Shown: piece after piece, positions 1-64,000 of the stretch
Layout: each line of letters starts with the position of its first letter
Position numbering within the stretch: the first letter of the stretch is position 1
From: a virus
Length of the DNA stretch: 64,000 bases
Direction: 5' to 3' (one strand)
IMG/VR virus record: IMGVR_UViG_3300027719_000004
Span: 2,824-66,823 of that record
Notes under the pieces: model-generated
Database searches by the model: none
The model's input: the letters and a program-made list of their open reading frames with translations, nothing else
Told to the model about the DNA's origin: nothing
Program-made: the position numbers and the translations under genes

Positions 1-22
1 GATCAGGGATTCTATCGCCTCT

Positions 23-1447
23 ATGGCCATATCGCCCCTTGGATATAATCTAGCAAATAACCTGCGTACCGGTGTGGCTATTATGAATGACAAGCAGAGC
101 CAAGGGTACGCCTCTCTGCTTGCTTCAGGTGGCATCATCAGGTTTGGCACCATGCTTGAGGGCAAGAGCTCCAGTCACATCCAGCGACTCATAAAGGCAG
201 GGGTAGATCCCAATACCGTCCTTAGCAGCTGGGAGCATGCCAAAGGCATCATCACAAAGGGGCTCGACAAGTATAACGATCTTGGTGAGGTGTCTGAAGG
301 CGCTAACCGTGCTGCGCTCTACAAGCAGCTGAGAGATCAGGGCGTAGGTCATGCAGAAGCTGCATTCAAGGCCAGAGACCTTTTGGACTTCTCTATGGGC
401 GGAACAAGCAACGTAGTAAGGTATTTGACTACCGTTGTTCCTTTTATGAACGCCCGTATCCAAGGCCTCTACAAGCTGGGCAAGGGTGCCAAAGAAGACC
501 CTGCCAAGTTCGCCTCAGTGATAGGCGTTACTGCTTTGGCATCTATTCTGCTGATGCTGAAGTACCGTGATGATGACGAGTGGAAGAAGCGTGAGGATTG
601 GGACCGTGATAACTTCTGGTGGTTTAAGTACGACAACAAGGCGTACCGTATCCCCAAGCCATTTGAAGTTGGTGCCATAGCAACTTTGGCAGAACGCTCA
701 CTGGAGCTCATGGTAAATGATGAGTTCCATGGTAAGGACTTTGCTGACTTCATGCTCAGAACTACTGGGAACACGTTTGCCATGAACCCAGTGCCTCAGC
801 TATTTAAGCCAGCCATAGACATATACGCTAACAAGAACTCATTCACAGGAAGAGACATAGAGTCTATGGGCATGGAGAAGCTAGCCAAGTCTCAGAGACT
901 TACTGGCACTACGTCAGAGATAGCCAGATTCTTGGGCAAGGCAGAGGTGTTTTCCCCAGTCCAGATCGACCACATGGCCAAAGCCTACTTTGGGTGGCTG
1001 GGTACTGCAGCACTTACGGTATCTGACATAGCCATAAACCCTGCCATGGGCAGGCCAGAGAAAGCTGACCGGAAGCTGAGGGATACGTTCCTAGCGGGTA
1101 ACTTTGTTGAAGATCTGCCAACCGGTAGCAGCAAATATACTACCCAGTTCTACAGGCAGGCACGGGAAATAACTGAGGCATATGCCACATACCGCAACCT
1201 TGCTGAGACCGGTGACTACGAGAAGGCGGCATCTTACGCCAAGGATCATGGCAAAGAGCTAGCCACCTACAAGGCATCAAATAATATTATCGGCCAGCTT
1301 GCCAACATCAACAAGCAGATCAGGTCTGTTGAAAATGCAAGGAATATGGATGGTAAGGAAAAGCGCAGGATACTGGATCAGCTGGAGCAAGCCAAGACAT
1401 CCGTGACAGCCAGCGCAGCCAGAGGCATCAAATCAGTTTTAGGTTGA
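23..1447 (+). CDS. C-terminal part of a large polyvalent virion protein (LPD38-like domain); 5'-truncated by the window edge
   Basis: Motifs PFMNARIQG, RDNFWWF..YRIPKPFEVG, ANKNSFTGRDIE and SPVQIDH are typical of the LPD38 C-terminal domain; the frame is open from the window start. Confidence 0.8.
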   Translation: MAISPLGYNLANNLRTGVAIMNDKQSQGYASLLASGGIIRFGTMLEGKSSSHIQRLIKAGVDPNTVLSSWEHAKGIITKGLDKYNDLGEVSEGANRAALYKQLRDQGVGHAEAAFKARDLLDFSMGGTSNVVRYLTTVVPFMNARIQGLYKLGKGAKEDPAKFASVIGVTALASILLMLKYRDDDEWKKREDWDRDNFWWFKYDNKAYRIPKPFEVGAIATLAERSLELMVNDEFHGKDFADFMLRTTGNTFAMNPVPQLFKPAIDIYANKNSFTGRDIESMGMEKLAKSQRLTGTTSEIARFLGKAEVFSPVQIDHMAKAYFGWLGTAALTVSDIAINPAMGRPEKADRKLRDTFLAGNFVEDLPTGSSKYTTQFYRQAREITEAYATYRNLAETGDYEKAASYAKDHGKELATYKASNNIIGQLANINKQIRSVENARNMDGKEKRRILDQLEQAKTSVTASAARGIKSVLG

Positions 1448-1496
1448 AAACCTAACTAGTTGTATGTAACATACTGACAACTTGTTATGAGGTGAC

Positions 1497-1510
1497 ACGT
1501 CGTGATGACG
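1497..1510 (+). promoter_or_regulatory. ACGTCGTGATGACG hairpin motif overlapping the endolysin start codon
   Basis: Same 13-14 nt core occurs at 39543-39559 and 44834-44850, each at a late-gene translation start. Confidence 0.6.
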
Positions 1511-1972
1511 CAAGACCAACTTTTTAAACAAATGACCCCTGCCCTGCAAGCACTCTATGAGGCGTTCTACATGGAGATGTTTGCGGCAGGGTTGCCTTTT
1601 GAATTAAACGAAGTCCTGCGTACCAAGGCTGTTCAAATGGCCTACTATGCACAGCATCGTGGACCTCTTGCCGAAGTCAATGCAGAACGCAAACGTGCTG
1701 GCCTCTACCCTATCACCGAAGCAGACAACTCCTACTGTGTTACATGGACGCTCAACTCCCGCCACTTTGCTGGTCCTGACGGCCTTGCCCGTGCATTCGA
1801 CATAAGACTCCTTAAATACGATAAACCTCACTGGCAGACAAAGTGGGACGGTAATAAGAACAGCATCCCTGATTATCTGGAAGCTGCCCGTGTCGGTGCA
1901 TCTGTTGGACTTGAGGCTGGTGGGCTATGGCATAAGAGTGACCCGCCGCATTTCCAGTTGGACAAGATATGA
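1502..1972 (+). CDS. Endolysin, M15 family (L-Ala-D-Glu type) peptidase
   Basis: R..Q...Y, SRH......AFD and GLEAGGLW..DPPHFQ motifs; RBS GAGGTG suggests ATG 1505 as start. Confidence 0.85.
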   Translation: MMTQDQLFKQMTPALQALYEAFYMEMFAAGLPFELNEVLRTKAVQMAYYAQHRGPLAEVNAERKRAGLYPITEADNSYCVTWTLNSRHFAGPDGLARAFDIRLLKYDKPHWQTKWDGNKNSIPDYLEAARVGASVGLEAGGLWHKSDPPHFQLDKI

Positions 1973-2160
1973 AAGCCAGATTCAGGAGACTCATAGAAAC
2001 ACTGATAGCCAAGAAGTATTTGGCGTGGGCTGTCGCTACTGCCCTGCTTTGGTACGGGAAGATCTCTGGCACGGACTGGGTGATGCTCACTGGAGCCATT
2101 TTCTGTATCGACGCATACAGTAAGCAGGCCCTGCTACCAAAAGGTGTTCCCAGTGAATAA
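1969..2160 (+). CDS. Holin-like small membrane protein (2 TM)
   Basis: 63 aa, two hydrophobic segments, overlaps the endolysin stop. Confidence 0.6.
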   Translation: MKARFRRLIETLIAKKYLAWAVATALLWYGKISGTDWVMLTGAIFCIDAYSKQALLPKGVPSE

Positions 2161-2284
2161 GCCGAAGTGGTGCAAGGACTGCCATAAGTACGACAAGACC
2201 GAACGTGAATGCGTGATGGGTCCAACTAAACCTTTTAGACGAGCTTGTAAATCATACGAACCGGAGGCCACTGCTAATGCCTGA
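2153..2284 (+). CDS. Small Cys-rich protein (MNKPKWCKDCHKY...ECVM...AC)
   Basis: Translated by hand; GTG start overlaps the upstream stop and the ORF fills the gap exactly. Confidence 0.5.
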   Translation: MNKPKWCKDCHKYDKTERECVMGPTKPFRRACKSYEPEATANA

Positions 2285-2453
2285 GATCCAGAACCTGATA
2301 GCCAGTCTGTCAAACCTGACAGCTATCCTTTCCGTACTATCCTTGTTGCTTGCATTACTGATTCTTGTTGACTGCATGTTCTTGTACCGGAGGGTAACGA
2401 CCTTCGTCAAAAAGCAGAACGCCAAGGGGGTATCCAGTGACAAACTTGAGTGA
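2277..2453 (+). CDS. Small single-TM protein
   Basis: Translated by hand (MPEIQNLIASLSNLTAILSVLSLLLALLILVDC...); RBS GGAGG at ~2263. Confidence 0.55.
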   Translation: MPEIQNLIASLSNLTAILSVLSLLLALLILVDCMFLYRRVTTFVKKQNAKGVSSDKLE

Positions 2454-2835
2454 TACCACCGTCTCAATATCTTCAATCATTCAGATTCTGTCACCAGTTG
2501 CTGTCGCCGTCATAGGTGGGTCAGGCTGGATTATCAAGCGTGTTGTAGGCAAGCTGGAAGACAGCGTAGAGAAGTTGGCGGCATCCGTAGAGGACATGAA
2601 CACAAAGTGCATCAAGACTGAACGTGCGCTGCGGGTTGACAGAGAGAATGCCTTCAGGGAGTTGGACCATAAGCTGGCAGACCTGAGAACATCTTGTGAG
2701 CTGTGCCGCAAGGACCGCAGGGATGACCACGAAGACTGCGTAGATACCTATGGCAAGTTCGGGGCACGGGTTACGAAGTTGGAGACGGAGCACGCCATGC
2801 ACCACAGGGGGGCAGCATGTCCGCCAATCGTATGA
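2437..2835 (+). CDS. Membrane-anchored coiled-coil protein in the lysis cassette
   Basis: N-terminal TM followed by a charged heptad region. Confidence 0.55.
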   Translation: MTNLSDTTVSISSIIQILSPVAVAVIGGSGWIIKRVVGKLEDSVEKLAASVEDMNTKCIKTERALRVDRENAFRELDHKLADLRTSCELCRKDRRDDHEDCVDTYGKFGARVTKLETEHAMHHRGAACPPIV

Positions 2836-3086
2836 CAGATTCGTTCTGGTGGAAGCACGGGCTGAAGGTAACGGTCTTTGTGCTGTCAGTCATAGCCATG
2901 ATTGTCCTCTACATAGCCCGCAACGTAGACGACTCTTCAGCAGCAAAGCGCAGCAGGATGTCGTTCCTTGAGTACAGGCAGGATCAGGAGTCGGTCAAGA
3001 TACTGGAGCTTATCCAACGGGTAGAGGAACTTGAGCAGCAGATGCGCCGGATACACGGCAAGCCTCGCAAAGAGGCATGGGAGTAA
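2817..3086 (+). CDS. Membrane-anchored coiled-coil protein
   Basis: One TM plus a coiled-coil tail. Confidence 0.55.
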   Translation: MSANRMTDSFWWKHGLKVTVFVLSVIAMIVLYIARNVDDSSAAKRSRMSFLEYRQDQESVKILELIQRVEELEQQMRRIHGKPRKEAWE

Positions 3087-3089
3087 CCC

Positions 3090-3254
3090 ATGAAAGACGA
3101 GCTGGCTGTACTACGTGCCGAAAACCAAGACCTAACCATGAGACTAGCTGCTATCAAGACCATCCTGACAAGGGTCAACCCTGTCTGCAGTCAGAAGTTG
3201 CTGAAGCTAATCGAGGACTGCGAGGGGTGTGAAGGTGATCAGGGGAACCTGTAA
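3090..3254 (+). CDS. Small hypothetical protein
   Basis: Translated by hand; RBS GGGAG; fills the gap between neighbours. Confidence 0.5.
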   Translation: MKDELAVLRAENQDLTMRLAAIKTILTRVNPVCSQKLLKLIEDCEGCEGDQGNL

Positions 3255-3462
3255 AGACGCCTGCCCTGACTGCATAGGGTGCAAATACATACAACTGGAT
3301 GGAGATTTAGGAATGTCTGAAAAACTGGCTGGAGCGTGTGGAGATTGTTTCCTTTATTCCGAGCGTAAGAAGATTTGTCCACACGATGGCAAGTACAGAA
3401 CCAAAGTAAACGGCTGTTTCGCTCACTTCGTACCGAAAGGTAAAACCAATGGCAACGATTAA
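3229..3462 (+). CDS. Small Cys-rich protein
   Basis: 8 Cys in 77 aa, CxxC pairs. Confidence 0.5.
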   Translation: MKVIRGTCKDACPDCIGCKYIQLDGDLGMSEKLAGACGDCFLYSERKKICPHDGKYRTKVNGCFAHFVPKGKTNGND

Positions 3463-3817
3463 CCTGATAGACAGCTTTCTTCAGTTGATGCCGGTACGGT
3501 GGCTCCTGCTTGCTGTGGCTGTTGTTTCATTGGTAGTGCTGGCTGTGTCTGTAGTTAGGCAGAAAGCCCTTGGAATAGAGCTGGAGCTAGCCAAGGCTGC
3601 CAACTCTGAATACCGTGCCGCTGCCTCTGTTGCTGAAGTTAAACGCAAGGAACTGGAAGCAAAGGTAGCCGCTGCCTCTGCTGAAGTCCTGACCATCAAG
3701 GTCAGCTACGACGCACGGCTTGAGAAACTAAACAAGCAGAAGATCACCAGCACGACGTGTGCAGAGATGGTGGCTGAGTCAGTCAGGCTGTTACAGGATG
3801 AGGGCGATGCAGACTAA
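3449..3817 (+). CDS. Inner-membrane spanin (Rz-like)
   Basis: N-terminal TM, Ala/Lys/Glu coiled coil, C-terminal Cys; followed by a lipoprotein. Confidence 0.6.
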   Translation: MATINLIDSFLQLMPVRWLLLAVAVVSLVVLAVSVVRQKALGIELELAKAANSEYRAAASVAEVKRKELEAKVAAASAEVLTIKVSYDARLEKLNKQKITSTTCAEMVAESVRLLQDEGDAD

Positions 3818-3923
3818 AGAGTGTTTCGGGGATAAATGTCTTGGATGCGCTGAGTTCTTCTGCTGTGATGAGCATTTCTGGGCTGGGTGCTGGGGAGATG
3901 AAGGCGATGAAGATAGCAATTAA
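3807..3923 (+). CDS. Cys-rich acidic microprotein
   Basis: Translated by hand: MQTKECFGDKCLGCAEFFCCDEHFWAGCWGDEGDEDSN. Confidence 0.4.
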   Translation: MQTKECFGDKCLGCAEFFCCDEHFWAGCWGDEGDEDSN

Positions 3924-4152
3924 GGTGACGATCATAGCGGTGGTGTCAACGATATGTTCCGGCTGCCAGTGTTTCCGTGTCTGCCCTGACGTCCCAAAGC
4001 CACCTGTTCTGACTGCTATCCATGAGCCTTGCTACAAGCACGTTCGCAGCAGCGACCCTATCAACCAGATCCTTGAATGCTACATGAAGGACATTGTTTC
4101 ATTTGAGAAAGAAGCCAGAGAGCGTGAAGCAGCTTTAGGAGCTTATAAGTAA
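3907..4152 (+). CDS. Outer-membrane spanin (Rz1-like lipoprotein)
   Basis: Signal peptide with lipobox ICSG|C, Pro-rich segment, extra Cys; implies a diderm host. Confidence 0.6.
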   Translation: MKIAIKVTIIAVVSTICSGCQCFRVCPDVPKPPVLTAIHEPCYKHVRSSDPINQILECYMKDIVSFEKEAREREAALGAYK

Positions 4153-4224
4153 ATGGCAACTACACTAAACCAAGACTCGATGTGGGATTACTCACACATG
4201 AAAAGTCAAAACGGAGATACTTAA

Positions 4225-4647
4225 ATGGCAACCATAACAAAAGTTCAGGATTTCAGTGAGCAACTGGCTAGGGGCACCCACCAGATAGGCACTCATACGT
4301 TCAAGTTGGCTTTGTGCTCCGCAGCTCCAGCAGCTACCAACACACAACTCAGCAACCTAACGCAGATTGCGTACACCAACATCACTGGTGGTGTGGCTCC
4401 AACCGTGACCATTGGTATAAGTGAGGCATCTGGCACAACAACCGTTACTGGCAATCAAGTAGTAATTACAGCGACAGGGGCAGTACCAACCTTCCAATAT
4501 TACGCTCTCTATAACGACACGGCTGCCAACAAGAACCTCGTCTGTTTTTGGGATCATGGGTCAGCAGTCACTTTGGCAAGTGGTGATTCTTTCACGGTTA
4601 AATTTAATGACGTCGTTTCTGGCGGCACTATCTTCACTTTGGCATAA
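4225..4647 (+). CDS. Virion structural protein (tail-associated)
   Basis: Thr/Ala-rich beta protein with FKLAL, YALYNDT and DHGSAVTLASGDSFTV motifs common in phage tail modules. Confidence 0.6.
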   Translation: MATITKVQDFSEQLARGTHQIGTHTFKLALCSAAPAATNTQLSNLTQIAYTNITGGVAPTVTIGISEASGTTTVTGNQVVITATGAVPTFQYYALYNDTAANKNLVCFWDHGSAVTLASGDSFTVKFNDVVSGGTIFTLA

Positions 4648-4657
4648 GGGGGCATCT

Positions 4658-4816
4658 ATGATTCGCAGCGTAAAACTTATAGCCGCCCTGCCTGAAGAAC
4701 TTGAAGCCGTTCTGCCGATTGACAGGGTGGTGGAGATTGACGAATCAGGACGATGCAACCTTGCAGATACTCAGTTTGTCATTACTGATGATCTGATTCT
4801 GGAGGTAGTGGCATGA
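4658..4816 (+). CDS. Small hypothetical protein
   Basis: RBS GGGGG before ATG 4658; coupled to the next gene. Confidence 0.5.
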   Translation: MIRSVKLIAALPEELEAVLPIDRVVEIDESGRCNLADTQFVITDDLILEVVA

Positions 4817-5151
4817 ACGGGATACCAATAAAGGGTGCTGACACCAACACCTATATTACCCGCACAGAAACCGGGTCAGACGGTAAAGAGACGCAAGTCG
4901 TAGTCGGGCAATCAGACGGTTTTCTGCGTCGCCTTTTTCGCACGCTCTCCCGGCTGACGTTTGATGTTTCTGGCCAGTTGCGAACAGCCGTTGCAGGTTC
5001 AGTATCAGTCAGCTCTGGCACAGTAACCACAGTGACCACTATGACAACGGGTAACGTAGGTTTCAGCGACATGGGTAAACCTGCCACAGCCATGGTAGTC
5101 AGCAGACAACTGGCCGCAGTCAGCACAAAAGCAAACCTTCGGAGGCCATAA
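4813..5151 (+). CDS. Tail-associated hypothetical protein
   Basis: Thr/Val-rich; coupled to the next gene. Confidence 0.5.
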   Translation: MNGIPIKGADTNTYITRTETGSDGKETQVVVGQSDGFLRRLFRTLSRLTFDVSGQLRTAVAGSVSVSSGTVTTVTTMTTGNVGFSDMGKPATAMVVSRQLAAVSTKANLRRP

Positions 5152-6582
5152 ATGGACATGATAAACGATAACATACGCATTACCAACCTGCCGGAATGGG
5201 AGCAGATGAACTTTGCCCCTGCAACAGGTATCGCTGGAACCAACATCGTTGACGACAATAAACGCTATATTTATGAGTATTTCCAAACATCAGCCACAGC
5301 AGCGCAATTCTGGCGGTACGACACATGGACGGACACGTATCAGCAGCTTGCTACACCTCCAACACAGACCGGCACAGTTGCAAATATGACATACACAGAA
5401 GGCGAGGGTGGACAATGGTCAGGCCGCACCTTTGGGGCTGTATATCTGTTTGTTGGCAATGGGACGATCTGCTACCTGTACCGTTACAATGTCGCAACTA
5501 ACACATGGAGTGCAGCACTCAGCACCACAGGCATACCGGCGGCATTTGCTACAGACTGCTATCTGATGCACCCCGGTCCATCCCGTAACGGTTGGGAGGG
5601 TGGTTATCATTCTGGCGTATTGCGTACCATTACGCTGGGGGCTGGCGTAGCAGTAGGAGCAACAACGGCAACGGTAGGGGCATTGGCAGAGGCTATGCCA
5701 TCTGGAGCACGTCTCAGGTTTGGCACGTTTGCCGTTACCTTGTCAGCAGCCGTGGTACGTGGTGCAACAACGCTGGCAGTTACAGCACTTCCACAGGGTA
5801 TTGGAGCAGGAACAGTAATGATGACCGCCGGTGGTGATGATGTAATTGTCAGTTCCAACGTTGCAGCCGGAGCCACCAGCGTCCCTGTGTATCCAATCCT
5901 GAGAGGCATGGCAAGCGGAACAGTCATTACTGTTGAGCAGTTTGTCGTATTGACAGCCGCAGCCGCAGCAGCCGCCACCAGCATCACCATAGCTGCCGCA
6001 CTCTACACTATCACCACAGGTTCCACAGCCCCGTATTACGGGCAGATGTATCTGGTAGGGAACAATGCAACGGTTATGTACAGGTACAACAAGGGTGCAA
6101 ATGCTTGGTATACGACATCAGCAAACAGCGGTAACCCTGCTATTCCAGCTGTGACTGGTTCAGCCGGTGCAGGGTGTGCCTTAAAATGGTTGCCAGCCTT
6201 TGCACTAGATAAATTGTGGTGTCTGCGAGGAGGTGCCACAGCCACAGCATATGTTTATGATCTGGTGGCAAACAGCTGGACAACTGAGACATTCTATCCA
6301 AACACGGAAACATTCACTACAGGCACAACCGTTGCCTCTCGTTCTGTTGCCGGAAAGCAGACCACGCTTCTAATCCAAAAAGATGCAACTATGAGAATCT
6401 ATGAGGGTAACCCGGCTAAAAACACGCTTGAGCCAGCATTTACGCAGTTTATCTACCCAACAGGAGCAGCAGTCGTGGGCGATAAAGCGACCTGCATCGT
6501 GTCGCCGGACGGGCTGGAATACTATTACATGCTGCTGCCATCATCTGCTGCGTTTCTGCGTACTCTGCTACTGGATAGATAA
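5152..6582 (+). CDS. Putative receptor-binding protein, kelch-like beta-propeller with inserted Ala/Thr-rich domains
   Basis: Repeated FWRYD/LYRYN/MYRYN/YVYDL..NxW blade motifs. Confidence 0.6.
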   Translation: MDMINDNIRITNLPEWEQMNFAPATGIAGTNIVDDNKRYIYEYFQTSATAAQFWRYDTWTDTYQQLATPPTQTGTVANMTYTEGEGGQWSGRTFGAVYLFVGNGTICYLYRYNVATNTWSAALSTTGIPAAFATDCYLMHPGPSRNGWEGGYHSGVLRTITLGAGVAVGATTATVGALAEAMPSGARLRFGTFAVTLSAAVVRGATTLAVTALPQGIGAGTVMMTAGGDDVIVSSNVAAGATSVPVYPILRGMASGTVITVEQFVVLTAAAAAAATSITIAAALYTITTGSTAPYYGQMYLVGNNATVMYRYNKGANAWYTTSANSGNPAIPAVTGSAGAGCALKWLPAFALDKLWCLRGGATATAYVYDLVANSWTTETFYPNTETFTTGTTVASRSVAGKQTTLLIQKDATMRIYEGNPAKNTLEPAFTQFIYPTGAAVVGDKATCIVSPDGLEYYYMLLPSSAAFLRTLLLDR

Positions 6583-7451
6583 TGCTTTTAGCTCTCTATC
6601 CAGCGTGGGGTCCACAAGAAGGTACGGCACAGGACATAATCAGTGTTGCGGCTGTATCTTCTTTAGACCTTATTGGTGCAGACGCAGGTAGCTTAATTGC
6701 TTATAGCTCACAAGCTATTATCAGCATCGCTGATTCTACGAACCTCGCAGTATCAGCAATAAGCGCGACGGATAAAAGAGATTCAATAAGTAATACAGCT
6801 ACATCTTCATTCACAATAACCGGATCTGCTGTAACGGCCGTCAGGGCAATAAATTCAAACGCCGAGCTAACGGCATTATTGTTGGCTGGGACGTCGACAG
6901 TAGACGCAAGAGGGTTCGCTTCAAACGCCTCTTTTACGTCTTTAACTCTGGCTGGACAGAGCGCCACAGGCTCACGATCTATAGCTTCAAATGCCGCTCT
7001 TGCAGAGTTACTGCTATCTGGCCAGAGTGCTTTAGATTTATCCGCTTTTGCTTCAAATGCAGGGGCTGGGTTATTTGCTATAAGTGGGTTCAGCGCCAGC
7101 AGCGATAGGTCATTACTGTCAGGTGCTAATTACGCAACAGAAGTATTAAGTTTGTTTGATGCTACAGATGGCCTTACGTCTAGCAGTCAAGCAGCTTATA
7201 CGCAAATAACCATAAACTACAATGGCGTTAGGAGCACGCGGTCATTACACTCTGCTGCTCTTAGTATTGGTTATGAGTTTTCTGGGACTCGACCGGGGAA
7301 AGCTGTTGATGAGATTAGGTTCACCATTGACCCACCAGTAGAGGTAGCTGTTTCAGTTTCGCCAGTTTCGGTGGCAATAGCCCACCAAGAAGTTGTTGTT
7401 TCGGCAAATGCACAAGTGAAGACAATAAATGTTACGCAAGGAGAAAGCTGA
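6582..7451 (+). CDS. Ala/Ser-rich repetitive tail-associated protein
   Basis: ~25-aa repeats SNA....L.L.G.SA. Confidence 0.55.
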   Translation: MLLALYPAWGPQEGTAQDIISVAAVSSLDLIGADAGSLIAYSSQAIISIADSTNLAVSAISATDKRDSISNTATSSFTITGSAVTAVRAINSNAELTALLLAGTSTVDARGFASNASFTSLTLAGQSATGSRSIASNAALAELLLSGQSALDLSAFASNAGAGLFAISGFSASSDRSLLSGANYATEVLSLFDATDGLTSSSQAAYTQITINYNGVRSTRSLHSAALSIGYEFSGTRPGKAVDEIRFTIDPPVEVAVSVSPVSVAIAHQEVVVSANAQVKTINVTQGES

Positions 7452-7768
7452 TGCGTATCACTCGCAAACAAGGCAACTCACTCTGGTTGAATGTGCCCGG
7501 TACAGGCTTCGACCTCATAGATACTGAATGGGATAACTGGTCTGGAGTATATGCGCTGAAGGACAGTGCTGGAGTATCCGTCCTGTCTGGCAGCCTGAGT
7601 AAAGACCCAGTAGAATTTGCAATGTTCTACCTGCATCTAGGTGGAGCTGTAATGAGTTCTATTGATGTGGGGCTATATAAGCTGGTGTTTGAGGTGCGAA
7701 ACACTACGGTTGATTATGTGCAAGAGATGAGGCCAGTCGAGCTTGCAATAGCGGAGCAGGACATTTGA
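7451..7768 (+). CDS. Ig-like/baseplate-adaptor-like protein
   Basis: ITRKQG start and G.YKL.FEV motif typical of BppU-N-like domains. Confidence 0.45.
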   Translation: MRITRKQGNSLWLNVPGTGFDLIDTEWDNWSGVYALKDSAGVSVLSGSLSKDPVEFAMFYLHLGGAVMSSIDVGLYKLVFEVRNTTVDYVQEMRPVELAIAEQDI

Positions 7769-7911
7769 AGCTTGGGATAGGCATAGCAGAGATCAAGGTA
7801 TCCTTGTCTGTGATACCGAAACTGGTCGCAGTTATCAATTTTCTGAAGGGGCTACTCACTGAAAACGGACAGTCGCTTAAAACAGAATCTGGGGAGACAC
7901 TGATACCATGA
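7765..7911 (+). CDS. Small protein with LLTENG.SL.TESG motif
   Basis: Translated by hand from TTG 7765; motif common in tail-fibre anchors; coupled on both sides. Confidence 0.5.
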   Translation: MKLGIGIAEIKVSLSVIPKLVAVINFLKGLLTENGQSLKTESGETLIP

Positions 7912-8636
7912 GTGACGGAGTAAAAATATCAGCTCTACCTGCTGCAGATGCGCCCACTACGGATGACGTATTCCCTGTTGTGCAGGGTGGGGTCACAAAG
8001 CGCTTGGCTTTGTCTGCTGCTTCTGTCCCCTATGGTAATGGTACCGTGGCCTCTGCTCTGGACCAGCTTCTCTACGTCGCCCCTTCAGCCTCATTCAGCC
8101 TGTCTGTTGGCACAGTAGAGATAGGCAGCACCGTGTCCTCAGTAACGGCTACGTGGTCATTCAACAAGACTATGATCAGCGCCACCCTGACCGATACGAC
8201 CATAACCCCTGCAGATACTACGCACCTATTCAGTGGGCTTTCTCTGGTCAGCAATAAGACCTATGTTCTGGGCTTCAATGACGGGACCACAAGCGGCAGC
8301 GCATCACGGACTGTAGCGTTCTCACCTAAAAGGTATTGGGGTATTAGTGCTAACACGTCACTTGCAGATGCAGACATCATTGCCATGTCGCAGGAGTTTA
8401 GTTCCAGCAAGAGCAAGTCGGTTTCCTATGACTGTTCAGGCGGCAAATACTTTTACTTCTGTTATCCATCCAGCAGCGGCCTTCCTGCCAACGTAACTGT
8501 CGGTGGGCTAGCCTTCTCTGATTACACGGTATCTACACAGGGCTTCACCAACGCCTCTGGCTACACACAGAACTACAACGTGGTCAGGTGTAACAACATC
8601 CAAACCGGATCTGCAATTAGTGTGGTGTGGGCATGA
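7908..8636 (+). CDS. Tail fibre-associated protein
   Basis: KISALPAA....DDVFPVVQGGVTKR anchor motif; C-terminal YFYFCYP domain. Confidence 0.6.
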   Translation: MSDGVKISALPAADAPTTDDVFPVVQGGVTKRLALSAASVPYGNGTVASALDQLLYVAPSASFSLSVGTVEIGSTVSSVTATWSFNKTMISATLTDTTITPADTTHLFSGLSLVSNKTYVLGFNDGTTSGSASRTVAFSPKRYWGISANTSLADADIIAMSQEFSSSKSKSVSYDCSGGKYFYFCYPSSSGLPANVTVGGLAFSDYTVSTQGFTNASGYTQNYNVVRCNNIQTGSAISVVWA

Positions 8637-8998
8637 GTAATTTATCAGGAACCAACCTAGCCGCCAAGATAGTGCCGTTCACCACTGACGATACCTACCC
8701 TACCCATGACGCACTGTATGGTAAGGGTGGTCATAGGGAAGTGGCAACACTGGTGGAGCGTGACAGCATACCTGAAGCGCGCAGAACACTTGGTATGCTG
8801 GTATATGTTGGAGAAACTGACGACACGTACAAGTTGGCTGCAGGTGGATGGACGTCATTTGTTGTGAGCGGCGGGACTCCAACCTCTTCAACTTCGTTTG
8901 TTCCTGTTGTGTCGCAAGCGTCTGGGGCGCAAGAGCCAAGCCTTGTGTTTGAGTATAACGAGCATGGTCATCTTGACCTTGTGCTGGAGGTGTTATGA
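8633..8998 (+). CDS. Tail fibre-associated protein
   Basis: GG..EVATLVERDSIPEARR.LGMLVYV motif. Confidence 0.55.
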   Translation: MSNLSGTNLAAKIVPFTTDDTYPTHDALYGKGGHREVATLVERDSIPEARRTLGMLVYVGETDDTYKLAAGGWTSFVVSGGTPTSSTSFVPVVSQASGAQEPSLVFEYNEHGHLDLVLEVL

Positions 8999-9780
8999 GT
9001 GTGCATAGAGATTTAGTTGGGGATCAGGTACACGTTCCTCATGCGTGGGAGTACGCTGACGCTACTGCGAGGCTGGCAGCTTCTGGGTTCATTGCCAATG
9101 ATGCGAAGAAGCTGGCCTTACAGCTATCTGACAACACGTTCTGGATATTGCTTACGCACAGCCCTGCAACTTGGACTGCTATGGGCGGAATGCCTCAATC
9201 AGTTTCTGACCACGTTGCCAGCACCAGTAACCCCCACGGGGTGACAGCCGCCCAGACTGGAGCAGCTACCGCAGCCCACAACCACGTGGGGATATACGAA
9301 CCAGCCGATGCTAACATCCAAAGCCATATCAGCTCTATTAGCAATCCTCATTCGGTAACTGCGGCACAGGTAGGGGCAGCTACAGCAATCCATAACCATG
9401 ACACGGCATATGAGCCTGTCGGGTCTGCAGCGGCGGCGGTGGCAGCACTTATTGACGCTTCTCCTGCTACGCTTAATACCCTGAACGAATTGGCAGCAGC
9501 CCTTGGCGATGACCCCAACTTTGCAACCACTATCACCACATCAATAGCCGCTAAACAAGCAACCCTCGTTTCTGGCACAAACATCAAAACAGTAAACGGG
9601 GCATCGCTGCTTGGTTCTGGGGATATTGTAATTGAAGGTGGAACAGGAGGGGCAACAGTTGTGTTTCCATTTTATAAAGCAGATGGGTCAAGTGATGCAA
9701 TAGCCCTAATAGGCGGCTCGGCTCTTCCATTCTACAAATCAGATGGCAACACAGATAACATAACCCTTGTAACACTTTAG
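8995..9780 (+). CDS. Tail fibre protein
   Basis: NPH.VTAAQ.GAA...HNH repeats, ASPATLNTLNELAAALGDDPNF and LVSGTNIKTVNG fibre motifs. Confidence 0.75.
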   Translation: MSVHRDLVGDQVHVPHAWEYADATARLAASGFIANDAKKLALQLSDNTFWILLTHSPATWTAMGGMPQSVSDHVASTSNPHGVTAAQTGAATAAHNHVGIYEPADANIQSHISSISNPHSVTAAQVGAATAIHNHDTAYEPVGSAAAAVAALIDASPATLNTLNELAAALGDDPNFATTITTSIAAKQATLVSGTNIKTVNGASLLGSGDIVIEGGTGGATVVFPFYKADGSSDAIALIGGSALPFYKSDGNTDNITLVTL

Positions 9781-9790
9781 GAGGATAATC

Positions 9791-10213
9791 ATGGGATTGG
9801 TTAAACTGATTAAGTCAATATACACAACTACAGACGTAACGGCACTTGGAGAACTTGCTGCTGGTGATACCATATTGCTAGAGAACCCAGAAGTTAAGAA
9901 CTATGTGGAAACAGTGTACGCCCCTGCTGCTGGAAGTACGTTTACCATAGACCTTGCCAACGGCACGTTTCAGAAGTTCACCACCAATGCTAACACGACC
10001 ATCACCCTGCCTGCTTCAGTTGCTGGCAAGAGCTACACAATCATGGTGGCTTACGGTGGCACTCACACGATCACATGGGCTGGAGGCTCTACTATTAAGT
10101 GGTCTGGAGGTACTGCTCCTACGGCAACCAGCGTGTCAGGAAAATTCGACATAATTGTTTTCGCTTGTGACGGTACAAATACCTATGGTGCATCTGGCGG
10201 GAGTAACTACTAA
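9791..10213 (+). CDS. Tail fibre distal/adaptor protein
   Basis: TIDLANG...ITW....KWSGGTAP....GKFDI motif; paralogue of 53230-53631. Confidence 0.6.
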   Translation: MGLVKLIKSIYTTTDVTALGELAAGDTILLENPEVKNYVETVYAPAAGSTFTIDLANGTFQKFTTNANTTITLPASVAGKSYTIMVAYGGTHTITWAGGSTIKWSGGTAPTATSVSGKFDIIVFACDGTNTYGASGGSNY

Positions 10214-10899
10214 TGTTCGGGGCTGCTGGTAAATTCCATCGTAGCAGAGGTGTTTCTGACCCATATTGGGCCAACACGTCATTACTTGTTCATGGTGATG
10301 GTGCAAACGGTTCTACGTCTATTCTGGATGCCACAGGTAAAAACACACTGACCGCTGTAGGTAACGCTCAGATCAGTACGGCGCAGAGTAAGTTCGGCGG
10401 TAGTAGTTTGGCGTTTGACGGATCATCGGACTATGTGTCGATGCCTAATAATAGTGACTTAATCATTGGGGCAGGCGACTTTACTATTGAAGCTTGGGTC
10501 TACACGACCGTTTCCGGTGTAAACCAGTCTATATGGTGCAAAGGCATTGTAAGTACAATGTTTGGCTTCTACCTAAACCCTACTAATAAGTTAGTCCTAA
10601 ATACCCTTTCGGGTGCTGCTGCAATAACGTCTACTAATTCCGTGCCTCAAAACACGTTTGTCCATGTTGCTGCCAGTAGAATTGCTGGTGTCACTAGGTT
10701 GTTTATAAATGGCGTACTGGAAGCGACTGCAGCTATCAGTACCGACTTTTCCACTACCGCTGCTGCATATATAGGGGCTTACGGAAGCGGCGGGCAAGAT
10801 TTCTTCTATGGCTATATAGATGACCTCCGCATAACAAAAGGCGTAGCCCGTTACATCGCCAATTTCAATCCACCAGCCGCACCATTCCCTAACTCATAG
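10213..10899 (+). CDS. LamG/ConA-like lectin domain receptor-binding protein
   Basis: SLLVHGDG.NGST, KFGGSSLAFDG, DFTIEAWV, GYIDDLRITKGVARY. Confidence 0.85.
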   Translation: MFGAAGKFHRSRGVSDPYWANTSLLVHGDGANGSTSILDATGKNTLTAVGNAQISTAQSKFGGSSLAFDGSSDYVSMPNNSDLIIGAGDFTIEAWVYTTVSGVNQSIWCKGIVSTMFGFYLNPTNKLVLNTLSGAAAITSTNSVPQNTFVHVAASRIAGVTRLFINGVLEATAAISTDFSTTAAAYIGAYGSGGQDFFYGYIDDLRITKGVARYIANFNPPAAPFPNS

Positions 10900-10907
10900 G
10901 AGCAGCT

Positions 10908-11330
10908 ATGTATAAAAATATCACCACGCTAGAGATATTCAGCCTGTACGCATTGCAGCAGGCTTTCCCAAACACCAGCTTTGCACTGTCTGGGCCTAAT
11001 GATGAATGGCTAGCAGAGCATGGGTTTGAACGCTACACCGCACCAGTAACACCGCCAGATCCTGCTGCTGTTGAAGCCCAACGCATAGCATCCCTCTGGC
11101 AAGCCGCACATGATTACGAATATGCAGAGATCTCTGGCTCCGCCGTAGGGCTTCTTGCTATGGGTGTGATGCAGGGGTTACCGAAATGCGTAGCTGTTCA
11201 GAACTGGATCAAAGGTATTTGGACTGAGTATTATACACGCAAAGCTGGCGTTAGCACGGACACCAGTTACGCTGCCTGTGGTGTTTGCCCGTACACAGTT
11301 CCTGAACTTATGGTAGAGCTGGGCTTCTAA
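10908..11330 (+). CDS. Tail fibre assembly/chaperone-like protein
   Basis: Follows the RBP; L...FPNTSF motif. Confidence 0.5.
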   Translation: MYKNITTLEIFSLYALQQAFPNTSFALSGPNDEWLAEHGFERYTAPVTPPDPAAVEAQRIASLWQAAHDYEYAEISGSAVGLLAMGVMQGLPKCVAVQNWIKGIWTEYYTRKAGVSTDTSYAACGVCPYTVPELMVELGF

Positions 11331-11557
11331 TGAACTACCTACGCAACCTATGGCAATCATTCGACCGCTTCCTGAACACAGTGTTTGCAGGTACGGATAA
11401 AGAGTATCTGAGCAGCAGAGTGTACCGCTACAAAGACATTAACAGGGTGGCTGGCTTGGCATATCGTGCGCTCAACTGGCTGGATAAAGACCACTGCGAG
11501 AAGGCTTACGCTGACTGTCAGATAGGCATGGACCCTGAAGATGATGTCTGGAAATGA
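11330..11557 (+). CDS. Conserved small phage protein
   Basis: D...N.VF.G...E.LSSR.....DHC pattern often found after tail fibres. Confidence 0.55.
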   Translation: MNYLRNLWQSFDRFLNTVFAGTDKEYLSSRVYRYKDINRVAGLAYRALNWLDKDHCEKAYADCQIGMDPEDDVWK

Positions 11558-11636
11558 TGTTAGTCACCAATTAGTCACTTTCAGCTCTGCCTGCAAAAAT
11601 AACTGTAATAAGTTTGCATAGTTATATGTCATAGAA

Positions 11637-11687
11637 AGAGGTCTGCAAAACCTCGATTCATCAGTTCAAATCTGATCGTCGCCTCCA
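11637..11687 (+). tRNA. 3' half of tRNA-Cys(GCA), att core rather than a full tRNA
   Basis: Anticodon arm GAGGT-CTGCAAA-ACCTC, T arm ATCAG-TTCAAAT-CTGAT, acceptor 3' strand ending CCA; no 5' half upstream. Confidence 0.85.
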
Positions 11688-11695
11688 ATAAAATT

Positions 11696-11726
11696 AGGGA
11701 CTTACACAAATAAGTCCCTTTCTTTT
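11696..11726 (+). terminator. Intrinsic terminator after the tRNA fragment
   Basis: AGGGACTTA-cacaaa-TAAGTCCCT then T-rich tract. Confidence 0.75.
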
Positions 11727-11835
11727 TGCCTCAAAAACATAATTGGGTGTTTCATAAATACTTCCAAGAAGTTAAGTTATTACGGCACGTACTACTTCTT
11801 GGTAACTATTGGACTTCTAAGAAGTTTATTGTTAG

Positions 11836-12366
11836 TCACTTTTTAGTCGTAAGATGCCTTGCCAATATAGCCTTCTCAAGTTCAACCATCTCATCCTCTG
11901 TCAACACATACACAGCAGTAGTCATAATCTTCTCGGTGCTCTTCTGGCCGGACTTGGATGTGTATTCTATATCGTACATAGCCGGGGCCTGATCATTCAC
12001 AGCGTGATGGGCCGCAGTGCTTACCTGCTTCTTGGCGTACCCCTTGAGCTTGTCTATGGCAGCCTTTATACCGTCATCAAAGCCTAGATTCTCTACTCTT
12101 CCAAATACCCTGCATGCGCTGACAATATCTGGGAATACCAGATCACCGTGCTTGGCCCTGAGAACCTCCGTGTGGGTGGACGCAGCTGAGTCAAGCACCG
12201 CCTTGCTCACTTCCTCCCGCTCCTCGATGGTCATCAAGGATAGGTCTAAGTCCTTTTGTAACCTGTCCGCTAAAGACTTCGGCATACTATCTGTACCGTC
12301 TGTATTTGCCATATCAAGCGTCCCCCTCATCCTCTTTATGATCTCCAAATAGTCAGATGTTATCAT
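11836..12366 (-). CDS. Hypothetical protein
   Basis: 176-aa ORF coupled to the ADP-ribosylglycohydrolase gene. Confidence 0.6.
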   Translation of the reverse strand: MITSDYLEIIKRMRGTLDMANTDGTDSMPKSLADRLQKDLDLSLMTIEEREEVSKAVLDSAASTHTEVLRAKHGDLVFPDIVSACRVFGRVENLGFDDGIKAAIDKLKGYAKKQVSTAAHHAVNDQAPAMYDIEYTSKSGQKSTEKIMTTAVYVLTEDEMVELEKAILARHLTTKK

Positions 12367-13066
12367 TCATCCACCCCCACAACTGCAGCGTCAAGGCTAG
12401 TGTCGAGTCTACATCTCCCCCTATCCAGACGCACTCCGTGATCGCCAGCTCTTTGGTTGGGGCCTGAGCACACCACCATGCCGTCTTGAGAGTGGACACC
12501 GCATCTGCATGACCTCCAAAGCCTTTTGTCGGGAACTCTGGGTCAAGGCTTGGGGGTTCTTCCAAAAACAGGCTGGCGAGCTTGTCACAAGCCGCAAGAG
12601 CAATGGGATGGGCATGTGTCAACAGGACATACTCTTCCACCATCCGAAATGGGTCTTCACCCACCGTCTGGGCGTAGTGCAAAACTGGTAGCACCATTCC
12701 TAGACACAAGTTGCCCATAGAGTTACGGTCCTTGGAGATCTCTACGACCTTACGGTACGTCAGCTCTTCCGGTTTATGCCTCAGCAGATACTTGACTAAC
12801 CTGAACGTGTCTGGCATAGCCTTGCCGTAACCGCTGTCTCGGTAGTTGTTGGCATAATAGATAATCCACCCTCCCGGTGACAGGTCTGGAAAGTCACGGG
12901 CTAAATATTCCCTCCAACACCTGATCATGTCGCTCTCGTCTGTGCCTCCGGGCTTTCTTGGGCGATGATCTTTGTCTGTGAATAGTGGCGATGACTCAAA
13001 GTTCGCCCCTATCTCGTCCCCTTCGCAGTACAGATCAAGGAGCCGGTTGTATGTTTCTAAGTTCAT
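12353..13066 (-). CDS. ADP-ribosylglycohydrolase family protein (DraG/ARH-like)
   Basis: GD.IGA..E, TDESD, GYG, SMGN, THAHP and GGDVDST metal-binding motifs in the expected order. Confidence 0.8.
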   Translation of the reverse strand: MNLETYNRLLDLYCEGDEIGANFESSPLFTDKDHRPRKPGGTDESDMIRCWREYLARDFPDLSPGGWIIYYANNYRDSGYGKAMPDTFRLVKYLLRHKPEELTYRKVVEISKDRNSMGNLCLGMVLPVLHYAQTVGEDPFRMVEEYVLLTHAHPIALAACDKLASLFLEEPPSLDPEFPTKGFGGHADAVSTLKTAWWCAQAPTKELAITECVWIGGDVDSTLALTLQLWGWMNDNI

Positions 13067-13069
13067 AGG

Positions 13070-13429
13070 CTACTCCTTACCCTTTTGGGCTATGGCTGGA
13101 CTTACCCTGTAGCATACTATACCCAGCCGCTCTTCCTTTGATATTACTCCAGCCCGCACCAGCTTACCTATAGCGGTATTCACCGAAACCTTGGACAAAC
13201 CTACCAGCTCCGCCAGTTTGGACTGGGTCACGGCTGCATATCCCCCATAGTCCATAACCCCCAAGATCCCTAACAAGACCTTATGTTCAGCACCACTGAA
13301 ATCTTTGTTCCCAGCAATTTCCAATATAGCTTCTTGTACGCCCATAAAAAATCCCCCGTTGCGCCTTTTAAGGCTGTTAACTATCGGTGTAACGTCCCCA
13401 GTTTCCAGATCAAGTAACGCCTTTGCCAT
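13070..13429 (-). CDS. Winged-HTH protein (RepL/MarR-like)
   Basis: TQSKLAELVGLSKVSVNTAIGKLVRAGVI...YRVSP. Confidence 0.7.
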   Translation of the reverse strand: MAKALLDLETGDVTPIVNSLKRRNGGFFMGVQEAILEIAGNKDFSGAEHKVLLGILGVMDYGGYAAVTQSKLAELVGLSKVSVNTAIGKLVRAGVISKEERLGIVCYRVSPAIAQKGKE

Positions 13430-13575
13430 ATCAAACCCCTTGTTGGGTTAATACAACCCATTTGGTTGTAGAGTAAAGTATGCTTTAACAAGGGTTATGT
13501 CAAGGTTTGCCATGTAAAATCCATATTGGCTAGCCGGTTATTACTTGGCCATATTGTTGTTCTCTTCTTTCCTGC

Positions 13576-14721
13576 TCATAATCCAAATCCTTTCATGGCA
13601 TCCTGCTTATGATCTTCAAGCAGGTGAGTATACCTCTGCGTGATCCAAAGCGTACTATGTCCTGCTATATCTGCCGCCAGCTGGATGTCCTTGGTCTGCA
13701 TGATCAGGTGAGTGATAAAGCAATGCCTCAGCTGGTGAAAGATAAAGTCTCCCAGCCCTGCCCTCTTAACAGCCGCATCAAATCCGATGTTGCTGCTGAC
13801 CAGCATGGCGACGCCCGACTTCTTGGGTGACGGGAATACCCAACCACCTATGTTGGTCTCGTTGGCAAGTTTCCATTCCAACAGGGCCTTCTTCAGTTGG
13901 GCCGTGAGGGGTATCCTGACTTCCTTGCCCTGCTTTACCGTCCGAGTGATCTTGTTACCCTTCCAATCAATGTGCTCCCATCTAAGCCCCAGTATGCCCT
14001 CCTTGCGTAGTCCGGTGTGCAGGGCTACTGTCACCATGGTCTTGAGATGTTTAGGTGCAACACGGTCTCCACAGGCCTCCAGAAGCTTGGCAATCTCTTC
14101 TTTTGTTAATGCCCTGTCTCTGGTCTTGGGCTCTCCCAGTTTAGGGTAGTCCTCCATGGGGTTTCTGGACAGCATTCTCTTCCTCACACATATCGTCAGT
14201 AGCCTGCTTATGGCTGTCAGCTCCCTGTTAATAGTGGCTGGCTTGGGGAACTTATCCGTATCCTTAATTGGTTGTGTCTTCCTGACCCTTATGTAGTCAT
14301 CAATGGTAATATGATCCAGCCTCGTTATGTTGGTGTTACCCAGTATAGGCAGCACGTTGGTATTGATGGCTGACATATACCGCTTGGCCGTCTTTGAATC
14401 CAGAGACCCATTTTCTACCTGCTCTGTGCACCACTTGTCAAATATGGCAGCGGCCTCTTTCAGCGTGTAGCTGGATGGCTTGGTTGTTATCTCTCCAGAA
14501 GATGCCCTCCTGATCAGCTCTGCCTCACGGGCTAGAGCATCTGCCTTGCTATCTCCCATCGTCTCAGAATACTTCTCTCCTCCGATATAAACTGACAGCT
14601 TCCACTTGCTGTACTTGGTAGCAGCACCCCCGCAATGGGGGCACCTCTCTCCCTTAATCTTTTCGGTCTGGACCTGCCTGACCTTCCCGCAATCACATGT
14701 TAACAGTTTGAAGACTGCCAT
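13576..14721 (-). CDS. int: Phage tyrosine integrase
   Basis: ATINREL, TGLRKEG, HQLRH, AGH....TQRY catalytic motifs. Confidence 0.95.
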   Translation of the reverse strand: MAVFKLLTCDCGKVRQVQTEKIKGERCPHCGGAATKYSKWKLSVYIGGEKYSETMGDSKADALAREAELIRRASSGEITTKPSSYTLKEAAAIFDKWCTEQVENGSLDSKTAKRYMSAINTNVLPILGNTNITRLDHITIDDYIRVRKTQPIKDTDKFPKPATINRELTAISRLLTICVRKRMLSRNPMEDYPKLGEPKTRDRALTKEEIAKLLEACGDRVAPKHLKTMVTVALHTGLRKEGILGLRWEHIDWKGNKITRTVKQGKEVRIPLTAQLKKALLEWKLANETNIGGWVFPSPKKSGVAMLVSSNIGFDAAVKRAGLGDFIFHQLRHCFITHLIMQTKDIQLAADIAGHSTLWITQRYTHLLEDHKQDAMKGFGL

Positions 14722-14724
14722 ATG

Positions 14725-15213
14725 TCACCTCCGTAATGCGTCTGTAAATTTCTTTGTATCTACTCGGGCCACCAGCCCGATAAGGTCTAGCTGATCAGCT
14801 ATTACATTCGATAGAGCTGGGTCAATCTTTGTGACGGACCGGTAGACATCCACCAGACTCCTCTCGTAGATATTGTATTCCAACTTGCTGGTCCCAATTA
14901 TCGCACTTAGCTCCTTGTCATCAGTGTAAGTCTCAAGGATGTGCCTGATCTCATCAGGGTCACAGTTCAAGTATTTCAGTATAATGGCCAGTGACGATGT
15001 CTCTATGTTTTTCCAGTCGCAGTCATTAAACGCCCTCCTGACCGTCTCTGGAGAATAGGGGACACCTGTACCTTTCATGAACTGTTTGATGGTGGTCCAA
15101 CCCTCCTCTCTCAACTTTCTGCCCATTAATTTTTTGAGCTCTACCGTTCTTGCGTCTTGGCTACTTCCGCTAACCGTCCGCTTGATCATGTTCGATTTTG
15201 GCATCATAGACAT
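14725..15213 (-). CDS. Putative immunity repressor (XRE-like HTH)
   Basis: Divergent from the early operon and directly upstream of int; HTH-like TIKQFMKGTGVPYSPETVRRAF; start placed at ATG 15213 downstream of the promoter. Confidence 0.55.
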   Translation of the reverse strand: MSMMPKSNMIKRTVSGSSQDARTVELKKLMGRKLREEGWTTIKQFMKGTGVPYSPETVRRAFNDCDWKNIETSSLAIILKYLNCDPDEIRHILETYTDDKELSAIIGTSKLEYNIYERSLVDVYRSVTKIDPALSNVIADQLDLIGLVARVDTKKFTDALRR

Positions 15214-15256
15214 ATCAAGTACCCCCCCCCCGTAGAATGTGCTGCTTTGTATATTG

Positions 15257-15285
15257 AATGTATATCTATAGATGCTGTTTGTCAA
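15257..15285 (-). promoter_or_regulatory. Leftward sigma70 promoter (repressor/integrase)
   Basis: TTGACA-17 nt-TACATT on the minus strand. Confidence 0.65.
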
Positions 15286-15313
15286 TAGTTGTCTGACAAA
15301 AACAAACTAGGTG

Positions 15314-15342
15314 TTGACAAGGTAAAACTACCATGCTAAAAA
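15314..15342 (+). promoter_or_regulatory. Rightward sigma70 promoter (early lytic operon)
   Basis: TTGACA-17 nt-(TGc)TAAAAA; imperfect palindrome ACTTCttaGGAGT at 15352-15364 just downstream. Confidence 0.55.
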
Positions 15343-15393
15343 GTTTTTAACACTTCTTAGGAGTTTGTTTTTTTCTACAAAATGGAGATGCTT

Positions 15394-15534
15394 ATGGGGC
15401 GACGTAGGATTACTGTAGGACTCAGCTCAAAACTGGCTGATCGGATGGAGGCAGAGATGCAGGCAAGCGGCCTTAGCATCTCAGATGTGGTCAAGATGGC
15501 TCTTGACGCCTATTTAAAGAAGGAGGGAAACTGA
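15394..15534 (+). CDS. Ribbon-helix-helix protein (Arc/CopG-like) in the cro position
   Basis: Translated by hand: MGRRRITVGLSSKLADRMEAEMQASGLSISDVVKMALDAYL; RBS GGAG. Confidence 0.7.
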   Translation: MGRRRITVGLSSKLADRMEAEMQASGLSISDVVKMALDAYLKKEGN

Positions 15535-15674
15535 TGGACGAGATCTTTTACCTACGCAAACTGAGTGATGACGAACTGGCAAAGGAACTGATAGCCAAGA
15601 CGGCCATAGCAAGGGAAGCGGCAGTGGTCGCAGAGGCGTGTGTATTGGAGATGCTAAGGAGAGGCGATGCGTAA
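15534..15674 (+). CDS. Small hypothetical protein
   Basis: Translated by hand; RBS GGAGGG; coupled on both sides. Confidence 0.55.
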   Translation: MDEIFYLRKLSDDELAKELIAKTAIAREAAVVAEACVLEMLRRGDA

Positions 15675-16620
15675 AATCTATGGAGCACATGTACTGGCAA
15701 GCACCGTTGGCATGTCTGAGGACGAATGGCTTGAGGTAAGGCGCAATGGTATAGGTGGCTCCGATGTCGGGGCCATCTTGGGAATCTCTAAGTATGCCTC
15801 TCCACTATCTATCTGGCTTTCAAAGGTGGAAGGGTTTAGTAAGAAGGCTGGACGGGCCGCCCACAGGGGCAAAATGTCGGAGTCGTGGATTAGGGACGAA
15901 GCTGCGGCCAGAAACGGGTGGAGGGTAAGACAGGTACATGCTGTATTACAACACCCTGAACGCAAATGGATGCTGGCTAACATAGACGGGGTGATCACTA
16001 ATCTGGGTAAAAAGCATGAGATACTGGAGATAAAGTTTATTAACTCGTCACACGTGGCATCCAAGGTGTTGGATAATAACAAACCTCTTGATGAGCATTT
16101 GGCACAAGTGGCTTGGTATCTTGCAGTAACTGGGCTGGACCGGGGCCACATAGTTTATGACCTGCCTAGCCACGACCCTCTCGATTTTGTGGTAGACCGG
16201 GATTTAGACCTAGAATCAGACATGATAGCCGCTGCACTCAGTTTTTGGAGTTTAGTGGAAAGCAAGGAAGCCCCAGCTTTGGACGGGTCCGTAGACGCCA
16301 GTGACTATCTTAAAATCAAGTTTTCGGACGCCACCGACACAACTATTCAGCTGCCCGAATCCTGTGAGCAATACGTTATGGAATACCAAGCTGCGTCAGA
16401 TGGCATCAAAGAACTGGAAACGGTGAAAGAAAGAGCTAAGCAGATGCTTGAAGAATCTCTTGGTCAAAACACTACTGGGTACGCCGGGAGCAAGGTAGTG
16501 TCTTGGAAGCCTACGTCAAGCAAGAGAATTGATACCGATATGCTAAAGAAAAAATACCCGGAGATAGCAGCTGAATGCACCGCAGAATCGACATATCGGA
16601 GATTCTTAATCAAGGGGTAG
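15667..16620 (+). CDS. YqaJ-like viral recombinase exonuclease
   Basis: WL..RRNGIGGSD, ANIDG, LEIK, QV.WYL.VTG. Confidence 0.9.
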   Translation: MRKIYGAHVLASTVGMSEDEWLEVRRNGIGGSDVGAILGISKYASPLSIWLSKVEGFSKKAGRAAHRGKMSESWIRDEAAARNGWRVRQVHAVLQHPERKWMLANIDGVITNLGKKHEILEIKFINSSHVASKVLDNNKPLDEHLAQVAWYLAVTGLDRGHIVYDLPSHDPLDFVVDRDLDLESDMIAAALSFWSLVESKEAPALDGSVDASDYLKIKFSDATDTTIQLPESCEQYVMEYQAASDGIKELETVKERAKQMLEESLGQNTTGYAGSKVVSWKPTSSKRIDTDMLKKKYPEIAAECTAESTYRRFLIKG

Positions 16621-16666
16621 ATATGCAAACCAACCCCAAGCATAAGACAATAAAATAGGAGGCGAC

Positions 16667-16966
16667 ATGAACATCGAATTACACGACGGCAAAGACCCTG
16701 TACTTCTCAGATATAAAGAAGGTTCATTTGAGCTGTGCTGGAAGATTAATTCCAAGGACCGTGACACGGGTGAACCAGTAGAGCTTTGGTCACCGCAGAA
16801 GTTTTACGCATCGCCAGCTCAGGCCCTCAGTAAATTGCTCACCATGAAGGTGGGTAACTCTGATGCAACTACACTGAAGGAGTTGAGGGTAGCAATAGAG
16901 AAAGCAAGCAACGAAATCATGGAAACCTATTCAACGGTAATCACAAAGGAGCAAATCAATGGCTGA
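16667..16966 (+). CDS. Hypothetical protein
   Basis: 99-aa ORF with RBS GGAGG. Confidence 0.6.
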   Translation: MNIELHDGKDPVLLRYKEGSFELCWKINSKDRDTGEPVELWSPQKFYASPAQALSKLLTMKVGNSDATTLKELRVAIEKASNEIMETYSTVITKEQING

Positions 16967-17834
16967 TCTAAAGTCAGTAGTAAAGAGCAAAGCAGTGGCA
17001 GCAGCAGCACCGGCAAAGACATTGTCTTCCCAGTTTGAGGCACTGAAGCCTGAAATACGCAAGCTGGCAGGGCATCACACGGACAAGCTGGTCAGGCTGG
17101 CCATGAACCAAGCCAGAACCAACCTTCAGGACTGTTCAGTAAGATCCATTCTGGGGGCTGTAATGAGCTCTGCGGCTGTCGGCCTTGAGCCATCCCCTCT
17201 TGGGCATGTCTGGCTGATCCCTTTCCGTAACGGGAAGACTGGTGAGACCGAGTGTCAGTTCCAGATCGGGGTACGGGGCTGGATTAAATTAGCACGTAAT
17301 GCTGGGTGCTTCTTGGACGCCAAGTGCGTTTATGAGAACGATGCGTTTTCATATGAGTACGGCTTTGAACCTTCCCTTACCCACATACCAGCAGAAACCA
17401 ACAGAGGTAAACTCCGTTGCGTCTATGCCATTGCCAAGGACCGTGACGGAAATAAATACCTTGAGGTCATGTCTCTTGAGGAAGTGGACAAGATCAGGAA
17501 GGTATCCAAAGCTGGGCAGTCTGGCCCGTGGGTTGACTGGTATGACCAGATGGCTCTCAAGACCGCAATTAAACGTCTGGCAAAGATGCTACCATTGGAT
17601 ACCACCTTTGAAAAGGCAAGAGCCTACGACTCTACCACAAACGTATTGTCGAGGGTGGAGGACGAGTATGGCAATGCCCTGCCAGCTCCCAGCCTTAACC
17701 CCAAGGAGATTGTGAGCATTCAGCCACAGGCACTGACCCCGACCATCGAAGGCCAGCCAGTTGATGAGTCAGGCTGGACCCAGACAGAGATGATCGCTGA
17801 AGAGCCTACCGCTACTGATATTTTTGCAGAATAA
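16959..17834 (+). CDS. recT: RecT single-strand annealing protein
   Basis: GLEP..LG..WLIPF, QFQIGVRG...LA, VYEND.F, SGPW..WYDQMALKT.IKRL.K.LP. Confidence 0.92.
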   Translation: MADLKSVVKSKAVAAAAPAKTLSSQFEALKPEIRKLAGHHTDKLVRLAMNQARTNLQDCSVRSILGAVMSSAAVGLEPSPLGHVWLIPFRNGKTGETECQFQIGVRGWIKLARNAGCFLDAKCVYENDAFSYEYGFEPSLTHIPAETNRGKLRCVYAIAKDRDGNKYLEVMSLEEVDKIRKVSKAGQSGPWVDWYDQMALKTAIKRLAKMLPLDTTFEKARAYDSTTNVLSRVEDEYGNALPAPSLNPKEIVSIQPQALTPTIEGQPVDESGWTQTEMIAEEPTATDIFAE

Positions 17835-17854
17835 AAACCACCAAGGAGTTTGTA

Positions 17855-18262
17855 ATGGCAAAACCAACACAGCTACATATTGAAGGAAAGATATTCGCAG
17901 ACCCAAAACCAACCACCGTATCTACCGGCAAACTCAAGTGCACCTTCTCAATACTGAACGTGCACAGGAGCGGCGACATTCGCAAGGACGGACGCTGGTT
18001 TAACTTTGTCGCATGGGAGGAGACTGCAGAGCATATCCTCAACAACTTCAGGGCGGGTGATGTGATCACCATTTCAAAGGCCACACCTAAATCAAGCAAG
18101 TGTAAATGCCCTGCCTGTAAAGAGTGGGTGGAGATGGGCGTAGAGTGGACTGTTCAGGAGCTGGGAGAGAAAGCCGTTCCAGAGAATCTGCCTGATGTCT
18201 ATGAGCAGGACGAGCTGGTAAGCAGAGAGGTGGTGCTGGATGACTCAGACATCCCCTATTAG
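17855..18262 (+). CDS. ssb: Single-stranded DNA-binding protein
   Basis: OB-fold pattern (WFNFVAWEETAE....FRAGD) and acidic tail DDSDIPY. Confidence 0.7.
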   Translation: MAKPTQLHIEGKIFADPKPTTVSTGKLKCTFSILNVHRSGDIRKDGRWFNFVAWEETAEHILNNFRAGDVITISKATPKSSKCKCPACKEWVEMGVEWTVQELGEKAVPENLPDVYEQDELVSREVVLDDSDIPY

Positions 18263-18896
18263 CTACGACCAATGCTGCTCAGACGGCAGGCCACTCAAGA
18301 GAAAGGAGGGAAAGCCCCAACTGGGGTTAGTACCTCCGCTGCTTACTTCTCACTTGGCCAGAGTATTTGAATATGGCCTCACCAAGTATGAGCTTGAGAG
18401 CTGGAAGAAGTTTGATCTGACTGGGGCTCGTGAGCTGATTCACCCAGCCATGCGGCACCTTGATGAATACCGTGACGGTCATTATGTGGACGAGGAGTCC
18501 AAGTGCTACACACTGATGCAGGCCATGTGGAATCTGCAGACAATACATTGGCATGAGTACCACCAGAACCCAGAATACCGGAGGATTTATGAACAACTAC
18601 GTGAAAGCGGGACTGATCCTGCTGCTGATAGCGTCGGGGATGACGCTGGATTACAAACTGAATTACGAGAATGCAGTCCAAGGGCAAGAAGACCCGACGG
18701 ACCCTTACATGGGCTACCACCAGAATGTTTCGATGACAGAGGAGCAAAAGAAGCTCTCAGAGTTCTTCGTGAAACATGGGAGTCCGCAACCGGCAGAGAT
18801 GGCGATTGCCGTGAGCAAGACCAAGTACCCAGCACTCCTTGCGGCAGTGGCGATCAAGGAATCAAACGGGGACCCGACTTCACAAGGAGACGGTAA
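18240..18896 (+). CDS. dATP/dGTP diphosphohydrolase-like domain (DUF5664) with overlapping C-terminal tail
   Basis: K..GKP.L.LVP, VF.YG..KY....WKK, AMRHL, D.ES......A.WN. Confidence 0.75.
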   Translation: MTQTSPISYDQCCSDGRPLKRKEGKPQLGLVPPLLTSHLARVFEYGLTKYELESWKKFDLTGARELIHPAMRHLDEYRDGHYVDEESKCYTLMQAMWNLQTIHWHEYHQNPEYRRIYEQLRESGTDPAADSVGDDAGLQTELRECSPRARRPDGPLHGLPPECFDDRGAKEALRVLRETWESATGRDGDCREQDQVPSTPCGSGDQGIKRGPDFTRRR

Positions 18897-19131
18897 CGAG
18901 TCTCACGGTGCATTTCAGGTACAGCCCCGTCACTGGGGGCCAGTCAGTAAAGACCCAAATAAGCAGGCCCTGCAGGCAGAACGTATCCTCGACGAGTTGC
19001 TAGAAGCCTCTAAGGCTCGGGGGGATCTTCGATGGAGGACAGCCCTTGCACGGTATAATGGGGGCAGCCGCCCACCACGGATCAGCTACAGGTATGCTGA
19101 CAAAGTTATAAGAACAGCGAGGTCAATATGA
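18589..19131 (+). CDS. Lytic transglycosylase (SLT) with N-terminal signal/anchor
   Basis: AVAIKES, SHGAFQV, ALARYNGG motifs; RBS GGAGG. Confidence 0.8.
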   Translation: MNNYVKAGLILLLIASGMTLDYKLNYENAVQGQEDPTDPYMGYHQNVSMTEEQKKLSEFFVKHGSPQPAEMAIAVSKTKYPALLAAVAIKESNGDPTSQGDGNESHGAFQVQPRHWGPVSKDPNKQALQAERILDELLEASKARGDLRWRTALARYNGGSRPPRISYRYADKVIRTARSI

Positions 19132-19436
19132 ACGATAAGAAGCCGCCATTAACCCGCCCACTTACCGGCGAGGAGGCGCTACAGGTAGCCCTTTTGGGCA
19201 CAGTACAGATCACGATAGTAGCCCTTAGAGAAAGGCTGGAGTTGGAGCCTAATCGCAAGTACAGAGAGAAGAGGGAGTATTGGCTGCAGCGCATGGCTGA
19301 CGCCGTAGAGGCAATAGACATGACCCTTGATGGCTACGTTAACGAAGAGTTTGAGCTGAAATTTACCAAGTACCAACGTATGATCGAGTCCGATATCCAA
19401 TCATTGCTGAAGACATATAAAGAGAAACCCTTATGA
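19128..19436 (+). CDS. Hypothetical protein
   Basis: Coupled ORF. Confidence 0.55.
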   Translation: MNDKKPPLTRPLTGEEALQVALLGTVQITIVALRERLELEPNRKYREKREYWLQRMADAVEAIDMTLDGYVNEEFELKFTKYQRMIESDIQSLLKTYKEKPL

Positions 19437-19864
19437 TCGTGCACAGGACCCAGAAGAAAGTTCACCCAATCAAGGTATGCGTAGTGTGCGGGGAGGAATA
19501 CCAGCCTATCTATGCCACATCCAAATGTTGTAGCCACAAATGCAGTGCTACCAATTACGCAAGGCAGAAAGCCGGATACAAAAATATCAAGCGAGGTGTG
19601 CCCAAGCTGGAGACCGCTACCAGATCATCCAGCTACAGAAGCCCGATCAGTGATGAAGAGCAGCTGGCTATTAACAAGGCTGTTGACAACAGGTTGCTAC
19701 CAAAGCCCGAGCCATGCCGGACGTATAAGCCGGGAGATCCTGAGTTTGACAGAATAGCTGCAGAGCTGACACCCATGGGCAAGATATCCAATGTGGCCAC
19801 AGGTTATGGCATCCCAACTCTGGCTGTGCTTTACGAAGTTAATACTTCCCAGTTGTCTGCTTGA
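19433..19864 (+). CDS. Zn-ribbon protein
   Basis: CVVCG.EY......CCSHKC. Confidence 0.6.
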   Translation: MIVHRTQKKVHPIKVCVVCGEEYQPIYATSKCCSHKCSATNYARQKAGYKNIKRGVPKLETATRSSSYRSPISDEEQLAINKAVDNRLLPKPEPCRTYKPGDPEFDRIAAELTPMGKISNVATGYGIPTLAVLYEVNTSQLSA

Positions 19865-19889
19865 CACACCCAGTCGGTTATGATACATA
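19861..19889 (+). promoter_or_regulatory. Sigma70 promoter for the RHH/antirepressor pair
   Basis: TTGACA-17 nt-(TGa)TACATA. Confidence 0.5.
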
Positions 19890-19924
19890 ACAAACCCCAT
19901 CACAAAAAGGAGGCACCAATCAAC

Positions 19925-20098
19925 ATGGCATACAAAATAGAAACCAAAGAAAAGACAAGGGCTTTTTATGTACGTGTCACGGAAAGTGAATACGAAAAGC
20001 TGCAGAAGGTGCTGAAGAAGATGAAGGTATCTCAGGCAGATTTTACCCGCCATGCCCTGACCAAGGAATTGAATGTAGCAGTATCCCAACTCTTCTAA
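19925..20098 (+). CDS. Ribbon-helix-helix protein
   Basis: FYVRVTESEYEKL.......VSQADFTRHAL; RBS GGAGG. Confidence 0.65.
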   Translation: MAYKIETKEKTRAFYVRVTESEYEKLQKVLKKMKVSQADFTRHALTKELNVAVSQLF

Positions 20099-20152
20099 AT
20101 AAAAAGCCCCTGCTATCAACAGGGGCATCCCACAAGGTCTAAGGAGGACCAC

Positions 20153-20860
20153 ATGAGTATTCTGCAGATTACATCAGGCAACCCCAGCATGACAAGCAAA
20201 GAGATAGCCGACCTAGTAGAGTCGAGGCATGACAAAGTCAAACAGTCTATAGAAAGGCTTGTCTCCAAGGGAGTTATATCCCAGCCCCCAATGGGGGACG
20301 GGACCAAGTCTGCCAACGGCATTACTGAAAAGGTCTATATATTTTCAGGAACGAAAGGCAAACGTGACAGTTTTGTGGTTGTAGCTCAGCTTTCCCCAGA
20401 GTTCACAGCACGTATAGTGGACCGGTGGCAGGAACTTGAAGCAAAGCAACCCACCATCCCCCAAACCCTTCCAGAGGCCCTTCGCCTTGCCGCAGATCTT
20501 GCCGAGCAAAACTCTAAGCTACTCCCAAAGGCGTTGGTAGCAGACAGGCTGGTCAAGTCAGATGATATGGTCAACCTGACTATGGCCTCAAAGCTGCTGG
20601 GGGTCCAACCTCAAAGATTTATCAGGTCACTCAATATGATGGGCTGGATATACCGCAAGCCCGGGGCGAAGCACTGGTCCGCATATCAGCCCAAGATAAA
20701 CTCAGGGTATCTACATCACAAATTCAGCCAATACACAAAGCCTGACGGTACAGAGGGTAGCGACCCGCAAGTGCTTGTCACCACTAAAGGGCTGGCCAAG
20801 CTCTCATTACTGATGGGCAGCGCTATACAGCAGGGCTTTAACTTCTCGGACGCAGCATAA
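20153..20860 (+). CDS. Rha-domain antirepressor (Rha N-terminus, ANT/KilAC C-terminus)
   Basis: MTSKEIADLVESRHDKVK, VVAQLSPEFTARIVDRWQELE, LPEALRLAADL, QVLVTTKGLAKL. Confidence 0.88.
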   Translation: MSILQITSGNPSMTSKEIADLVESRHDKVKQSIERLVSKGVISQPPMGDGTKSANGITEKVYIFSGTKGKRDSFVVVAQLSPEFTARIVDRWQELEAKQPTIPQTLPEALRLAADLAEQNSKLLPKALVADRLVKSDDMVNLTMASKLLGVQPQRFIRSLNMMGWIYRKPGAKHWSAYQPKINSGYLHHKFSQYTKPDGTEGSDPQVLVTTKGLAKLSLLMGSAIQQGFNFSDAA

Positions 20861-20876
20861 CACCCAAGGGGTTTGT

Positions 20877-20905
20877 TTGACACTTCCAAATAGTTATGGC
20901 ATGAT
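20877..20905 (+). promoter_or_regulatory. Sigma70 promoter upstream of the replication operon
   Basis: TTGACA-17 nt-CATGAT. Confidence 0.55.
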
Positions 20906-20924
20906 GTAGACAGTTCTTTCATCC

Positions 20925-21068
20925 AAAGCGTCTGTGGGGGACGTGGAGGGTACATAAATCACGCTGTGTCAGAGCAGCAACGCTTTCAAGTGCAACCCAA
21001 GGAGCCCCAACTCCTTTGCACGACCGGCCCCTTTAGAGTCTCTGACCTCTACTGGGGCCATTCTTTTC
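20925..21068 (+). ncRNA. Structured leader RNA candidate (multi-stem, loop-loop pairing)
   Basis: AAAGCGT/ACGCTTT, GTGCAA..AAGGAG/CTCCTT.TGCAC and GGCCCC..TAGAG/CTCTA..GGGGCC stems; loops GTCAGAG and CTCTGAC are complementary. Confidence 0.5.
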
Positions 21069-21081
21069 TAAGGAGAACGAA

Positions 21082-21543
21082 ATGATGCAATACCACGAAC
21101 AAATCAAACACCCGCTGTGGCAGAAGAAGAGGTTGGAAGTGCTGGAATATCATGGCTTTGAGTGCCAAGAATGCGGTGCTACAGACCATGAGCTGCATGT
21201 TCACCATGTGATTTACAAGCGTGGGGCCATGATATGGGATTACAAAGAGGAAGAGCTAAATTGCTTATGTTCTAAATGTCACAAGCAGGTCCACGCAATA
21301 GATGAACATATCAAAAAAATGACATCCTATCTAAGCCAATCAGAAAAAGAGTTGTTGGCAGGTATCCTAGCCGGTATGTCACACGTAGGTGTTGACCGCC
21401 ACTCTGCTTCTCCAGCCATAGGCTTCCAATACGCTACGGGCCTCACAATGTGGCTTAATCACAACCCTGACTCAGATACAGGGGTGTCTGATGCGGCCAT
21501 CAACGACACAATAGATTACATCGTGAGCGGGGTAGCAAGATGA
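21082..21543 (+). CDS. HNH endonuclease-like protein
   Basis: W...R..VL....F.CQECG....LHVHH....LCSKCH. Confidence 0.8.
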   Translation: MMQYHEQIKHPLWQKKRLEVLEYHGFECQECGATDHELHVHHVIYKRGAMIWDYKEEELNCLCSKCHKQVHAIDEHIKKMTSYLSQSEKELLAGILAGMSHVGVDRHSASPAIGFQYATGLTMWLNHNPDSDTGVSDAAINDTIDYIVSGVAR

Positions 21544-22079
21544 GTAAAACTAGGCCATTCACATTCAGAATACACGCCGCAGATTTTTTTACAACTGTCC
21601 AAAACATACCAGCAAAACAAAGAGGACAGTTCCTGTCTCAAATGGCTATCGATTTGATAACTTTAACCCCCACCCTAGATTACACCAAGCAGGTTATATC
21701 AGAAACCGTTGAGTATATTGCAAAACAATCAGAACACGGGAGGAAAGGAGGACGCCCAAAAAAAACCGACCCTTTACCAACCCTTAACGGTGGCTTAACC
21801 GACCCTGAAGCTACCCCTAAGCCAAAAGAAGAAGAAGAAGAAGAAAAACATAGGGGAAAACCCAGATGGTTCCCCCCGACATTAGATGACGTTAAAAGGT
21901 ACTGTGCAGAGCGAGGGAAGTCAGTGGACCCTGAGTCTTGGTATGACCACTACTCGTCAAACGGCTGGCTTGTAGGTAAGAATAAAATGAAAGACTGGCA
22001 GGCTGCTGTGAGAACTTGGGAAAGGACCAGCTTCGGAAATAAGCCTCAACAACAGCTAGGACTTGGAGTTTACCGATGA
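21540..22079 (+). CDS. Replication initiator protein
   Basis: GRKGGRPK linker; C-terminal F.PPT..DV..YC......W.DHY.SNGW.VG..KMKDWQAAVRTW. Confidence 0.75.
   Translation: MSKTRPFTFRIHAADFFTTVQNIPAKQRGQFLSQMAIDLITLTPTLDYTKQVISETVEYIAKQSEHGRKGGRPKKTDPLPTLNGGLTDPEATPKPKEEEEEEKHRGKPRWFPPTLDDVKRYCAERGKSVDPESWYDHYSSNGWLVGKNKMKDWQAAVRTWERTSFGNKPQQQLGLGVYR
21764..21848. repeat. Probable replication origin: ACCCT iterons in 11-bp phase plus A/G tract
   Basis: ACCCT at 21769, 21780, 21802 and ACCCC at 21813; AACCGACCCT twice, 33 bp apart; (GAA)n run follows. Confidence 0.55.
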
Positions 22080-22966
22080 CCAAAGAAGCCACAAGCCATT
22101 TCAGAAGACCAAGTACTTTTGCTCAAAAGATAAATGACAGATTCCGTCCACCGGAAGGTAAGCCTACTGGCTACGGACTTGGCTGGGAGAAGACAGCAAT
22201 CATCCGAGTTAACCCCGGAGAGATGAGCTTATGGTCAGGATTTAACGGTCATGGCAAGAGCTGCATGCTGAACCAAGTGATGTTGCATGGAGCTACTGAA
22301 GGCCAGAAGTGTGTGCTTGCCAGCTTTGAGATGTCTGGTGATCGTAACCTGATGAGGCTGATACGCCAGCGCACTGGGAAGGTGTTGCCGAGTGAAGCAG
22401 AGGTAAAGACTGGGTTGTCTTGGTTTGATAAGTGGCTTACCATCTACTCGTATCTGGGAGGTCACGCTGTAGATACCATGTTGTCTGAGTTTAAGAGGGC
22501 TGCTCAGAACGGCTGCAACGTATTCGTTGTGGATAGCCTTATGAAACTGGGCGTCGCAGAGGACGATTTTGCCGGTCAAAAGCTGGCGGTAGAAAAGCTC
22601 CACAACTTCTGCCTTGAGTCGGATGTCCATGTCCATCTGGTGGCTCATAGCAAGAAGGCTGAGGATGAGTCAAAGGTTCCCGGTAAAATGGACGTGATGG
22701 GGGCAGGAGGTATCAGCAACATCCCCGATAACGGCTTTACTGTGTGGCGCAACAAGGCCAAAGAGGATCATATCGAGGAGTCATATGTCAACGGAACAGA
22801 GCCTAAGATCGACATCCTAAAAAAGCCAGACGCCCTGCTTAACTGTTGGAAGTCCCGTGATCATGGCTCTGACGCTGAGAAGAAGTACGCCTTCTGGTAT
22901 GATAAACGGGGCATGCTCTATAAGGAATCCCAAGGCCAGACGTACTACGAGGATCTACCCTACTGA
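22076..22966 (+). CDS. SF4 replicative helicase (T7 gp4/Twinkle-like helicase domain)
   Basis: Walker A SGFNGHGKS, VVDSL, HVHLVAH, DVMG.G.I. Confidence 0.85.
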   Translation: MTKEATSHFRRPSTFAQKINDRFRPPEGKPTGYGLGWEKTAIIRVNPGEMSLWSGFNGHGKSCMLNQVMLHGATEGQKCVLASFEMSGDRNLMRLIRQRTGKVLPSEAEVKTGLSWFDKWLTIYSYLGGHAVDTMLSEFKRAAQNGCNVFVVDSLMKLGVAEDDFAGQKLAVEKLHNFCLESDVHVHLVAHSKKAEDESKVPGKMDVMGAGGISNIPDNGFTVWRNKAKEDHIEESYVNGTEPKIDILKKPDALLNCWKSRDHGSDAEKKYAFWYDKRGMLYKESQGQTYYEDLPY

Positions 22967-23490
22967 TGGACGTTTTGATGTCGGCATATGTTTCTACTCA
23001 CAATAAGCTGAGGGTAAGCCAGATACAGGAAAAGGCTGAGGCTTTTGGGGTGGATATGAAGACTGCCATCACGGCACGGCTACGCTACCTGTACCAGATC
23101 AAAAGGGGTCTGGAAGACAAGGCTTTAGCAGCGGCTAGGGATGAAGACGGGGTAATTATAGAAGCGGCGTTCAGGTTCTTGGCCCAGAGAGACGAGATCA
23201 GTAAGGAGATCAAGAGAACTGCGGAGTGGTGGAAGAAGCCCCCAGCTGGGTCTATTACTGACGATATGATTGCAAGGGCCAAGGAATACCCCATAGAGCA
23301 GCTGGTTGAGTTTGATCGTGCTGGTAAGGCTATGGCGTGGTGCCATGCCGATAAGTCTCCCAGTATGACGTGGTGGAAGAAGGGTAACCGTGCAAAATGT
23401 TGGCCATGCGACAAGTCCTATGGACCCATTGACGTGCTGATGGAGAGAGACGGTATGTCGTTTGTTGATGCAGTTAAAACTTTGCAATAA
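22966..23490 (+). CDS. CHC2 zinc-finger protein (primase Zn-binding domain)
   Basis: C-H.DKSPS......CWPC...G.ID..M...GMSF.DAV..L. Confidence 0.75.
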   Translation: MDVLMSAYVSTHNKLRVSQIQEKAEAFGVDMKTAITARLRYLYQIKRGLEDKALAAARDEDGVIIEAAFRFLAQRDEISKEIKRTAEWWKKPPAGSITDDMIARAKEYPIEQLVEFDRAGKAMAWCHADKSPSMTWWKKGNRAKCWPCDKSYGPIDVLMERDGMSFVDAVKTLQ

Positions 23491-23504
23491 GGAGACTTCC
23501 CAAT

Positions 23505-23888
23505 ATGGTGTCAGATAAATCCAATCAGTTTTCGCTTTCCATTAAGAGGAAAGTATGCGATAAATGGGACGAGTTGGACTTAGGAGCAGAGCTAAAGTCA
23601 ATTTCGCATGCTGAGGTTCTGATCAAATCGCTTGAAGGGCAGGAGGCAGTTGCCCAGCTGAAGAAGGGTAGGAAGACTGTGTACCTGTGCGGGACAGACG
23701 ATCTCAAAAAGAAGATGACCTCCAAGGGTACCGTCACTTCGTTCACAGCAGGGCTTGAGTACATGAGGGAACATCGGATCTTGCCAAAGCTCATCGAGGC
23801 AGTTAACCAACCAATCTTGCTAGAAGCTCTTGAGGTATTCAAAGGGGCTATCGTGAGTGAAGTGGAGATAGACCTTGCAGCCACCTAG
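23505..23888 (+). CDS. Hypothetical protein
   Basis: 127-aa ORF with RBS AAGGAG. Confidence 0.6.
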   Translation: MVSDKSNQFSLSIKRKVCDKWDELDLGAELKSISHAEVLIKSLEGQEAVAQLKKGRKTVYLCGTDDLKKKMTSKGTVTSFTAGLEYMREHRILPKLIEAVNQPILLEALEVFKGAIVSEVEIDLAAT

Positions 23889-24144
23889 TGAGCTCGTCAG
23901 AGAAGTTTTGGGAGACTGTGAATACATCGGTAAGAGTTTGAATCAGAAACGCCTGATAGAGCTCCTGATGAGATTAGCGCATTTAAGGGCTGACTACTCT
24001 GACAAGTACATGGCGCGGATAGAAAGAGTGGCTATCATGTCATACGGGGGATATGGGCGACTAGATTCCCATATTTATTGCGACACAACACCGGATATGT
24101 ACGGTGATATCAGAACACTGGACGTGTTCACCAGAGAGGATTGA
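23875..24144 (+). CDS. Hypothetical protein
   Basis: Overlapping operon ORF. Confidence 0.5.
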   Translation: MQPPSELVREVLGDCEYIGKSLNQKRLIELLMRLAHLRADYSDKYMARIERVAIMSYGGYGRLDSHIYCDTTPDMYGDIRTLDVFTRED

Positions 24145-24147
24145 GGA

Positions 24148-24423
24148 ATGGCAAACAAGCGGACGTTGGTTGATTTATTGAGGGATGATTTTGATGTGAA
24201 GAAGTGTGTGGCAGAGCAGATGATCGATTCGATCTTGGAGACGATACTGCAGACGGTCTACAAGAAGAACGAGCTGTTTCAGATTAGGGGATTTGGTACG
24301 TTTGCTGTGAAGAAGTTCAAGGCAAGGGAGTTTAGGAATCCAGCTACAGGTGGGACTATGAAAGTGGGGCAACGGCAGCTTCTGAAGTTCAAGCCATCTC
24401 CTACGTTGCGTATTACGGTATAA
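24148..24423 (+). CDS. HU/IHF family DNA-binding protein
   Basis: IRGFGTF......R..RNP.TG.......KFKPS..LR. Confidence 0.9.
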   Translation: MANKRTLVDLLRDDFDVKKCVAEQMIDSILETILQTVYKKNELFQIRGFGTFAVKKFKAREFRNPATGGTMKVGQRQLLKFKPSPTLRITV

Positions 24424-24808
24424 TGGGTGGCACCCTAGTTGTTTTGTGTTGACTTCCCAGAAGTTTGTATGAGACAGTTTAGGTGCCCAGTAGGAAAACA
24501 CATAGAGTTCAGAAGCTCATTGGCTATATCCAATGACAGTTCACCATCCATCCTGCTGGGCAAGCAATTCGGGTGGTGTTTCTGTATCTGGCTCCCATGT
24601 GTTTGTAACAGATCTCCGACTCACCCATCGGACTACAAAGGCGGGCGTGAACAGTAGGATAATATCTTTCCGAAAGCCCCGTGGGGGTAAGGGGGATTTC
24701 TTCTTCTCTTCTTTAAGCTCTTCTTTGTGGATTTGTTCTGCGGAATTTCTTCTCTTCTTCTGGGGTATTATGTAGGTAATGTTAATAAGACATAGATAGG
24801 AGATAATA

Positions 24809-25045
24809 ATGTCAAAGCATCTAGCCAACGGGTATGAGCAGGTTTACAAGGGGAAGGATAAAGAGGGCAAGGAAATATGGAATTACGTCCATCGGGAAAA
24901 GATGGGGGTTGGGGTTGGTGATAAGCGTGTAGTGCATCACCGAGATTCAGTCAAGTCAAACTCTGATAAATCTAATCTCCAAGTAGTTGCCAGTAAGATG
25001 GCTCATAACAAGATCGACAAGAAGATCCAAAAAGGCAAAAAATAA
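24809..25045 (+). CDS. Short HNH-type protein
   Basis: YVHR........VVHHRD..K.N....NL......H. Confidence 0.7.
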   Translation: MSKHLANGYEQVYKGKDKEGKEIWNYVHREKMGVGVGDKRVVHHRDSVKSNSDKSNLQVVASKMAHNKIDKKIQKGKK

Positions 25046-25076
25046 AAAAAGCCCCAACCCAATTAAGGGAAGGGGC
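25044..25076 (-). terminator. Intrinsic terminator of the leftward operon
   Basis: GCCCC..CCC/GGG..GGGGC stem with T7 tract on the minus strand, between convergent genes. Confidence 0.7.
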
Positions 25077-25095
25077 TCAACGGTATAGTGGGTAG

Positions 25096-25293
25096 TCATC
25101 TTTCCTCCTCAACACGTTTGTACTTAGGAGGGGTGCCTACCCAAGTAACTCCTCCCTGAATATCAAAACACTCAATACACTCAAACCAAAACCTGCCATC
25201 CCGATACGCTGTGGCCCTGACGTCTGCCGGAACAAATGGCCTGTCGCATCGGTGGCAGTTGGTCACACAGTCGTCTGCTGTTTTAACGCCCAC
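25096..25293 (-). CDS. Small Zn-ribbon protein
   Basis: CHRC...CIEC. Confidence 0.55.
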   Translation of the reverse strand: MGVKTADDCVTNCHRCDRPFVPADVRATAYRDGRFWFECIECFDIQGGVTWVGTPPKYKRVEEER

Positions 25294-25627
25294 GTATCAC
25301 CCCCTCACTCTCTTCTACCAACGTATGCAACATATAACAAAACGCTTCCCCTCCTGAATCAGTGGGGTTAATGCCTGAGCGATCAAACACATGGAACAGG
25401 ACGTGGGTCAACTCATGCACCAGATACGGTACGGTGTTAGCCCATACTAAGTATGTCCAGTATCCGTCCTTGCCCTCACCAGCAAAGAATCGTCCACCTT
25501 CTCCACCTGTCAGCTTGTCAGGGTCGAGTTCCTTGAATAGCTTGCGATGGGTCTTGTGATAATCTTCCACGCTGCCTACTACCCACATGTGCCCAGTATA
25601 TGGCCTTAGCGATATTTGTTTAGCCAT
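25283..25627 (-). CDS. Small HExxH (zincin-like) protein
   Basis: LVHELTH...E.FCY. Confidence 0.6.
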   Translation of the reverse strand: MAKQISLRPYTGHMWVVGSVEDYHKTHRKLFKELDPDKLTGGEGGRFFAGEGKDGYWTYLVWANTVPYLVHELTHVLFHVFDRSGINPTDSGGEAFCYMLHTLVEESEGVIRGR

Positions 25628-25764
25628 TCCCTAGCACCTCCTTCTCCAACGACGCCATAGTGTCAGCCAGCCTCTCATGCAAATAGTCAGGAAACATCTG
25701 CTTGTTGGAGAAGCCCCATGACTCAAGGGCAGACAGTAACAATAATATGTCCAGTGCTTGTTGT

Positions 25765-25992
25765 TTAGTCATTTGCTTCCTCGCTTTCAATTATCATTGC
25801 CGTTGACATAGGTGCCTGAACATCAAATAGTGGCACAACCAATTCTGGGGGCATATCCACATCAAAGGCTATGCGTGTAAATCCTTCTCCTTTTTTCCAT
25901 GTTGGAGACATAGTCCCTGCCGACAAATATATTGGGCTGGAACTCTTCGGATTATAGTTTGGCGGCACATCACAATAAAACCTTACCTTCAT
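25765..25992 (-). CDS. Hypothetical protein
   Basis: Likely start MKVRFY... after RBS GGAG. Confidence 0.5.
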   Translation of the reverse strand: MKVRFYCDVPPNYNPKSSSPIYLSAGTMSPTWKKGEGFTRIAFDVDMPPELVVPLFDVQAPMSTAMIIESEEAND

Positions 25993-25993
25993 A

Positions 25994-26191
25994 TCACTCC
26001 ACCCCAATCTTTCGTATAGCAGCGGCAATACGTGTGTTTCTGAAGCCGTTAGCTTCGTTATCTGCCACCTCCGCACACTTCTCCCGCATCGCAGCGGCAC
26101 CGGCTTTGAAAGCTGCTTTCAGTGAGGGCTTATCCGCCAACGGGAATATGGATTGAATATATTTGTAATACTTCTCAAACTCCTCGTTCAT
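25994..26191 (-). CDS. Hypothetical protein
   Basis: AAMREKCAEVA...IAAAIR motif common in phage accessory genes. Confidence 0.55.
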   Translation of the reverse strand: MNEEFEKYYKYIQSIFPLADKPSLKAAFKAGAAAMREKCAEVADNEANGFRNTRIAAAIRKIGVE

Positions 26192-26538
26192 ACGTCCTCC
26201 TTCCCTATCAACTCAAGACACGCTGCAACTACAGCTTCACGTCGGGTTTGCACGTCCATACTGCCTGATGTAGTTTGTCTAGGTGCATAAGTTATAAAGC
26301 AATCCCATGTTACAAACTCAGCCATCAAGCTGCTCACAAGCTGAACCTTGTAGCCACGTTCAGCAAGCGTATCCAGCAGAGAGCCGTTAGCGGCATCGTC
26401 GGAAGGGTAGTCAGGCAATGATTTGTAATAAAATGCGTTACAGTGGTTTAGTGGGAATTTCCACTTACCTCTATTTTGTCTGCTGCCTCGGCAGTCTCTA
26501 GCGCCCTGCCACCTTGCCAGCTTCTCGTTGTCAGTCAT
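26188..26538 (-). CDS. Hypothetical protein (ABA-sandwich-like)
   Basis: PDY..D..A...L....AVVAACL pattern; RBS GGAGGGG. Confidence 0.45.
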   Translation of the reverse strand: MTDNEKLARWQGARDCRGSRQNRGKWKFPLNHCNAFYYKSLPDYPSDDAANGSLLDTLAERGYKVQLVSSLMAEFVTWDCFITYAPRQTTSGSMDVQTRREAVVAACLELIGKEDV

Positions 26539-26812
26539 TTGCTCCCCCTCCGTATTCCATAGCGGCAATGGCATCTGCTATCTCACAGCATCTACCGTTT
26601 CCATATTCGTCAACATGCTGTGCATTAACTATCTCTATAGCTTTAATCTTCCCCTGCTCCCACCCACGCCTAAAGGCGTCTTTGGCAGACTCGTCTGCCT
26701 CACGGCGGGCTTGTTGGAGTTGTTGTTCAACACCAGTATATAGTACAAATCTACCTTCAGTGTGTTCCGGCAGATATGAAGGTCCGCCATCTTTAAAATC
26801 GTATCGTCTCAT
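26531..26812 (-). CDS. Hypothetical protein
   Basis: Coupled ORF in the leftward operon. Confidence 0.55.
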   Translation of the reverse strand: MRRYDFKDGGPSYLPEHTEGRFVLYTGVEQQLQQARREADESAKDAFRRGWEQGKIKAIEIVNAQHVDEYGNGRCCEIADAIAAMEYGGGAND

Positions 26813-26815
26813 CCC

Positions 26816-27418
26816 TCACCCCTCCAGTTTAAATGATTTGCATATGCTGCGAATAAGACAACTGCGATCATGGCTGTCTATTAGAAAAAACTCAATATGC
26901 TTGCAGATAATTTCCCTTGCCGCCTCTTGACGGGCTTCGGATCTTAGCTTTTCTATGCGCTTTGGAAACGCAACTTGTTTAGTATAGTCCACCTCTGCCC
27001 TTGCCTCGGCAAGCTTGCTCTTTAAATCAACAATGCAAGGCAACACTTTGTCATGTATTGATTCACCTAATCCAATGTTTAACTCCCTTGCAATATCTTG
27101 ATAAGGTAACATTACTGACTGTGCTGCTTTCTTCCATTCCATTGCCTCGGCAAGTAATTCACGCAAGTCTGAAATGGTTTCGTTATAACAAACCTCTGCG
27201 CCCCTTGTCTCGGCAAGCTGCTTCAGTAGATCTGGAGTGTTAGCAGCCTCGGAAACTAGCCGTTCTATTGTGTGTGCTTGTTCTCTGATTAACTCCTTGA
27301 GCCTGTCGATATAGTCAGCAATGCAAATTAATGTCTTAGCTAGAGATTGCCCTGTTGCGTCTCGACCGTTGTAGGCCAATGCTGCCAGCCGTAATTGCTT
27401 AGTATCAATTTCCATCAT
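26816..27418 (-). CDS. Coiled-coil hypothetical protein
   Basis: Repeated LAE.R/LAEA segments; RBS GGAGGGG. Confidence 0.6.
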   Translation of the reverse strand: MMEIDTKQLRLAALAYNGRDATGQSLAKTLICIADYIDRLKELIREQAHTIERLVSEAANTPDLLKQLAETRGAEVCYNETISDLRELLAEAMEWKKAAQSVMLPYQDIARELNIGLGESIHDKVLPCIVDLKSKLAEARAEVDYTKQVAFPKRIEKLRSEARQEAAREIICKHIEFFLIDSHDRSCLIRSICKSFKLEG

Positions 27419-27542
27419 CCCCTCCTTGTCGCTTTTGCTCCCCGCATTAGGTCGCTATTAAATGTTTTTAGGTTCCATAATACAGGGAGTTAGCTTTAAA
27501 TGTATGTCGTTTTTCACTGATTATTAGGGGGCCTAATACTCG

Positions 27543-27815
27543 TTAGGTACTTTCAGGCGGAGCAGGTAGTGGCATCCAGTAGGTAGGCGGCTTACTGTCA
27601 AACGCAAATTGGTGTCCAATGATAAAGTAACCGTTAGACCACTTTGCCGCTACCTGAACACGGCTGTTGTTTATGGTATCAACTTCTGGCAGCAAGACCA
27701 GAACAGGTGTTCCGTCCGTCGGCATTGTATCAATCGGCATCCATGTGCCTAACGCGCATTCAACGCGGAGTTGCTTGCTCTGGGCGCAATTTCCAGCAGT
27801 TTCTTTCTCGCTCAT
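27543..27815 (-). CDS. DUF551-like protein (cassette 1)
   Basis: W.PI.T.P.DG..VL ... PTYWMPLP.PP. Confidence 0.75.
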   Translation of the reverse strand: MSEKETAGNCAQSKQLRVECALGTWMPIDTMPTDGTPVLVLLPEVDTINNSRVQVAAKWSNGYFIIGHQFAFDSKPPTYWMPLPAPPEST

Positions 27816-27868
27816 TCGGTGTCTCACTCTCTTCGGTATCGCAACCCGGTTAATTTTGTACGTTAGAG
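27747..27868 (+). other. attC site, long form (122 bp)
   Basis: GCCTAAC-GCGC-ATT[C]AAC..CGG[A]GTTGC ... GCAAC-CCG-GTTAAT-TTTGTAC-GTTAGAG. Confidence 0.78.
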
Positions 27869-28150
27869 GCTATCGGCCAGCGCCTCTCTTGCTACCGCTG
27901 TCGCGTCTTCAATCGTGTAGTCCATCTCAGGGCAGGTAGTTGCCGCTATATTTTCGAGGGCTTCTTTGTATCTGGCTATTTTTCTTTCAAACTGGCAAAT
28001 TTGAGCCACGTAAAATGATCCTGCTCTGTTATGGAATTGGCCCTGCAGCTCTTTTACTTCTGTGGATAATCTCTTTAAGGCGAGTGCTTGCATTGACCTA
28101 CTATTTTTATTCCGTTCAGCCTCTTCAAATGCTTCTGCCAGTGTCATCAT
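27863..28150 (-). CDS. Hypothetical coiled-coil protein (cassette 2)
   Basis: Stop TAA is the TTA of the GTTAGAG core; YKEALENIA...VAREAL motif. Confidence 0.65.
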   Translation of the reverse strand: MMTLAEAFEEAERNKNSRSMQALALKRLSTEVKELQGQFHNRAGSFYVAQICQFERKIARYKEALENIAATTCPEMDYTIEDATAVAREALADSL

Positions 28151-28169
28151 AATCCGGCTCCTTTGCTGC

Positions 28170-28232
28170 CTCTAACGGCTCAATCAAGTGCGACTGGCTT
28201 ACAGCCAGCGCCTTATCTCGTTCTCGTTAGGT
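28170..28232 (+). other. attC site, short form (63 bp)
   Basis: CTCTAAC-GGCTC-AAT[C]AAGT-GCG[A]CTGGCT-tac-AGCCAG-CGC-CTTAT...GTTAGGT. Confidence 0.8.
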
Positions 28233-28234
28233 AT

Positions 28235-28429
28235 TTAGCCAGTAATCTCTCCGCAGCCAGTACAAAAAATCTCAAATCCAAAGTGGTGTCCAAGGGTGTT
28301 ATCTTTCCCAGCTGCAACCGCTTCATCTTCTGTGTCAAATGTAGCAAGCTCTTCGTGTTCATCACCTACAACTAATGGTGCAATCCCACCGCTACAGCAA
28401 TTCAGCATTACAAAATATGGTTTCATCAT
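28235..28429 (-). CDS. Hypothetical protein (cassette 3)
   Basis: 64-aa ORF bounded by GTTAGGT and ACCTAAC; RBS GAGG. Confidence 0.6.
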   Translation of the reverse strand: MMKPYFVMLNCCSGGIAPLVVGDEHEELATFDTEDEAVAAGKDNTLGHHFGFEIFCTGCGEITG

Positions 28430-28491
28430 GGTTATTTCCTCTCTGCACCTAACAGCTCAATCAACTCGGACTGGCTTGCGTTTTCCATCTC

Positions 28492-28785
28492 TCACTCCTT
28501 AATCCGCTCAAGGGCGGTACGGGCAATATCCTTCAAAAATACCACTTGCAGCAAGTCTTTCTCAGCAGTCCATTTAGTATATGTTATCCTCTCCAACGCC
28601 TCCGTTGCTATAGTGAGCTTCTGGTCTAATTCCACTACTGCTTGGTCGCTACTAGCGTTGTGCTTTTCAAGTGTAGCCACCTCTGCCAGCAGGGAATCAA
28701 CCATCTCAACACTATGAGCATCAAAATACTCTTGCTCTGTTGGTAGCACTGTTGCCCTGATCTCTTTAATTTCTTCGATGGTCAT
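28492..28785 (-). CDS. Hypothetical protein (Ead/Ea22-like pattern)
   Basis: LLAEV..LE...ALERI pattern. Confidence 0.55.
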   Translation of the reverse strand: MTIEEIKEIRATVLPTEQEYFDAHSVEMVDSLLAEVATLEKHNASSDQAVVELDQKLTIATEALERITYTKWTAEKDLLQVVFLKDIARTALERIKE

Positions 28786-29051
28786 AGGATTGGCTCCTTC
28801 TGGGCGGCCTCGATGCGTTTGTTCCTGATGTAATCTACAAGCGTTACCTGAGGCACGTTGGGGCTAAGGCTGGATATAAAGCTGATGTCTGGCTCTGTAT
28901 TTGAGTCTCTGTACTGGTAAGAATTTGAAGGGCCGGACTCCTCTACCATGGCCGCACCATCTAAGGCAGCCAACAGATTGCTCATCTCTTCTGGCGACAG
29001 CGGTCTGGTGAGTATTGAACTTCTCCAAGCCACCTTGATCAAAACCCTCAT
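28782..29051 (-). CDS. Hypothetical protein
   Basis: Coupled ORF; RBS GGAGG. Confidence 0.55.
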   Translation of the reverse strand: MRVLIKVAWRSSILTRPLSPEEMSNLLAALDGAAMVEESGPSNSYQYRDSNTEPDISFISSLSPNVPQVTLVDYIRNKRIEAAQKEPIL

Positions 29052-29302
29052 GCCAACCTCCTCTCTGTCAGCACTCTTCTATAAACGCCTAGCTGGTAGT
29101 GGGCTGCCTCAAGTTCTGAACTAAACTCCCTACCGTCTGAACACTCATAAACTATGACCTGATGTCGCAATGGGTATTCTGCCTGAGCTGGAGCGGCTAA
29201 GGTCTTCAACTCTCTCTGTTTGGCTGCTCTCATGTGATAGTAAGCCCTGTCTTTACAGATCTTGCACGTAGGCAGGTTGCAGTCGCATTTATGTGGTCTC
29301 AT
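29048..29302 (-). CDS. Hypothetical Cys-containing protein
   Basis: C.C...C..C at the N-terminus; YECSDGREF motif. Confidence 0.55.
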   Translation of the reverse strand: MRPHKCDCNLPTCKICKDRAYYHMRAAKQRELKTLAAPAQAEYPLRHQVIVYECSDGREFSSELEAAHYQLGVYRRVLTERRLA

Positions 29303-29303
29303 G

Positions 29304-29477
29304 TCACCCTCTCTTTACCAGTCGCTGTAGTGTTGTTCTGATCAAGTCTGATCTACTTATCTCTTTGTCTGCTGACAATGCGTCCAGAGCATCTGCCAGA
29401 GCTTGCGGAACCCTGAAATGTATGATCACGTCCTTGCCCGGCGGACGGTATAATGGGTTGTTACTCTGCCCAGTCAT
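29304..29477 (-). CDS. Ribbon-helix-helix (CopG-like) protein
   Basis: Translated by hand: ...VIIHFRVPQALADALDALSADKEISRSDLIRTTL; RBS GGGAG. Confidence 0.7.
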   Translation of the reverse strand: MTGQSNNPLYRPPGKDVIIHFRVPQALADALDALSADKEISRSDLIRTTLQRLVKRG

Positions 29478-29587
29478 GTCGTGCTCCCTTCTTCAGCTTG
29501 CGTGGTGGTATGATCACGTAGACCAAACAGGCGATACCTCCGAATAATATAGCCCTTGCCGCTATCCAGTCAATCAAGAAGTCCATC

Positions 29588-30421
29588 TTAAACCTCCTTC
29601 TGGGGAGTCATTTTAAAAGAAAAGACAGCACGGTATTCTGCGAGTCGGTCTTCATATTTCCAAGTGTTATTCTCTGCATCCCATTCATGTCTTACGCTCC
29701 TAGTAACAGGTTCATAGGAGTAGCTGGACAGGATACCCTTCTTCTCAAATATCTCAGACAGTTGCTGACAACGGTTTCGGTGCCAAGCGATCTTGCGTAG
29801 CTCAGACACGTCGTCCAGAGTGTAGGTCATAGAGCCAACCAGTGAGTCTGCAGACACTTTGCCCTGCTGATTCCAATACTGTTGGACATAATTCCATCCT
29901 ATGTCGAACCCAGACTCGTCGTTGATCTTGGTCGATGCGCCACGAAGCGATGCTGTGATTGACTTGCGTGATGGATAGGATAGGCCAGCTGGGAGATCAG
30001 TGATGTTAATAGGCTGAGTGACATTACTGTCTTGGACCACGTTATCACTGTCTACGTACCAAAAAGCCAGTCTACTGTTGCTGGCATAGTTGTTGCTGAC
30101 TGTTACTTCCCAAGCCCCGTTGCTTCTTGAACTTGCGTAGTAAGATAAGTACTTCAGGGCTACGGTTTTGCCTTCGTGTAATACCACTGTCTCTTCATTG
30201 CATCCGGTCTTGTTCTTCCATTCTGCCAATGCCCACTCCTGAAAGGCTGTCCTGAACTCATGGTCAGCAGTACCTTCATGCTGGCGTCTCATGCTGTTAA
30301 GTTGTGATCTCTGCTCTTCCAGCTTTTCGATCTGCTCTGTAAGTCTGGCCTCTATGGACTTGTGCTGTCTGGCCGACTGCTGCAATGCGGTATCTGGTTT
30401 GGCTATATATGGCTCAGTCAT
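29588..30421 (-). CDS. Hypothetical protein
   Basis: 277-aa ORF with RBS AAGGAG. Confidence 0.65.
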   Translation of the reverse strand: MTEPYIAKPDTALQQSARQHKSIEARLTEQIEKLEEQRSQLNSMRRQHEGTADHEFRTAFQEWALAEWKNKTGCNEETVVLHEGKTVALKYLSYYASSRSNGAWEVTVSNNYASNSRLAFWYVDSDNVVQDSNVTQPINITDLPAGLSYPSRKSITASLRGASTKINDESGFDIGWNYVQQYWNQQGKVSADSLVGSMTYTLDDVSELRKIAWHRNRCQQLSEIFEKKGILSSYSYEPVTRSVRHEWDAENNTWKYEDRLAEYRAVFSFKMTPQKEV

Positions 30422-30478
30422 GGCTAGTCTCCTTAACGGTATAGTGGGTGCTGGGGCTGTTAACCCCAGCTGTTGGGG

Positions 30479-31777
30479 TTATGCCCTCGGTTGCATATGG
30501 ACTACTCTCCCGAACGGTGGCTTGCGGTGCTTGTCACCGTCTGAAGTGACCACCCAAAGAACAGGGCAATCAGGTGCGGTACCGAATGAATTGCAGCACA
30601 TGTCAGTAAAAAACACCAAGCAGGTAGGCTCTTCGCCCAGTTTCCTGAGCTCTGGCATGACCGGACTAAAGTCAGTGCCTCCTCCGCCAGTGGGCCGTAA
30701 CTTGAGTGGCAGGTCTTCAGGTGTAACCGTCTGTCTACTACCAACCTGTGCGTCACAGTAAATGATCTCGATACTGGGCGGTTTCAGGTCTTCGCAGATA
30801 GCCGTGATTTCTCCGGCGAACTGATTCATATCGTGATCTGACATCGAACCGCTGGTATCAACTGCTACTGCAAAGAAGTCCATATTGCCTTCACTGCTCA
30901 TGCTGGGCAGATACAGATCTTGTGCTATGTAGCGGCGGTTAGCTTTAGCCCAGCTGTAGTCGTCCTTTGAATTGGCGGTCAGAAAGTCACGCAAGGTATC
31001 TTTCCAATCGACAACTGGCCTTAGTACCTCTGCCAGCAGACGCTCAAGACCGCCCGGGAGCTTGCCCTGTGCCTTTGCAATCTGCGCTGCCTGTTGTACT
31101 GCCTGTTGCCATTCTGACTCGTGCTCTGCCAGTTCGGCTGGGCCGTCAACTGGGGCGTCCATAACACCACCGCACTTGCCCGGATCAGGGCACTGCTCAG
31201 GCTTGCCGTCACCTTTGCCTTCACCGTCCTGATTAGATGGTGTGCTGGGCTCGTCAGACGGCGTGCCTTCACCTTTTGGGTTATCGCCTTCAGTATCACC
31301 TGCCTCACCAGATGGCTTGCCTTCAGGCTCCGGCTCTTCCTTCTGGTTCTTCAGCTTGGAATAGATCTGCTCTGCACTCATTCCCTTGTACTGGGGATCG
31401 GCAAGGCCACCCTTCAGCATCTTGTAGCCGTAACTGATCAGCTCCAGATTGATTGCGTGATCAGCTGCTATGTTAAACAGTCTGGGGTCACGGTTACCAC
31501 GGCGTGAGGTGTGATTTGCTACGCAGTGCATGATCTCGTGTAGCAGCACGAAGTGGGCGTCATCATCATCCAGCGACAATATCCAAGCTGGGTTGTAGAT
31601 CAGTTCCACGCCGTCAGTACCTGCGGTTTCAATCTCAGGCACCTCACGGCGGTTCAGCTTCATTAGCAGTATTGCAAAGAACGGCTCAGTTATGATGATC
31701 TTGATCATGAGGCGTTCAAGTTTCTGCTCTGCGGTTTCGCCTCTGTTGTTTGACTTGCGTTTTGGCATGACGTTCAT
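30479..31777 (-). CDS. Metallopeptidase-like + VWA domain protein (DUF2201 type)
   Basis: TAGTDG, LLHEIMH, NIAAD..IN, acidic linker, MIDAS DTSGS, GGGTDF, FFTD. Confidence 0.88.
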   Translation of the reverse strand: MNVMPKRKSNNRGETAEQKLERLMIKIIITEPFFAILLMKLNRREVPEIETAGTDGVELIYNPAWILSLDDDDAHFVLLHEIMHCVANHTSRRGNRDPRLFNIAADHAINLELISYGYKMLKGGLADPQYKGMSAEQIYSKLKNQKEEPEPEGKPSGEAGDTEGDNPKGEGTPSDEPSTPSNQDGEGKGDGKPEQCPDPGKCGGVMDAPVDGPAELAEHESEWQQAVQQAAQIAKAQGKLPGGLERLLAEVLRPVVDWKDTLRDFLTANSKDDYSWAKANRRYIAQDLYLPSMSSEGNMDFFAVAVDTSGSMSDHDMNQFAGEITAICEDLKPPSIEIIYCDAQVGSRQTVTPEDLPLKLRPTGGGGTDFSPVMPELRKLGEEPTCLVFFTDMCCNSFGTAPDCPVLWVVTSDGDKHRKPPFGRVVHMQPRA

Positions 31778-31778
31778 G

Positions 31779-31979
31779 TTACGCCTCCTTCATATCAAGG
31801 GCTTTGTTTACTTTGTGTAGTGCGCTGGTCATGTCCTCCTGAATGTTCAGCAGGTCAGACACAAACTCAGCACGGCATCCGTCCACGTTTTGCAAGGTCT
31901 CTTGCAGACCTAATCCTGCGTCAATCAGGGCGTTCGCTATTATTACCAACTCGTTTTCAGTAAAGTTTATCTTAGCCAT
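31779..31979 (-). CDS. Hypothetical protein
   Basis: RBS GGAGG. Confidence 0.55.
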   Translation of the reverse strand: MAKINFTENELVIIANALIDAGLGLQETLQNVDGCRAEFVSDLLNIQEDMTSALHKVNKALDMKEA

Positions 31980-32006
31980 GGCGGCCTCCTGTGACGGTAT
32001 AGTGGG

Positions 32007-32876
32007 TTAAACTAAGTAGCCTGACATCATATCCAGAATGGCCTGAGCTTCAGCTGCCACTTGTTTCTGATGGACATCTGCACCTTCACGCTTGCAGGTT
32101 TCAATCGTACCCTGAACTGGGACCAGCTTTTCTTTGAGAGCTGCAGCTACACGGTCAAGCTGAGGGTCCTTGTCAAGGTTGAGAGCTGGCAAGATAGCAA
32201 CCAGATCAGCAATGTCTCCGATCAAACTATCGTGAACACGTTGGTATTGCCCGTCCTTTAAGGTGATATGGACACGGGACACCGCATCATATACCCGTTG
32301 CCATACGTTCTTCATGGCCTCACGGTGGGCGTCTACCATGCGGGTTTCAAGGTCTGAAGTAGCAAGTGCGATCTCGTAATCGACCATCCCTTCAAGGTGG
32401 CTAAACTGGCCACTTGCTGGCAACGGGTTAACGGAGAAGGAACAGCTGTAGCCAGATTTAAAGTCGTACTCAGTGGGATAGTCGGCTTCATTAAAGGTGC
32501 CGTTCAAGGCGATACGGCGTCTTGCCATAATAGCCTGATAGTCAAGGCCCTTGATCATGTTATTGATCTTGTCAATCCCGTCACGCATCTTGTGGCTGTA
32601 GTCCATATAGAGTTGGGTTACCAGCAGAGCAGAACCTTTGTCCAACCATGGGATAGTCATATGGTAGTGGACCGATTCCCTGAGTCTGCTGATTTCCCGC
32701 TCGACATCTTCCAGTTCAGCACCAAACAAATCTTTAACTGTTTTCAGTGTCTTACGTCCTTTGACTCCGTGGTTTGCCCGTTGTTCTTCAGTCAGGGCCT
32801 TGTCTACACGGGACAGAGTGGGGCGGTTTACGTTAAAGCTGACGAGTACAGCGTGATTAGATAGGTTAAAGCTCAT
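32007..32876 (-). CDS. DUF3150-like protein
   Basis: T.PW...G..L, G.F...DYP, LP.LN...DP.L motifs; sits between the AAA and VWA genes; RBS GGAGG before ATG 32876. Confidence 0.65.
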   Translation of the reverse strand: MSFNLSNHAVLVSFNVNRPTLSRVDKALTEEQRANHGVKGRKTLKTVKDLFGAELEDVEREISRLRESVHYHMTIPWLDKGSALLVTQLYMDYSHKMRDGIDKINNMIKGLDYQAIMARRRIALNGTFNEADYPTEYDFKSGYSCSFSVNPLPASGQFSHLEGMVDYEIALATSDLETRMVDAHREAMKNVWQRVYDAVSRVHITLKDGQYQRVHDSLIGDIADLVAILPALNLDKDPQLDRVAAALKEKLVPVQGTIETCKREGADVHQKQVAAEAQAILDMMSGYLV

Positions 32877-33014
32877 GGTGCACCTCCTGTGCATTCGTTG
32901 ACGGTATAGTGGGTTAAACTTCCAGATTCTAGCGGGTGCCCCAGAACCATTCCAAGGAATAAGGCACCCTAACAACCTGATAGTTAGTTATTCATGTGGA
33001 CATCACCTCCCTTT

Positions 33015-34052
33015 TTAAGCCGCACCTAAGCGGTCACCATACAAATTGAACCAGTCAGTCCAGACCTTTGACATCATCATGGCTGGGCCAGCTGGCGTCT
33101 TACATGCGTATTCTGCCATCATGACACTGAACTCAGCAGGTAGCCGCATGGTGTACTGAAGGAATGCGTCGGCGTTGGTGCTGTTCAGGTGGGCACAAAG
33201 TCCCCCTGCCATGGCGTAAAGTACAGATACCTTTTGTGGTATCGGTGCACCAAGTGGGTCAGCAAGAACCGTTTGAGGCGGGATCATATCGGCCATGATG
33301 TCCAGAAAGGCTCCCAGCTCTACCGCTTGGCCCTTGCCGATAATGCCTGACAGGACGGCGTGATACAGGTTGCGAGTCAGGCCGTTGTTCAGGTAATCAG
33401 ATACCGCTTTCCAGCTACGTGGTGAGGCAAAGATCAGCTCTTCAGCTGCAGTCTCAGGATTGAAGTCGTATAGATTGGAGCCCTTTTTGTAAGACAACCA
33501 AGCAATAACCCCAGCGTTAACACCGGACCGGAAAGCCCAATCACGCCAGTCATCAAAGTCAACTACCATTTCCAAGTGGGGATGAAAGCGGTCAGCCAGT
33601 GCGGTGGACATCTTGCCAGCAGATCCGGCCCTATCCCCTGCCCAGTTCCCAGCAAATACCAGAGTCCATCCTTCAGGTAGTACGCTGCCCCGTAAAGCCC
33701 TTTCCTCTCCTGCCAGTTCCAGCATTGCCGCCTGATTGGCCATAGCCGCCTTGTCTATTTCATCAAACAGGACCAGACCTCTTGTGCCAGCTTTTGGAAA
33801 CCAGCTGGGTGCTGCAAAATGAGTGATTCCGTCCTTAACGTAAGGGATACCTGCCAGCTCCACTGGGTCGATTTGAGATAGCCGGATGTCGATAAGCTCA
33901 AGGTCGTTTTCCTTGCAGAACTCTTTGACAACGGCTGACTTGCCGATACCGGGAGAGCCCCAGATACCCACGTTGCGGCCTGATTTGTAGGCCATGGACA
34001 GGACTTCTTTCACGGTGCTTGATTTGACTTGCATGATGTTCTTCTTGCTCAT
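33015..34052 (-). CDS. MoxR/dynein-related AAA+ ATPase
   Basis: Walker A GSPGIGKS, LIDIRLSQ.DP..L.GIP, Walker B LFDE, AGN, AL.DRF, SPRSW. Confidence 0.9.
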   Translation of the reverse strand: MSKKNIMQVKSSTVKEVLSMAYKSGRNVGIWGSPGIGKSAVVKEFCKENDLELIDIRLSQIDPVELAGIPYVKDGITHFAAPSWFPKAGTRGLVLFDEIDKAAMANQAAMLELAGEERALRGSVLPEGWTLVFAGNWAGDRAGSAGKMSTALADRFHPHLEMVVDFDDWRDWAFRSGVNAGVIAWLSYKKGSNLYDFNPETAAEELIFASPRSWKAVSDYLNNGLTRNLYHAVLSGIIGKGQAVELGAFLDIMADMIPPQTVLADPLGAPIPQKVSVLYAMAGGLCAHLNSTNADAFLQYTMRLPAEFSVMMAEYACKTPAGPAMMMSKVWTDWFNLYGDRLGAA

Positions 34053-34119
34053 GGCTATGCCTCCTATTAGTTAGAGTTGACGGTATAGTGGGTTGTATTT
34101 AGCAGACTTCTGGGGGAGC

Positions 34120-34392
34120 TTAGTCAGCTACACGAACCCAGCCGCCTTCGTAAATATTGCCGTTGATGAACCAGTTAAAGTTGCGCTGGTATACGTCACA
34201 GAATGCGGACAGGCGTTCTTTGGTTGTTACGGAGAGCCAACCTGCGTTACTGACATAGACACCGTTGTCACGGCGTTCCACGATCTTGTTGCCGTGGAGG
34301 TATACGGCGTTACCATCGGTATGAGTGTTGCCTACTTTGCAAGGCTGACGGCGTTCAAATGCTGCTCTGATTGTTTTAGTTACTTTTTTCAT
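34120..34392 (-). CDS. Conserved phage early hypothetical protein
   Basis: LHGNKI, GW.S.TTKERL, Q.NF.W motifs. Confidence 0.65.
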   Translation of the reverse strand: MKKVTKTIRAAFERRQPCKVGNTHTDGNAVYLHGNKIVERRDNGVYVSNAGWLSVTTKERLSAFCDVYQRNFNWFINGNIYEGGWVRVAD

Positions 34393-34640
34393 GGCTAAAC
34401 CCCCATATCTCTCATTGGCCAGAACTTGGAACGGTCCCTGTCTTCCGCGTAGATGTAACGCATTAAGCTAACAAAACCTTCAGCCTCGACACGACGTCTC
34501 TTGCCTGCGTTATCTCTTATCTTCATGGCATACCTCCAAAGTAGAATACGACTGGCTCAGGATCTGGAGCTGGTGCGAACTTATCCAGCATGGCGTCAAC
34601 CTCATATTCCCAACGTTGTAGATCACTCATGGTGCACCTC

Positions 34641-34826
34641 CTATTTGACGAAGTAATACAGCCGGTAAAAGTCCTGAAAATGCACGTCATACTCCTTGCT
34701 ATTCGCTTCACTGCATATGGTTATGTGCTCTAGCTCAGTCTCAGTCACAAGGTAGTTGCGTCCGTCTGCCGTTTGCCAGATATCCCCAACCGTTACACGT
34801 ATCACGTCTTGTATTCTGTAAACCAT
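34641..34826 (-). CDS. Hypothetical protein, first gene of the leftward operon
   Basis: RBS GGAGGTG. Confidence 0.55.
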   Translation of the reverse strand: MVYRIQDVIRVTVGDIWQTADGRNYLVTETELEHITICSEANSKEYDVHFQDFYRLYYFVK

Positions 34827-34906
34827 GATTGCACCTCCTGTTGGTTATTGACTCCATAGAGCACCCGACAATTCAGATACTCTATGCAACCAACAACATG
34901 ACTTCA

Positions 34907-35095
34907 TGGCCCGATAGTCTGGTCGTTATCACCAGTCCCGTTGCCAAACGGTTTTAACCTTGTCTGGTTGCACTCCCTGAGGCTGGTGGCGTCTATTGAA
35001 AGAGCTTTGAGGCGGTCCCCGTTTGTATCCCACGGGCACCAGCTATCAGGGTTACGATATTCTATTGTCAAAGAAGGCTGACTATCTTCTGGCCA
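34907..35095 (-). ncRNA. Highly structured leader RNA candidate
   Basis: Closing TGGCC..GATAGTC/GACTATC..GGCCA; internal stems CTGGT/ACCAG, CCGTT/AACGG, CCCTGA-GCTGGTG/CACCAGC-TCAGGG, CCCGT/ACGGG. Confidence 0.5.
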
Positions 35096-35855
35096 CCGTT
35101 ACCTGTTCGGACAGGATTGGGTAGCCACTCCAACCGTATCGGTTGTAGGAGCCGGGAGAAGATATTCAGTTGTAAAAGAACCGTTGTCGTTGTAACTGCC
35201 CTTCGACAATTCCTTTGTCTCACAACTGTAATACTTTGTCAAGCTTCTGGGGAGTACAGAGCAATCTGTTGGGATGTATACTATATACATGTTGGTAGTA
35301 GGCATGAATGTTGTAATAGTAATAAGCCTTTAAAAGAGCAGTGTTGTAATATGTTCTTTGTAGTAACACCGAAAAGTGGGATAGGCTCTATGGTTTGGCA
35401 TGCTTTGTATCACAGAGTAGCAGAAACGCTACTGTATCAATCCCAGTGTTATCAACGAGTTGCAGGCAAGGAGGGACAGAGTAGCGGGGTGTCTCTGAGT
35501 CGTGTTAGTCACAGGATAGTCATATTCAGGACGTGTTGCCAGATAATGTATAATGATTACAGGCGTTTGAAGACGAAGGGCAAAGGTCTATAGAACCTTT
35601 TCCCAGTGTTTTCGGGCCTGAGCAGCGGTATAATGGCCGTCTTTCCTCCCCTGCCCCCTGCCCTACCCCCATGCCGGTATGGTATATCCCGTGTTTGCGT
35701 TGGGCGTCCTATGGAGTATGAGTCTCTACCTATGTTCGGACTTGTATTTTTTCTGCTAACTGATTTCCCCTATAATAAAATGTAAACACTATCTTCCCCG
35801 CGTATTGTTGACACCCCATTCGCTTTTTATTAACTTCTTCCTAGGGGGTATAAAC

Positions 35856-36350
35856 ATGAAGATAAAATATAGGGATTTAGACGTAGAGATAGACGAATTT
35901 GATTTAGACAAGCTACTGGAGTGTAATTGGTCCCCAAGAAAAGTGACACGTAACCACAATATCTATCTATACAATCACAAGCGTGGGCCCATACATAGAT
36001 TTATTTTGGGCGTAACGGACAGGTCCGTGGCGGTCGACCACATCAACGGCAACACTCTCGACAACAGAAGAGAAAACTTGCGGCTTGCCACCAATAAGGA
36101 GAACTGTCGCAACGCAAGTAAGTGGTCACGCAAGCCGACATCTAGCCAATACAAGGGCGTTTGCAGAGAGATCAAAAATGGTAAAACCAAATTCGTAGCC
36201 TACATCTACCCTGATGGTAAGACAGTGAAGCTTGGAAGGTTTGATGATGAGCGTGACGCCGCCGCAGCATACAACGATGCAGCCTCTAGGTTGTACGGGG
36301 AATTTGCTAGGCTTAATGTTATAGCACAGGACTGTGATTTCATAACTTGA
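35856..36350 (+). CDS. HNH-AP2 homing endonuclease
   Basis: HRFIL, VDHINGNTLDNRRENLR, SQYKGV, LGRF.....AA.AY..AA..LYGEFA.LN. Confidence 0.9.
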   Translation: MKIKYRDLDVEIDEFDLDKLLECNWSPRKVTRNHNIYLYNHKRGPIHRFILGVTDRSVAVDHINGNTLDNRRENLRLATNKENCRNASKWSRKPTSSQYKGVCREIKNGKTKFVAYIYPDGKTVKLGRFDDERDAAAAYNDAASRLYGEFARLNVIAQDCDFIT

Positions 36351-36375
36351 CAACCAGACTTCCCAGAAGTATGTT
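36347..36375 (+). promoter_or_regulatory. Sigma70 promoter with a palindromic operator in its spacer
   Basis: TTGACA-17 nt-TATGTT; ACTTCccaGAAGT at 36358-36370. Confidence 0.65.
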
Positions 36376-36396
36376 TACACTATCCAAGGGGGAAGT

Positions 36397-36618
36397 ATGA
36401 GGAGTTTGCTGAGGAGATGGTTGGGCATCAAGGAGCATGATGACTTGGTAGAATCTGTCAGGGAGCTGATGTGCATGTGTGAGAAGCAGAACCATCATAT
36501 CAGGTTGATGCTGGAGAACGAGATTGTGCATGACGACCCTCTTGTTTTGAAGGTGGACCAGTTGAACAGGGATTTGAACAATATGATCAATTATGTGCGG
36601 GGGATACTGATCCGATGA
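36397..36618 (+). CDS. Hypothetical protein
   Basis: RBS GGGGG; first ORF after the promoter. Confidence 0.55.
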   Translation: MRSLLRRWLGIKEHDDLVESVRELMCMCEKQNHHIRLMLENEIVHDDPLVLKVDQLNRDLNNMINYVRGILIR

Positions 36619-36998
36619 ACCACAACGATAGCCAGTTTGAATATATCAACTTTATGAGAGTCCTGCGTGAGCAGCTTGAGAAGGCTTTTATTGAGTATAA
36701 GCTGTTCCTTGGGACTCTGGATTTGACCTTTAAGGAAGTAGACGACCGGTTAATAGCTGTGCCGGGGACTTATTACAAGGTCGTGGGCTTTGTCACCCAC
36801 AAGGATACCAAGAAGCAGGTCAGGTTTGAGAAGGAGTTCTTGGCAGATATTCTTCAGAAGACAGACCTTGACCAGATTTTGCCTATTGCCTTCGATATTT
36901 GTGATGACGTTGTTGATCACTTCTTCGGGATAGAGAATGAAGAGCCTCTTGAGCTGAAGGCCAAAGACGGTAGTCATGGAATTAAGGGTCTGAAGTGA
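36615..36998 (+). CDS. Hypothetical protein
   Basis: Coupled ORF. Confidence 0.6.
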   Translation: MNHNDSQFEYINFMRVLREQLEKAFIEYKLFLGTLDLTFKEVDDRLIAVPGTYYKVVGFVTHKDTKKQVRFEKEFLADILQKTDLDQILPIAFDICDDVVDHFFGIENEEPLELKAKDGSHGIKGLK

Positions 36999-37173
36999 TA
37001 GGCAGAGCGGCTGACAGTCCTGAGTATAGGGATAGCACCAACTCTACGGCTACTGGGCTGGCTACGATGGTCGAATGGCAATACACAGCAGCCAAGAAAT
37101 TAAGAGATCAGATCGACGCAGATATTATGACAGCACTTATGAAACCAGAGTTGAGTGTGTGGGGGATGAGGTA

Positions 37174-37344
37174 ATGGGTTTAAGAGCTAGGAAGGGCTCC
37201 TGTGAGGCTCGTCTGGCGGTTTTCTCTTTCAGGGTGAATGAGGAAGAGGAGGAGATGATCAGAGAGGCTGCAAAGGATCGTGAGAGTTTAAATGATTTTT
37301 TAAGAGAGGCGGTTGTTGAGTATGCAAGGGGCAGTAAGTGTTAG
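37174..37344 (+). CDS. Ribbon-helix-helix protein (DUF1778-like)
   Basis: FSFRVNEEEEEMIREAA....SLNDFLREAV; RBS GAGG. Confidence 0.65.
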   Translation: MGLRARKGSCEARLAVFSFRVNEEEEEMIREAAKDRESLNDFLREAVVEYARGSKC

Positions 37345-37643
37345 GCTGGCCAGCTGCTAATCCTGAGTTTAAGGGTGCGCACTCCCAGACTTACTATGAT
37401 GGCGACGCTCTCCACTTTGTTTCAAATAAGGCATCTTTAGCCTCAGCTACCAGCCAGTTGGTAGAAGCTATAGAGAGGGTGGAGGCCAATTTCGACAGTC
37501 CGCCCGAAGTCATAAGAGTAAGCAACACTGACTTTGTCAAATTGTCAGATGAATCACGTATGCCATTGGGGCTTGCCAGTTTCAGAAAAGCTACAAGCGG
37601 GTATGTGGGTAAATTTATGAATATAGATTTGGTGATCCAATGA
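37338..37643 (+). CDS. Hypothetical protein
   Basis: Operon ORF. Confidence 0.45.
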   Translation: MLGWPAANPEFKGAHSQTYYDGDALHFVSNKASLASATSQLVEAIERVEANFDSPPEVIRVSNTDFVKLSDESRMPLGLASFRKATSGYVGKFMNIDLVIQ

Positions 37644-37918
37644 AAGAATTAGTCGCGTTTGCTGAACTGGGGATGTTCGATATGCGGGACCGTGGGCTTA
37701 ATGCCTACCGAGAGACTATCCAGATGGACTTGATGCAGAAGATCAAGGAAGCCCTGTATGAAGACCTCCACAAGTTTGTAATGGTGGAGAGATTCACTGA
37801 TCCGTTGACAGGAGTGATGCACATAAAGGCTTCACTGCGTCTTCTTGAGCCGTCAGACGGACATAGGACGCAGTTTGCTTACACACCTTACGAAGATATG
37901 CAGATGAGGTTACGATGA
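37640..37918 (+). CDS. Hypothetical protein
   Basis: Coupled ORF. Confidence 0.55.
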   Translation: MKELVAFAELGMFDMRDRGLNAYRETIQMDLMQKIKEALYEDLHKFVMVERFTDPLTGVMHIKASLRLLEPSDGHRTQFAYTPYEDMQMRLR

Positions 37919-38361
37919 AATTGATTCTCCCTACCAGTATTACGTTCCCAAGAAAGACCAAGGCGGATAAGAGGTACATGCTTAATTTAAACGTGTACCG
38001 GAATCTAAATTACATCGTCAACAACCAGATGAAGGCGGCGTTCCAGCAGCTTGTTCTTGACCGGCTCTATGATGTGGCGTCTCTGCAGAATTGCCCAGAA
38101 GTCAGTCAGACGTGCCAGATACTGCCACTGATGGTAGGCAATCCCCCTTATCGTTTTACCTACACCCTATTCCAAGAGACAAGGCGCAAGACTGATGTGG
38201 CAAACGTGTGCTGTGTTGTCGATAAGTTCGCAGCAGACAGTTTGGTAACTTTGCGGCTGTTAGAGGACGACAACCATAACATCATCAAGGAAGTGGTGTA
38301 CCGCTACGGGGGTGTGGACACGGAAAATCCTAGAGTCGAATTAACTGTGGAGGCGATATGA
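37915..38361 (+). CDS. RusA-like Holliday junction resolvase
   Basis: D..N......K...D.L.....EDD and NPRVE motifs. Confidence 0.75.
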   Translation: MKLILPTSITFPRKTKADKRYMLNLNVYRNLNYIVNNQMKAAFQQLVLDRLYDVASLQNCPEVSQTCQILPLMVGNPPYRFTYTLFQETRRKTDVANVCCVVDKFAADSLVTLRLLEDDNHNIIKEVVYRYGGVDTENPRVELTVEAI

Positions 38362-38768
38362 AGAAGAGCGGGATGGTATGTAGTTTCTGTTTAAAGGACC
38401 GTGAAGAGGTGTTGTACCTGATTACCGGCAATGACGCTTATATCTGCGATGAGTGTACTGATCTGGCTGCAGATATTATCAAGGAGGAGCGGGCTATGCT
38501 TAAAGAGAAAAGGAACGTACCAACTACTAGCCTGAGCTTTAGCGCAGCCCTTAATATGCTAAAAGAGGGCCGTAAGGTATGTAGGGCCGGATGGAACGGA
38601 TACGGGATGTGGCTGGAGCTGGTGGCCTCAGACGAGGTATATATCCACAAGAACATCTTGGGGCCGCTATTGCCATGGATCGGGATGAAAACTGCTGATG
38701 GTGGATTTGTGCCTTGGCTTGCTTCACAGACCGATATGCTGTCCGAAGATTGGTGCGTGACTCATTAG
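38358..38768 (+). CDS. Fusion of ClpX-type C4 zinc finger and DUF2829 (Tad2-like) domain
   Basis: CSFC.......LITG...ICDEC, then F..AL..LK.G.KV.R.GWNG..MW and VPWLASQTDML.EDW. Confidence 0.8.
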   Translation: MKKSGMVCSFCLKDREEVLYLITGNDAYICDECTDLAADIIKEERAMLKEKRNVPTTSLSFSAALNMLKEGRKVCRAGWNGYGMWLELVASDEVYIHKNILGPLLPWIGMKTADGGFVPWLASQTDMLSEDWCVTH

Positions 38769-38778
38769 AATTTGAAGT

Positions 38779-38857
38779 TGGGTGGAGCAACCCCCTCATG
38801 GGGATGGACTCGGACCGGCGTGCCGCCGACGGCAGACAGGTGAGATTCCTGCACCCA
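38779..38857 (+). ncRNA. tRNA-like cloverleaf element (not a canonical tRNA)
   Basis: TGGGTG/CACCCA closing stem, two hairpins, T-arm-like CAGG-TGAGATT-CCTG. Confidence 0.4.
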
Positions 38858-38878
38858 TATAAAATCAAAGGAGGCAAC

Positions 38879-39106
38879 GTGACATCATGTCCATATTGCG
38901 AGGCCCATTTTATTCTGCCTTCAGCCTTAGCGTACCACGTCAGGGTAATGCACCCTACCAAGACAGAGGAGTTCTTCAGTGCGAAAGAAAGTGATCAAGG
39001 AAATACCGGCCAAAGAGGCAGTAGTTGTAACGGCTATAGCGGAGGGTGTTTCACCGGAGATGGCCGTCCAGCAAGCCGGATACACCATGCCGGAAGCGGC
39101 TGCTAA
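38879..39106 (+). CDS. Small protein with a classical C2H2 zinc finger
   Basis: RBS GGAGG + GTG; CPYC...F.....L..H....H. Confidence 0.6.
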   Translation: MTSCPYCEAHFILPSALAYHVRVMHPTKTEEFFSAKESDQGNTGQRGSSCNGYSGGCFTGDGRPASRIHHAGSGC

Positions 39107-39404
39107 AGTATTTGGCAAGCATCTCTGGAAGAAAAACGTAGACGGCAACGTGGCTATGATGAATGCGTTGGAGGAAGTAGGCGTATCACCCACCACCATT
39201 GCCCAGAAATTGAAGGACAAACTTGACGCCACCAACACCATATCTGTCGGCAAAGGTCAGCTTCTTGATGTAGAAGACCATGCTATCCAGCTCAAGGCCG
39301 CAGACATGATCATGAAGACCGTTGGTGGCTATTCAGCCAAGAAGACAGAGCACGTAGAGCTTAAATTTGAAGACATACTGATCCATATAGAGGGATTAGA
39401 GTAA
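38979..39404 (+). CDS. Terminase small subunit (putative)
   Basis: A..QAGY motif, position upstream of TerL. Confidence 0.6.
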   Translation: MRKKVIKEIPAKEAVVVTAIAEGVSPEMAVQQAGYTMPEAAAKVFGKHLWKKNVDGNVAMMNALEEVGVSPTTIAQKLKDKLDATNTISVGKGQLLDVEDHAIQLKAADMIMKTVGGYSAKKTEHVELKFEDILIHIEGLE

Positions 39405-39570
39405 CAGTCGCCCTACCCCACCTCCTTGCCTGCACGGTGACTGCCAGTAAGGGTAGGGCTCTTTCGTCTGACTGGCAGAAGCATCCAAAGGGGCGGGGCC
39501 TGTGTCGGTTCGCTACCTGCATTCAAGGCCCCATTTTTCTACAACGTCGTGATGACGTTACGGAGCACGC

Positions 39571-41316
39571 ATGACGCAGGAACAGAAAGACAAAATTATA
39601 GCACTTGTGAAGCGGTGTAAAGCCGACTTCCTCTTTTTAGCCAAGCACTTCCTCAAGGTAGAGGCCCGTGTAGGCGGCAAATTGATCCCATTTGAGATGA
39701 ATGGGCCTCAAAAAGTGCTTCATGTCATCGTTGAGAAGCATATAAAGCCCAATCGGCCCGTGCGTATTGTAGCCCTAAAAGCTCGTCGTATGGGCTTTTC
39801 AACGTACTTTTCTGCCCGTTTTTTCTGGAAATCAGCCTTTTATCGCAACAGAAAAGCTGCCCAGATCACCCACGAACCGGAAGCAACAGACACCCTCTTT
39901 AAGATGGTCAAGAGAATGTATGACCACTTACCAAAGTGGATGCAGCCTGAGCAAAAATACAACAACAAGGCCCTGCTTGAGTTCAACAACAAAGAAGGTA
40001 ACGGCCTCAACAGCGGGTTCAGGGTGGCCACAGCCGGTAAATCAGACTTCGGCTCAGGCCAATCTATCCACTTTCTTCACCTTTCAGAGCTATCCAAGTG
40101 GGCCGCAGAAACAACATCGTCCCTCCTTACCTCGGTAGAACAAACAGTCCCCTTTGATGACCCAGAAGCCGAGCTTGTCATAGAGTCAACCGCCAAAGGT
40201 ATGGGCGGGGCGTTCTATAGTCGTTTCTATGGTGCCAGATACCGCATCTGGGTCAAGAGGCTGAAGGAAGGCAAGCCTGTTTTGGAGACTTCTATCAACA
40301 CGTCTGCAGAAGAGGACAACCAGTTTACCTCCATATTCCTGCCGTGGTTCGTGTTTGAAGATTACATCATGCCGGTGCCCAAAACCTTCTCCAAGACACA
40401 AGAAGAAGTTGAAATGGCTACCAGATTCGGGCTTTCAGACGAGCAGCTGGTCTGGAGACGCTTTGCTATTGCCAACTTGTGCGACGGAGACATCGACAAA
40501 TTCAATCAGGAATATCCAGATTGCCCAGAAGTGGCTTTCCTCACATCAGGCAGGCCGGTATTCGACAACGTCAAGATCGCCGCTTACAAAGACGCAGCTC
40601 CCAAGCCGATAGCTCGGTATGAATTTGAAATTAACCCAGAAGGTGGTAGTGGCTTTGGCAAAACAACAACCGGAAGGCTTGCGGTATGGGAAGAACCTGA
40701 CGCCACAAAAGCCTACATAATAGGGGCTGACGTGGCAGAAGGTCTTGAGAAGGGCGACTTTTCATGCGCCTACGTCATAGACCACCGAACTGGGGAGATG
40801 GTAGCAGAGTGGCACGGAAAGTGTGACCCAGATCATCTAGCAAAAGTGCTCTACGCCCTTGGCATGCGCTACAACACAGCCATTCTGGCCCCAGAGCGTA
40901 ACAACCATGGCTACACCGTCATATCGTGGCTCCAAAACGTCCTACTGTATCCTCCAAACAAGATCTATGTCGAGATGGTCCATGATCCCCCAGCCAAACC
41001 ATACAAGCGTTACGGGTGGGTGACCACCACAACCAGTCGGCCAATCGTACTCGACAACCTGATTAGGGAAGCCAGAGACGGCATCCACGGGATCAAGAGC
41101 GCAGCTCTGTTTGAGGAGATGCTCTCCTTCAAGATTCAGAAGAACGGAAAGATGGAGGCTGATGCAGATATGCACGATGACCGTGTTATGGCCTATGCCA
41201 TTGCTAAATATGTAAAGCACACCATCCCGCTCAGAATAAGGCAACAACGGATGAAATCCACCGTATCCACTGGGTCTATTCGTGGTAGCAGCGCAGGATG
41301 GAGAGCCTTTGTTTAG
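39571..41316 (+). CDS. terL: Terminase large subunit
   Basis: LKARRMGFST, LHLSE, ESTAKG, QEYP, IGADVAEG, ERNNHG, HDDRVMA. Confidence 0.95.
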   Translation: MTQEQKDKIIALVKRCKADFLFLAKHFLKVEARVGGKLIPFEMNGPQKVLHVIVEKHIKPNRPVRIVALKARRMGFSTYFSARFFWKSAFYRNRKAAQITHEPEATDTLFKMVKRMYDHLPKWMQPEQKYNNKALLEFNNKEGNGLNSGFRVATAGKSDFGSGQSIHFLHLSELSKWAAETTSSLLTSVEQTVPFDDPEAELVIESTAKGMGGAFYSRFYGARYRIWVKRLKEGKPVLETSINTSAEEDNQFTSIFLPWFVFEDYIMPVPKTFSKTQEEVEMATRFGLSDEQLVWRRFAIANLCDGDIDKFNQEYPDCPEVAFLTSGRPVFDNVKIAAYKDAAPKPIARYEFEINPEGGSGFGKTTTGRLAVWEEPDATKAYIIGADVAEGLEKGDFSCAYVIDHRTGEMVAEWHGKCDPDHLAKVLYALGMRYNTAILAPERNNHGYTVISWLQNVLLYPPNKIYVEMVHDPPAKPYKRYGWVTTTTSRPIVLDNLIREARDGIHGIKSAALFEEMLSFKIQKNGKMEADADMHDDRVMAYAIAKYVKHTIPLRIRQQRMKSTVSTGSIRGSSAGWRAFV

Positions 41317-41396
41317 CCGTACAACACAGGTGTTTGTTTTTTATTGACTTCTTGGTTGCATAGTTCGTAATATGAACGCATCTTACTGTCAACAGG

Positions 41397-43550
41397 TTGG
41401 CTATGGAACTACCGCTGAGACAAAATGATGGTACGCTTGCACTGGGAATGGTGCCGTTTAAGCCTGCAGCGGTTATGCAGGCCGAGGAACTTGCTGCCCA
41501 AAAAGCGCAACAGGATTCTCAGCAACGACGGATGGTGTCTGACTCCCTGTCAAGTTACATAGAGACCTGTTGGAGTGACGCCAAAGAAGCTAAGCTGACA
41601 GTGGAAGCCCAGCTAATGAAGAACCAGCGTCAGCGCTCAGGCATCTACGAGCAGGACCAGCTGGCCGCCATCGCCGCAATGGGCGGTTCAGACGTTTATG
41701 TCCTTCTTACCGCCACCAAGTGCAGGGCCGCAGTGGCGTGGCTCAATAGCTTGATGCGCCCCTCCAACGATCACCCATGGGACTTAGAGCCCACCCCTAT
41801 CTCAGATCTCCCCGGTAATATCCTTGAGCGCATACAGACAGAGGCCGAAGCCGTAGGCACAGAAGCCGTTGAGCAGGTCATGCAGGTAGCAGGCATGATT
41901 GACGAAGATCTTCTGACTGCAGAGCTGGCTGAGTTCATGGAAAAGCGCAAAGACGCCCTCATGAAGGAAATTCAGGAAGAGGCTGAACTGGGCGCAGACC
42001 GCATGTCGCTGTTAATAGCCGACCAGATGGCTGAGGGCGGATACCATGAAGCGTTCTGGCAGTCGGTAGACGACCTTGTCACCTATAAGGCGGGCATCCT
42101 GAAGGGGCCGGTAATCCGTCGCCGCAAGAATAAGCAGTGGAAGCAGGAAATGGACGGGAAGTGGAAAGTCGTTGTTGAGGACAAGTTTGTACCAGAGTTC
42201 TCCCGTGTTTCGCCTTTTGATCTCTACCCTGCCCCATCCTCACGCAACCCAGATGACGGCTACCTGATCGAGCGCCACAAGCTGACCCGCTCAGAGCTGC
42301 AGGCAATGATTGGGGTCCCCGGCTATTCCGAAGAGAACATTAGACAGGTGCTGAAAGATTACGGGACCGGACTCTCCAATCTGTTGTCCATTGATGCAGA
42401 GCGTGCCCCCATCGAGTTCTCCGGAAGTTCAAACTTGTATAAGCAGGCCGGAGACAAGATAGAAGCCCTAGAGTTCTGGGGTTCTGTCCAAGGCTCAATG
42501 CTGGCAGAATGGGGCATGAAAGGCGACATAGACCCGTTGATTGATTACGAAGTCAACGCGTGGAAGGTAGGCAACTACGTCATCAGGGCCATTATTAACC
42601 CTGACCAGCTTGGCAAAAAGCCCTACAGCGTTGATAGCTGGGAGCGTGTTCCCGGCAGCTTCTGGGGAAGAGGCGTCCCTGAGCTTATGAGTGATGTCCA
42701 GAATGTCTGTAACTCACTTGCCCGCTCCATCGTAAACAACGCAGGTATCGCTTCTGGTCCACAAGTTGAGGTTAACACTGATCGGTGCGACGAAGACGAG
42801 AACATCCACCCATGGAAGATCTGGCCCACCACCAACGGGCAGATGAATGATGCTCCAGCGGTCAGGTTCACAACTCCTCCTTGTATTGTAGAGCCCCTGC
42901 TTAGGGTGTTTGACCATTTCAGCACACAGGCTGAAGACCAGACCGGCATTCCCCGCTGGGCAAACGGAAGATCTAACCCCGGAGACGCAAGCTCAACCGC
43001 ATCAGGTCTGCAGGCCCTTATGGACAATGCCAGCCGTGGCGTCCAAGAAGTCGTATCCCATATAGACACCATGGTCAGCTCCCTTCTCCGTCGCCTGTAT
43101 GACTACAACATGGCCTACAGCGATGACGAATCAATCAAGCGTGATTGCAAGATCGTTGTCCGTGGCTCAAGCGCACTGCTTCAGAAGAACCAGCGTCAGC
43201 AGCAACTCACCCAGCTTCTGGCCCAGACTAACAACCCGACTGACATGCAGATCATCGGCATCGAAGGTAGAGCCAAGCTACTGTCAGAATCCATCAACGC
43301 CACAGAAATACGGGCTAAAGACGTCGTGCCCCTAAAGGACGAACTGAAAGAGCTGGTGGCCAAGATAGAAAAACAACAGGCAGATCTGATGGCCCAAGGC
43401 CAAAACCCCGGACAAGGCAAAGGTGTGGCCCCCCAAGCGGGCCAGCCAAGCCTAGACCCCCACGGTGATCCAGCCGGAGGCGAGGCTGCCAACATGTTCC
43501 AGAATCAGGAAGGGGTGTCCAACAACCAGAATCCGGTGAGCCCTGAATGA
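41397..43550 (+). CDS. Portal protein
   Basis: 717 aa after TerL; RVSPFD.YP.P, FWG.GV, ASTASGL..LM; Q/G-rich tail. Confidence 0.85.
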   Translation: MAMELPLRQNDGTLALGMVPFKPAAVMQAEELAAQKAQQDSQQRRMVSDSLSSYIETCWSDAKEAKLTVEAQLMKNQRQRSGIYEQDQLAAIAAMGGSDVYVLLTATKCRAAVAWLNSLMRPSNDHPWDLEPTPISDLPGNILERIQTEAEAVGTEAVEQVMQVAGMIDEDLLTAELAEFMEKRKDALMKEIQEEAELGADRMSLLIADQMAEGGYHEAFWQSVDDLVTYKAGILKGPVIRRRKNKQWKQEMDGKWKVVVEDKFVPEFSRVSPFDLYPAPSSRNPDDGYLIERHKLTRSELQAMIGVPGYSEENIRQVLKDYGTGLSNLLSIDAERAPIEFSGSSNLYKQAGDKIEALEFWGSVQGSMLAEWGMKGDIDPLIDYEVNAWKVGNYVIRAIINPDQLGKKPYSVDSWERVPGSFWGRGVPELMSDVQNVCNSLARSIVNNAGIASGPQVEVNTDRCDEDENIHPWKIWPTTNGQMNDAPAVRFTTPPCIVEPLLRVFDHFSTQAEDQTGIPRWANGRSNPGDASSTASGLQALMDNASRGVQEVVSHIDTMVSSLLRRLYDYNMAYSDDESIKRDCKIVVRGSSALLQKNQRQQQLTQLLAQTNNPTDMQIIGIEGRAKLLSESINATEIRAKDVVPLKDELKELVAKIEKQQADLMAQGQNPGQGKGVAPQAGQPSLDPHGDPAGGEAANMFQNQEGVSNNQNPVSPE

Positions 43551-43807
43551 TCACAGATTTATCACCAGAAGAAACTGTCGGGTTACTCAAGCAGTTACGG
43601 CAGATGAAGGACACGTTCTTTGATAAGCATTTGCAGTTGTTGTTGAACAAGACAGACCAAGAATTGCGTCATTGCGGTCACGATGAATTTCTCAGGCGTC
43701 AGGGGCGGGCACAGCTCCTAGAAGAACTGATGGGTATCATCGCAGGGGCACGATCAGAGATAGACCGGATTGAGCGCCCCAAGCCAAACATGAGCAAGTC
43801 ATTTTAG
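43547..43807 (+). CDS. Small conserved head-module protein
   Basis: R.QGRAQ.L..L motif after the portal. Confidence 0.6.
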   Translation: MITDLSPEETVGLLKQLRQMKDTFFDKHLQLLLNKTDQELRHCGHDEFLRRQGRAQLLEELMGIIAGARSEIDRIERPKPNMSKSF

Positions 43808-43854
43808 CCTAGCCATAGAGCAGGCAATCACACGGCCTAGCCATAGAGCAGGCA
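43807..43854 (+). repeat. Tandem 20-bp direct repeat GCCTAGCCATAGAGCAGGCA, each copy a hairpin
   Basis: Copies at 43807-43826 and 43835-43854, just upstream of the scaffold RBS. Confidence 0.85.
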
Positions 43855-43869
43855 CAGAAGGAGTAGGAC

Positions 43870-44784
43870 ATGGCGGTATTATCACCTATAGAGCGGGCAG
43901 AGCAGGAACTGGCAGCAATGCAGTCGGCAATGACAGCCGAACCGGATGGCCAGCAGCAAGATCCCAGCCAAGGTGCAGAGCAGGTCGTAGACGACCAGCG
44001 GCAACCAGAGTCTTTACCGCAACAAGTGGATAATAAGGACGATTACTACCACCGCTGGAAGAGTTTGGACGGCATGCTCAGGAAGAAGGACGAGCAGATA
44101 AATGAGTTGATGGCCCAGAACAGGGAGCTGTTCGACAGGATGAATGTGTTGGTCTCTCAGGTAGCGCAGCCTCAGACCCAGCAGCCTGAATCCCCTGACG
44201 TCATCGGCCAGTTATCTGACGAGTATGGCTCAGACACTGTAGATATTGTGCAACGCATCCTTGATGCAAAGTACGGGCAGAAAGTGTCTCAGTTAGAGTC
44301 GAGAATCAGCGAGTTAACCGGCATGGCAGATAGCGTGAAGGAAATAGCAGCTGATCAGGCCAATACCCGCTCGGATACCTTCCAAGCAGAATTAAAAGCT
44401 CATGTGGGTGATTGGCGGTCCATGATGGAGCGACCTGAATGGGACAGCTTCTTGGAGTCCAATTCAGAAGAACTGAGTGGTAAAAGCTACTCAACCATCT
44501 TTCAGGAAGCCAACGCAACCTACAACATGAACTCTATGGTGGCGCTGTTTAACCGGTTCAAGGCGGCACACATGCAGAAGCAGGCTGACCCAAGGGAGCA
44601 TCTAGTTACACCCGGAGGATCAGGAGTCGGCACCCCAGCATCGTCCCAGCCTAAAATGTGGCGGGAATCAGATGTAGCCGAAGCGTTTGATCGCAACCGT
44701 CGTGGACTCTATACCCCTGATCAGTGGGCTGCCATAGATGCTGATATTATGGCTGCATATTCAGAAGGGCGGATTTCCGCATAA
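43870..44784 (+). CDS. Capsid scaffolding protein
   Basis: Acidic coiled coil, RWKSLDGM, C-terminal I.AA..EGRI; directly before the MCP. Confidence 0.75.
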   Translation: MAVLSPIERAEQELAAMQSAMTAEPDGQQQDPSQGAEQVVDDQRQPESLPQQVDNKDDYYHRWKSLDGMLRKKDEQINELMAQNRELFDRMNVLVSQVAQPQTQQPESPDVIGQLSDEYGSDTVDIVQRILDAKYGQKVSQLESRISELTGMADSVKEIAADQANTRSDTFQAELKAHVGDWRSMMERPEWDSFLESNSEELSGKSYSTIFQEANATYNMNSMVALFNRFKAAHMQKQADPREHLVTPGGSGVGTPASSQPKMWRESDVAEAFDRNRRGLYTPDQWAAIDADIMAAYSEGRISA

Positions 44785-44865
44785 TCAAAAGAAACACAAG
44801 CACTGTCGTGAGATAGAGCGTTTCTATAACCATTACGTCGTGATGACGTAGAGAGGATATTACCA

Positions 44866-45912
44866 ATGGCAACAGTTCAGATTGCAGGATCGACCCAGCT
44901 TGGGCGGGTAGCGGGATACCCAGATTATAGCTCAACTTCTACCAACACGATGACCCCGCTCATCTACGCCCAAAAGACTCTGATCAAGTTCTACAAGAAG
45001 ACCTTCCTGAGCGAGATCACCAACACTGACTACGAAGGTCAGATCAAGAGCTTTGGCGACAAGGTGCTTATTCGTACCGTTCCTGACATGACTATCCGTG
45101 ACTACGTTGTTGGTCAGGATCTGGTCTTTGAAACCCAAGAGTCCCCCAGCATCATGCTGGAGATCAACAAGGCAAAATACTATGCCTTCAAGATCGAGAA
45201 GGTGACCGAAGTTCAGCAGGACATCAACCAGTTTGAGAAGTGGACCGCAGATGCTGCAGAGCAGCTGAAGATCCAGATTGAAACTGCGTTCCTTACTGAT
45301 GTCTTCAAGACCAACATCGCTACCAACACCTCTGCATACAACCGTGGTGCTGCAGCTACTGGTCTTGGCGGGATCTCCGGCAACTATATGCTGGGCGGTT
45401 CTGATGCAACCAAGGGTCTTGGCATCGTAAACCGTGGTGCTGCTTCTACTACGTTGGCAGCAGTCGATCCAATCGACATGATCATGGCAGCTGAGTCAGT
45501 CCTGACTGAGCAGGATACTCCACAGGACAGCAGCCGCTGGATGCTGGTTCCTACTTGGTTCTCCTACACCCTGCAGACTTCAGAACTGCGTCGTGCTGAT
45601 GGTGGTGGATCTCCTTCCAACCAAGGCGTGCTTGAGAATGGCAAGATTGGTCGTCTGGGTCAATTCACCCTGTACGTGTCCAACAACCTGCCTACCCACG
45701 CAACATCAACCAGTGCTGCAACATCGGCTCTGCCTTGTACCATCATCCCCTTCGGCCACAAACTGGGTATGACTTTCGCTACCCAGCTGACCGACACCGA
45801 AATGGTATCCAACCCATTCGGCTTTGGCAAGATGATGAAGGGCCTGACCGTGTACGGTTACAAATCAGTCAAGCAAGAAGTATTGGGTGCTTGTCTGGCC
45901 GCCCGTGCATAA
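44866..45912 (+). CDS. Major capsid protein
   Basis: NTDYEGQI...GD.V.I, NGKIG..G.F..Y.SN.L, GL.VYG.K. Confidence 0.88.
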   Translation: MATVQIAGSTQLGRVAGYPDYSSTSTNTMTPLIYAQKTLIKFYKKTFLSEITNTDYEGQIKSFGDKVLIRTVPDMTIRDYVVGQDLVFETQESPSIMLEINKAKYYAFKIEKVTEVQQDINQFEKWTADAAEQLKIQIETAFLTDVFKTNIATNTSAYNRGAAATGLGGISGNYMLGGSDATKGLGIVNRGAASTTLAAVDPIDMIMAAESVLTEQDTPQDSSRWMLVPTWFSYTLQTSELRRADGGGSPSNQGVLENGKIGRLGQFTLYVSNNLPTHATSTSAATSALPCTIIPFGHKLGMTFATQLTDTEMVSNPFGFGKMMKGLTVYGYKSVKQEVLGACLAARA

Positions 45913-45922
45913 TAACCTTAAC

Positions 45923-45946
45923 AGCCCCAGTGTAGCAGCTGGGGCT
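45923..45946 (+). terminator. Stem-loop after the capsid gene (terminator or stabiliser)
   Basis: AGCCCCAG/CTGGGGCT stem, weak U tract. Confidence 0.45.
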
Positions 45947-45967
45947 ATATAGCAAAGGAGAACTCTC

Positions 45968-46396
45968 ATGGCTATTAACGCCGTCACCGTAGCATCCAAA
46001 TTCAACCTGACTCCCCAGTCAGTGTCAGCTCGGATCAGTAAGTCTGTATTCCGTGTAGACTGTACTGCCCTCACCCTGTTCGCCATCGGCAACACTGACA
46101 ACGTGACCTTCGCTGACATCCCGGCTGGCACCACTATTCTTGGTGGCTCAGTCAGCGTCATTACTCCTGCTACCAACGCATCCGGCACCTGTACTGTTGC
46201 CTTGATCGTGGGTGGCGCATCTGGCACGACCTGCGTTGCTGCAACCACTGCCAAGACTGCAGGCGCTGTTAACGGCTCCATGGCCAACACAGTCACCTAT
46301 GCAAACGCAGACACCGCTGTTCTTTCATTCGTTACCGCAACCGCCAGCAACACGGTCAACCCTATTGTTGAAGTGACCCTGTATCTGATTGGTTAA
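45968..46396 (+). CDS. Capsid decoration/cement protein
   Basis: Thr/Ala-rich, IPAGT.I motif, follows the MCP. Confidence 0.6.
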   Translation: MAINAVTVASKFNLTPQSVSARISKSVFRVDCTALTLFAIGNTDNVTFADIPAGTTILGGSVSVITPATNASGTCTVALIVGGASGTTCVAATTAKTAGAVNGSMANTVTYANADTAVLSFVTATASNTVNPIVEVTLYLIG

Positions 46397-46446
46397 CACC
46401 GTTGCGGGGGCCTAAAAACCCCCGCTTCATCAAGAGGTGGAAAGAG

Positions 46447-46749
46447 ATGCCCAAGTATATCATGCGTAAGTCAAACGGAGTCTGCTACCCCTACGAGTCC
46501 CACCGGCACCTTGAGTCAGATGAAAAGTACATGGTGTTTTCGGAAGGCGAGGAGCAAGAGGCTGAAGCGCCTGACCAGTTTGACAGAGCTGTAGCAATTA
46601 TGCGTGCCGTCCACTCCATACCGGTGGAAGATTTTAATCGTCCCACAGCTGGAAGACCGGCCATGCCCAAGATCGGGACCGTATCTGATCTAGCCGGTTT
46701 CAAAGTAACCTCTGAAGAAATCATCGCCGCTCTGGAGCAAACAAAATGA
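46447..46749 (+). CDS. Hypothetical head-associated protein
   Basis: F.....G.P....+..+AGF.V...EI motif. Confidence 0.55.
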   Translation: MPKYIMRKSNGVCYPYESHRHLESDEKYMVFSEGEEQEAEAPDQFDRAVAIMRAVHSIPVEDFNRPTAGRPAMPKIGTVSDLAGFKVTSEEIIAALEQTK

Positions 46750-47405
46750 CAGGCAAAGAGCTGATCACTAAAATGCGCTATCGTCTTGACGACGTTGTTG
46801 GTGCCAGCTCCAGCAGTCAGTGGAGTGACACCGAAATACTCTTCTATGCCGAAGCGGTGCAGTACGAGATAGCTGAAGAGTGCCGCTGTATCCACGATGC
46901 TACAAGCGAAGGATGTGAGGTAGCTGTGGTGGCTGGAGACAAAACTGTGCAGCTTGAAAGCCTGTCAGTAGAGCTGGAAAGCGCCTTTTTTATCTATGCT
47001 GACGGGAATACGCCTCTTGGCGTGCGTGCGTCACTTCAGGACTTAATTGACATCAATGCTTGGCCAGTTCCTTCTGTTGGCCTGCCAAGCGTTGTAGCAC
47101 CCGTGAATTCCGATGGTCTTTACGCTTTCGACAAGGAGTTGTCAGTAGACGGGATTATCAAGGTTGTGACCACCAGATTGCCTCTTAATTCTGTCACCTC
47201 GGCTGCCTCGTTAGAGCTCCCAGTCAAATACCAGCAACGTATTTTTAACGGCATGCTGCATCTGGCATTTGCACGTCCAGACACTGAGACCCAGAGTGTT
47301 ACAAAATCAGAGCTCTACAAAAAGCTGTATGAGCTGGACAAAGAGATGATCAAGCGGACAGAAAACAGAGTACGCCCTAAGAAAATTAACCATCTGGTGT
47401 CCTGA
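46746..47405 (+). CDS. Head-tail adaptor protein
   Basis: R..LDD......WSD.E...Y, LP..Y......L.LAF..PD.ET. Confidence 0.7.
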   Translation: MTGKELITKMRYRLDDVVGASSSSQWSDTEILFYAEAVQYEIAEECRCIHDATSEGCEVAVVAGDKTVQLESLSVELESAFFIYADGNTPLGVRASLQDLIDINAWPVPSVGLPSVVAPVNSDGLYAFDKELSVDGIIKVVTTRLPLNSVTSAASLELPVKYQQRIFNGMLHLAFARPDTETQSVTKSELYKKLYELDKEMIKRTENRVRPKKINHLVS

Positions 47406-48751
47406 TGTCACAAGCCATCCTATTCAAGAAATGCCTTGGCTACACTGACTCTTCTTCGGTAGCCACTCAAGGTCACAACTTTGAGACAGGAGAAACCCAG
47501 TTGATAGGTTGTGCTAACACCACGACAACGGACGATGGAGCCATTGAAAAAATACCTGCTCTCGTCCCAGTGGTCACGCATACCAACCCGATCACGTCGG
47601 TATCATCTGGACAGCGCATGTTCTTCAGTGACAGCATCAACACCTATGAATACGTTGGTGGCACTACCCCAGTCGTCACACGGTTCCCCTTGGTGGCTGG
47701 TCCAATGATTCACACCCCTGTTGATGTCAGGCTGGCAACATCCAGCAAAGTCTACAAGTCGACACACCCGACAGGTGCGGTGGCCGAAGCGACAGTCGGA
47801 ACCAACCCAGATCCTGACGACTCAATCGCCTACGCAGGCCAACCGGTATTTGATGGCGGGTTCGTTCTTGGGTCACGGATCTACGGGCACAAAGGCAAGT
47901 TTCTCACCTATTCAAAGGGGTATCATTATGACCTGTGGGACATCGGCGATGGATTCATTGGGCATCAGTTTGATTGCCTACGGGCCGGTGCTATTCCTAG
48001 CTGTGTTGTGGTGGCTCACGCCGAAGGAATAAGCCTGTATCTGGGCGGAGATCCAATGGCCCCACAGACCATCAAGAAGTTCTACCCCTGTGCCTTTATT
48101 GACAACACCCTCTACAGCGGGTTCATCAGTAAGGCTCTGGGCCATGGACATGTCTTCCTTTGTGCTGACGGCATCTACATGGCAGCCCAAGACGGATCTA
48201 TATCTCGCCTCACAGAGAGCAACCTTGAACATGTAGACCTGCTGAACGACACCTATGCTGGTGCTGTCGTTGCGGGTGGCAAGTATCTGGCCTATGGCAA
48301 CAACATCTGCCTAGAATATGACTTCACCACCAAAGCCGTCATGCTGAGAGCTGGTGGAGTAGCCGGAATCTGCCAACGTGGTGATACCGCCTATGTCGCA
48401 ACAGGCTCAACGCTACAGTCAATCGGTACTGCCCAGAACGAGTCTGTAGCAAGCTCTGTTACACTGCCCTACGCCTACCTTGGGTCAGACGGCAGAAAGT
48501 CCTTCAGCGACCTGTACTTCACCGGAGAACTAACTGGAGACATGGAAATTGTCTGCCGTGACCAGACAGACCCAGAAGAGCCTATCCGCTGGACTCTGGG
48601 AGTCTCTGATCTGGGTGTCGTCCAGAACCGCAGGATCAAACTTCCAAAAGGGACAGTGGGAAGCAAGGTGTCGTTTCAGTTTAACGTCAGTGCTGGCAGG
48701 TTTAGGATGGAAGAAGCCCGTATTGTGTTTGAGTCAGGTAATCGCCGGTAA
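47405..48751 (+). CDS. Tail nozzle/stabilisation protein (podovirus tubular-B-like)
   Basis: Beta-rich 448 aa after the adaptor; G....K....LY C-terminal pattern. Confidence 0.6.
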   Translation: MSQAILFKKCLGYTDSSSVATQGHNFETGETQLIGCANTTTTDDGAIEKIPALVPVVTHTNPITSVSSGQRMFFSDSINTYEYVGGTTPVVTRFPLVAGPMIHTPVDVRLATSSKVYKSTHPTGAVAEATVGTNPDPDDSIAYAGQPVFDGGFVLGSRIYGHKGKFLTYSKGYHYDLWDIGDGFIGHQFDCLRAGAIPSCVVVAHAEGISLYLGGDPMAPQTIKKFYPCAFIDNTLYSGFISKALGHGHVFLCADGIYMAAQDGSISRLTESNLEHVDLLNDTYAGAVVAGGKYLAYGNNICLEYDFTTKAVMLRAGGVAGICQRGDTAYVATGSTLQSIGTAQNESVASSVTLPYAYLGSDGRKSFSDLYFTGELTGDMEIVCRDQTDPEEPIRWTLGVSDLGVVQNRRIKLPKGTVGSKVSFQFNVSAGRFRMEEARIVFESGNRR

Positions 48752-50691
48752 TGGCAACCACCCCTACTACTCCGGGCATGGGGTATGAAGAAGCACTGTA
48801 TCGTGGTGCTGCCATGTCATGTCTAAGGAGGCTGAAGGACGCAAACAAAGGGCTGACCATCTTCCACGGCACGTATCAGTTGCCAAACGGCGTAGAGGTG
48901 TTTTGCAATGTCTGTGGGAATAAAGAAGACGTTTATGTGAGGGTTCCTGCAACATCGTCATCAACTCCAGTCACCACCCCAATGATAAGCATAAGCGGGG
49001 TTATGTTGCACCCGCGCCAAGGTTTCGTGCATATCATATCCCACAAGGACGGGGAAGAATGGAAGACTGAGTTGTACGGTGTGTCTGGCGGCTGGAGAGA
49101 TGGAAAAGAGCCGCTTGTCACCAATTACATATATCCCCTAGTAGATAGTGACAACGCTTCGTTTGGACTTACAAAATCAGGCGACTCTATGGCTGGGCGT
49201 TTTATGCTTAAGGAGGGCAACTACGGGAACCTGTATTGGCATAACGACAAGACGGATAGCAAGTCGGTGCTTTTATCTTGGAAGGGTACTCCGTCACGAC
49301 ACTTCAGACTTGGCAGCGACACATACATAAATGGTTTTGTTGATCAAGAAACCACTTCCCCCGGAATAGTAGAGGACACGTATTACTATACTTCGTTCAC
49401 TCCAAATATATATAAGGGCGGCGTATTGTTTATGGCGGCTCCCAAATATAACTGGCCCAGATCCGGTCAAGATAGATGCTTGGTACTTGGGGCAATGCAG
49501 GATAATGAAGGCATAGTGTGGATTGTGACGCAGTCAGACAGGTATGAGGTGCCTAAATACATCTTCATTTTTTCTGACGGCTACAGAATAGACGCAGACG
49601 AAGAGTCTGAAAAAACTGATTACCTGTACAACAATACCGGCGTCACACTTGTTTTTGAAAAGAACTATCCTACCGATAAAGGCATATACACAATGCTCTG
49701 GAAGGGTGGAGGGGTAGTAAATGGATGGTCTTTCATAGCAGAATACAACACCGGCAGACAAGGTCTACCTTGGTTTGGGAATGCCAGCGGGACAGAATTT
49801 GTTTGCCCGAATGGGAACAAAATATCGGTATCTGGGACCATGACTGCAAAGGAAGCCACTTATGGGGTGTATTCCGAACCTGATGCAGTATGTTCTGGAG
49901 GGTCTTTCACGGCGACGTACGAGGGTAATGATTTTTTTGAGTATAAGGGCGACAGCCTCATATCGGCGGAAATAAGTTTTGCTTTTGCAACAGCTACGGC
50001 TAAGTCGGCTACCTCCGTTGGAGTAAAAGTGTTCAGGGGCGATTTCGATGTATTGTATGATCCAGAGCAGTATACTCCGCAACCACTTGTGGCTGTAGGT
50101 GGAACAGAAACCATAGTGATAGGCCAAGGCGTTTTTATAAACACTACTGGCGGTGAGGGAGAGATCAAGATAACCTACTCTGGGTTTACGGTGGTAGACG
50201 GTATTGTCACTGAGGCACCATGCGCTATGGACGGAGATGACACAGCAGCCGGAACAATCACGGCTACGGACGCATGCGGTGGCACAGCTATATGGAAGGC
50301 AAGGCTGCCTAATGGAATATGGATTGAGACAGGCTTCACGTATTTTGGCTGCACAGGATATAGTTGCTGTGACGAGTTCGGCCACTTTTTCCCAGCCGAC
50401 TGGCCTTTTTGCGGGAATCATTACTCGATGGATACCACGTGTAAATTTTTCTGGAGCCAGTCGAATGGGTACGCCACAAGTGAGCAAATATCGCAAACAC
50501 GTAAAAGCTATGCGGCATGGGGCTGGTTTTATACTAATCTCGGATATCCTTATGAGACGCCACTAGCGGGCTCATATGCTGGAGATCGGGGCGGTTCTCC
50601 GCCACCACCACCAACTGATGTACTGGAGAACGGTGAGGGTTATACTCTCTTGCCTATGTATAAGTCAGCTTCCAAGTGGGTGTGCCCATGA
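48751..50691 (+). CDS. Putative tail spike/structural protein with Cys/aromatic-rich C-terminus
   Basis: 646 aa; coupled to the nozzle gene. Confidence 0.55.
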   Translation: MATTPTTPGMGYEEALYRGAAMSCLRRLKDANKGLTIFHGTYQLPNGVEVFCNVCGNKEDVYVRVPATSSSTPVTTPMISISGVMLHPRQGFVHIISHKDGEEWKTELYGVSGGWRDGKEPLVTNYIYPLVDSDNASFGLTKSGDSMAGRFMLKEGNYGNLYWHNDKTDSKSVLLSWKGTPSRHFRLGSDTYINGFVDQETTSPGIVEDTYYYTSFTPNIYKGGVLFMAAPKYNWPRSGQDRCLVLGAMQDNEGIVWIVTQSDRYEVPKYIFIFSDGYRIDADEESEKTDYLYNNTGVTLVFEKNYPTDKGIYTMLWKGGGVVNGWSFIAEYNTGRQGLPWFGNASGTEFVCPNGNKISVSGTMTAKEATYGVYSEPDAVCSGGSFTATYEGNDFFEYKGDSLISAEISFAFATATAKSATSVGVKVFRGDFDVLYDPEQYTPQPLVAVGGTETIVIGQGVFINTTGGEGEIKITYSGFTVVDGIVTEAPCAMDGDDTAAGTITATDACGGTAIWKARLPNGIWIETGFTYFGCTGYSCCDEFGHFFPADWPFCGNHYSMDTTCKFFWSQSNGYATSEQISQTRKSYAAWGWFYTNLGYPYETPLAGSYAGDRGGSPPPPPTDVLENGEGYTLLPMYKSASKWVCP

Positions 50692-51824
50692 ATTGCGATT
50701 GGCCCACACTATGTACTAAGTTCACATGCCTAGAACCGGGGTCTACGCCTACAGGCGAGGGCGAATGTTTTTCTGCTGCTGACGGATCTGACGCATCCAT
50801 ACTGGGTCACAATATATCCACTGACTATATAGCCAATTTAGCTGGTGTGCAAATACCTATAATGGACACAAAAAGGATATTCAGCGCGTCGGCATCACTT
50901 AATGTAACGGCACCAACTCCTACAAAAGTGTATATGGCTGAAGGCGGAACATTTTGGTGTTTTGATGTTGGATCTACTGGGCGCTCTTATAAGGTAAAAG
51001 AGGACTGCACAATTATTGCTTCGACGCTACATTATTTAGATCTTCGTTATGGAGTATGTCTATATAGGCAAAATACTGAAACAGTAAAATTTGACGTATC
51101 AACAAGCAGCACAAATACATTTAAAGATCCTTGGCAAACAGAGTCTGTTGGTAGTATAAAATTATATGGAGGGGCAAAAAGGAATTGGACTTGTCTATGT
51201 AAGGAAGAGTGGTTTCTAGTTAAAGACGGAATAAAGAGACTTATAGCTACTTCGCAGTACCAGCCATTAACAGGCATGGACGAGTTTGCTAAAGATCATG
51301 GGTCACTATTTGATCCTCAGTACACTGGTATACCTGACTTGGAACTTATTATAGACTTGATGCCGGTATCCTCAAGTGATGCTATACCTTGGGATGATGA
51401 GCTTAGATACCACGGCCATTATAGCTATAGAGGTAATCCTGAATTTGATGATAATTTTGTAAAGGCTGACGGAGGATGCAGAGACTATTTTTACCCAGCG
51501 TGGTGCAGGGGGCTACAGAAAGATCCGTTATGGGAGAGCGCTGCAGCAAGCAGGTATATGTTGTCTTGGGATGCAAATACGCTGCCAGCAATAAACTCGA
51601 CATTCGCCCCGTCAGCGATAACGGTTGATCCGCTGCCGGTAGGATCTTTTGTGAAGCACCCGAAGGTTGGTGAGGTCTGGCAGTTTCTGGTTGCAAAGCG
51701 TGCAGGAGGGTATGCCTTAGACACGTCTCCCGTTATTGACGAGATGGTCTTAGCGTCACTTGCAAAAAACAATGTAAGCCCACAGCAAGGGACAATGCTG
51801 TATTATCCTATAGGAGTTTATTGA
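50688..51824 (+). CDS. Hypothetical structural protein
   Basis: Coupled ORF, AT-rich codons, LHYLDLRYG motif. Confidence 0.55.
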   Translation: MNCDWPTLCTKFTCLEPGSTPTGEGECFSAADGSDASILGHNISTDYIANLAGVQIPIMDTKRIFSASASLNVTAPTPTKVYMAEGGTFWCFDVGSTGRSYKVKEDCTIIASTLHYLDLRYGVCLYRQNTETVKFDVSTSSTNTFKDPWQTESVGSIKLYGGAKRNWTCLCKEEWFLVKDGIKRLIATSQYQPLTGMDEFAKDHGSLFDPQYTGIPDLELIIDLMPVSSSDAIPWDDELRYHGHYSYRGNPEFDDNFVKADGGCRDYFYPAWCRGLQKDPLWESAAASRYMLSWDANTLPAINSTFAPSAITVDPLPVGSFVKHPKVGEVWQFLVAKRAGGYALDTSPVIDEMVLASLAKNNVSPQQGTMLYYPIGVY

Positions 51825-52231
51825 CCATGATGAACAATAATTGGCAGAGGATGAACATTTGGATTAAATTAAGTAACCGTTTTGACTATAATGAATACGC
51901 CAGCGCCTGTGTAGCTGATGGCTGCCAGCCGCACTCACCACTTGAGTTCGCCCAAAAGGCAGGCATGGTGTCATGCGGTCTTGCCACATTCCCGGAACTT
52001 CCGGTTGCCGAAGCATATCTTAAATTTATCTCACTCAATCAACAGGCGTTCAGCCCACCACCGCTGCAAAACGTACAGCCTCAGACTGGGGCAACACCAC
52101 CGTCTGCAGATGGACTGCCAGCGTTCACCACGCAGAAAGTTAAAATAACCTTTGAGGACGGACATACAGAGGAGCAGGAGATAAGGACAATACAGAGCAA
52201 GCCATGCTGTGGTGGAGGAGCTGTAAAGTGA
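51821..52231 (+). CDS. Hypothetical protein ending KPCCGGG
   Basis: Coupled ORF. Confidence 0.55.
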   Translation: MTMMNNNWQRMNIWIKLSNRFDYNEYASACVADGCQPHSPLEFAQKAGMVSCGLATFPELPVAEAYLKFISLNQQAFSPPPLQNVQPQTGATPPSADGLPAFTTQKVKITFEDGHTEEQEIRTIQSKPCCGGGAVK

Positions 52232-52485
52232 TAGGTGGCCTTATTACGCAGTCGCTTACTGCTTATGCAATAACTTTTGTTATAGCTTCAAGCAGTTTGT
52301 TTGAGCCGTTAAGGCTTTGGTTTATCAGTAAAACCCCGATGCTAAGGATAGGCAACAACAAGCACATGGTTGAGTGCCGCATGTGTATGGGGTTCCATGT
52401 AGCCCTACTCGTTTGCAACACTGACTGGAAGATGGTTTTGCCTGTTTACGGGCTGTCGTACTTCATGGCGACACAGGAGAGGTGA
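52228..52485 (+). CDS. DUF1360-like membrane protein
   Basis: S.LFEPLR......C.MC.GF.V; TM segments. Confidence 0.6.
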   Translation: MIGGLITQSLTAYAITFVIASSSLFEPLRLWFISKTPMLRIGNNKHMVECRMCMGFHVALLVCNTDWKMVLPVYGLSYFMATQER

Positions 52486-52486
52486 T

Positions 52487-52918
52487 ATGGGCGTTATGAC
52501 GCTAACTGACGTTGGTGCGATGGATTTCCTAAGTAGGATCACAAACGGCGTGCTGCCAACTGGCGGTGGCGGGATGACTTTACATCTGTTCACCAACGAT
52601 GTGACTCCAACCGACGCAAGTGTTGTGTCTGATTTTTTTGAGGCAAATGCAGTTGGTTACGCAGCCCAACCATTAGTTTACGGTGCATGGGTGGTATACA
52701 ACGATGCCGGAATAGCGACTTCTAAATCCACTGCAAGAGCCTTTACGTTTGGTGGTGAGCTTGTTGGGGCCACACATATTTACGGATCATATATCCTGAA
52801 TGCCCAAGGGTTGCTGGTGGGGGCTGGCAAGCTGACTACACCGCAGGCCATAACGACTGAAGGTGCAGTGGTTTCCGTCACACCCAAGATAAGGATGTCA
52901 AAAGGCACAGTATTATAA
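52487..52918 (+). CDS. Tail-associated structural protein
   Basis: LHLFTND.TP......F.EA...GYAA, IYG.Y motifs. Confidence 0.6.
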   Translation: MGVMTLTDVGAMDFLSRITNGVLPTGGGGMTLHLFTNDVTPTDASVVSDFFEANAVGYAAQPLVYGAWVVYNDAGIATSKSTARAFTFGGELVGATHIYGSYILNAQGLLVGAGKLTTPQAITTEGAVVSVTPKIRMSKGTVL

Positions 52919-52931
52919 AGGAGCTTTAGTC

Positions 52932-53228
52932 ATGATATATGCAAGTGTTTACAACGCAGGAATTACTTCTGTAGCCCCGAATGAATACCTTAATCTGCAA
53001 CCAAACGTAGGATTTGAGGCAGTGGTCCATAACATCTCGCATGGCGGTAAAGCCCAGCTTGAGATTTTTGATGGTAACAACTCTATCGTGGTGGATACTC
53101 AAAATGAGGCTGGTAGCTGGATGGGTATGTACTTGCACTCTACAAACACTTACTTCTACAGGGTAAAAAACATCGACTCTGCCAACCAATATATGGGGGC
53201 TGACGGCGTGGTGACAAAGGAGTCGTGA
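52932..53228 (+). CDS. Hypothetical beta-rich protein
   Basis: RBS GGAG. Confidence 0.55.
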   Translation: MIYASVYNAGITSVAPNEYLNLQPNVGFEAVVHNISHGGKAQLEIFDGNNSIVVDTQNEAGSWMGMYLHSTNTYFYRVKNIDSANQYMGADGVVTKES

Positions 53229-53229
53229 T

Positions 53230-53631
53230 ATGGGTATACGAATACTGAATGACATGACTGGCAGAAGGACTATCACGGGGTTTGGCAGCAATGAGTATTT
53301 TGGCAAACAACACTTTGGCGCTGGATTATCTGAAACAGACGTGGTGCTTGCCGGTAACGTGATCGACCTGTCTCTTGGCAACAGCTTCACCAAGACCATA
53401 AGCGGTGCAACCACCTTGTCTGTAATAAATGCTCCGGCGGCAGGAAGGGTGTCCACGTTCATGCTGACACTCATAAATCCGGCCACCAATGTCACATTTT
53501 TTTCTGGGGTTAAGTGGCCCGCTGGGGCTAGTCCGGGGCTGACCACCTCCGGCAAGGATATGCTGGGATTTCTAACTTCTGACGGCGGGGCTACTTGGAT
53601 GGCTTTTGTTGTAGGCAAGGATCTCAAGTGA
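53230..53631 (+). CDS. Tail fibre distal/adaptor protein
   Basis: IDLSLGN.F..TI, VKWPAG..P.LT..GKD.L.F.T.DGG.TW. Confidence 0.65.
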   Translation: MGIRILNDMTGRRTITGFGSNEYFGKQHFGAGLSETDVVLAGNVIDLSLGNSFTKTISGATTLSVINAPAAGRVSTFMLTLINPATNVTFFSGVKWPAGASPGLTTSGKDMLGFLTSDGGATWMAFVVGKDLK

Positions 53632-54992
53632 GTATTAAGGATATTATATTAGCAGCAGCTTCGGCACCAAAAGAGCCTAACTTCTGGATGTCTGCAGACT
53701 ACTATTCATCTTACACATACCCCCAGCCATCTCAGCAAAAATCTAACATGGCTGTATCTGCTAACGGGAACGTACTATCGTGGTCAATTGGCAACATCGA
53801 TAGCGCATACGAGTCTGTGGCAGTATTCAGGGATATTGACGGAAACCTCCTGTGGAAAAAAAGGTTTGATATTTCGGGGTATAATAAGAACGCAAAAATT
53901 GGAGCTGGGGCAGTTGACGACAGCGACAACTGCTATATAAGTTTAAGTGCCAACCCCGGAACAGGCTATTATTATTTTGTGCAAGTGTTCAAGTATAACA
54001 AGCAGGGTAGCCTGATATGGTCGAAACAAATTAGGCCAGTCACGATAGGCGGTACGCTATCATTCAACAGTCCGGTCCAATCCGTAATACACACAGACGG
54101 AAACCTGTATATTTTAGTCAGCGGCTACTACGGATACGATGCGGCGGTTCTTCTATCTCTCACTAATGGCGGAGTCTATAGATTTGCTACTGCGTTTACT
54201 GTTAACTCACAAAACCCTTTCGTACCTTATTCGTTGTCTGTCAGCGGCACATCTATAGTTGTAGCTGGGTACAAAGGGGTATACGCCAGAACCACAACAT
54301 CAGGCAGCATTGCCTCTGGGATTCGGTATCTGTCCGCAAATACTACTTGGACTCCAAACGGTGTTAAGCTTAATCCTGATGGGTCTTTTTACATAACAGG
54401 TGCAAGGGACTCTACGACGGGGGCTATAGTGGTCAAAGTGGGGGCAGACGAAGGGGTACTAGCACAAGTGTCGCTTGGTCCGTCGTCCGGCAATTTGACG
54501 TTCCCCCTAAGCGTGGACGTGGGCGCAGATGGGAATCTGTATATGGGGTATAGCAGCACAGTCAGAACTGGAGGTAACTTCGACTACGGCATTACGTCAC
54601 TCACTTCATCGCTTACGCATAGATTTACTTCCATGGTGTACGGTACTGTTGCCGCATCTGGATATGTCGGATCAGTGCATGCGGATACGGCCAACAGGAG
54701 CTTTTACGTATGTATCCCGACGTATGTGTCTGCGGCAAACGGGTACGCAAATATACTTATTAAAGGCAAGAGTGATCAAGCTGCTGTGTATAAGACGTTT
54801 CAACCAGTTGCTGGTAACACTATATCATACAACCCAGTCGGCAGTCCTATAACTGCTACAGCGGTTGGTGCGTACACGGGGCCGCATGGCATATACCCAA
54901 GTAATGTCACTGGTTATATTTTATCTGAGGCAGTGGCCGAGACGGTGGTTACGACTGACACTACAAAGACGTTGTGGAGCGCAGTATTATGA
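53628..54992 (+). CDS. Beta-propeller receptor-binding protein (putative)
   Basis: DG.LLW.K, VDDSDN.YI, KY...G..IWSK, DGNLY blades. Confidence 0.6.
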   Translation: MSIKDIILAAASAPKEPNFWMSADYYSSYTYPQPSQQKSNMAVSANGNVLSWSIGNIDSAYESVAVFRDIDGNLLWKKRFDISGYNKNAKIGAGAVDDSDNCYISLSANPGTGYYYFVQVFKYNKQGSLIWSKQIRPVTIGGTLSFNSPVQSVIHTDGNLYILVSGYYGYDAAVLLSLTNGGVYRFATAFTVNSQNPFVPYSLSVSGTSIVVAGYKGVYARTTTSGSIASGIRYLSANTTWTPNGVKLNPDGSFYITGARDSTTGAIVVKVGADEGVLAQVSLGPSSGNLTFPLSVDVGADGNLYMGYSSTVRTGGNFDYGITSLTSSLTHRFTSMVYGTVAASGYVGSVHADTANRSFYVCIPTYVSAANGYANILIKGKSDQAAVYKTFQPVAGNTISYNPVGSPITATAVGAYTGPHGIYPSNVTGYILSEAVAETVVTTDTTKTLWSAVL

Positions 54993-55318
54993 GACTGTCT
55001 TCTGCCGGATACCATATATATGCCGATTTCGACGTTTTCGGCAGGTCGTACAAGTATGCATCTAATGAAGCTGGGGATCAGCCTGATGCTGGGCTTCAGG
55101 AGGTAGCGTTACCTTCCCTGTTATTGGATTGTGTAGGGGGCGTAGATATAGACAGCATCGTAATTACTCCTGAAATCGCAGATCTTGATGTGCCTATTTC
55201 TGTATTCAATATGACTAGGTTTGTCACAACAAACGTATCCACGTTTGACATCGACGACTCTAATCACTCACTTGTATTTACGGATATAACGAAAAAGCTG
55301 TTTATGGAGGAAATATGA
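54989..55318 (+). CDS. Hypothetical tail-associated protein
   Basis: Coupled ORF. Confidence 0.5.
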   Translation: MRLSSAGYHIYADFDVFGRSYKYASNEAGDQPDAGLQEVALPSLLLDCVGGVDIDSIVITPEIADLDVPISVFNMTRFVTTNVSTFDIDDSNHSLVFTDITKKLFMEEI

Positions 55319-55947
55319 GTATTATATGGCAAAAGGGTTCTTCCTATACATACAAGTATTCGTCCCCCGACTACCCAGTGTTGGACGACGACTGGACAGG
55401 CAAGATGGATATTTATAGTCAGTACCCAAACGTATTAACCGCTACGGTACAGATGGTTCGCAGTGGCAACGATATGATACTTAGTGTTTCCCTTGAAGAT
55501 GTTTCTGCTCTGCAGGACGGTATGTATACCGCCGTATCAAGCATCACTAATGAGATCACCGGAGAGTCAGTAGGTTTGCTTGCGTATGTCACCGTGGCGG
55601 GAGTCAGCCTGCTGGTAGACAAGACATCCATAACAATGACGATCTTAAAAATAGACGGCACACCAGCAGGTAAAGAAACTCGTACACTTACCAATACAGT
55701 AGATGGTGCTGTTATAACTCTTGGCTGGGATGGTGTGCAGGTTACAGCCTCGCACCCTGTGGCAGATGAAATATCAGGTGCTATCATCGGTACTGAAACC
55801 ATATCCACAAAAACCAACGCTGCTGGCTATGCTCAGCTTGCTGTCATTAAGGGCTCAACTGTTACCGTGTCCTGCCCCTCTTTTGGCAAAACGGTAGAAG
55901 TCAATACCACCGGACTCGACACGATAGACCTTTCAACGCACTTCTAA
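55315..55947 (+). CDS. Two-domain Ig-like structural protein
   Basis: L..G.Y motif; TNAAGYA.L...G carboxypeptidase-regulatory-like end. Confidence 0.55.
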   Translation: MSIIWQKGSSYTYKYSSPDYPVLDDDWTGKMDIYSQYPNVLTATVQMVRSGNDMILSVSLEDVSALQDGMYTAVSSITNEITGESVGLLAYVTVAGVSLLVDKTSITMTILKIDGTPAGKETRTLTNTVDGAVITLGWDGVQVTASHPVADEISGAIIGTETISTKTNAAGYAQLAVIKGSTVTVSCPSFGKTVEVNTTGLDTIDLSTHF

Positions 55948-55958
55948 AGGAGTAACGT

Positions 55959-57251
55959 ATGGCTACCCTTCCCATATTACCAGCCCAGCCAGAGGTAGAC
56001 CCGTCTGGAGACTACGCCAGAGCGCAGGCGTGGGCTATGCTGCAAGCCAGATATGCCGACGCTGGCAACTACGCTGTCTGGGCAACACAAGTCCTTGAGC
56101 AGATGACCAACGAGCTGAAGGTCATCACCACCACCGATAACGTAAGCGGTGAGCTACAAAGCCTGCTTGATCTGCTTGGCAACGTACCGGCCTTTGACTT
56201 CAATGCCATTGCCGACTATGTGGCTCCAACAGCTCCGACCTATACCGCCATTCCGGGGTACACCGCACCAACGCTCGGCACTATCACAGCGGTTCCAGAA
56301 CTGTCGTCCATTGTGATACCGGATACGCCGACTACATCGTTGGACTTCACCAACGTAGCTTTCACAGACACGTTGCTGACAAGCCTTAAAGCCCGCCTTG
56401 CTGCTGACATAGCCGGAGTGGAAGCTGCAGAAGCAGCCATGTTTGCTCGGCATGAAGGCCGTGTGGCTTCTGAGCGCACCAAGGCTTACAACGAGATCAC
56501 CACTCAGTTCTCTTCTGGTGGATGGGATATGCCGCCCGGAGCATTGCTTGCCAAGCAGACAGAGATGAACAACGAATCCAGCAAACGCCTGACCGACGTG
56601 TCTGCTGATATTATGATGACCTCTGTTAAAGAGTCCCTGAACAGCGCCATGCAGTTACTGGATCTGTTGGGCAGGCTGCATGATAGTAATACCTTGCGTG
56701 ACTTTGAAGATGCCAAGACCACCGCACAGCTTGCTCTGGACGGCTTCAAGACCACGGTAGAGGGCTTACTTGGCGTGGCACAGGTAGACAAAGCCCGCGT
56801 TGATGCGGTGGTGGCCTCAAACGATGGCACGGTGAAGCTGTATCTGGGACAGATCGAGGCACAGACCGCTCCGATGAAAGCCATTGCCGATTCCAATCAG
56901 TCGCAGGCTCAAGCCTACTCAGCCGCAGTGTCAGGAGCTGGAGCAGCGGTACAGGCGTCAGCAACTCCAGAAGAGCTGAAGTTAAAAGCTATGGGGGTGC
57001 AGGGAGATATTGCTGGCAAGGCTGCAAGCCTAGCAATAGAAGCCTCATTACGTGAGGCAACAGCTCAAATAGAAACACTCAAGGGGCTTTCGCAATCTGC
57101 TATGCAGATGATCGCTTCTGCTATGAACAGCGTATCTAGTTCTACCAGCTTCGGGTTCGGTGGCTCTGCTGGTACGAGTTACGATGGTGACATCTCTACG
57201 AAGTCTGCCGATAAGCGGTACGCTATTGATAACGGTATAGCCCCAGCTTGA
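55959..57251 (+). CDS. Internal virion/ejection protein (helical)
   Basis: Ala/Gln-rich coiled coil; FSS.GW.MPPG motif. Confidence 0.6.
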   Translation: MATLPILPAQPEVDPSGDYARAQAWAMLQARYADAGNYAVWATQVLEQMTNELKVITTTDNVSGELQSLLDLLGNVPAFDFNAIADYVAPTAPTYTAIPGYTAPTLGTITAVPELSSIVIPDTPTTSLDFTNVAFTDTLLTSLKARLAADIAGVEAAEAAMFARHEGRVASERTKAYNEITTQFSSGGWDMPPGALLAKQTEMNNESSKRLTDVSADIMMTSVKESLNSAMQLLDLLGRLHDSNTLRDFEDAKTTAQLALDGFKTTVEGLLGVAQVDKARVDAVVASNDGTVKLYLGQIEAQTAPMKAIADSNQSQAQAYSAAVSGAGAAVQASATPEELKLKAMGVQGDIAGKAASLAIEASLREATAQIETLKGLSQSAMQMIASAMNSVSSSTSFGFGGSAGTSYDGDISTKSADKRYAIDNGIAPA

Positions 57252-57313
57252 TAATGGTTGATGTTACACCCCAGAAGGAAGTATTATGCTGACAACATGT
57301 TTGGAGGTACTCA

Positions 57314-58936
57314 ATGGGAATCAATAAAGACGGATCTATACAGCTGGACGACAGCTCTATCACGGCTATGGATAACGCAACCAAGAACGGCTACAGCCCC
57401 TCTGAGGCGGCCAAGTTTGGTGTCTCATCCAGCAACACAGGATGGGTAGGTGGCACCCCAGACTCTACTCCAACTCGGCCAGCCATTACTTCCACTAGGG
57501 GTATGGGGGAGATACAGCATTACTCGGCACCGACAACCGACTACAACCAGCCTGTCGGCATGAGTGGCCAAGCAGCAGCCCTGACTGATCAAGGTTTCAA
57601 ACAAATGCGCCTCAACGGCACTGGCACTCCCGGACTGGCAGCTGGCGGACAGCCTCCCAAGTCCAAAGCAGGTATCATCCCCGGAAAACGTAACGACAAG
57701 GTTGCTGACGATACGTTGATCAAAGCCAAAAAGGGTGAGTACATTATCCCTACTGAGGCTCTTGACATATACGGGGCCGCCTTCTTTGATCGGCTCGTTA
57801 AACAGGCCAAGAAGATGAAAGGTGTCCCCGCAGTAGTCGGACCCAAGACTGGGAATACTGACAGTCAAGGTAGGAAAGACGCTGGGGCTGCAGCTAAGGC
57901 CAATGCACTGGGCTTCGCTAAAGGCGGCTGGTTTGGGGCTTTGGTCCCAGATGCCGATGGCACAGAATCTGGGGCTAACGAAAGTACGGCAACCGCAGAC
58001 AACCCGTACTCGGGCCCTGACCGTTCTGGGCGGACCATGTCTAAAGGAGAATACTATGCCTTGCCAGCCGACCAGCGACCAATGTCTAGGTTCGTGCCTA
58101 CCGCTTCCGCACCTGCCGCTGCCGCTCCGGCTCAAGCCCCAGCCGCAACCGCTCAACAAAAGCCAGCTCTCCCTGCCGCAGTACCACCGGTAGACAAAGA
58201 CGCAGCAGCGTGGGCCCAGACAGAAAAAGACGACGCACTTGAGAAGTCAGCCTATGCCGCTGGCCAGAATAACCCAGCCATTAAGATGGATACCGTCAAT
58301 CGCCCCACCTTCAATAGCCCTGTCAGGGAAGACGCAGCTGCCATGGCCAAGAGGCTACTTGCCAATTACCAAGGTGGACCGGTCCTGCCTGAGCTGAGTA
58401 TCAGGGACGCTGCATTTGTGGGTAAGGCTAACATGAACAACCCTAGCTACAAGAACGCTATGGCAGCGAAGGCCGTGCATGAGTCCAAGCTAGGAAACGC
58501 TCTCACCCAGTTCAAGGCACAGCAGGACGCAGCCATGAACAGCAATAAGGGTGGAGTAGATATGTACCAGTCTAACAATGCCCTTGAAGGCCACAACAAC
58601 GCAGCTACTTCACAGCTCTACGGCGCAGACAAGACAGCTGCTACTCACAAGTATACAGCAGACATGACTGCCTCTGTGGCAAACAAGAAGATGGCGCTGG
58701 ATCAACAGACCGGCAAGGATGCCAAGCGGTCCGACTCCATAAAAGCCCTGAGCTCTCTGGTAGAGTCTGGTTCAAAAGAATTGGCAACAATGATGCCCGG
58801 ACCAGAAAGGGATGCTGCTATAGCAAACCACAATAAGTACAAGGCCCAGCTTGCAGCATTGGGTGGCGGAGAAGAGCCAGCTAAAGCCCCGCCTGCTGGG
58901 GCTCCTTCTCTGGACAGCTTCAAGACAAAAAAATAA
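57314..58936 (+). CDS. Internal virion/ejection protein
   Basis: Low-complexity Ala/Gly/Pro; GIIPG.....DD......GEYIIP motif; RBS GGAGG. Confidence 0.6.
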   Translation: MGINKDGSIQLDDSSITAMDNATKNGYSPSEAAKFGVSSSNTGWVGGTPDSTPTRPAITSTRGMGEIQHYSAPTTDYNQPVGMSGQAAALTDQGFKQMRLNGTGTPGLAAGGQPPKSKAGIIPGKRNDKVADDTLIKAKKGEYIIPTEALDIYGAAFFDRLVKQAKKMKGVPAVVGPKTGNTDSQGRKDAGAAAKANALGFAKGGWFGALVPDADGTESGANESTATADNPYSGPDRSGRTMSKGEYYALPADQRPMSRFVPTASAPAAAAPAQAPAATAQQKPALPAAVPPVDKDAAAWAQTEKDDALEKSAYAAGQNNPAIKMDTVNRPTFNSPVREDAAAMAKRLLANYQGGPVLPELSIRDAAFVGKANMNNPSYKNAMAAKAVHESKLGNALTQFKAQQDAAMNSNKGGVDMYQSNNALEGHNNAATSQLYGADKTAATHKYTADMTASVANKKMALDQQTGKDAKRSDSIKALSSLVESGSKELATMMPGPERDAAIANHNKYKAQLAALGGGEEPAKAPPAGAPSLDSFKTKK

Positions 58937-58954
58937 CTTGTGGGAGCACAAACT

Positions 58955-61900
58955 ATGGGCTTCGATTATGAAGGCGCTAAGGCAGCAGGATATTCTGACG
59001 ACCACATAGCAGACTACCTTGGGAAGAGCGAAGGGTTCGATGTAGCTGGGGCACGCAAAGCTGGCTACAGCGGTTCAGACATAGTCAAGCATCTCACGCA
59101 AAACAGACCCCCAGCCCCAGAAACTTCCTCCTTTGCCCGTCGTGCTCTGGGGGATACGGCTGTCTCTACTGTCAAGGGCGCTGTCGGTCTGGTCCAGTCT
59201 GGAGTAGGTATCGCTGACATAGCCACAGGTGGTCACGTCGGCAAGGCTATAGAAGACTATACTCCCATTCAGCTGAAACAGACCCAGACCCTGCTTGACG
59301 ATATGTATTCCCCTGAGCAAAAGGCTGCCAATCAGTATGTGGCAGACGCCAAAGGGTTCGGCGGAAAAGTTAAGGCCCTAATAGATCGTCCGTCTGTTGC
59401 TTTGCACGGTGCCATAGAATCGGCTCCTTCAATGTTGGGCGGGGCAGGAATAGGCCGTGTTGCTGCCAAGGTTGCTCCCAAGCTGGTAGGAGGTGCTGCA
59501 AATGCGTACAGAGCAGCCGCGCTTGGCGAAGGGGCTTACTCTGCTGGGTCACTGGCCGAGGGCATGCGTGAGCAGAATGCTGAGGGCCTTCTTACTGCCG
59601 GTCAGGCCGCCGCTTCAGTATTGGGTGGCGTAGGTACTGGCGTTATAGGTGCCGCTTCAGGAAAGCTGCAAAAGAAACTTGGATGGGATGATGTAGAAGC
59701 CTCGCTCATCAACAAGGCAGCTATCGGAGACAAGAAGAAATCACTTGCTACCCGCATGATCCAAGGGGGTGTATCCGAAGGTGCTATTGAAGAGATGCCC
59801 CAGTCTATGTGGGAAAAAGGTGCTGAGAATCTTGGCACTGGCAAGCAGTACACCGATGGTATGCTTGAGGCTGGTGCAGAAGGCCTTATCACTGGCGGAC
59901 TTATGGGCGTAGGTGGTGGTGGTTACCAGCATCTGGCTGCCAAACAAGATAAGCAGGACTCCCCATTTACCCAAGAACAGTTACGTGCAGCTGCCCGTGA
60001 GCAGTGGCCTGAAGCAAAGAATCTGACTGATGCCGAGGTTGACGCATTGGCTGCTCAACGTGGTGCCAAGATCAGGCAGCAACCGGTTGGCCCTGACACT
60101 GACATGTTGCAGATAGGCTATGACCCGCTGCTTGGCGACAAGTCCCGTGTTTGGGGCGAATCAGCTGCTATCTCCCCATCAGCAAAAGACGTGATGCAGC
60201 CCATCAAGTTAACTGATGCCGACATACTAGGAGACACCATAGACGGTGAGTATGAGGATGTCCCCGCCCAGTTGGCTCTGCCAGCCCCTAAGCGCAACAA
60301 CGCTATAATGGTTGACCCGGCCGGTAACGCATTGGCCGGAAGCGGAATGGCTGACCAACTCAAGCAACCCATTGAAGCTCTTAACGCACAGATGGCACAA
60401 AGGCAGGCCATACCTAATTCGGCAGCGAAGATAAATGCCATACCGGAAGCTAAAGGGACTCCCGATAAACTACAGGTAACCAACGCTGACCCCCGTCAGA
60501 TGGCCATTAACACAGCTGACACGACTATTCATAACGGGCCAGCGAAAGATGGCAGCGCAACAGTAGCACCGACGCAACCGGCCATACCTGTCTGGGATGC
60601 GTTGTCAGCACGACTGCAGCAGATTGACGCAGATCACCAATCTGGTTCTATGCCTGATGCCAGTTACAATGCCGCCAAGAAGAGTATCAACGTGGCAATG
60701 AGGAACGAGATCGAGCGGTTGCGGCTGGAGCACGCCAAGTCTCAGCTTGAAGCCAAGATGGCCCCCAAGCCTATCGTAGACCCGAGCGCACCGACACCAT
60801 CCACCAAAGAAGTTGTGGGTGTTGAGGGATATAAACAAAAAGGAGACTCATCATGGCAAAAGGCGGATTCCCAATCGCAGCAGGAAAAGGCAAACCCAAC
60901 CCCTTCGCAAAAGGTGGTGTATCCCCAGCAATCCCCGGAGGCAAGCCCTTCGGTGGAAAAGAAAAAGGCCCCTGCAAAAAAGGCGGTAAGAAGTAAAGCA
61001 GCACCAGCTGATGTGCCAAGTGCACAAACTGTAACGCCTCCGGTTGAGTCTACGCCGGAGGTAGCTGCTCCTAAGAAGCCCTCAAAGAAGACCGCCATAT
61101 CCAAGTCAGCAGAAGCCCACAAGGCTAAACAAAAAGAGGTAGCTCCAGCTCCTGCTGAGGCCGTCAAGGAAGTTAAATCTAAACCCGTGCCTGATGCCAA
61201 GGCTGAGGTCGCTAAATCGGCTGGCAAGCCATTCCAGATAAAGACGGAAGGCGGTGACACGGTATCGGTACAGGCCAAAGACAAGAACACCGCTAAAAGA
61301 ATGGTGGCCATGGCTGAAGCGCAAGATGCCATACCGTACCTGAAGCGAGAAATACAAAAGGCCAAGGACAAAAACCGTGACGCAGGGTATATAAAAGACC
61401 TTGAGACTAACTTGTCTGAAGCCAGAGACACGGTGGCCAAGAGCAAGACTGATGGTATCGAAGCCCCCACTGATTGGGGCATGGACGCCAACGATAATAA
61501 CCAAGAGGCTGAACTGGCTGATGTCAAGGATACCGATGTCAGATCCAATAAGTGGTCTGTGGCTGGAGACAAGAAAGACCGCACCTACACCAGAAACCAG
61601 TTCAGAGCCAAGCTGGCCAAGGAGCGCGCTCTTGCGACTCTTAACTCTCAGAAGCTGAGAGAGTGGGCCAAGGGCAAGGCTGGCATCAATATCTGGGATA
61701 GCTCCTCTGAAATGAACGAGAGCAATTCTGCGCTGGTTGACCGCAAGCCACTCAAGTCCAGTATGTCTGGAGATATGGCTGAAGGTTTCTACGACACCAA
61801 GACTGGCCAGATCCACATCTTCGCCAATGCTATTGCCAATATCACCATGGGCAACCAAAGCAGGTTGTCCTATGTCTTCTCCCACGAACTGAGCCACAGG

Positions 61901-64000
61901 GGATTGCGGTCTCTCTTTGGAGATAAGCTGAACCTGCAACTGTCTGCTGTCTATGCTGCCAACAAATCTACAATAGAAGCTGGACTCCCTAGTCTAAACT
62001 CTGTTAGGGCCAAGGCCAAGATAGCACCCATTAACACCGATACGTTTGCTGGACGTCTTGAGGCTGCTGACGAGTATCTGGCTACGCTGGCTGGACTAAA
62101 TGCGGAGCAGCGACTTGGGCCAGTATCCAGACTTCTGGCTGCCGTCAGAAACCTGATGCGTAATATCGGATTCAAGCTGGAGCTCACCGATAACGACATC
62201 CTGTCTATGGCTGGGAGATCCAAGGCTGCAGGTAAGACTGTATCTGCCGAGATCGCCGATCAAAAAGGTGTAGGGCTTGACGAAACTCCTAAGAAGTCGT
62301 ATGATAAGAACGTAAACAGTATTGGTGTAGGCGGAAACATAGAAGTTGCCCCTAATCCAGACGATACAGCAGCTGACGCCCAGTGGTCCGCAATGCCTGA
62401 GGGCGACAAGTACCGTATCACCGGCCTGATGATGAAAGAGTTTGCTGGGCCGGTTCTTGAGGAGTTCGGGTTTAAAGAGGGCAGAGATTACACGATCTCT
62501 TATATTAAGGGGGCATACGGCTCAGGGATCAACCCGTCTACGGACATAGTGTTCAAGAACCCTGCCCTGAAGTCGTACACCAAAGTAAGGGAAGCCATTC
62601 AGGCTCTCGGCGGGGTGCTGAGACAAAAAGAAGTGGTGGTGTACGACACCTTTGATTCAAAGCATGAAGACGCTTCTCACTTCACAGCGGTAACGGCGGT
62701 AGAAGGCAATATTGACGGCTTGTACGAGGCATTGCAGCAACAGTTCCCTCAGATGGTAGAGGGGGCCACTATTCGCGGCAATATGATGGCAATAGGTAAC
62801 TTCACTCGTTTCGGCGATAATCCGGTGAGTGACACAGAGTTCCACCAAATGATCAAAGATGTAGCAGATAAGCATGACGGAAAATACAAGCTGGATGGAT
62901 TCAAGTTCAGGTCTGAACTACTTGAATCAACCAAACTGGAGGCAGAAGATGGCAGTGATAGAGGACAACAGTTACGGACCGGGCAGCGCGAAGTTTTTTC
63001 AGGACTTACTCGGGAAGGGCGGCTTCGTGCCACACAGGCCAAAGCAGACGCAAGACTCGCAGAGCACATCAAATCCGCAGAGTCAGGCAAACGCTACTCA
63101 GCCAATCCCGCAGGACTGGATGGATCAGATGGCTCAAGAGTTCAGAGAACAGATGAGCGGGGATTCCCAGTCAGGGCAGATGGACGCTACGAACTCACCC
63201 ACTGGAGCAGCAAACAAGGGCTGACCGAACTTGACCCGTCTTTCCACGGCAACGGCATCAGTGGGGCAGAGTCGAAGCGCAAGAAGAACGACCCATCCAA
63301 CTGGGTAGACCGCACATACTTTGGGCTTACCGATGGAGACCGTGGGTATAAGAAAGAGCCCGGACTAGGTTCTGCAAAATACGTTGCCAGCATAGACCCG
63401 AAAGAGCTGTACGATTTTGGTGCTGATCCAGACGGGCTGAAACCTAAGTCCATGGACTGGGGACAGTTCAGTTACTCAAAATATGAGAAGCTGGTCAAAG
63501 AAGCTGGCTACAAAGGGTATATAGTAGATCACCCACAGCTGGGTCATGTGGCAGCGCTATTTGATAAAGTGGCTCCAGAATCACACATTGACGAGACCAC
63601 TGGAGATAAGAGATATTCAGCACCTTCTGAAGATGCGTTCCCAGTAGCTGGTATAGCCGGAGTGCGGCAGCTCTTCGCAAAGCGTATGGCTGATTCGATG
63701 TCCGCAATGGGTTACGACTTCAAGATGTCTACACGCACGTTGAAGTACGCAGATGATCACCGGTCTTACAAAATACAATACACGGTAAGCCGCAATGGCG
63801 AAGAGCTCCTGATAGCTGACAGAGCCATTTATGAGAGCGAGACATACAACGGTAAGCTGGTCGCCCTGTTATCACAAGCAAATGGTCTGGTTGTTAAGGA
63901 TGGCAGAAGGACCTCAAAGCAGGCTTACAAAGACATAGCAGCTGCGGAACTTACCCACCTTTCTGACTTGGTGGATATTGTCCAGTCGTCCCTGCTTGGG
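58955..64000 (+). CDS. Giant polyvalent virion protein (>1680 aa, 3'-truncated) with zincin-like HExxH and ART-like domains
   Basis: Not in the ORF track because it has no stop in the window; starts MGFDYEGAKAAGYSDDHIADYL; in-frame SHELSHRGL at 61880-61906 and THWS..DP..HG.G..GAE..TYFG..LYD..DP..AGYKGY at 63180-63580. Confidence 0.8.
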   Translation, partial: MGFDYEGAKAAGYSDDHIADYLGKSEGFDVAGARKAGYSGSDIVKHLTQNRPPAPETSSFARRALGDTAVSTVKGAVGLVQSGVGIADIATGGHVGKAIEDYTPIQLKQTQTLLDDMYSPEQKAANQYVADAKGFGGKVKALIDRPSVALHGAIESAPSMLGGAGIGRVAAKVAPKLVGGAANAYRAAALGEGAYSAGSLAEGMREQNAEGLLTAGQAAASVLGGVGTGVIGAASGKLQKKLGWDDVEASLINKAAIGDKKKSLATRMIQGGVSEGAIEEMPQSMWEKGAENLGTGKQYTDGMLEAGAEGLITGGLMGVGGGGYQHLAAKQDKQDSPFTQEQLRAAAREQWPEAKNLTDAEVDALAAQRGAKIRQQPVGPDTDMLQIGYDPLLGDKSRVWGESAAISPSAKDVMQPIKLTDADILGDTIDGEYEDVPAQLALPAPKRNNAIMVDPAGNALAGSGMADQLKQPIEALNAQMAQRQAIPNSAAKINAIPEAKGTPDKLQVTNADPRQMAINTADTTIHNGPAKDGSATVAPTQPAIPVWDALSARLQQIDADHQSGSMPDASYNAAKKSINVAMRNEIERLRLEHAKSQLEAKMAPKPIVDPSAPTPSTKEVVGVEGYKQKGDSSWQKADSQSQQEKANPTPSQKVVYPQQSPEASPSVEKKKAPAKKAVRSKAAPADVPSAQTVTPPVESTPEVAAPKKPSKKTAISKSAEAHKAKQKEVAPAPAEAVKEVKSKPVPDAKAEVAKSAGKPFQIKTEGGDTVSVQAKDKNTAKRMVAMAEAQDAIPYLKREIQKAKDKNRDAGYIKDLETNLSEARDTVAKSKTDGIEAPTDWGMDANDNNQEAELADVKDTDVRSNKWSVAGDKKDRTYTRNQFRAKLAKERALATLNSQKLREWAKGKAGINIWDSSSEMNESNSALVDRKPLKSSMSGDMAEGFYDTKTGQIHIFANAIANITMGNQSRLSYVFSHELSHRGLRSLFGDKLNLQLSAVYAANKSTIEAGLPSLNSVRAKAKIAPINTDTFAGRLEAADEYLATLAGLNAEQRLGPVSRLLAAVRNLMRNIGFKLELTDNDILSMAGRSKAAGKTVSAEIADQKGVGLDETPKKSYDKNVNSIGVGGNIEVAPNPDDTAADAQWSAMPEGDKYRITGLMMKEFAGPVLEEFGFKEGRDYTISYIKGAYGSGINPSTDIVFKNPALKSYTKVREAIQALGGVLRQKEVVVYDTFDSKHEDASHFTAVTAVEGNIDGLYEALQQQFPQMVEGATIRGNMMAIGNFTRFGDNPVSDTEFHQMIKDVADKHDGKYKLDGFKFRSELLESTKLEAEDGSDRGQQLRTGQREVFSGLTREGRLRATQAKADARLAEHIKSAESGKRYSANPAGLDGSDGSRVQRTDERGFPVRADGRYELTHWSSKQGLTELDPSFHGNGISGAESKRKKNDPSNWVDRTYFGLTDGDRGYKKEPGLGSAKYVASIDPKELYDFGADPDGLKPKSMDWGQFSYSKYEKLVKEAGYKGYIVDHPQLGHVAALFDKVAPESHIDETTGDKRYSAPSEDAFPVAGIAGVRQLFAKRMADSMSAMGYDFKMSTRTLKYADDHRSYKIQYTVSRNGEELLIADRAIYESETYNGKLVALLSQANGLVVKDGRRTSKQAYKDIAAAELTHLSDLVDIVQSSLLG
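60853..60996 (+). CDS. Nested 47-aa basic Gly/Lys/Pro protein in an alternative frame
   Basis: RBS AAAAGGAGA; MAKGGFPIAAGKGKPNPFAKGGVSPAIPGGKPFGGKEKGPCKKGGKK. Confidence 0.5.
   Translation: MAKGGFPIAAGKGKPNPFAKGGVSPAIPGGKPFGGKEKGPCKKGGKK
62949..63224 (+). CDS. Nested 91-aa Gln/Ser-rich protein in an alternative frame
   Basis: RBS GGAGG 6 nt before the ATG; lies in a linker of the giant ORF. Confidence 0.4.
   Translation: MAVIEDNSYGPGSAKFFQDLLGKGGFVPHRPKQTQDSQSTSNPQSQANATQPIPQDWMDQMAQEFREQMSGDSQSGQMDATNSPTGAANKG

Follow-up and report, generated by a model that had tools for sequence, protein, structure and literature searches.

Integrons are bacterial gene-capture devices in which one promoter beside the integrase reads the captured cassettes. 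Their attC sites usually measure 57-141 nt, a range that includes the two complete sites described below (63 and 122 nt). In chromosomal integrons, toxin-antitoxin cassettes are often reversed. The hyperplastic regions of T4-type phages hold promoter-stem-loop cassettes, the repeats of which are unrelated to attC or IntI. Phages have been shown only recently to carry integron parts: according to the text of a survey of 10,705 phage genomes, these contained 17 CALINs, three complete integrons and one In0 (Qi et al. 2023, Front Microbiol, PMC9892861). The same text gives two attC sites as the minimum for a CALIN, and reports that IntI1 recombined five of the six phage attCs tested (PMC9892861). 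A canonical attC, as outlined by Nivina et al. (2016, PMC5027507), has the boxes R' (RYYYAAC) and R'' (GTTRRRY) and, near L'', the extrahelical bases G16, A or T20, and T24. Toxin-antitoxin cassettes are described as having their own promoter (PMC13108822).

Here we analyze a stretch of 64,000 nt (the window) from the genome of an uncultured 66.8-kb phage linked to a Geobacteraceae host. The record, which comes from a freshwater sample, is metagenome-assembled and complete, with terminal repeats. On sequence grounds, we identify positions 27542-28477 of the window as a three-cassette integron array without an integron integrase, located midway in a co-directional phage operon (Table 1). The first-pass annotation of this DNA had assumed that such an arrangement was novel; phage attC clusters had, however, already been published in 2023, as the text of PMC9892861 makes clear, and the new elements are the systematic inversion of the genes and a putative phage-associated integrase clade. 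Our preferred interpretation, which we consider probable, is a CALIN of three inverted single-gene cassettes (DUF551, 95-aa and 64-aa) with attC sites of the Geobacteraceae type, read by the phage operon and belonging to a pool that phages have in common. Established parts of this interpretation are the site identity, the strand assignment, the inverted orientation of the genes, the absence of IntI and the cassette-level mosaicism among phages.

Table 1. Features of the array and of its surroundings (positions are those of the window).
Feature	Position	Strand	Remarks
Sole tyrosine recombinase	13576..14721	-	TIGR02249, 52 bits (cut-off 265), C-terminal part only; PHROG 1 integrase
Array end nearest the 200-aa gene	27520..27548	-	R' box (CCTAAC), then a putative attI-like motif in place of an attC hairpin
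Cassette 1	27543..27862	+	320 bp; top strand, TTAGGTAC to the G of the next core; DUF551 gene and attC1
DUF551 gene	27543..27740	-	65 aa from ATG 27740; Pfam DUF551, E 2e-8; PHROG 924
attC1	27747..27868	-	Long type, 122 nt; bottom strand is the minus strand; R2 65.4 bits, E 1.3e-17
Cassette 2	27863..28226	+	364 bp; 95-aa gene and attC2
95-aa gene	27863..28150	-	No assigned function; AAGGAG ribosome-binding site 7 nt before the ATG
attC2	28170..28232	-	Short type, 63 nt, 3-nt loop; bottom strand is the minus strand; R1 57.3 bits, R2 61.6 bits
Cassette 3	28227..28477	+	64-aa gene, then the truncated attC at the end
64-aa gene	28235..28429	-	ORF; no assigned function; homologue in viral contig L091
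18-aa ORF	28432..28488	-	Read from the truncated attC; stop 2 nt ahead of the 64-aa gene start
Truncated attC	28447..28477	-	Reduced to the bottom-strand 3' arm (L''-R'')
Best sigma-70-like promoter of the leftward operon	29546..29573	-	TTGACT-16-TATATT, 10/12; consensus match only

Structure of the cassette array

The array comprises two complete attC sites (27747-27868 and 28170-28232, 302 nt apart) and a truncated third one (28447-28477), with no IntI in the 66.8-kb record, which corresponds to the organization of a CALIN. Inverted termini of 7-9 bp stand on either side of each of the three genes: GTTAGGTAC at 27542-27550 is complementary to GTGCCTAAC at 27745-27753 with one mismatch (8/9), GTTAGAGGC at 27862-27870 is complementary to GCCTCTAAC at 28168-28176 at every position (9/9), and GTTAGGT at 28226-28232 is complementary to ACCTAAC at 28447-28453 (7/7). 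In each of the three cassettes, the bases that follow G|TT can pair with the inverse core of the attC belonging to that cassette, which is a trace of the circular form. In a hand count over ten cassettes from the window and from a different phage contig (G002, described below), the complementarity past the GTTA/TAAC cores held at 37 of 40 positions. The first-pass annotation had placed the cores where we find them, had noted that each inverse core pairs with the core upstream of the gene, and had recognized the third site as partial; our analysis agrees on these points, the third site being a 3' arm alone.

The TTA of a core serves as the stop codon of two ORFs, as had been annotated: the DUF551 ORF stops at 27543-27545, and the 95-aa ORF at 27863-27865. 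The DUF551 frame is open further upstream, across attC1, to an ATG at 27815 or a GTG at 27827, and this long form matches Pfam DUF551 with an E-value of 6e-8. For the 95-aa protein, we did not find any homologue among 5.8 billion proteins, and its only match was a weak, sub-threshold one to WXG100. Contigs from wastewater and manure contain DNA 96-99% identical to the 95-aa gene, with different flanks or a different attC loop. The 64-aa gene has no match in Pfam or PHROG. Its homologue in the viral contig L091 belongs to a cassette with 72% nucleotide identity to cassette 3, which lies between two complete attCs, and the strand of the gene relative to the attCs is the same as in the window. 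The termini of these homologous cassettes are GGT/ACC in the window versus GGGGT/ACCCC in L091, and match internally in each case. The 18-aa ORF may be a chance open frame. When the phage cassette proteins were searched by local tblastn against all fetched loci, the window proteins had no cross-locus match; the single one obtained was that of a G002 zinc-ribbon protein in L016.

Neither end of the array has the appearance of an IntI junction. In common with a conserved motif located about 50 nt upstream of intI in six phage IntI loci, the end nearest the 200-aa gene (27520-27548) has TAAC-N-A-NN-ATTA and a C-run; this resemblance spans only about ten positions, and from it we infer a putative attI-like half site. 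An exact-pattern scan of viral contigs for the motif at 27520-27545 gave no matches. At the opposite end stands an attC that breaks off at the apex of its hairpin. Between the best candidate promoter of the leftward operon and position 27400, we did not find any terminator-like site on the minus strand.

The attC sites belong to a Geobacteraceae family

The sites were searched with two covariance models. R1 was built from five phage sites, including attC1, and R2 from 82 attC sites of Geobacteraceae chromosomal integrons, all of them bacterial; the model used for fitting the R2 alignment had itself been trained on phage sites. Because MAFFT misaligned short and long sites when these were aligned together, only long sites served as seeds for the models. 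R1 assigned 104.1 bits to attC1, which is in its own training set, so that its match is independent only at attC2 (E 1.4e-13). R2 matched both complete sites (Table 1; E 2e-16 for attC2), and the rest of this phage had no match. Across three phage genomes (172,695 nt), the only other matches were five G002 sites and a weak one on the truncated third site, which obtained 11.6 bits with R1 and 14.5 bits with R2 (E 0.11). This truncated site is an 83% direct repeat of 28166-28200, and folding gave no structure of its own for it. A search with attC covariance models had been proposed along with the first-pass annotation; run here with family-specific models, it matched both complete sites.

When 185,579 species genomes were scanned for the pattern, 62 loci were obtained. 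Almost all of them were in Geobacter, Trichlorobacter or Geobacteraceae, often with 3-7 copies per 3 kb, and an IntI above the cut-off was present in the three genomes tested among them (3/3). We therefore assign the sites of the window to the attC family of Geobacteraceae chromosomal integrons. The identity as attC proposed in the annotation holds, given the E-values of the bacterial-only model and the location of the family beside IntI.

On the bottom strand, both complete sites have the R boxes (ACCTAAC...GTTAGAG in attC2 and CTCTAAC...GTTAGGC in attC1, for R' RYYYAAC and R'' GTTRRRY), and in folds these pair in situ over CTAACG/CGTTAG. The 3' arm (L'') of the minus strand carries extrahelical bases with a spacing of 4 nt, of which T and A are clear (C in some copies) and G is likely; the bulged G may instead form a G-T pair. 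attC1 aligns end to end with the G002 sites, and its stem GTTGC/GCAAC is compensatory with respect to the CTGGC/GCCAG of other sites. Across the bacterial set, 11 of the 22 pairs show compensatory changes, and none of 500 shuffles reached the observed values. As DNA, attC2 folds better than its shuffles (-12.5 kcal/mol, z -3.9). The fold of attC1, in contrast, is no better than those of shuffles (z +0.95), and its support is for this reason its homology to the attC family. The attC fold described in the annotation is thus upheld with regard to the pairing of the R boxes and the bulged bases, and passes the shuffle test at attC2 but not at attC1. As a separate matter, we considered a conserved peptide read from the 3' arm (S-K/Q-S-E-L-I-E-P-L) as the cause of the conservation; it was rejected because bacteria conserve the same DNA with their genes on the opposite strand.

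Ordinary regulatory structures of the phage, such as terminators or RNA-processing sites, might in principle look like attC by chance. attC2 is positioned between operon genes, its hairpin is strong in the sense RNA (-29.6 kcal/mol, z -2.8), and such an explanation would also suit the lack of a matching Rfam family: a search of 26500-29500 with E up to 10 gave just two chance-level matches, both outside the sites. Nevertheless, no T-run follows the hairpins, attC1 is conserved over its full length yet has no strong fold, and family-specific models match with E-values of 1e-13 to 1e-17. The same family is found beside IntI in bacteria and in a phage, and the Geobacteraceae loci of the pattern scan contradict a chance likeness. 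This explanation can practically be discounted.

The cassette genes are inverted

The bulged G, A and T are located on the 3' arm of the gene-sense strand, which is the pattern of a bottom strand according to the positions G16/A20/T24 outlined in PMC5027507. This strand is also the intI strand, with the array upstream of intI, both in Trichlorobacter thiogenes and in phage G002. We thus place all three cassette genes on the attC bottom strand. Since the coding strand of these cassettes is the recombining bottom strand, the genes are inverted with respect to ordinary cassettes; in a canonical cassette, a promoterless top-strand ORF would point toward its own attC, and all three cassette ORFs found here are on the bottom strand.

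For 30 of 40 cassettes from bacterial arrays, the longest ORF was antisense to the bottom strand, and Pfam matches were obtained for 10 of 30 antisense ORFs versus 1 of 19 sense ORFs. Of the 11 bacterial cassette ORFs recognized by Pfam, one (HicB) was reversed. The counts of Pfam matches in phages were 2 of 18 for sense ORFs versus 0 of 13 for antisense ORFs, and five further phage-IntI loci yielded 5 of 40 for the intI strand versus 0 of 35 for the opposite one. ORF orientation is noisy when taken from length alone: within 330 nt downstream, the counts were 50 versus 26 of 78 bacterial sites, and 7 versus 3 of 10 viral sites. The inverted genes of the first-pass annotation are borne out by three independent tests, namely the arm that carries the bulges, the relation to the intI strand, and the strand counts of Pfam-recognized genes. 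A reading of the repeats as promoter or ribosome-binding-site linkers, with the inversion as an artefact of strand reading, was also tried, and was dropped after the comparisons with G002 and with bacterial integrons.

Gene orientation bears as well on the idea that the array was derived from a host chromosomal integron, as a piece captured by imprecise excision or recombination. Capture would account for an attC family that is that of Geobacteraceae chromosomal integrons, and has a precedent in the prophages of Vibrio anguillarum, as given in the text of PMC9892861. However, the genes of bacterial arrays are on the other strand relative to attC, and one site of the window measures 63 nt, versus 132 nt in nearly all of the 82 bacterial sites. 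Furthermore, one cassette holds a phage-type DUF551 gene, also found upstream of intI in two phage IntI loci (L019 and L020), and the array is inside a co-directional operon of a complete, terminally repeated phage record. We consider a capture from the host very unlikely.

Integrases and related phages

The first-pass annotation had recognized no IntI, and our searches of the 66.8-kb record agree: its sole tyrosine recombinase is far below the TIGR02249 cut-off (Table 1) and, judged by this profile, is not an integron integrase. An intI with the IntI-specific additional domain, which characterizes a complete integron, is absent from the record. We did not find IntI in five further attC-bearing viral fragments either. 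The phage contig G002 encodes a full-length IntI (397 bits versus the TIGR02249 cut-off of 265), and beside it are seven sites of the same attC family, five of which are model matches and two were placed by eye. Relatives of this IntI are encoded on six more phage contigs. At seven other phage-IntI loci, R1 gave no matches, and the attC-like hairpins seen there, by a custom hairpin scan only, are of a different sequence type. Phage-encoded IntIs are an alternative source to the host IntI that the first-pass annotation had proposed.

Only one close relative of this phage (G000) was identified, G001, through the DUF2201 protein in viral contigs. The neighbouring 200-aa and 277-aa proteins led to no relatives in viral contigs, nor did the 200-aa or the DUF2201 protein in metagenome contigs, and the segment 26800-29300 had no match in INPHARED phages in near or distant mode. 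At the same locus, G001 has different genes and one attC-flanked cassette; everything between the homologues of the 84-aa and 200-aa genes differs between the two phages, cassettes and rest alike. G001 and L091 share one gene with about 95% identity. The boundaries of this gene only partly follow the expectation, laid out with the first-pass annotation, that homology between related phages should end at the cores: it stops at the TAAC box at one end, but its upstream limit in G001 is the start codon and not a core. We interpret these patterns as cassette-level mosaicism among phages.

Other contigs show the joints 27547>28455, 27866>28447 and 28231>28448, which lead from a core straight to an inverse core; their sides are just 21-28 nt long, and nothing is concluded from them. 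A further contig joint, 26988>28677, has a side of 51 and 11 shared letters.

The sites could also be genuine attCs that have become inert relics; the cassettes would then have come from other phages, IntI-bearing or not, by homologous or illegitimate recombination, and the genome would not be acted on by any integrase. The start codon as the upstream boundary of the gene shared by G001, and the divergence of G000 and G001 across the whole stretch from the 84-aa to the 200-aa gene, well beyond the cassettes, are consistent with this, as are the truncation of the upstream array end at the hairpin apex, the similar 3'-arm-only sites in L100 and L103, and the lack of IntI in G000 and in the five further viral fragments. 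Unselected relics would be expected to decay, however, and the terminal inverted repeats are intact (7/7, 9/9 and 8/9), while both complete sites retain paired R boxes, three bulged bases and the spacer. The homologous cassettes of the window and L091, with different termini that match internally, also argue against inert sites, which we regard as unlikely.

Finally, cassettes of bacteria or of other phages might have been joined into the phage contig during assembly, through abundant attC-related repeats. The record is metagenome-assembled, and in unrelated metagenomes the summed depth peaks in the bins at the two array ends (27388-27555 and 28396-28563), which are thus repeats in such communities. 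Such an artefact would nonetheless require joining in the sole orientation that fits the operon, and the direction, the ribosome-binding sites and the inverted layout agree with independent assemblies from other samples (G001, G002 and L091). Misassembly is, in our view, highly improbable.

Proposed mechanism and comparison with known systems

We favour the interpretation of the locus as a CALIN of inverted cassettes, read by the phage operon and filled from a shared phage pool. The cassette genes are co-directional with the leftward operon and have their own ribosome-binding sites, and read-through from the phage promoter would most likely account for their expression. The cassettes may be gained and lost at putatively active sites by an IntI acting in trans, which could be supplied by the host chromosome or by a co-resident IntI-bearing phage, and would come from a pool common to the phages of this host group. 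Some of the phages that share the pool encode an integron integrase of their own, beside an array laid out in the same way, and a complete phage integron may have been the ancestor of the array described here.

We put forward more tentatively, as a serious possibility, that Geobacteraceae phages run a phage-adapted version of the integron. In such a version, a distinct clade of phage IntI would be located at the downstream end of the early operon, and the cassette genes would be on the attC bottom strand; the array would therefore be transcribed from a phage promoter toward attI and intI, and not from Pc. The genes in the cassettes (DNA methylase, Lar, DUF551, DUF5131) would be accessory and anti-restriction genes of phages, and integrase-less phages, such as this one, would draw on the same pool through sites at a fixed place of the operon. 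The recombining strand would be the non-template strand of an active operon, which might couple transcription to attC folding.

The locus shows whole arrays with reversed gene-to-site orientation, embedded in phage operons and with a dedicated integrase in some phages. If the sites are active, phages would have at their disposal a site-specific exchange of small accessory and counter-defence genes, and the hypervariable, "moron"-like parts of phage early regions would become easier to explain. As for the genesis of cassettes, the same attC family is joined to genes in either orientation, depending on the replicon.

Like the phage CALINs described in the text of PMC9892861, the locus consists of attC-bounded cassettes in a phage genome without intI. 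Compared with that text, it differs in that the coding strand is the attC bottom strand in three of three cassettes, and in its Geobacteraceae attC family. The complete integrons reported there are fragments of host or class 1 integrons, whereas here the related phage integrases appear to form a clade of their own. With the T4-type hyperplastic regions, the locus has in common the small accessory genes within a phage operon and the repeated hairpins at module boundaries. Reversed toxin-antitoxin cassettes are exceptions within their arrays; in the window, in contrast, every cassette is reversed, with no toxin-antitoxin pair and no apparent cassette promoter.

The sites share with the canonical attC, as outlined in PMC5027507, the R boxes, the extrahelical bases, the unpaired central spacer and the variable terminal structure. 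Canonical cassettes have the gene on the top strand, read by Pc, whereas the window cassettes have it on the bottom strand, where it would point toward Pc. There is also a resemblance to the sedentary chromosomal integrons of Geobacteraceae (for example Trichlorobacter thiogenes ATCC BAA-34; loci L033, L053 and L077), with which the window shares the R box, the L stems, the G/A/T bulges and the conserved loop-proximal sequence. In these integrons the sites are nearly all 132 nt long and the genes are opposite to the bottom strand, whereas the window lacks an intI, includes a 63-nt site and carries its cassette genes on the bottom strand. As for how the bottom strand is placed relative to intI, Geobacteraceae integrons and phage G002 agree.

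Identity of the attC sites

The repeat-derived pattern matched one other viral contig (L003, from G002, a second phage record), which has at least six copies of the window's repeat element between consecutive small genes. A looser pattern, scanned in one genome per prokaryotic species, yielded 62 loci, nearly all in Geobacter, Trichlorobacter and other Geobacteraceae and frequently arrayed at 3-7 copies per 3 kb; an integron integrase (IntI) above the cut-off was found in all three of these genomes that were tested. A covariance model (R1) seeded with five long sites, four from G002 plus attC1 of the window, recovered attC2, absent from its seed (57.3 bits, E 1.4e-13), and 82 bacterial sites. 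A second model (R2), trained on these 82 bacterial sites alone, matched attC1 with 65.4 bits (E 1.3e-17), attC2 with 61.6 bits (E 2e-16) and, weakly, the truncated third site (E 0.11), and had no other match in the window phage. Compensatory changes were present in 11 of 22 pairs of the bacterial alignment; the covariation values were reached by none of 500 shuffles and collapsed in slid controls, a test somewhat favoured by the alignment having been fitted to the structure. The window sites show compensation too, attC1 having GTTGC/GCAAC against CTGGC/GCCAG at other sites. We therefore assign these sites to the attC family of Geobacteraceae chromosomal integrons; the bacterial-only, family-specific model upholds the attC identity proposed in the first-pass annotation. 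The phage host is likely a member of Geobacteraceae.

Nearly all 82 bacterial sites (loci L023-L084) are 132 nt long; phage sites often measure 48-64 nt and, like attC2, have lost the loop region.

Cassette termini and crossover points

All the cores and inverse cores that had been read from the sequence were found in place, and the TTA of the core does terminate two ORFs. The window sites are related to one another, given a direct repeat of 35 nt that is 83% identical and whose pattern had two matches with none expected. Inverted termini bracket each gene and reach past the GTTA/TAAC cores, as is predicted for cassettes that were once circular; among the ten cassettes that the window and G002 contribute, complementarity holds at 37 of 40 further terminal positions. 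The crossover points delimit two cassettes, 320 and 364 bp long, plus a truncated third.

Features of the array and its surroundings (window positions)
Feature	Position	Strand	Remark
97-aa gene	28492-28785	-	
Truncated attC	28447-28477		
64-aa gene	28235-28429	-	
attC2	28170-28232		
95-aa gene	27863-28150	-	
attC1	27747-27868		
DUF551 gene	27543-27740	-	alternatively to 27827
200-aa gene	26816-27418	-	after 124-nt gap from DUF551 gene
Direct repeat	28166-28200, 28443-28477		35 nt
Crossover points (G/TT)	27542/27543, 27862/27863, 28226/28227	top	
Possible attI remnant	27548-27520		
Intergenic element	27413-27547		135 nt
Open frames through attC 3' arm	28432-28488, 27741-27815		
Promoter-like site	29573-29546	-	consensus match only
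D1 motif copies	24414, 25079, 29444, 30435, 31993, 32900, 34079		about 15-18 nt each
Very long ORF	58940-64000, 2-1447		at least 1,687 aa; runs past window end

Orientation of the cassette genes

Since attC is palindromic and can be read on both strands, orientation was tested in three ways. The 3' arm of the minus (gene-sense) strand has a T and an A unpaired, and probably a G as well, at four-nt spacing beside the GTTAG box. Nivina et al. 2016 locate the extrahelical bases, which they name G16, A or T20 and T24, close to L'' on a bottom strand that carries RYYYAAC as R' at its 5' end (PMC5027507); the bulges fit this pattern, so the minus strand is the bottom strand. The second test is position relative to intI. 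In Trichlorobacter thiogenes, whose layout is that of an ordinary integron, the array lies upstream of intI, the bottom strand is the intI strand and the ORFs are opposite; the sites of G002 relate to intI in the same way, yet its ORFs are on the intI strand.

The third test used recognised genes. The longest ORF was antisense to the bottom strand in 30 of 40 distinct bacterial cassettes, and Pfam matches (E up to 1e-5) were found for 10/30 antisense versus 1/19 sense ORFs (HicB antitoxin). The window and G002 together gave matches for 2/18 sense ORFs (DUF551, DUF5131) versus 0/13 antisense, and five further phage loci, over 2.5 kb upstream of intI, for 5/40 intI-strand ORFs (N6_N4 methylase, Lar, DUF7736 and DUF551 twice) versus 0/35 opposite. 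A noisier, cruder count in a 330-nt window after each site gave 50 versus 26 of 78 bacterial sites and 7 versus 3 of 10 viral ones. As the three tests agree, the genes are inverted relative to attC, just as the first-pass annotation held, and this is not peculiar to the window.

On the bottom strand, one open frame (S-K/Q-S-E-L-I-E-P-L) runs through the 3' arm of these attC sites, as seen in the window, L091, L097, L099, L102 and L103 (the latter five viral contigs). The attC loop of several phage contigs contains an ATG with a ribosome-binding site, from which reading proceeds through this arm into the cassette gene, so that cassette proteins would carry an attC-encoded leader; in the window, the frame amounts to an ORF of 18 aa and, possibly, an N-terminal extension to DUF551. 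The leader may arise as a by-product of the frame being open.

Mosaicism at the scale of cassettes

The one close relative of the window phage, G001 (DUF2201 protein 67% identical), has quite different genes between its homologues of the conserved 84-aa and 200-aa genes, and one cassette between two short attC-like sites with termini matching over 10 bp. In L091 a homologue of the 64-aa gene (72% identical) is flanked on both sides by a complete attC; its neighbours are different, and its own termini co-vary. G001 and L091 share a gene that is about 95% identical, with identity collapsing at the TAAC box on the downstream side and at the start codon on the upstream side. The 95-aa protein had no homologue among 5.8 billion proteins; DNA 96-99% identical to its gene occurs in wastewater and manure contigs, in one of which the following site has a long-type loop where the window has a short site. 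There is thus mosaicism at cassette scale, bounded by attC sites. We infer integrase-driven movement of cassettes, with recombination at the sites; mosaicism is no proof of integrase action.

Array ends and gene neighbourhood

The source record (66,823 bp, with direct terminal repeats and rated 100% complete in IMG/VR), of which the window covers bases 2824-66823, is a metagenome assembly, and the array ends are repeats abundant elsewhere. Its genes include terminase, portal or adaptor, major head protein, RecE-like exonuclease, primase/helicase and one integrase. The array is part of a run of small minus-strand genes; between the top promoter-like site upstream of this run and the cassettes we found no minus-strand terminator-like site, again by consensus matches only. 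The cassettes are presumably expressed.

At the upstream end, in the sense of transcription, the attC keeps its 3' arm alone, and comparable arm-only sites precede genes in the viral contigs L100 and L103. At the downstream end an R' box is followed by a motif like the conserved sequence located about 50 nt upstream of intI in 6/6 full-length phage intI genes; it may be an attI remnant, although the match is short. Those six loci likewise have their nearest upstream ORF on the intI strand, and in several the stop codon of that ORF falls inside TAAC. Neither end is the expected product of a simple IntI crossover.

The intergenic element, which extends between the core at 27542 and the 200-aa gene's start, has a 12-bp stem; it recurs in wastewater, manure and lake contigs at 90% identity or more, with high summed depth and different genes after it, and had no exact-pattern match in viral_contigs and no match in Rfam. 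In one wastewater contig, position 26988, within the 200-aa gene, is joined to 28677, within the 97-aa gene; the joint has a side of 51 nt and 11 shared letters. It would delete the entire array and may represent an array-less relative or a repeat artefact.

Seven copies of a motif (family D1; plus GACGGTATAGTGGGT, minus ACCCACTATACCGTC) all lie within the leftward gene block, and inspection by eye places most of them immediately 5' of the ribosome-binding site or start of a minus-strand gene. The motif resembles a phage promoter or operator. The very long ORF probably continues over the terminal repeat of the record; its sole match is PHROG 30335 (profile length 2,900, no known function).

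Integron integrases and comparison with known phage integrons

The sole tyrosine recombinase of the window phage is not an IntI, in agreement with the initial reading. G002, phage-like by its terminase, portal and tail genes, encodes directly downstream of its array a 345-aa protein with a full-length match to TIGR02249, the IntI profile (397 bits, cut-off 265). Seven more viral contigs have relatives of this IntI, six near full length and one over 27 residues only. In pairwise comparison, six phage IntIs (G002 and five relatives) share 71-86% identity among themselves and 41-51% with four Geobacteraceae IntIs. No IntI was seen in five other viral fragments with the window's attC family, which are 33-63% complete.

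G002 is a temperate-phage-like 39-kb contig (L009 3117-8430; L004, L015) whose early operon contains a complete integron. The integron comprises at least seven attC sites, an attI-like site that precedes intI by about 50 nt, and cassettes, DUF5131 among them, of which one has its own promoter and operator-like repeats. G002 has a second, ordinary integrase elsewhere. The other phage IntI loci (L016-L022) have, upstream of intI, arrays with short 51-64 nt hairpins of a different sequence type, which R1 did not detect; their genes include DNA methylase, Lar restriction alleviation and DUF551, which suggests counter-defence cargo.

Our literature search, in sources partly covered, turned up no account of arrays whose genes are uniformly reversed, nor of a putative phage IntI clade, which is no proof of absence. 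The attC cluster borne by a phage is, as such, already known: Qi et al. 2023 report, for 10,705 phage genomes, three complete integrons, one In0 and 17 attC clusters, and also recombination of phage attCs by IntI1 (PMC9892861).
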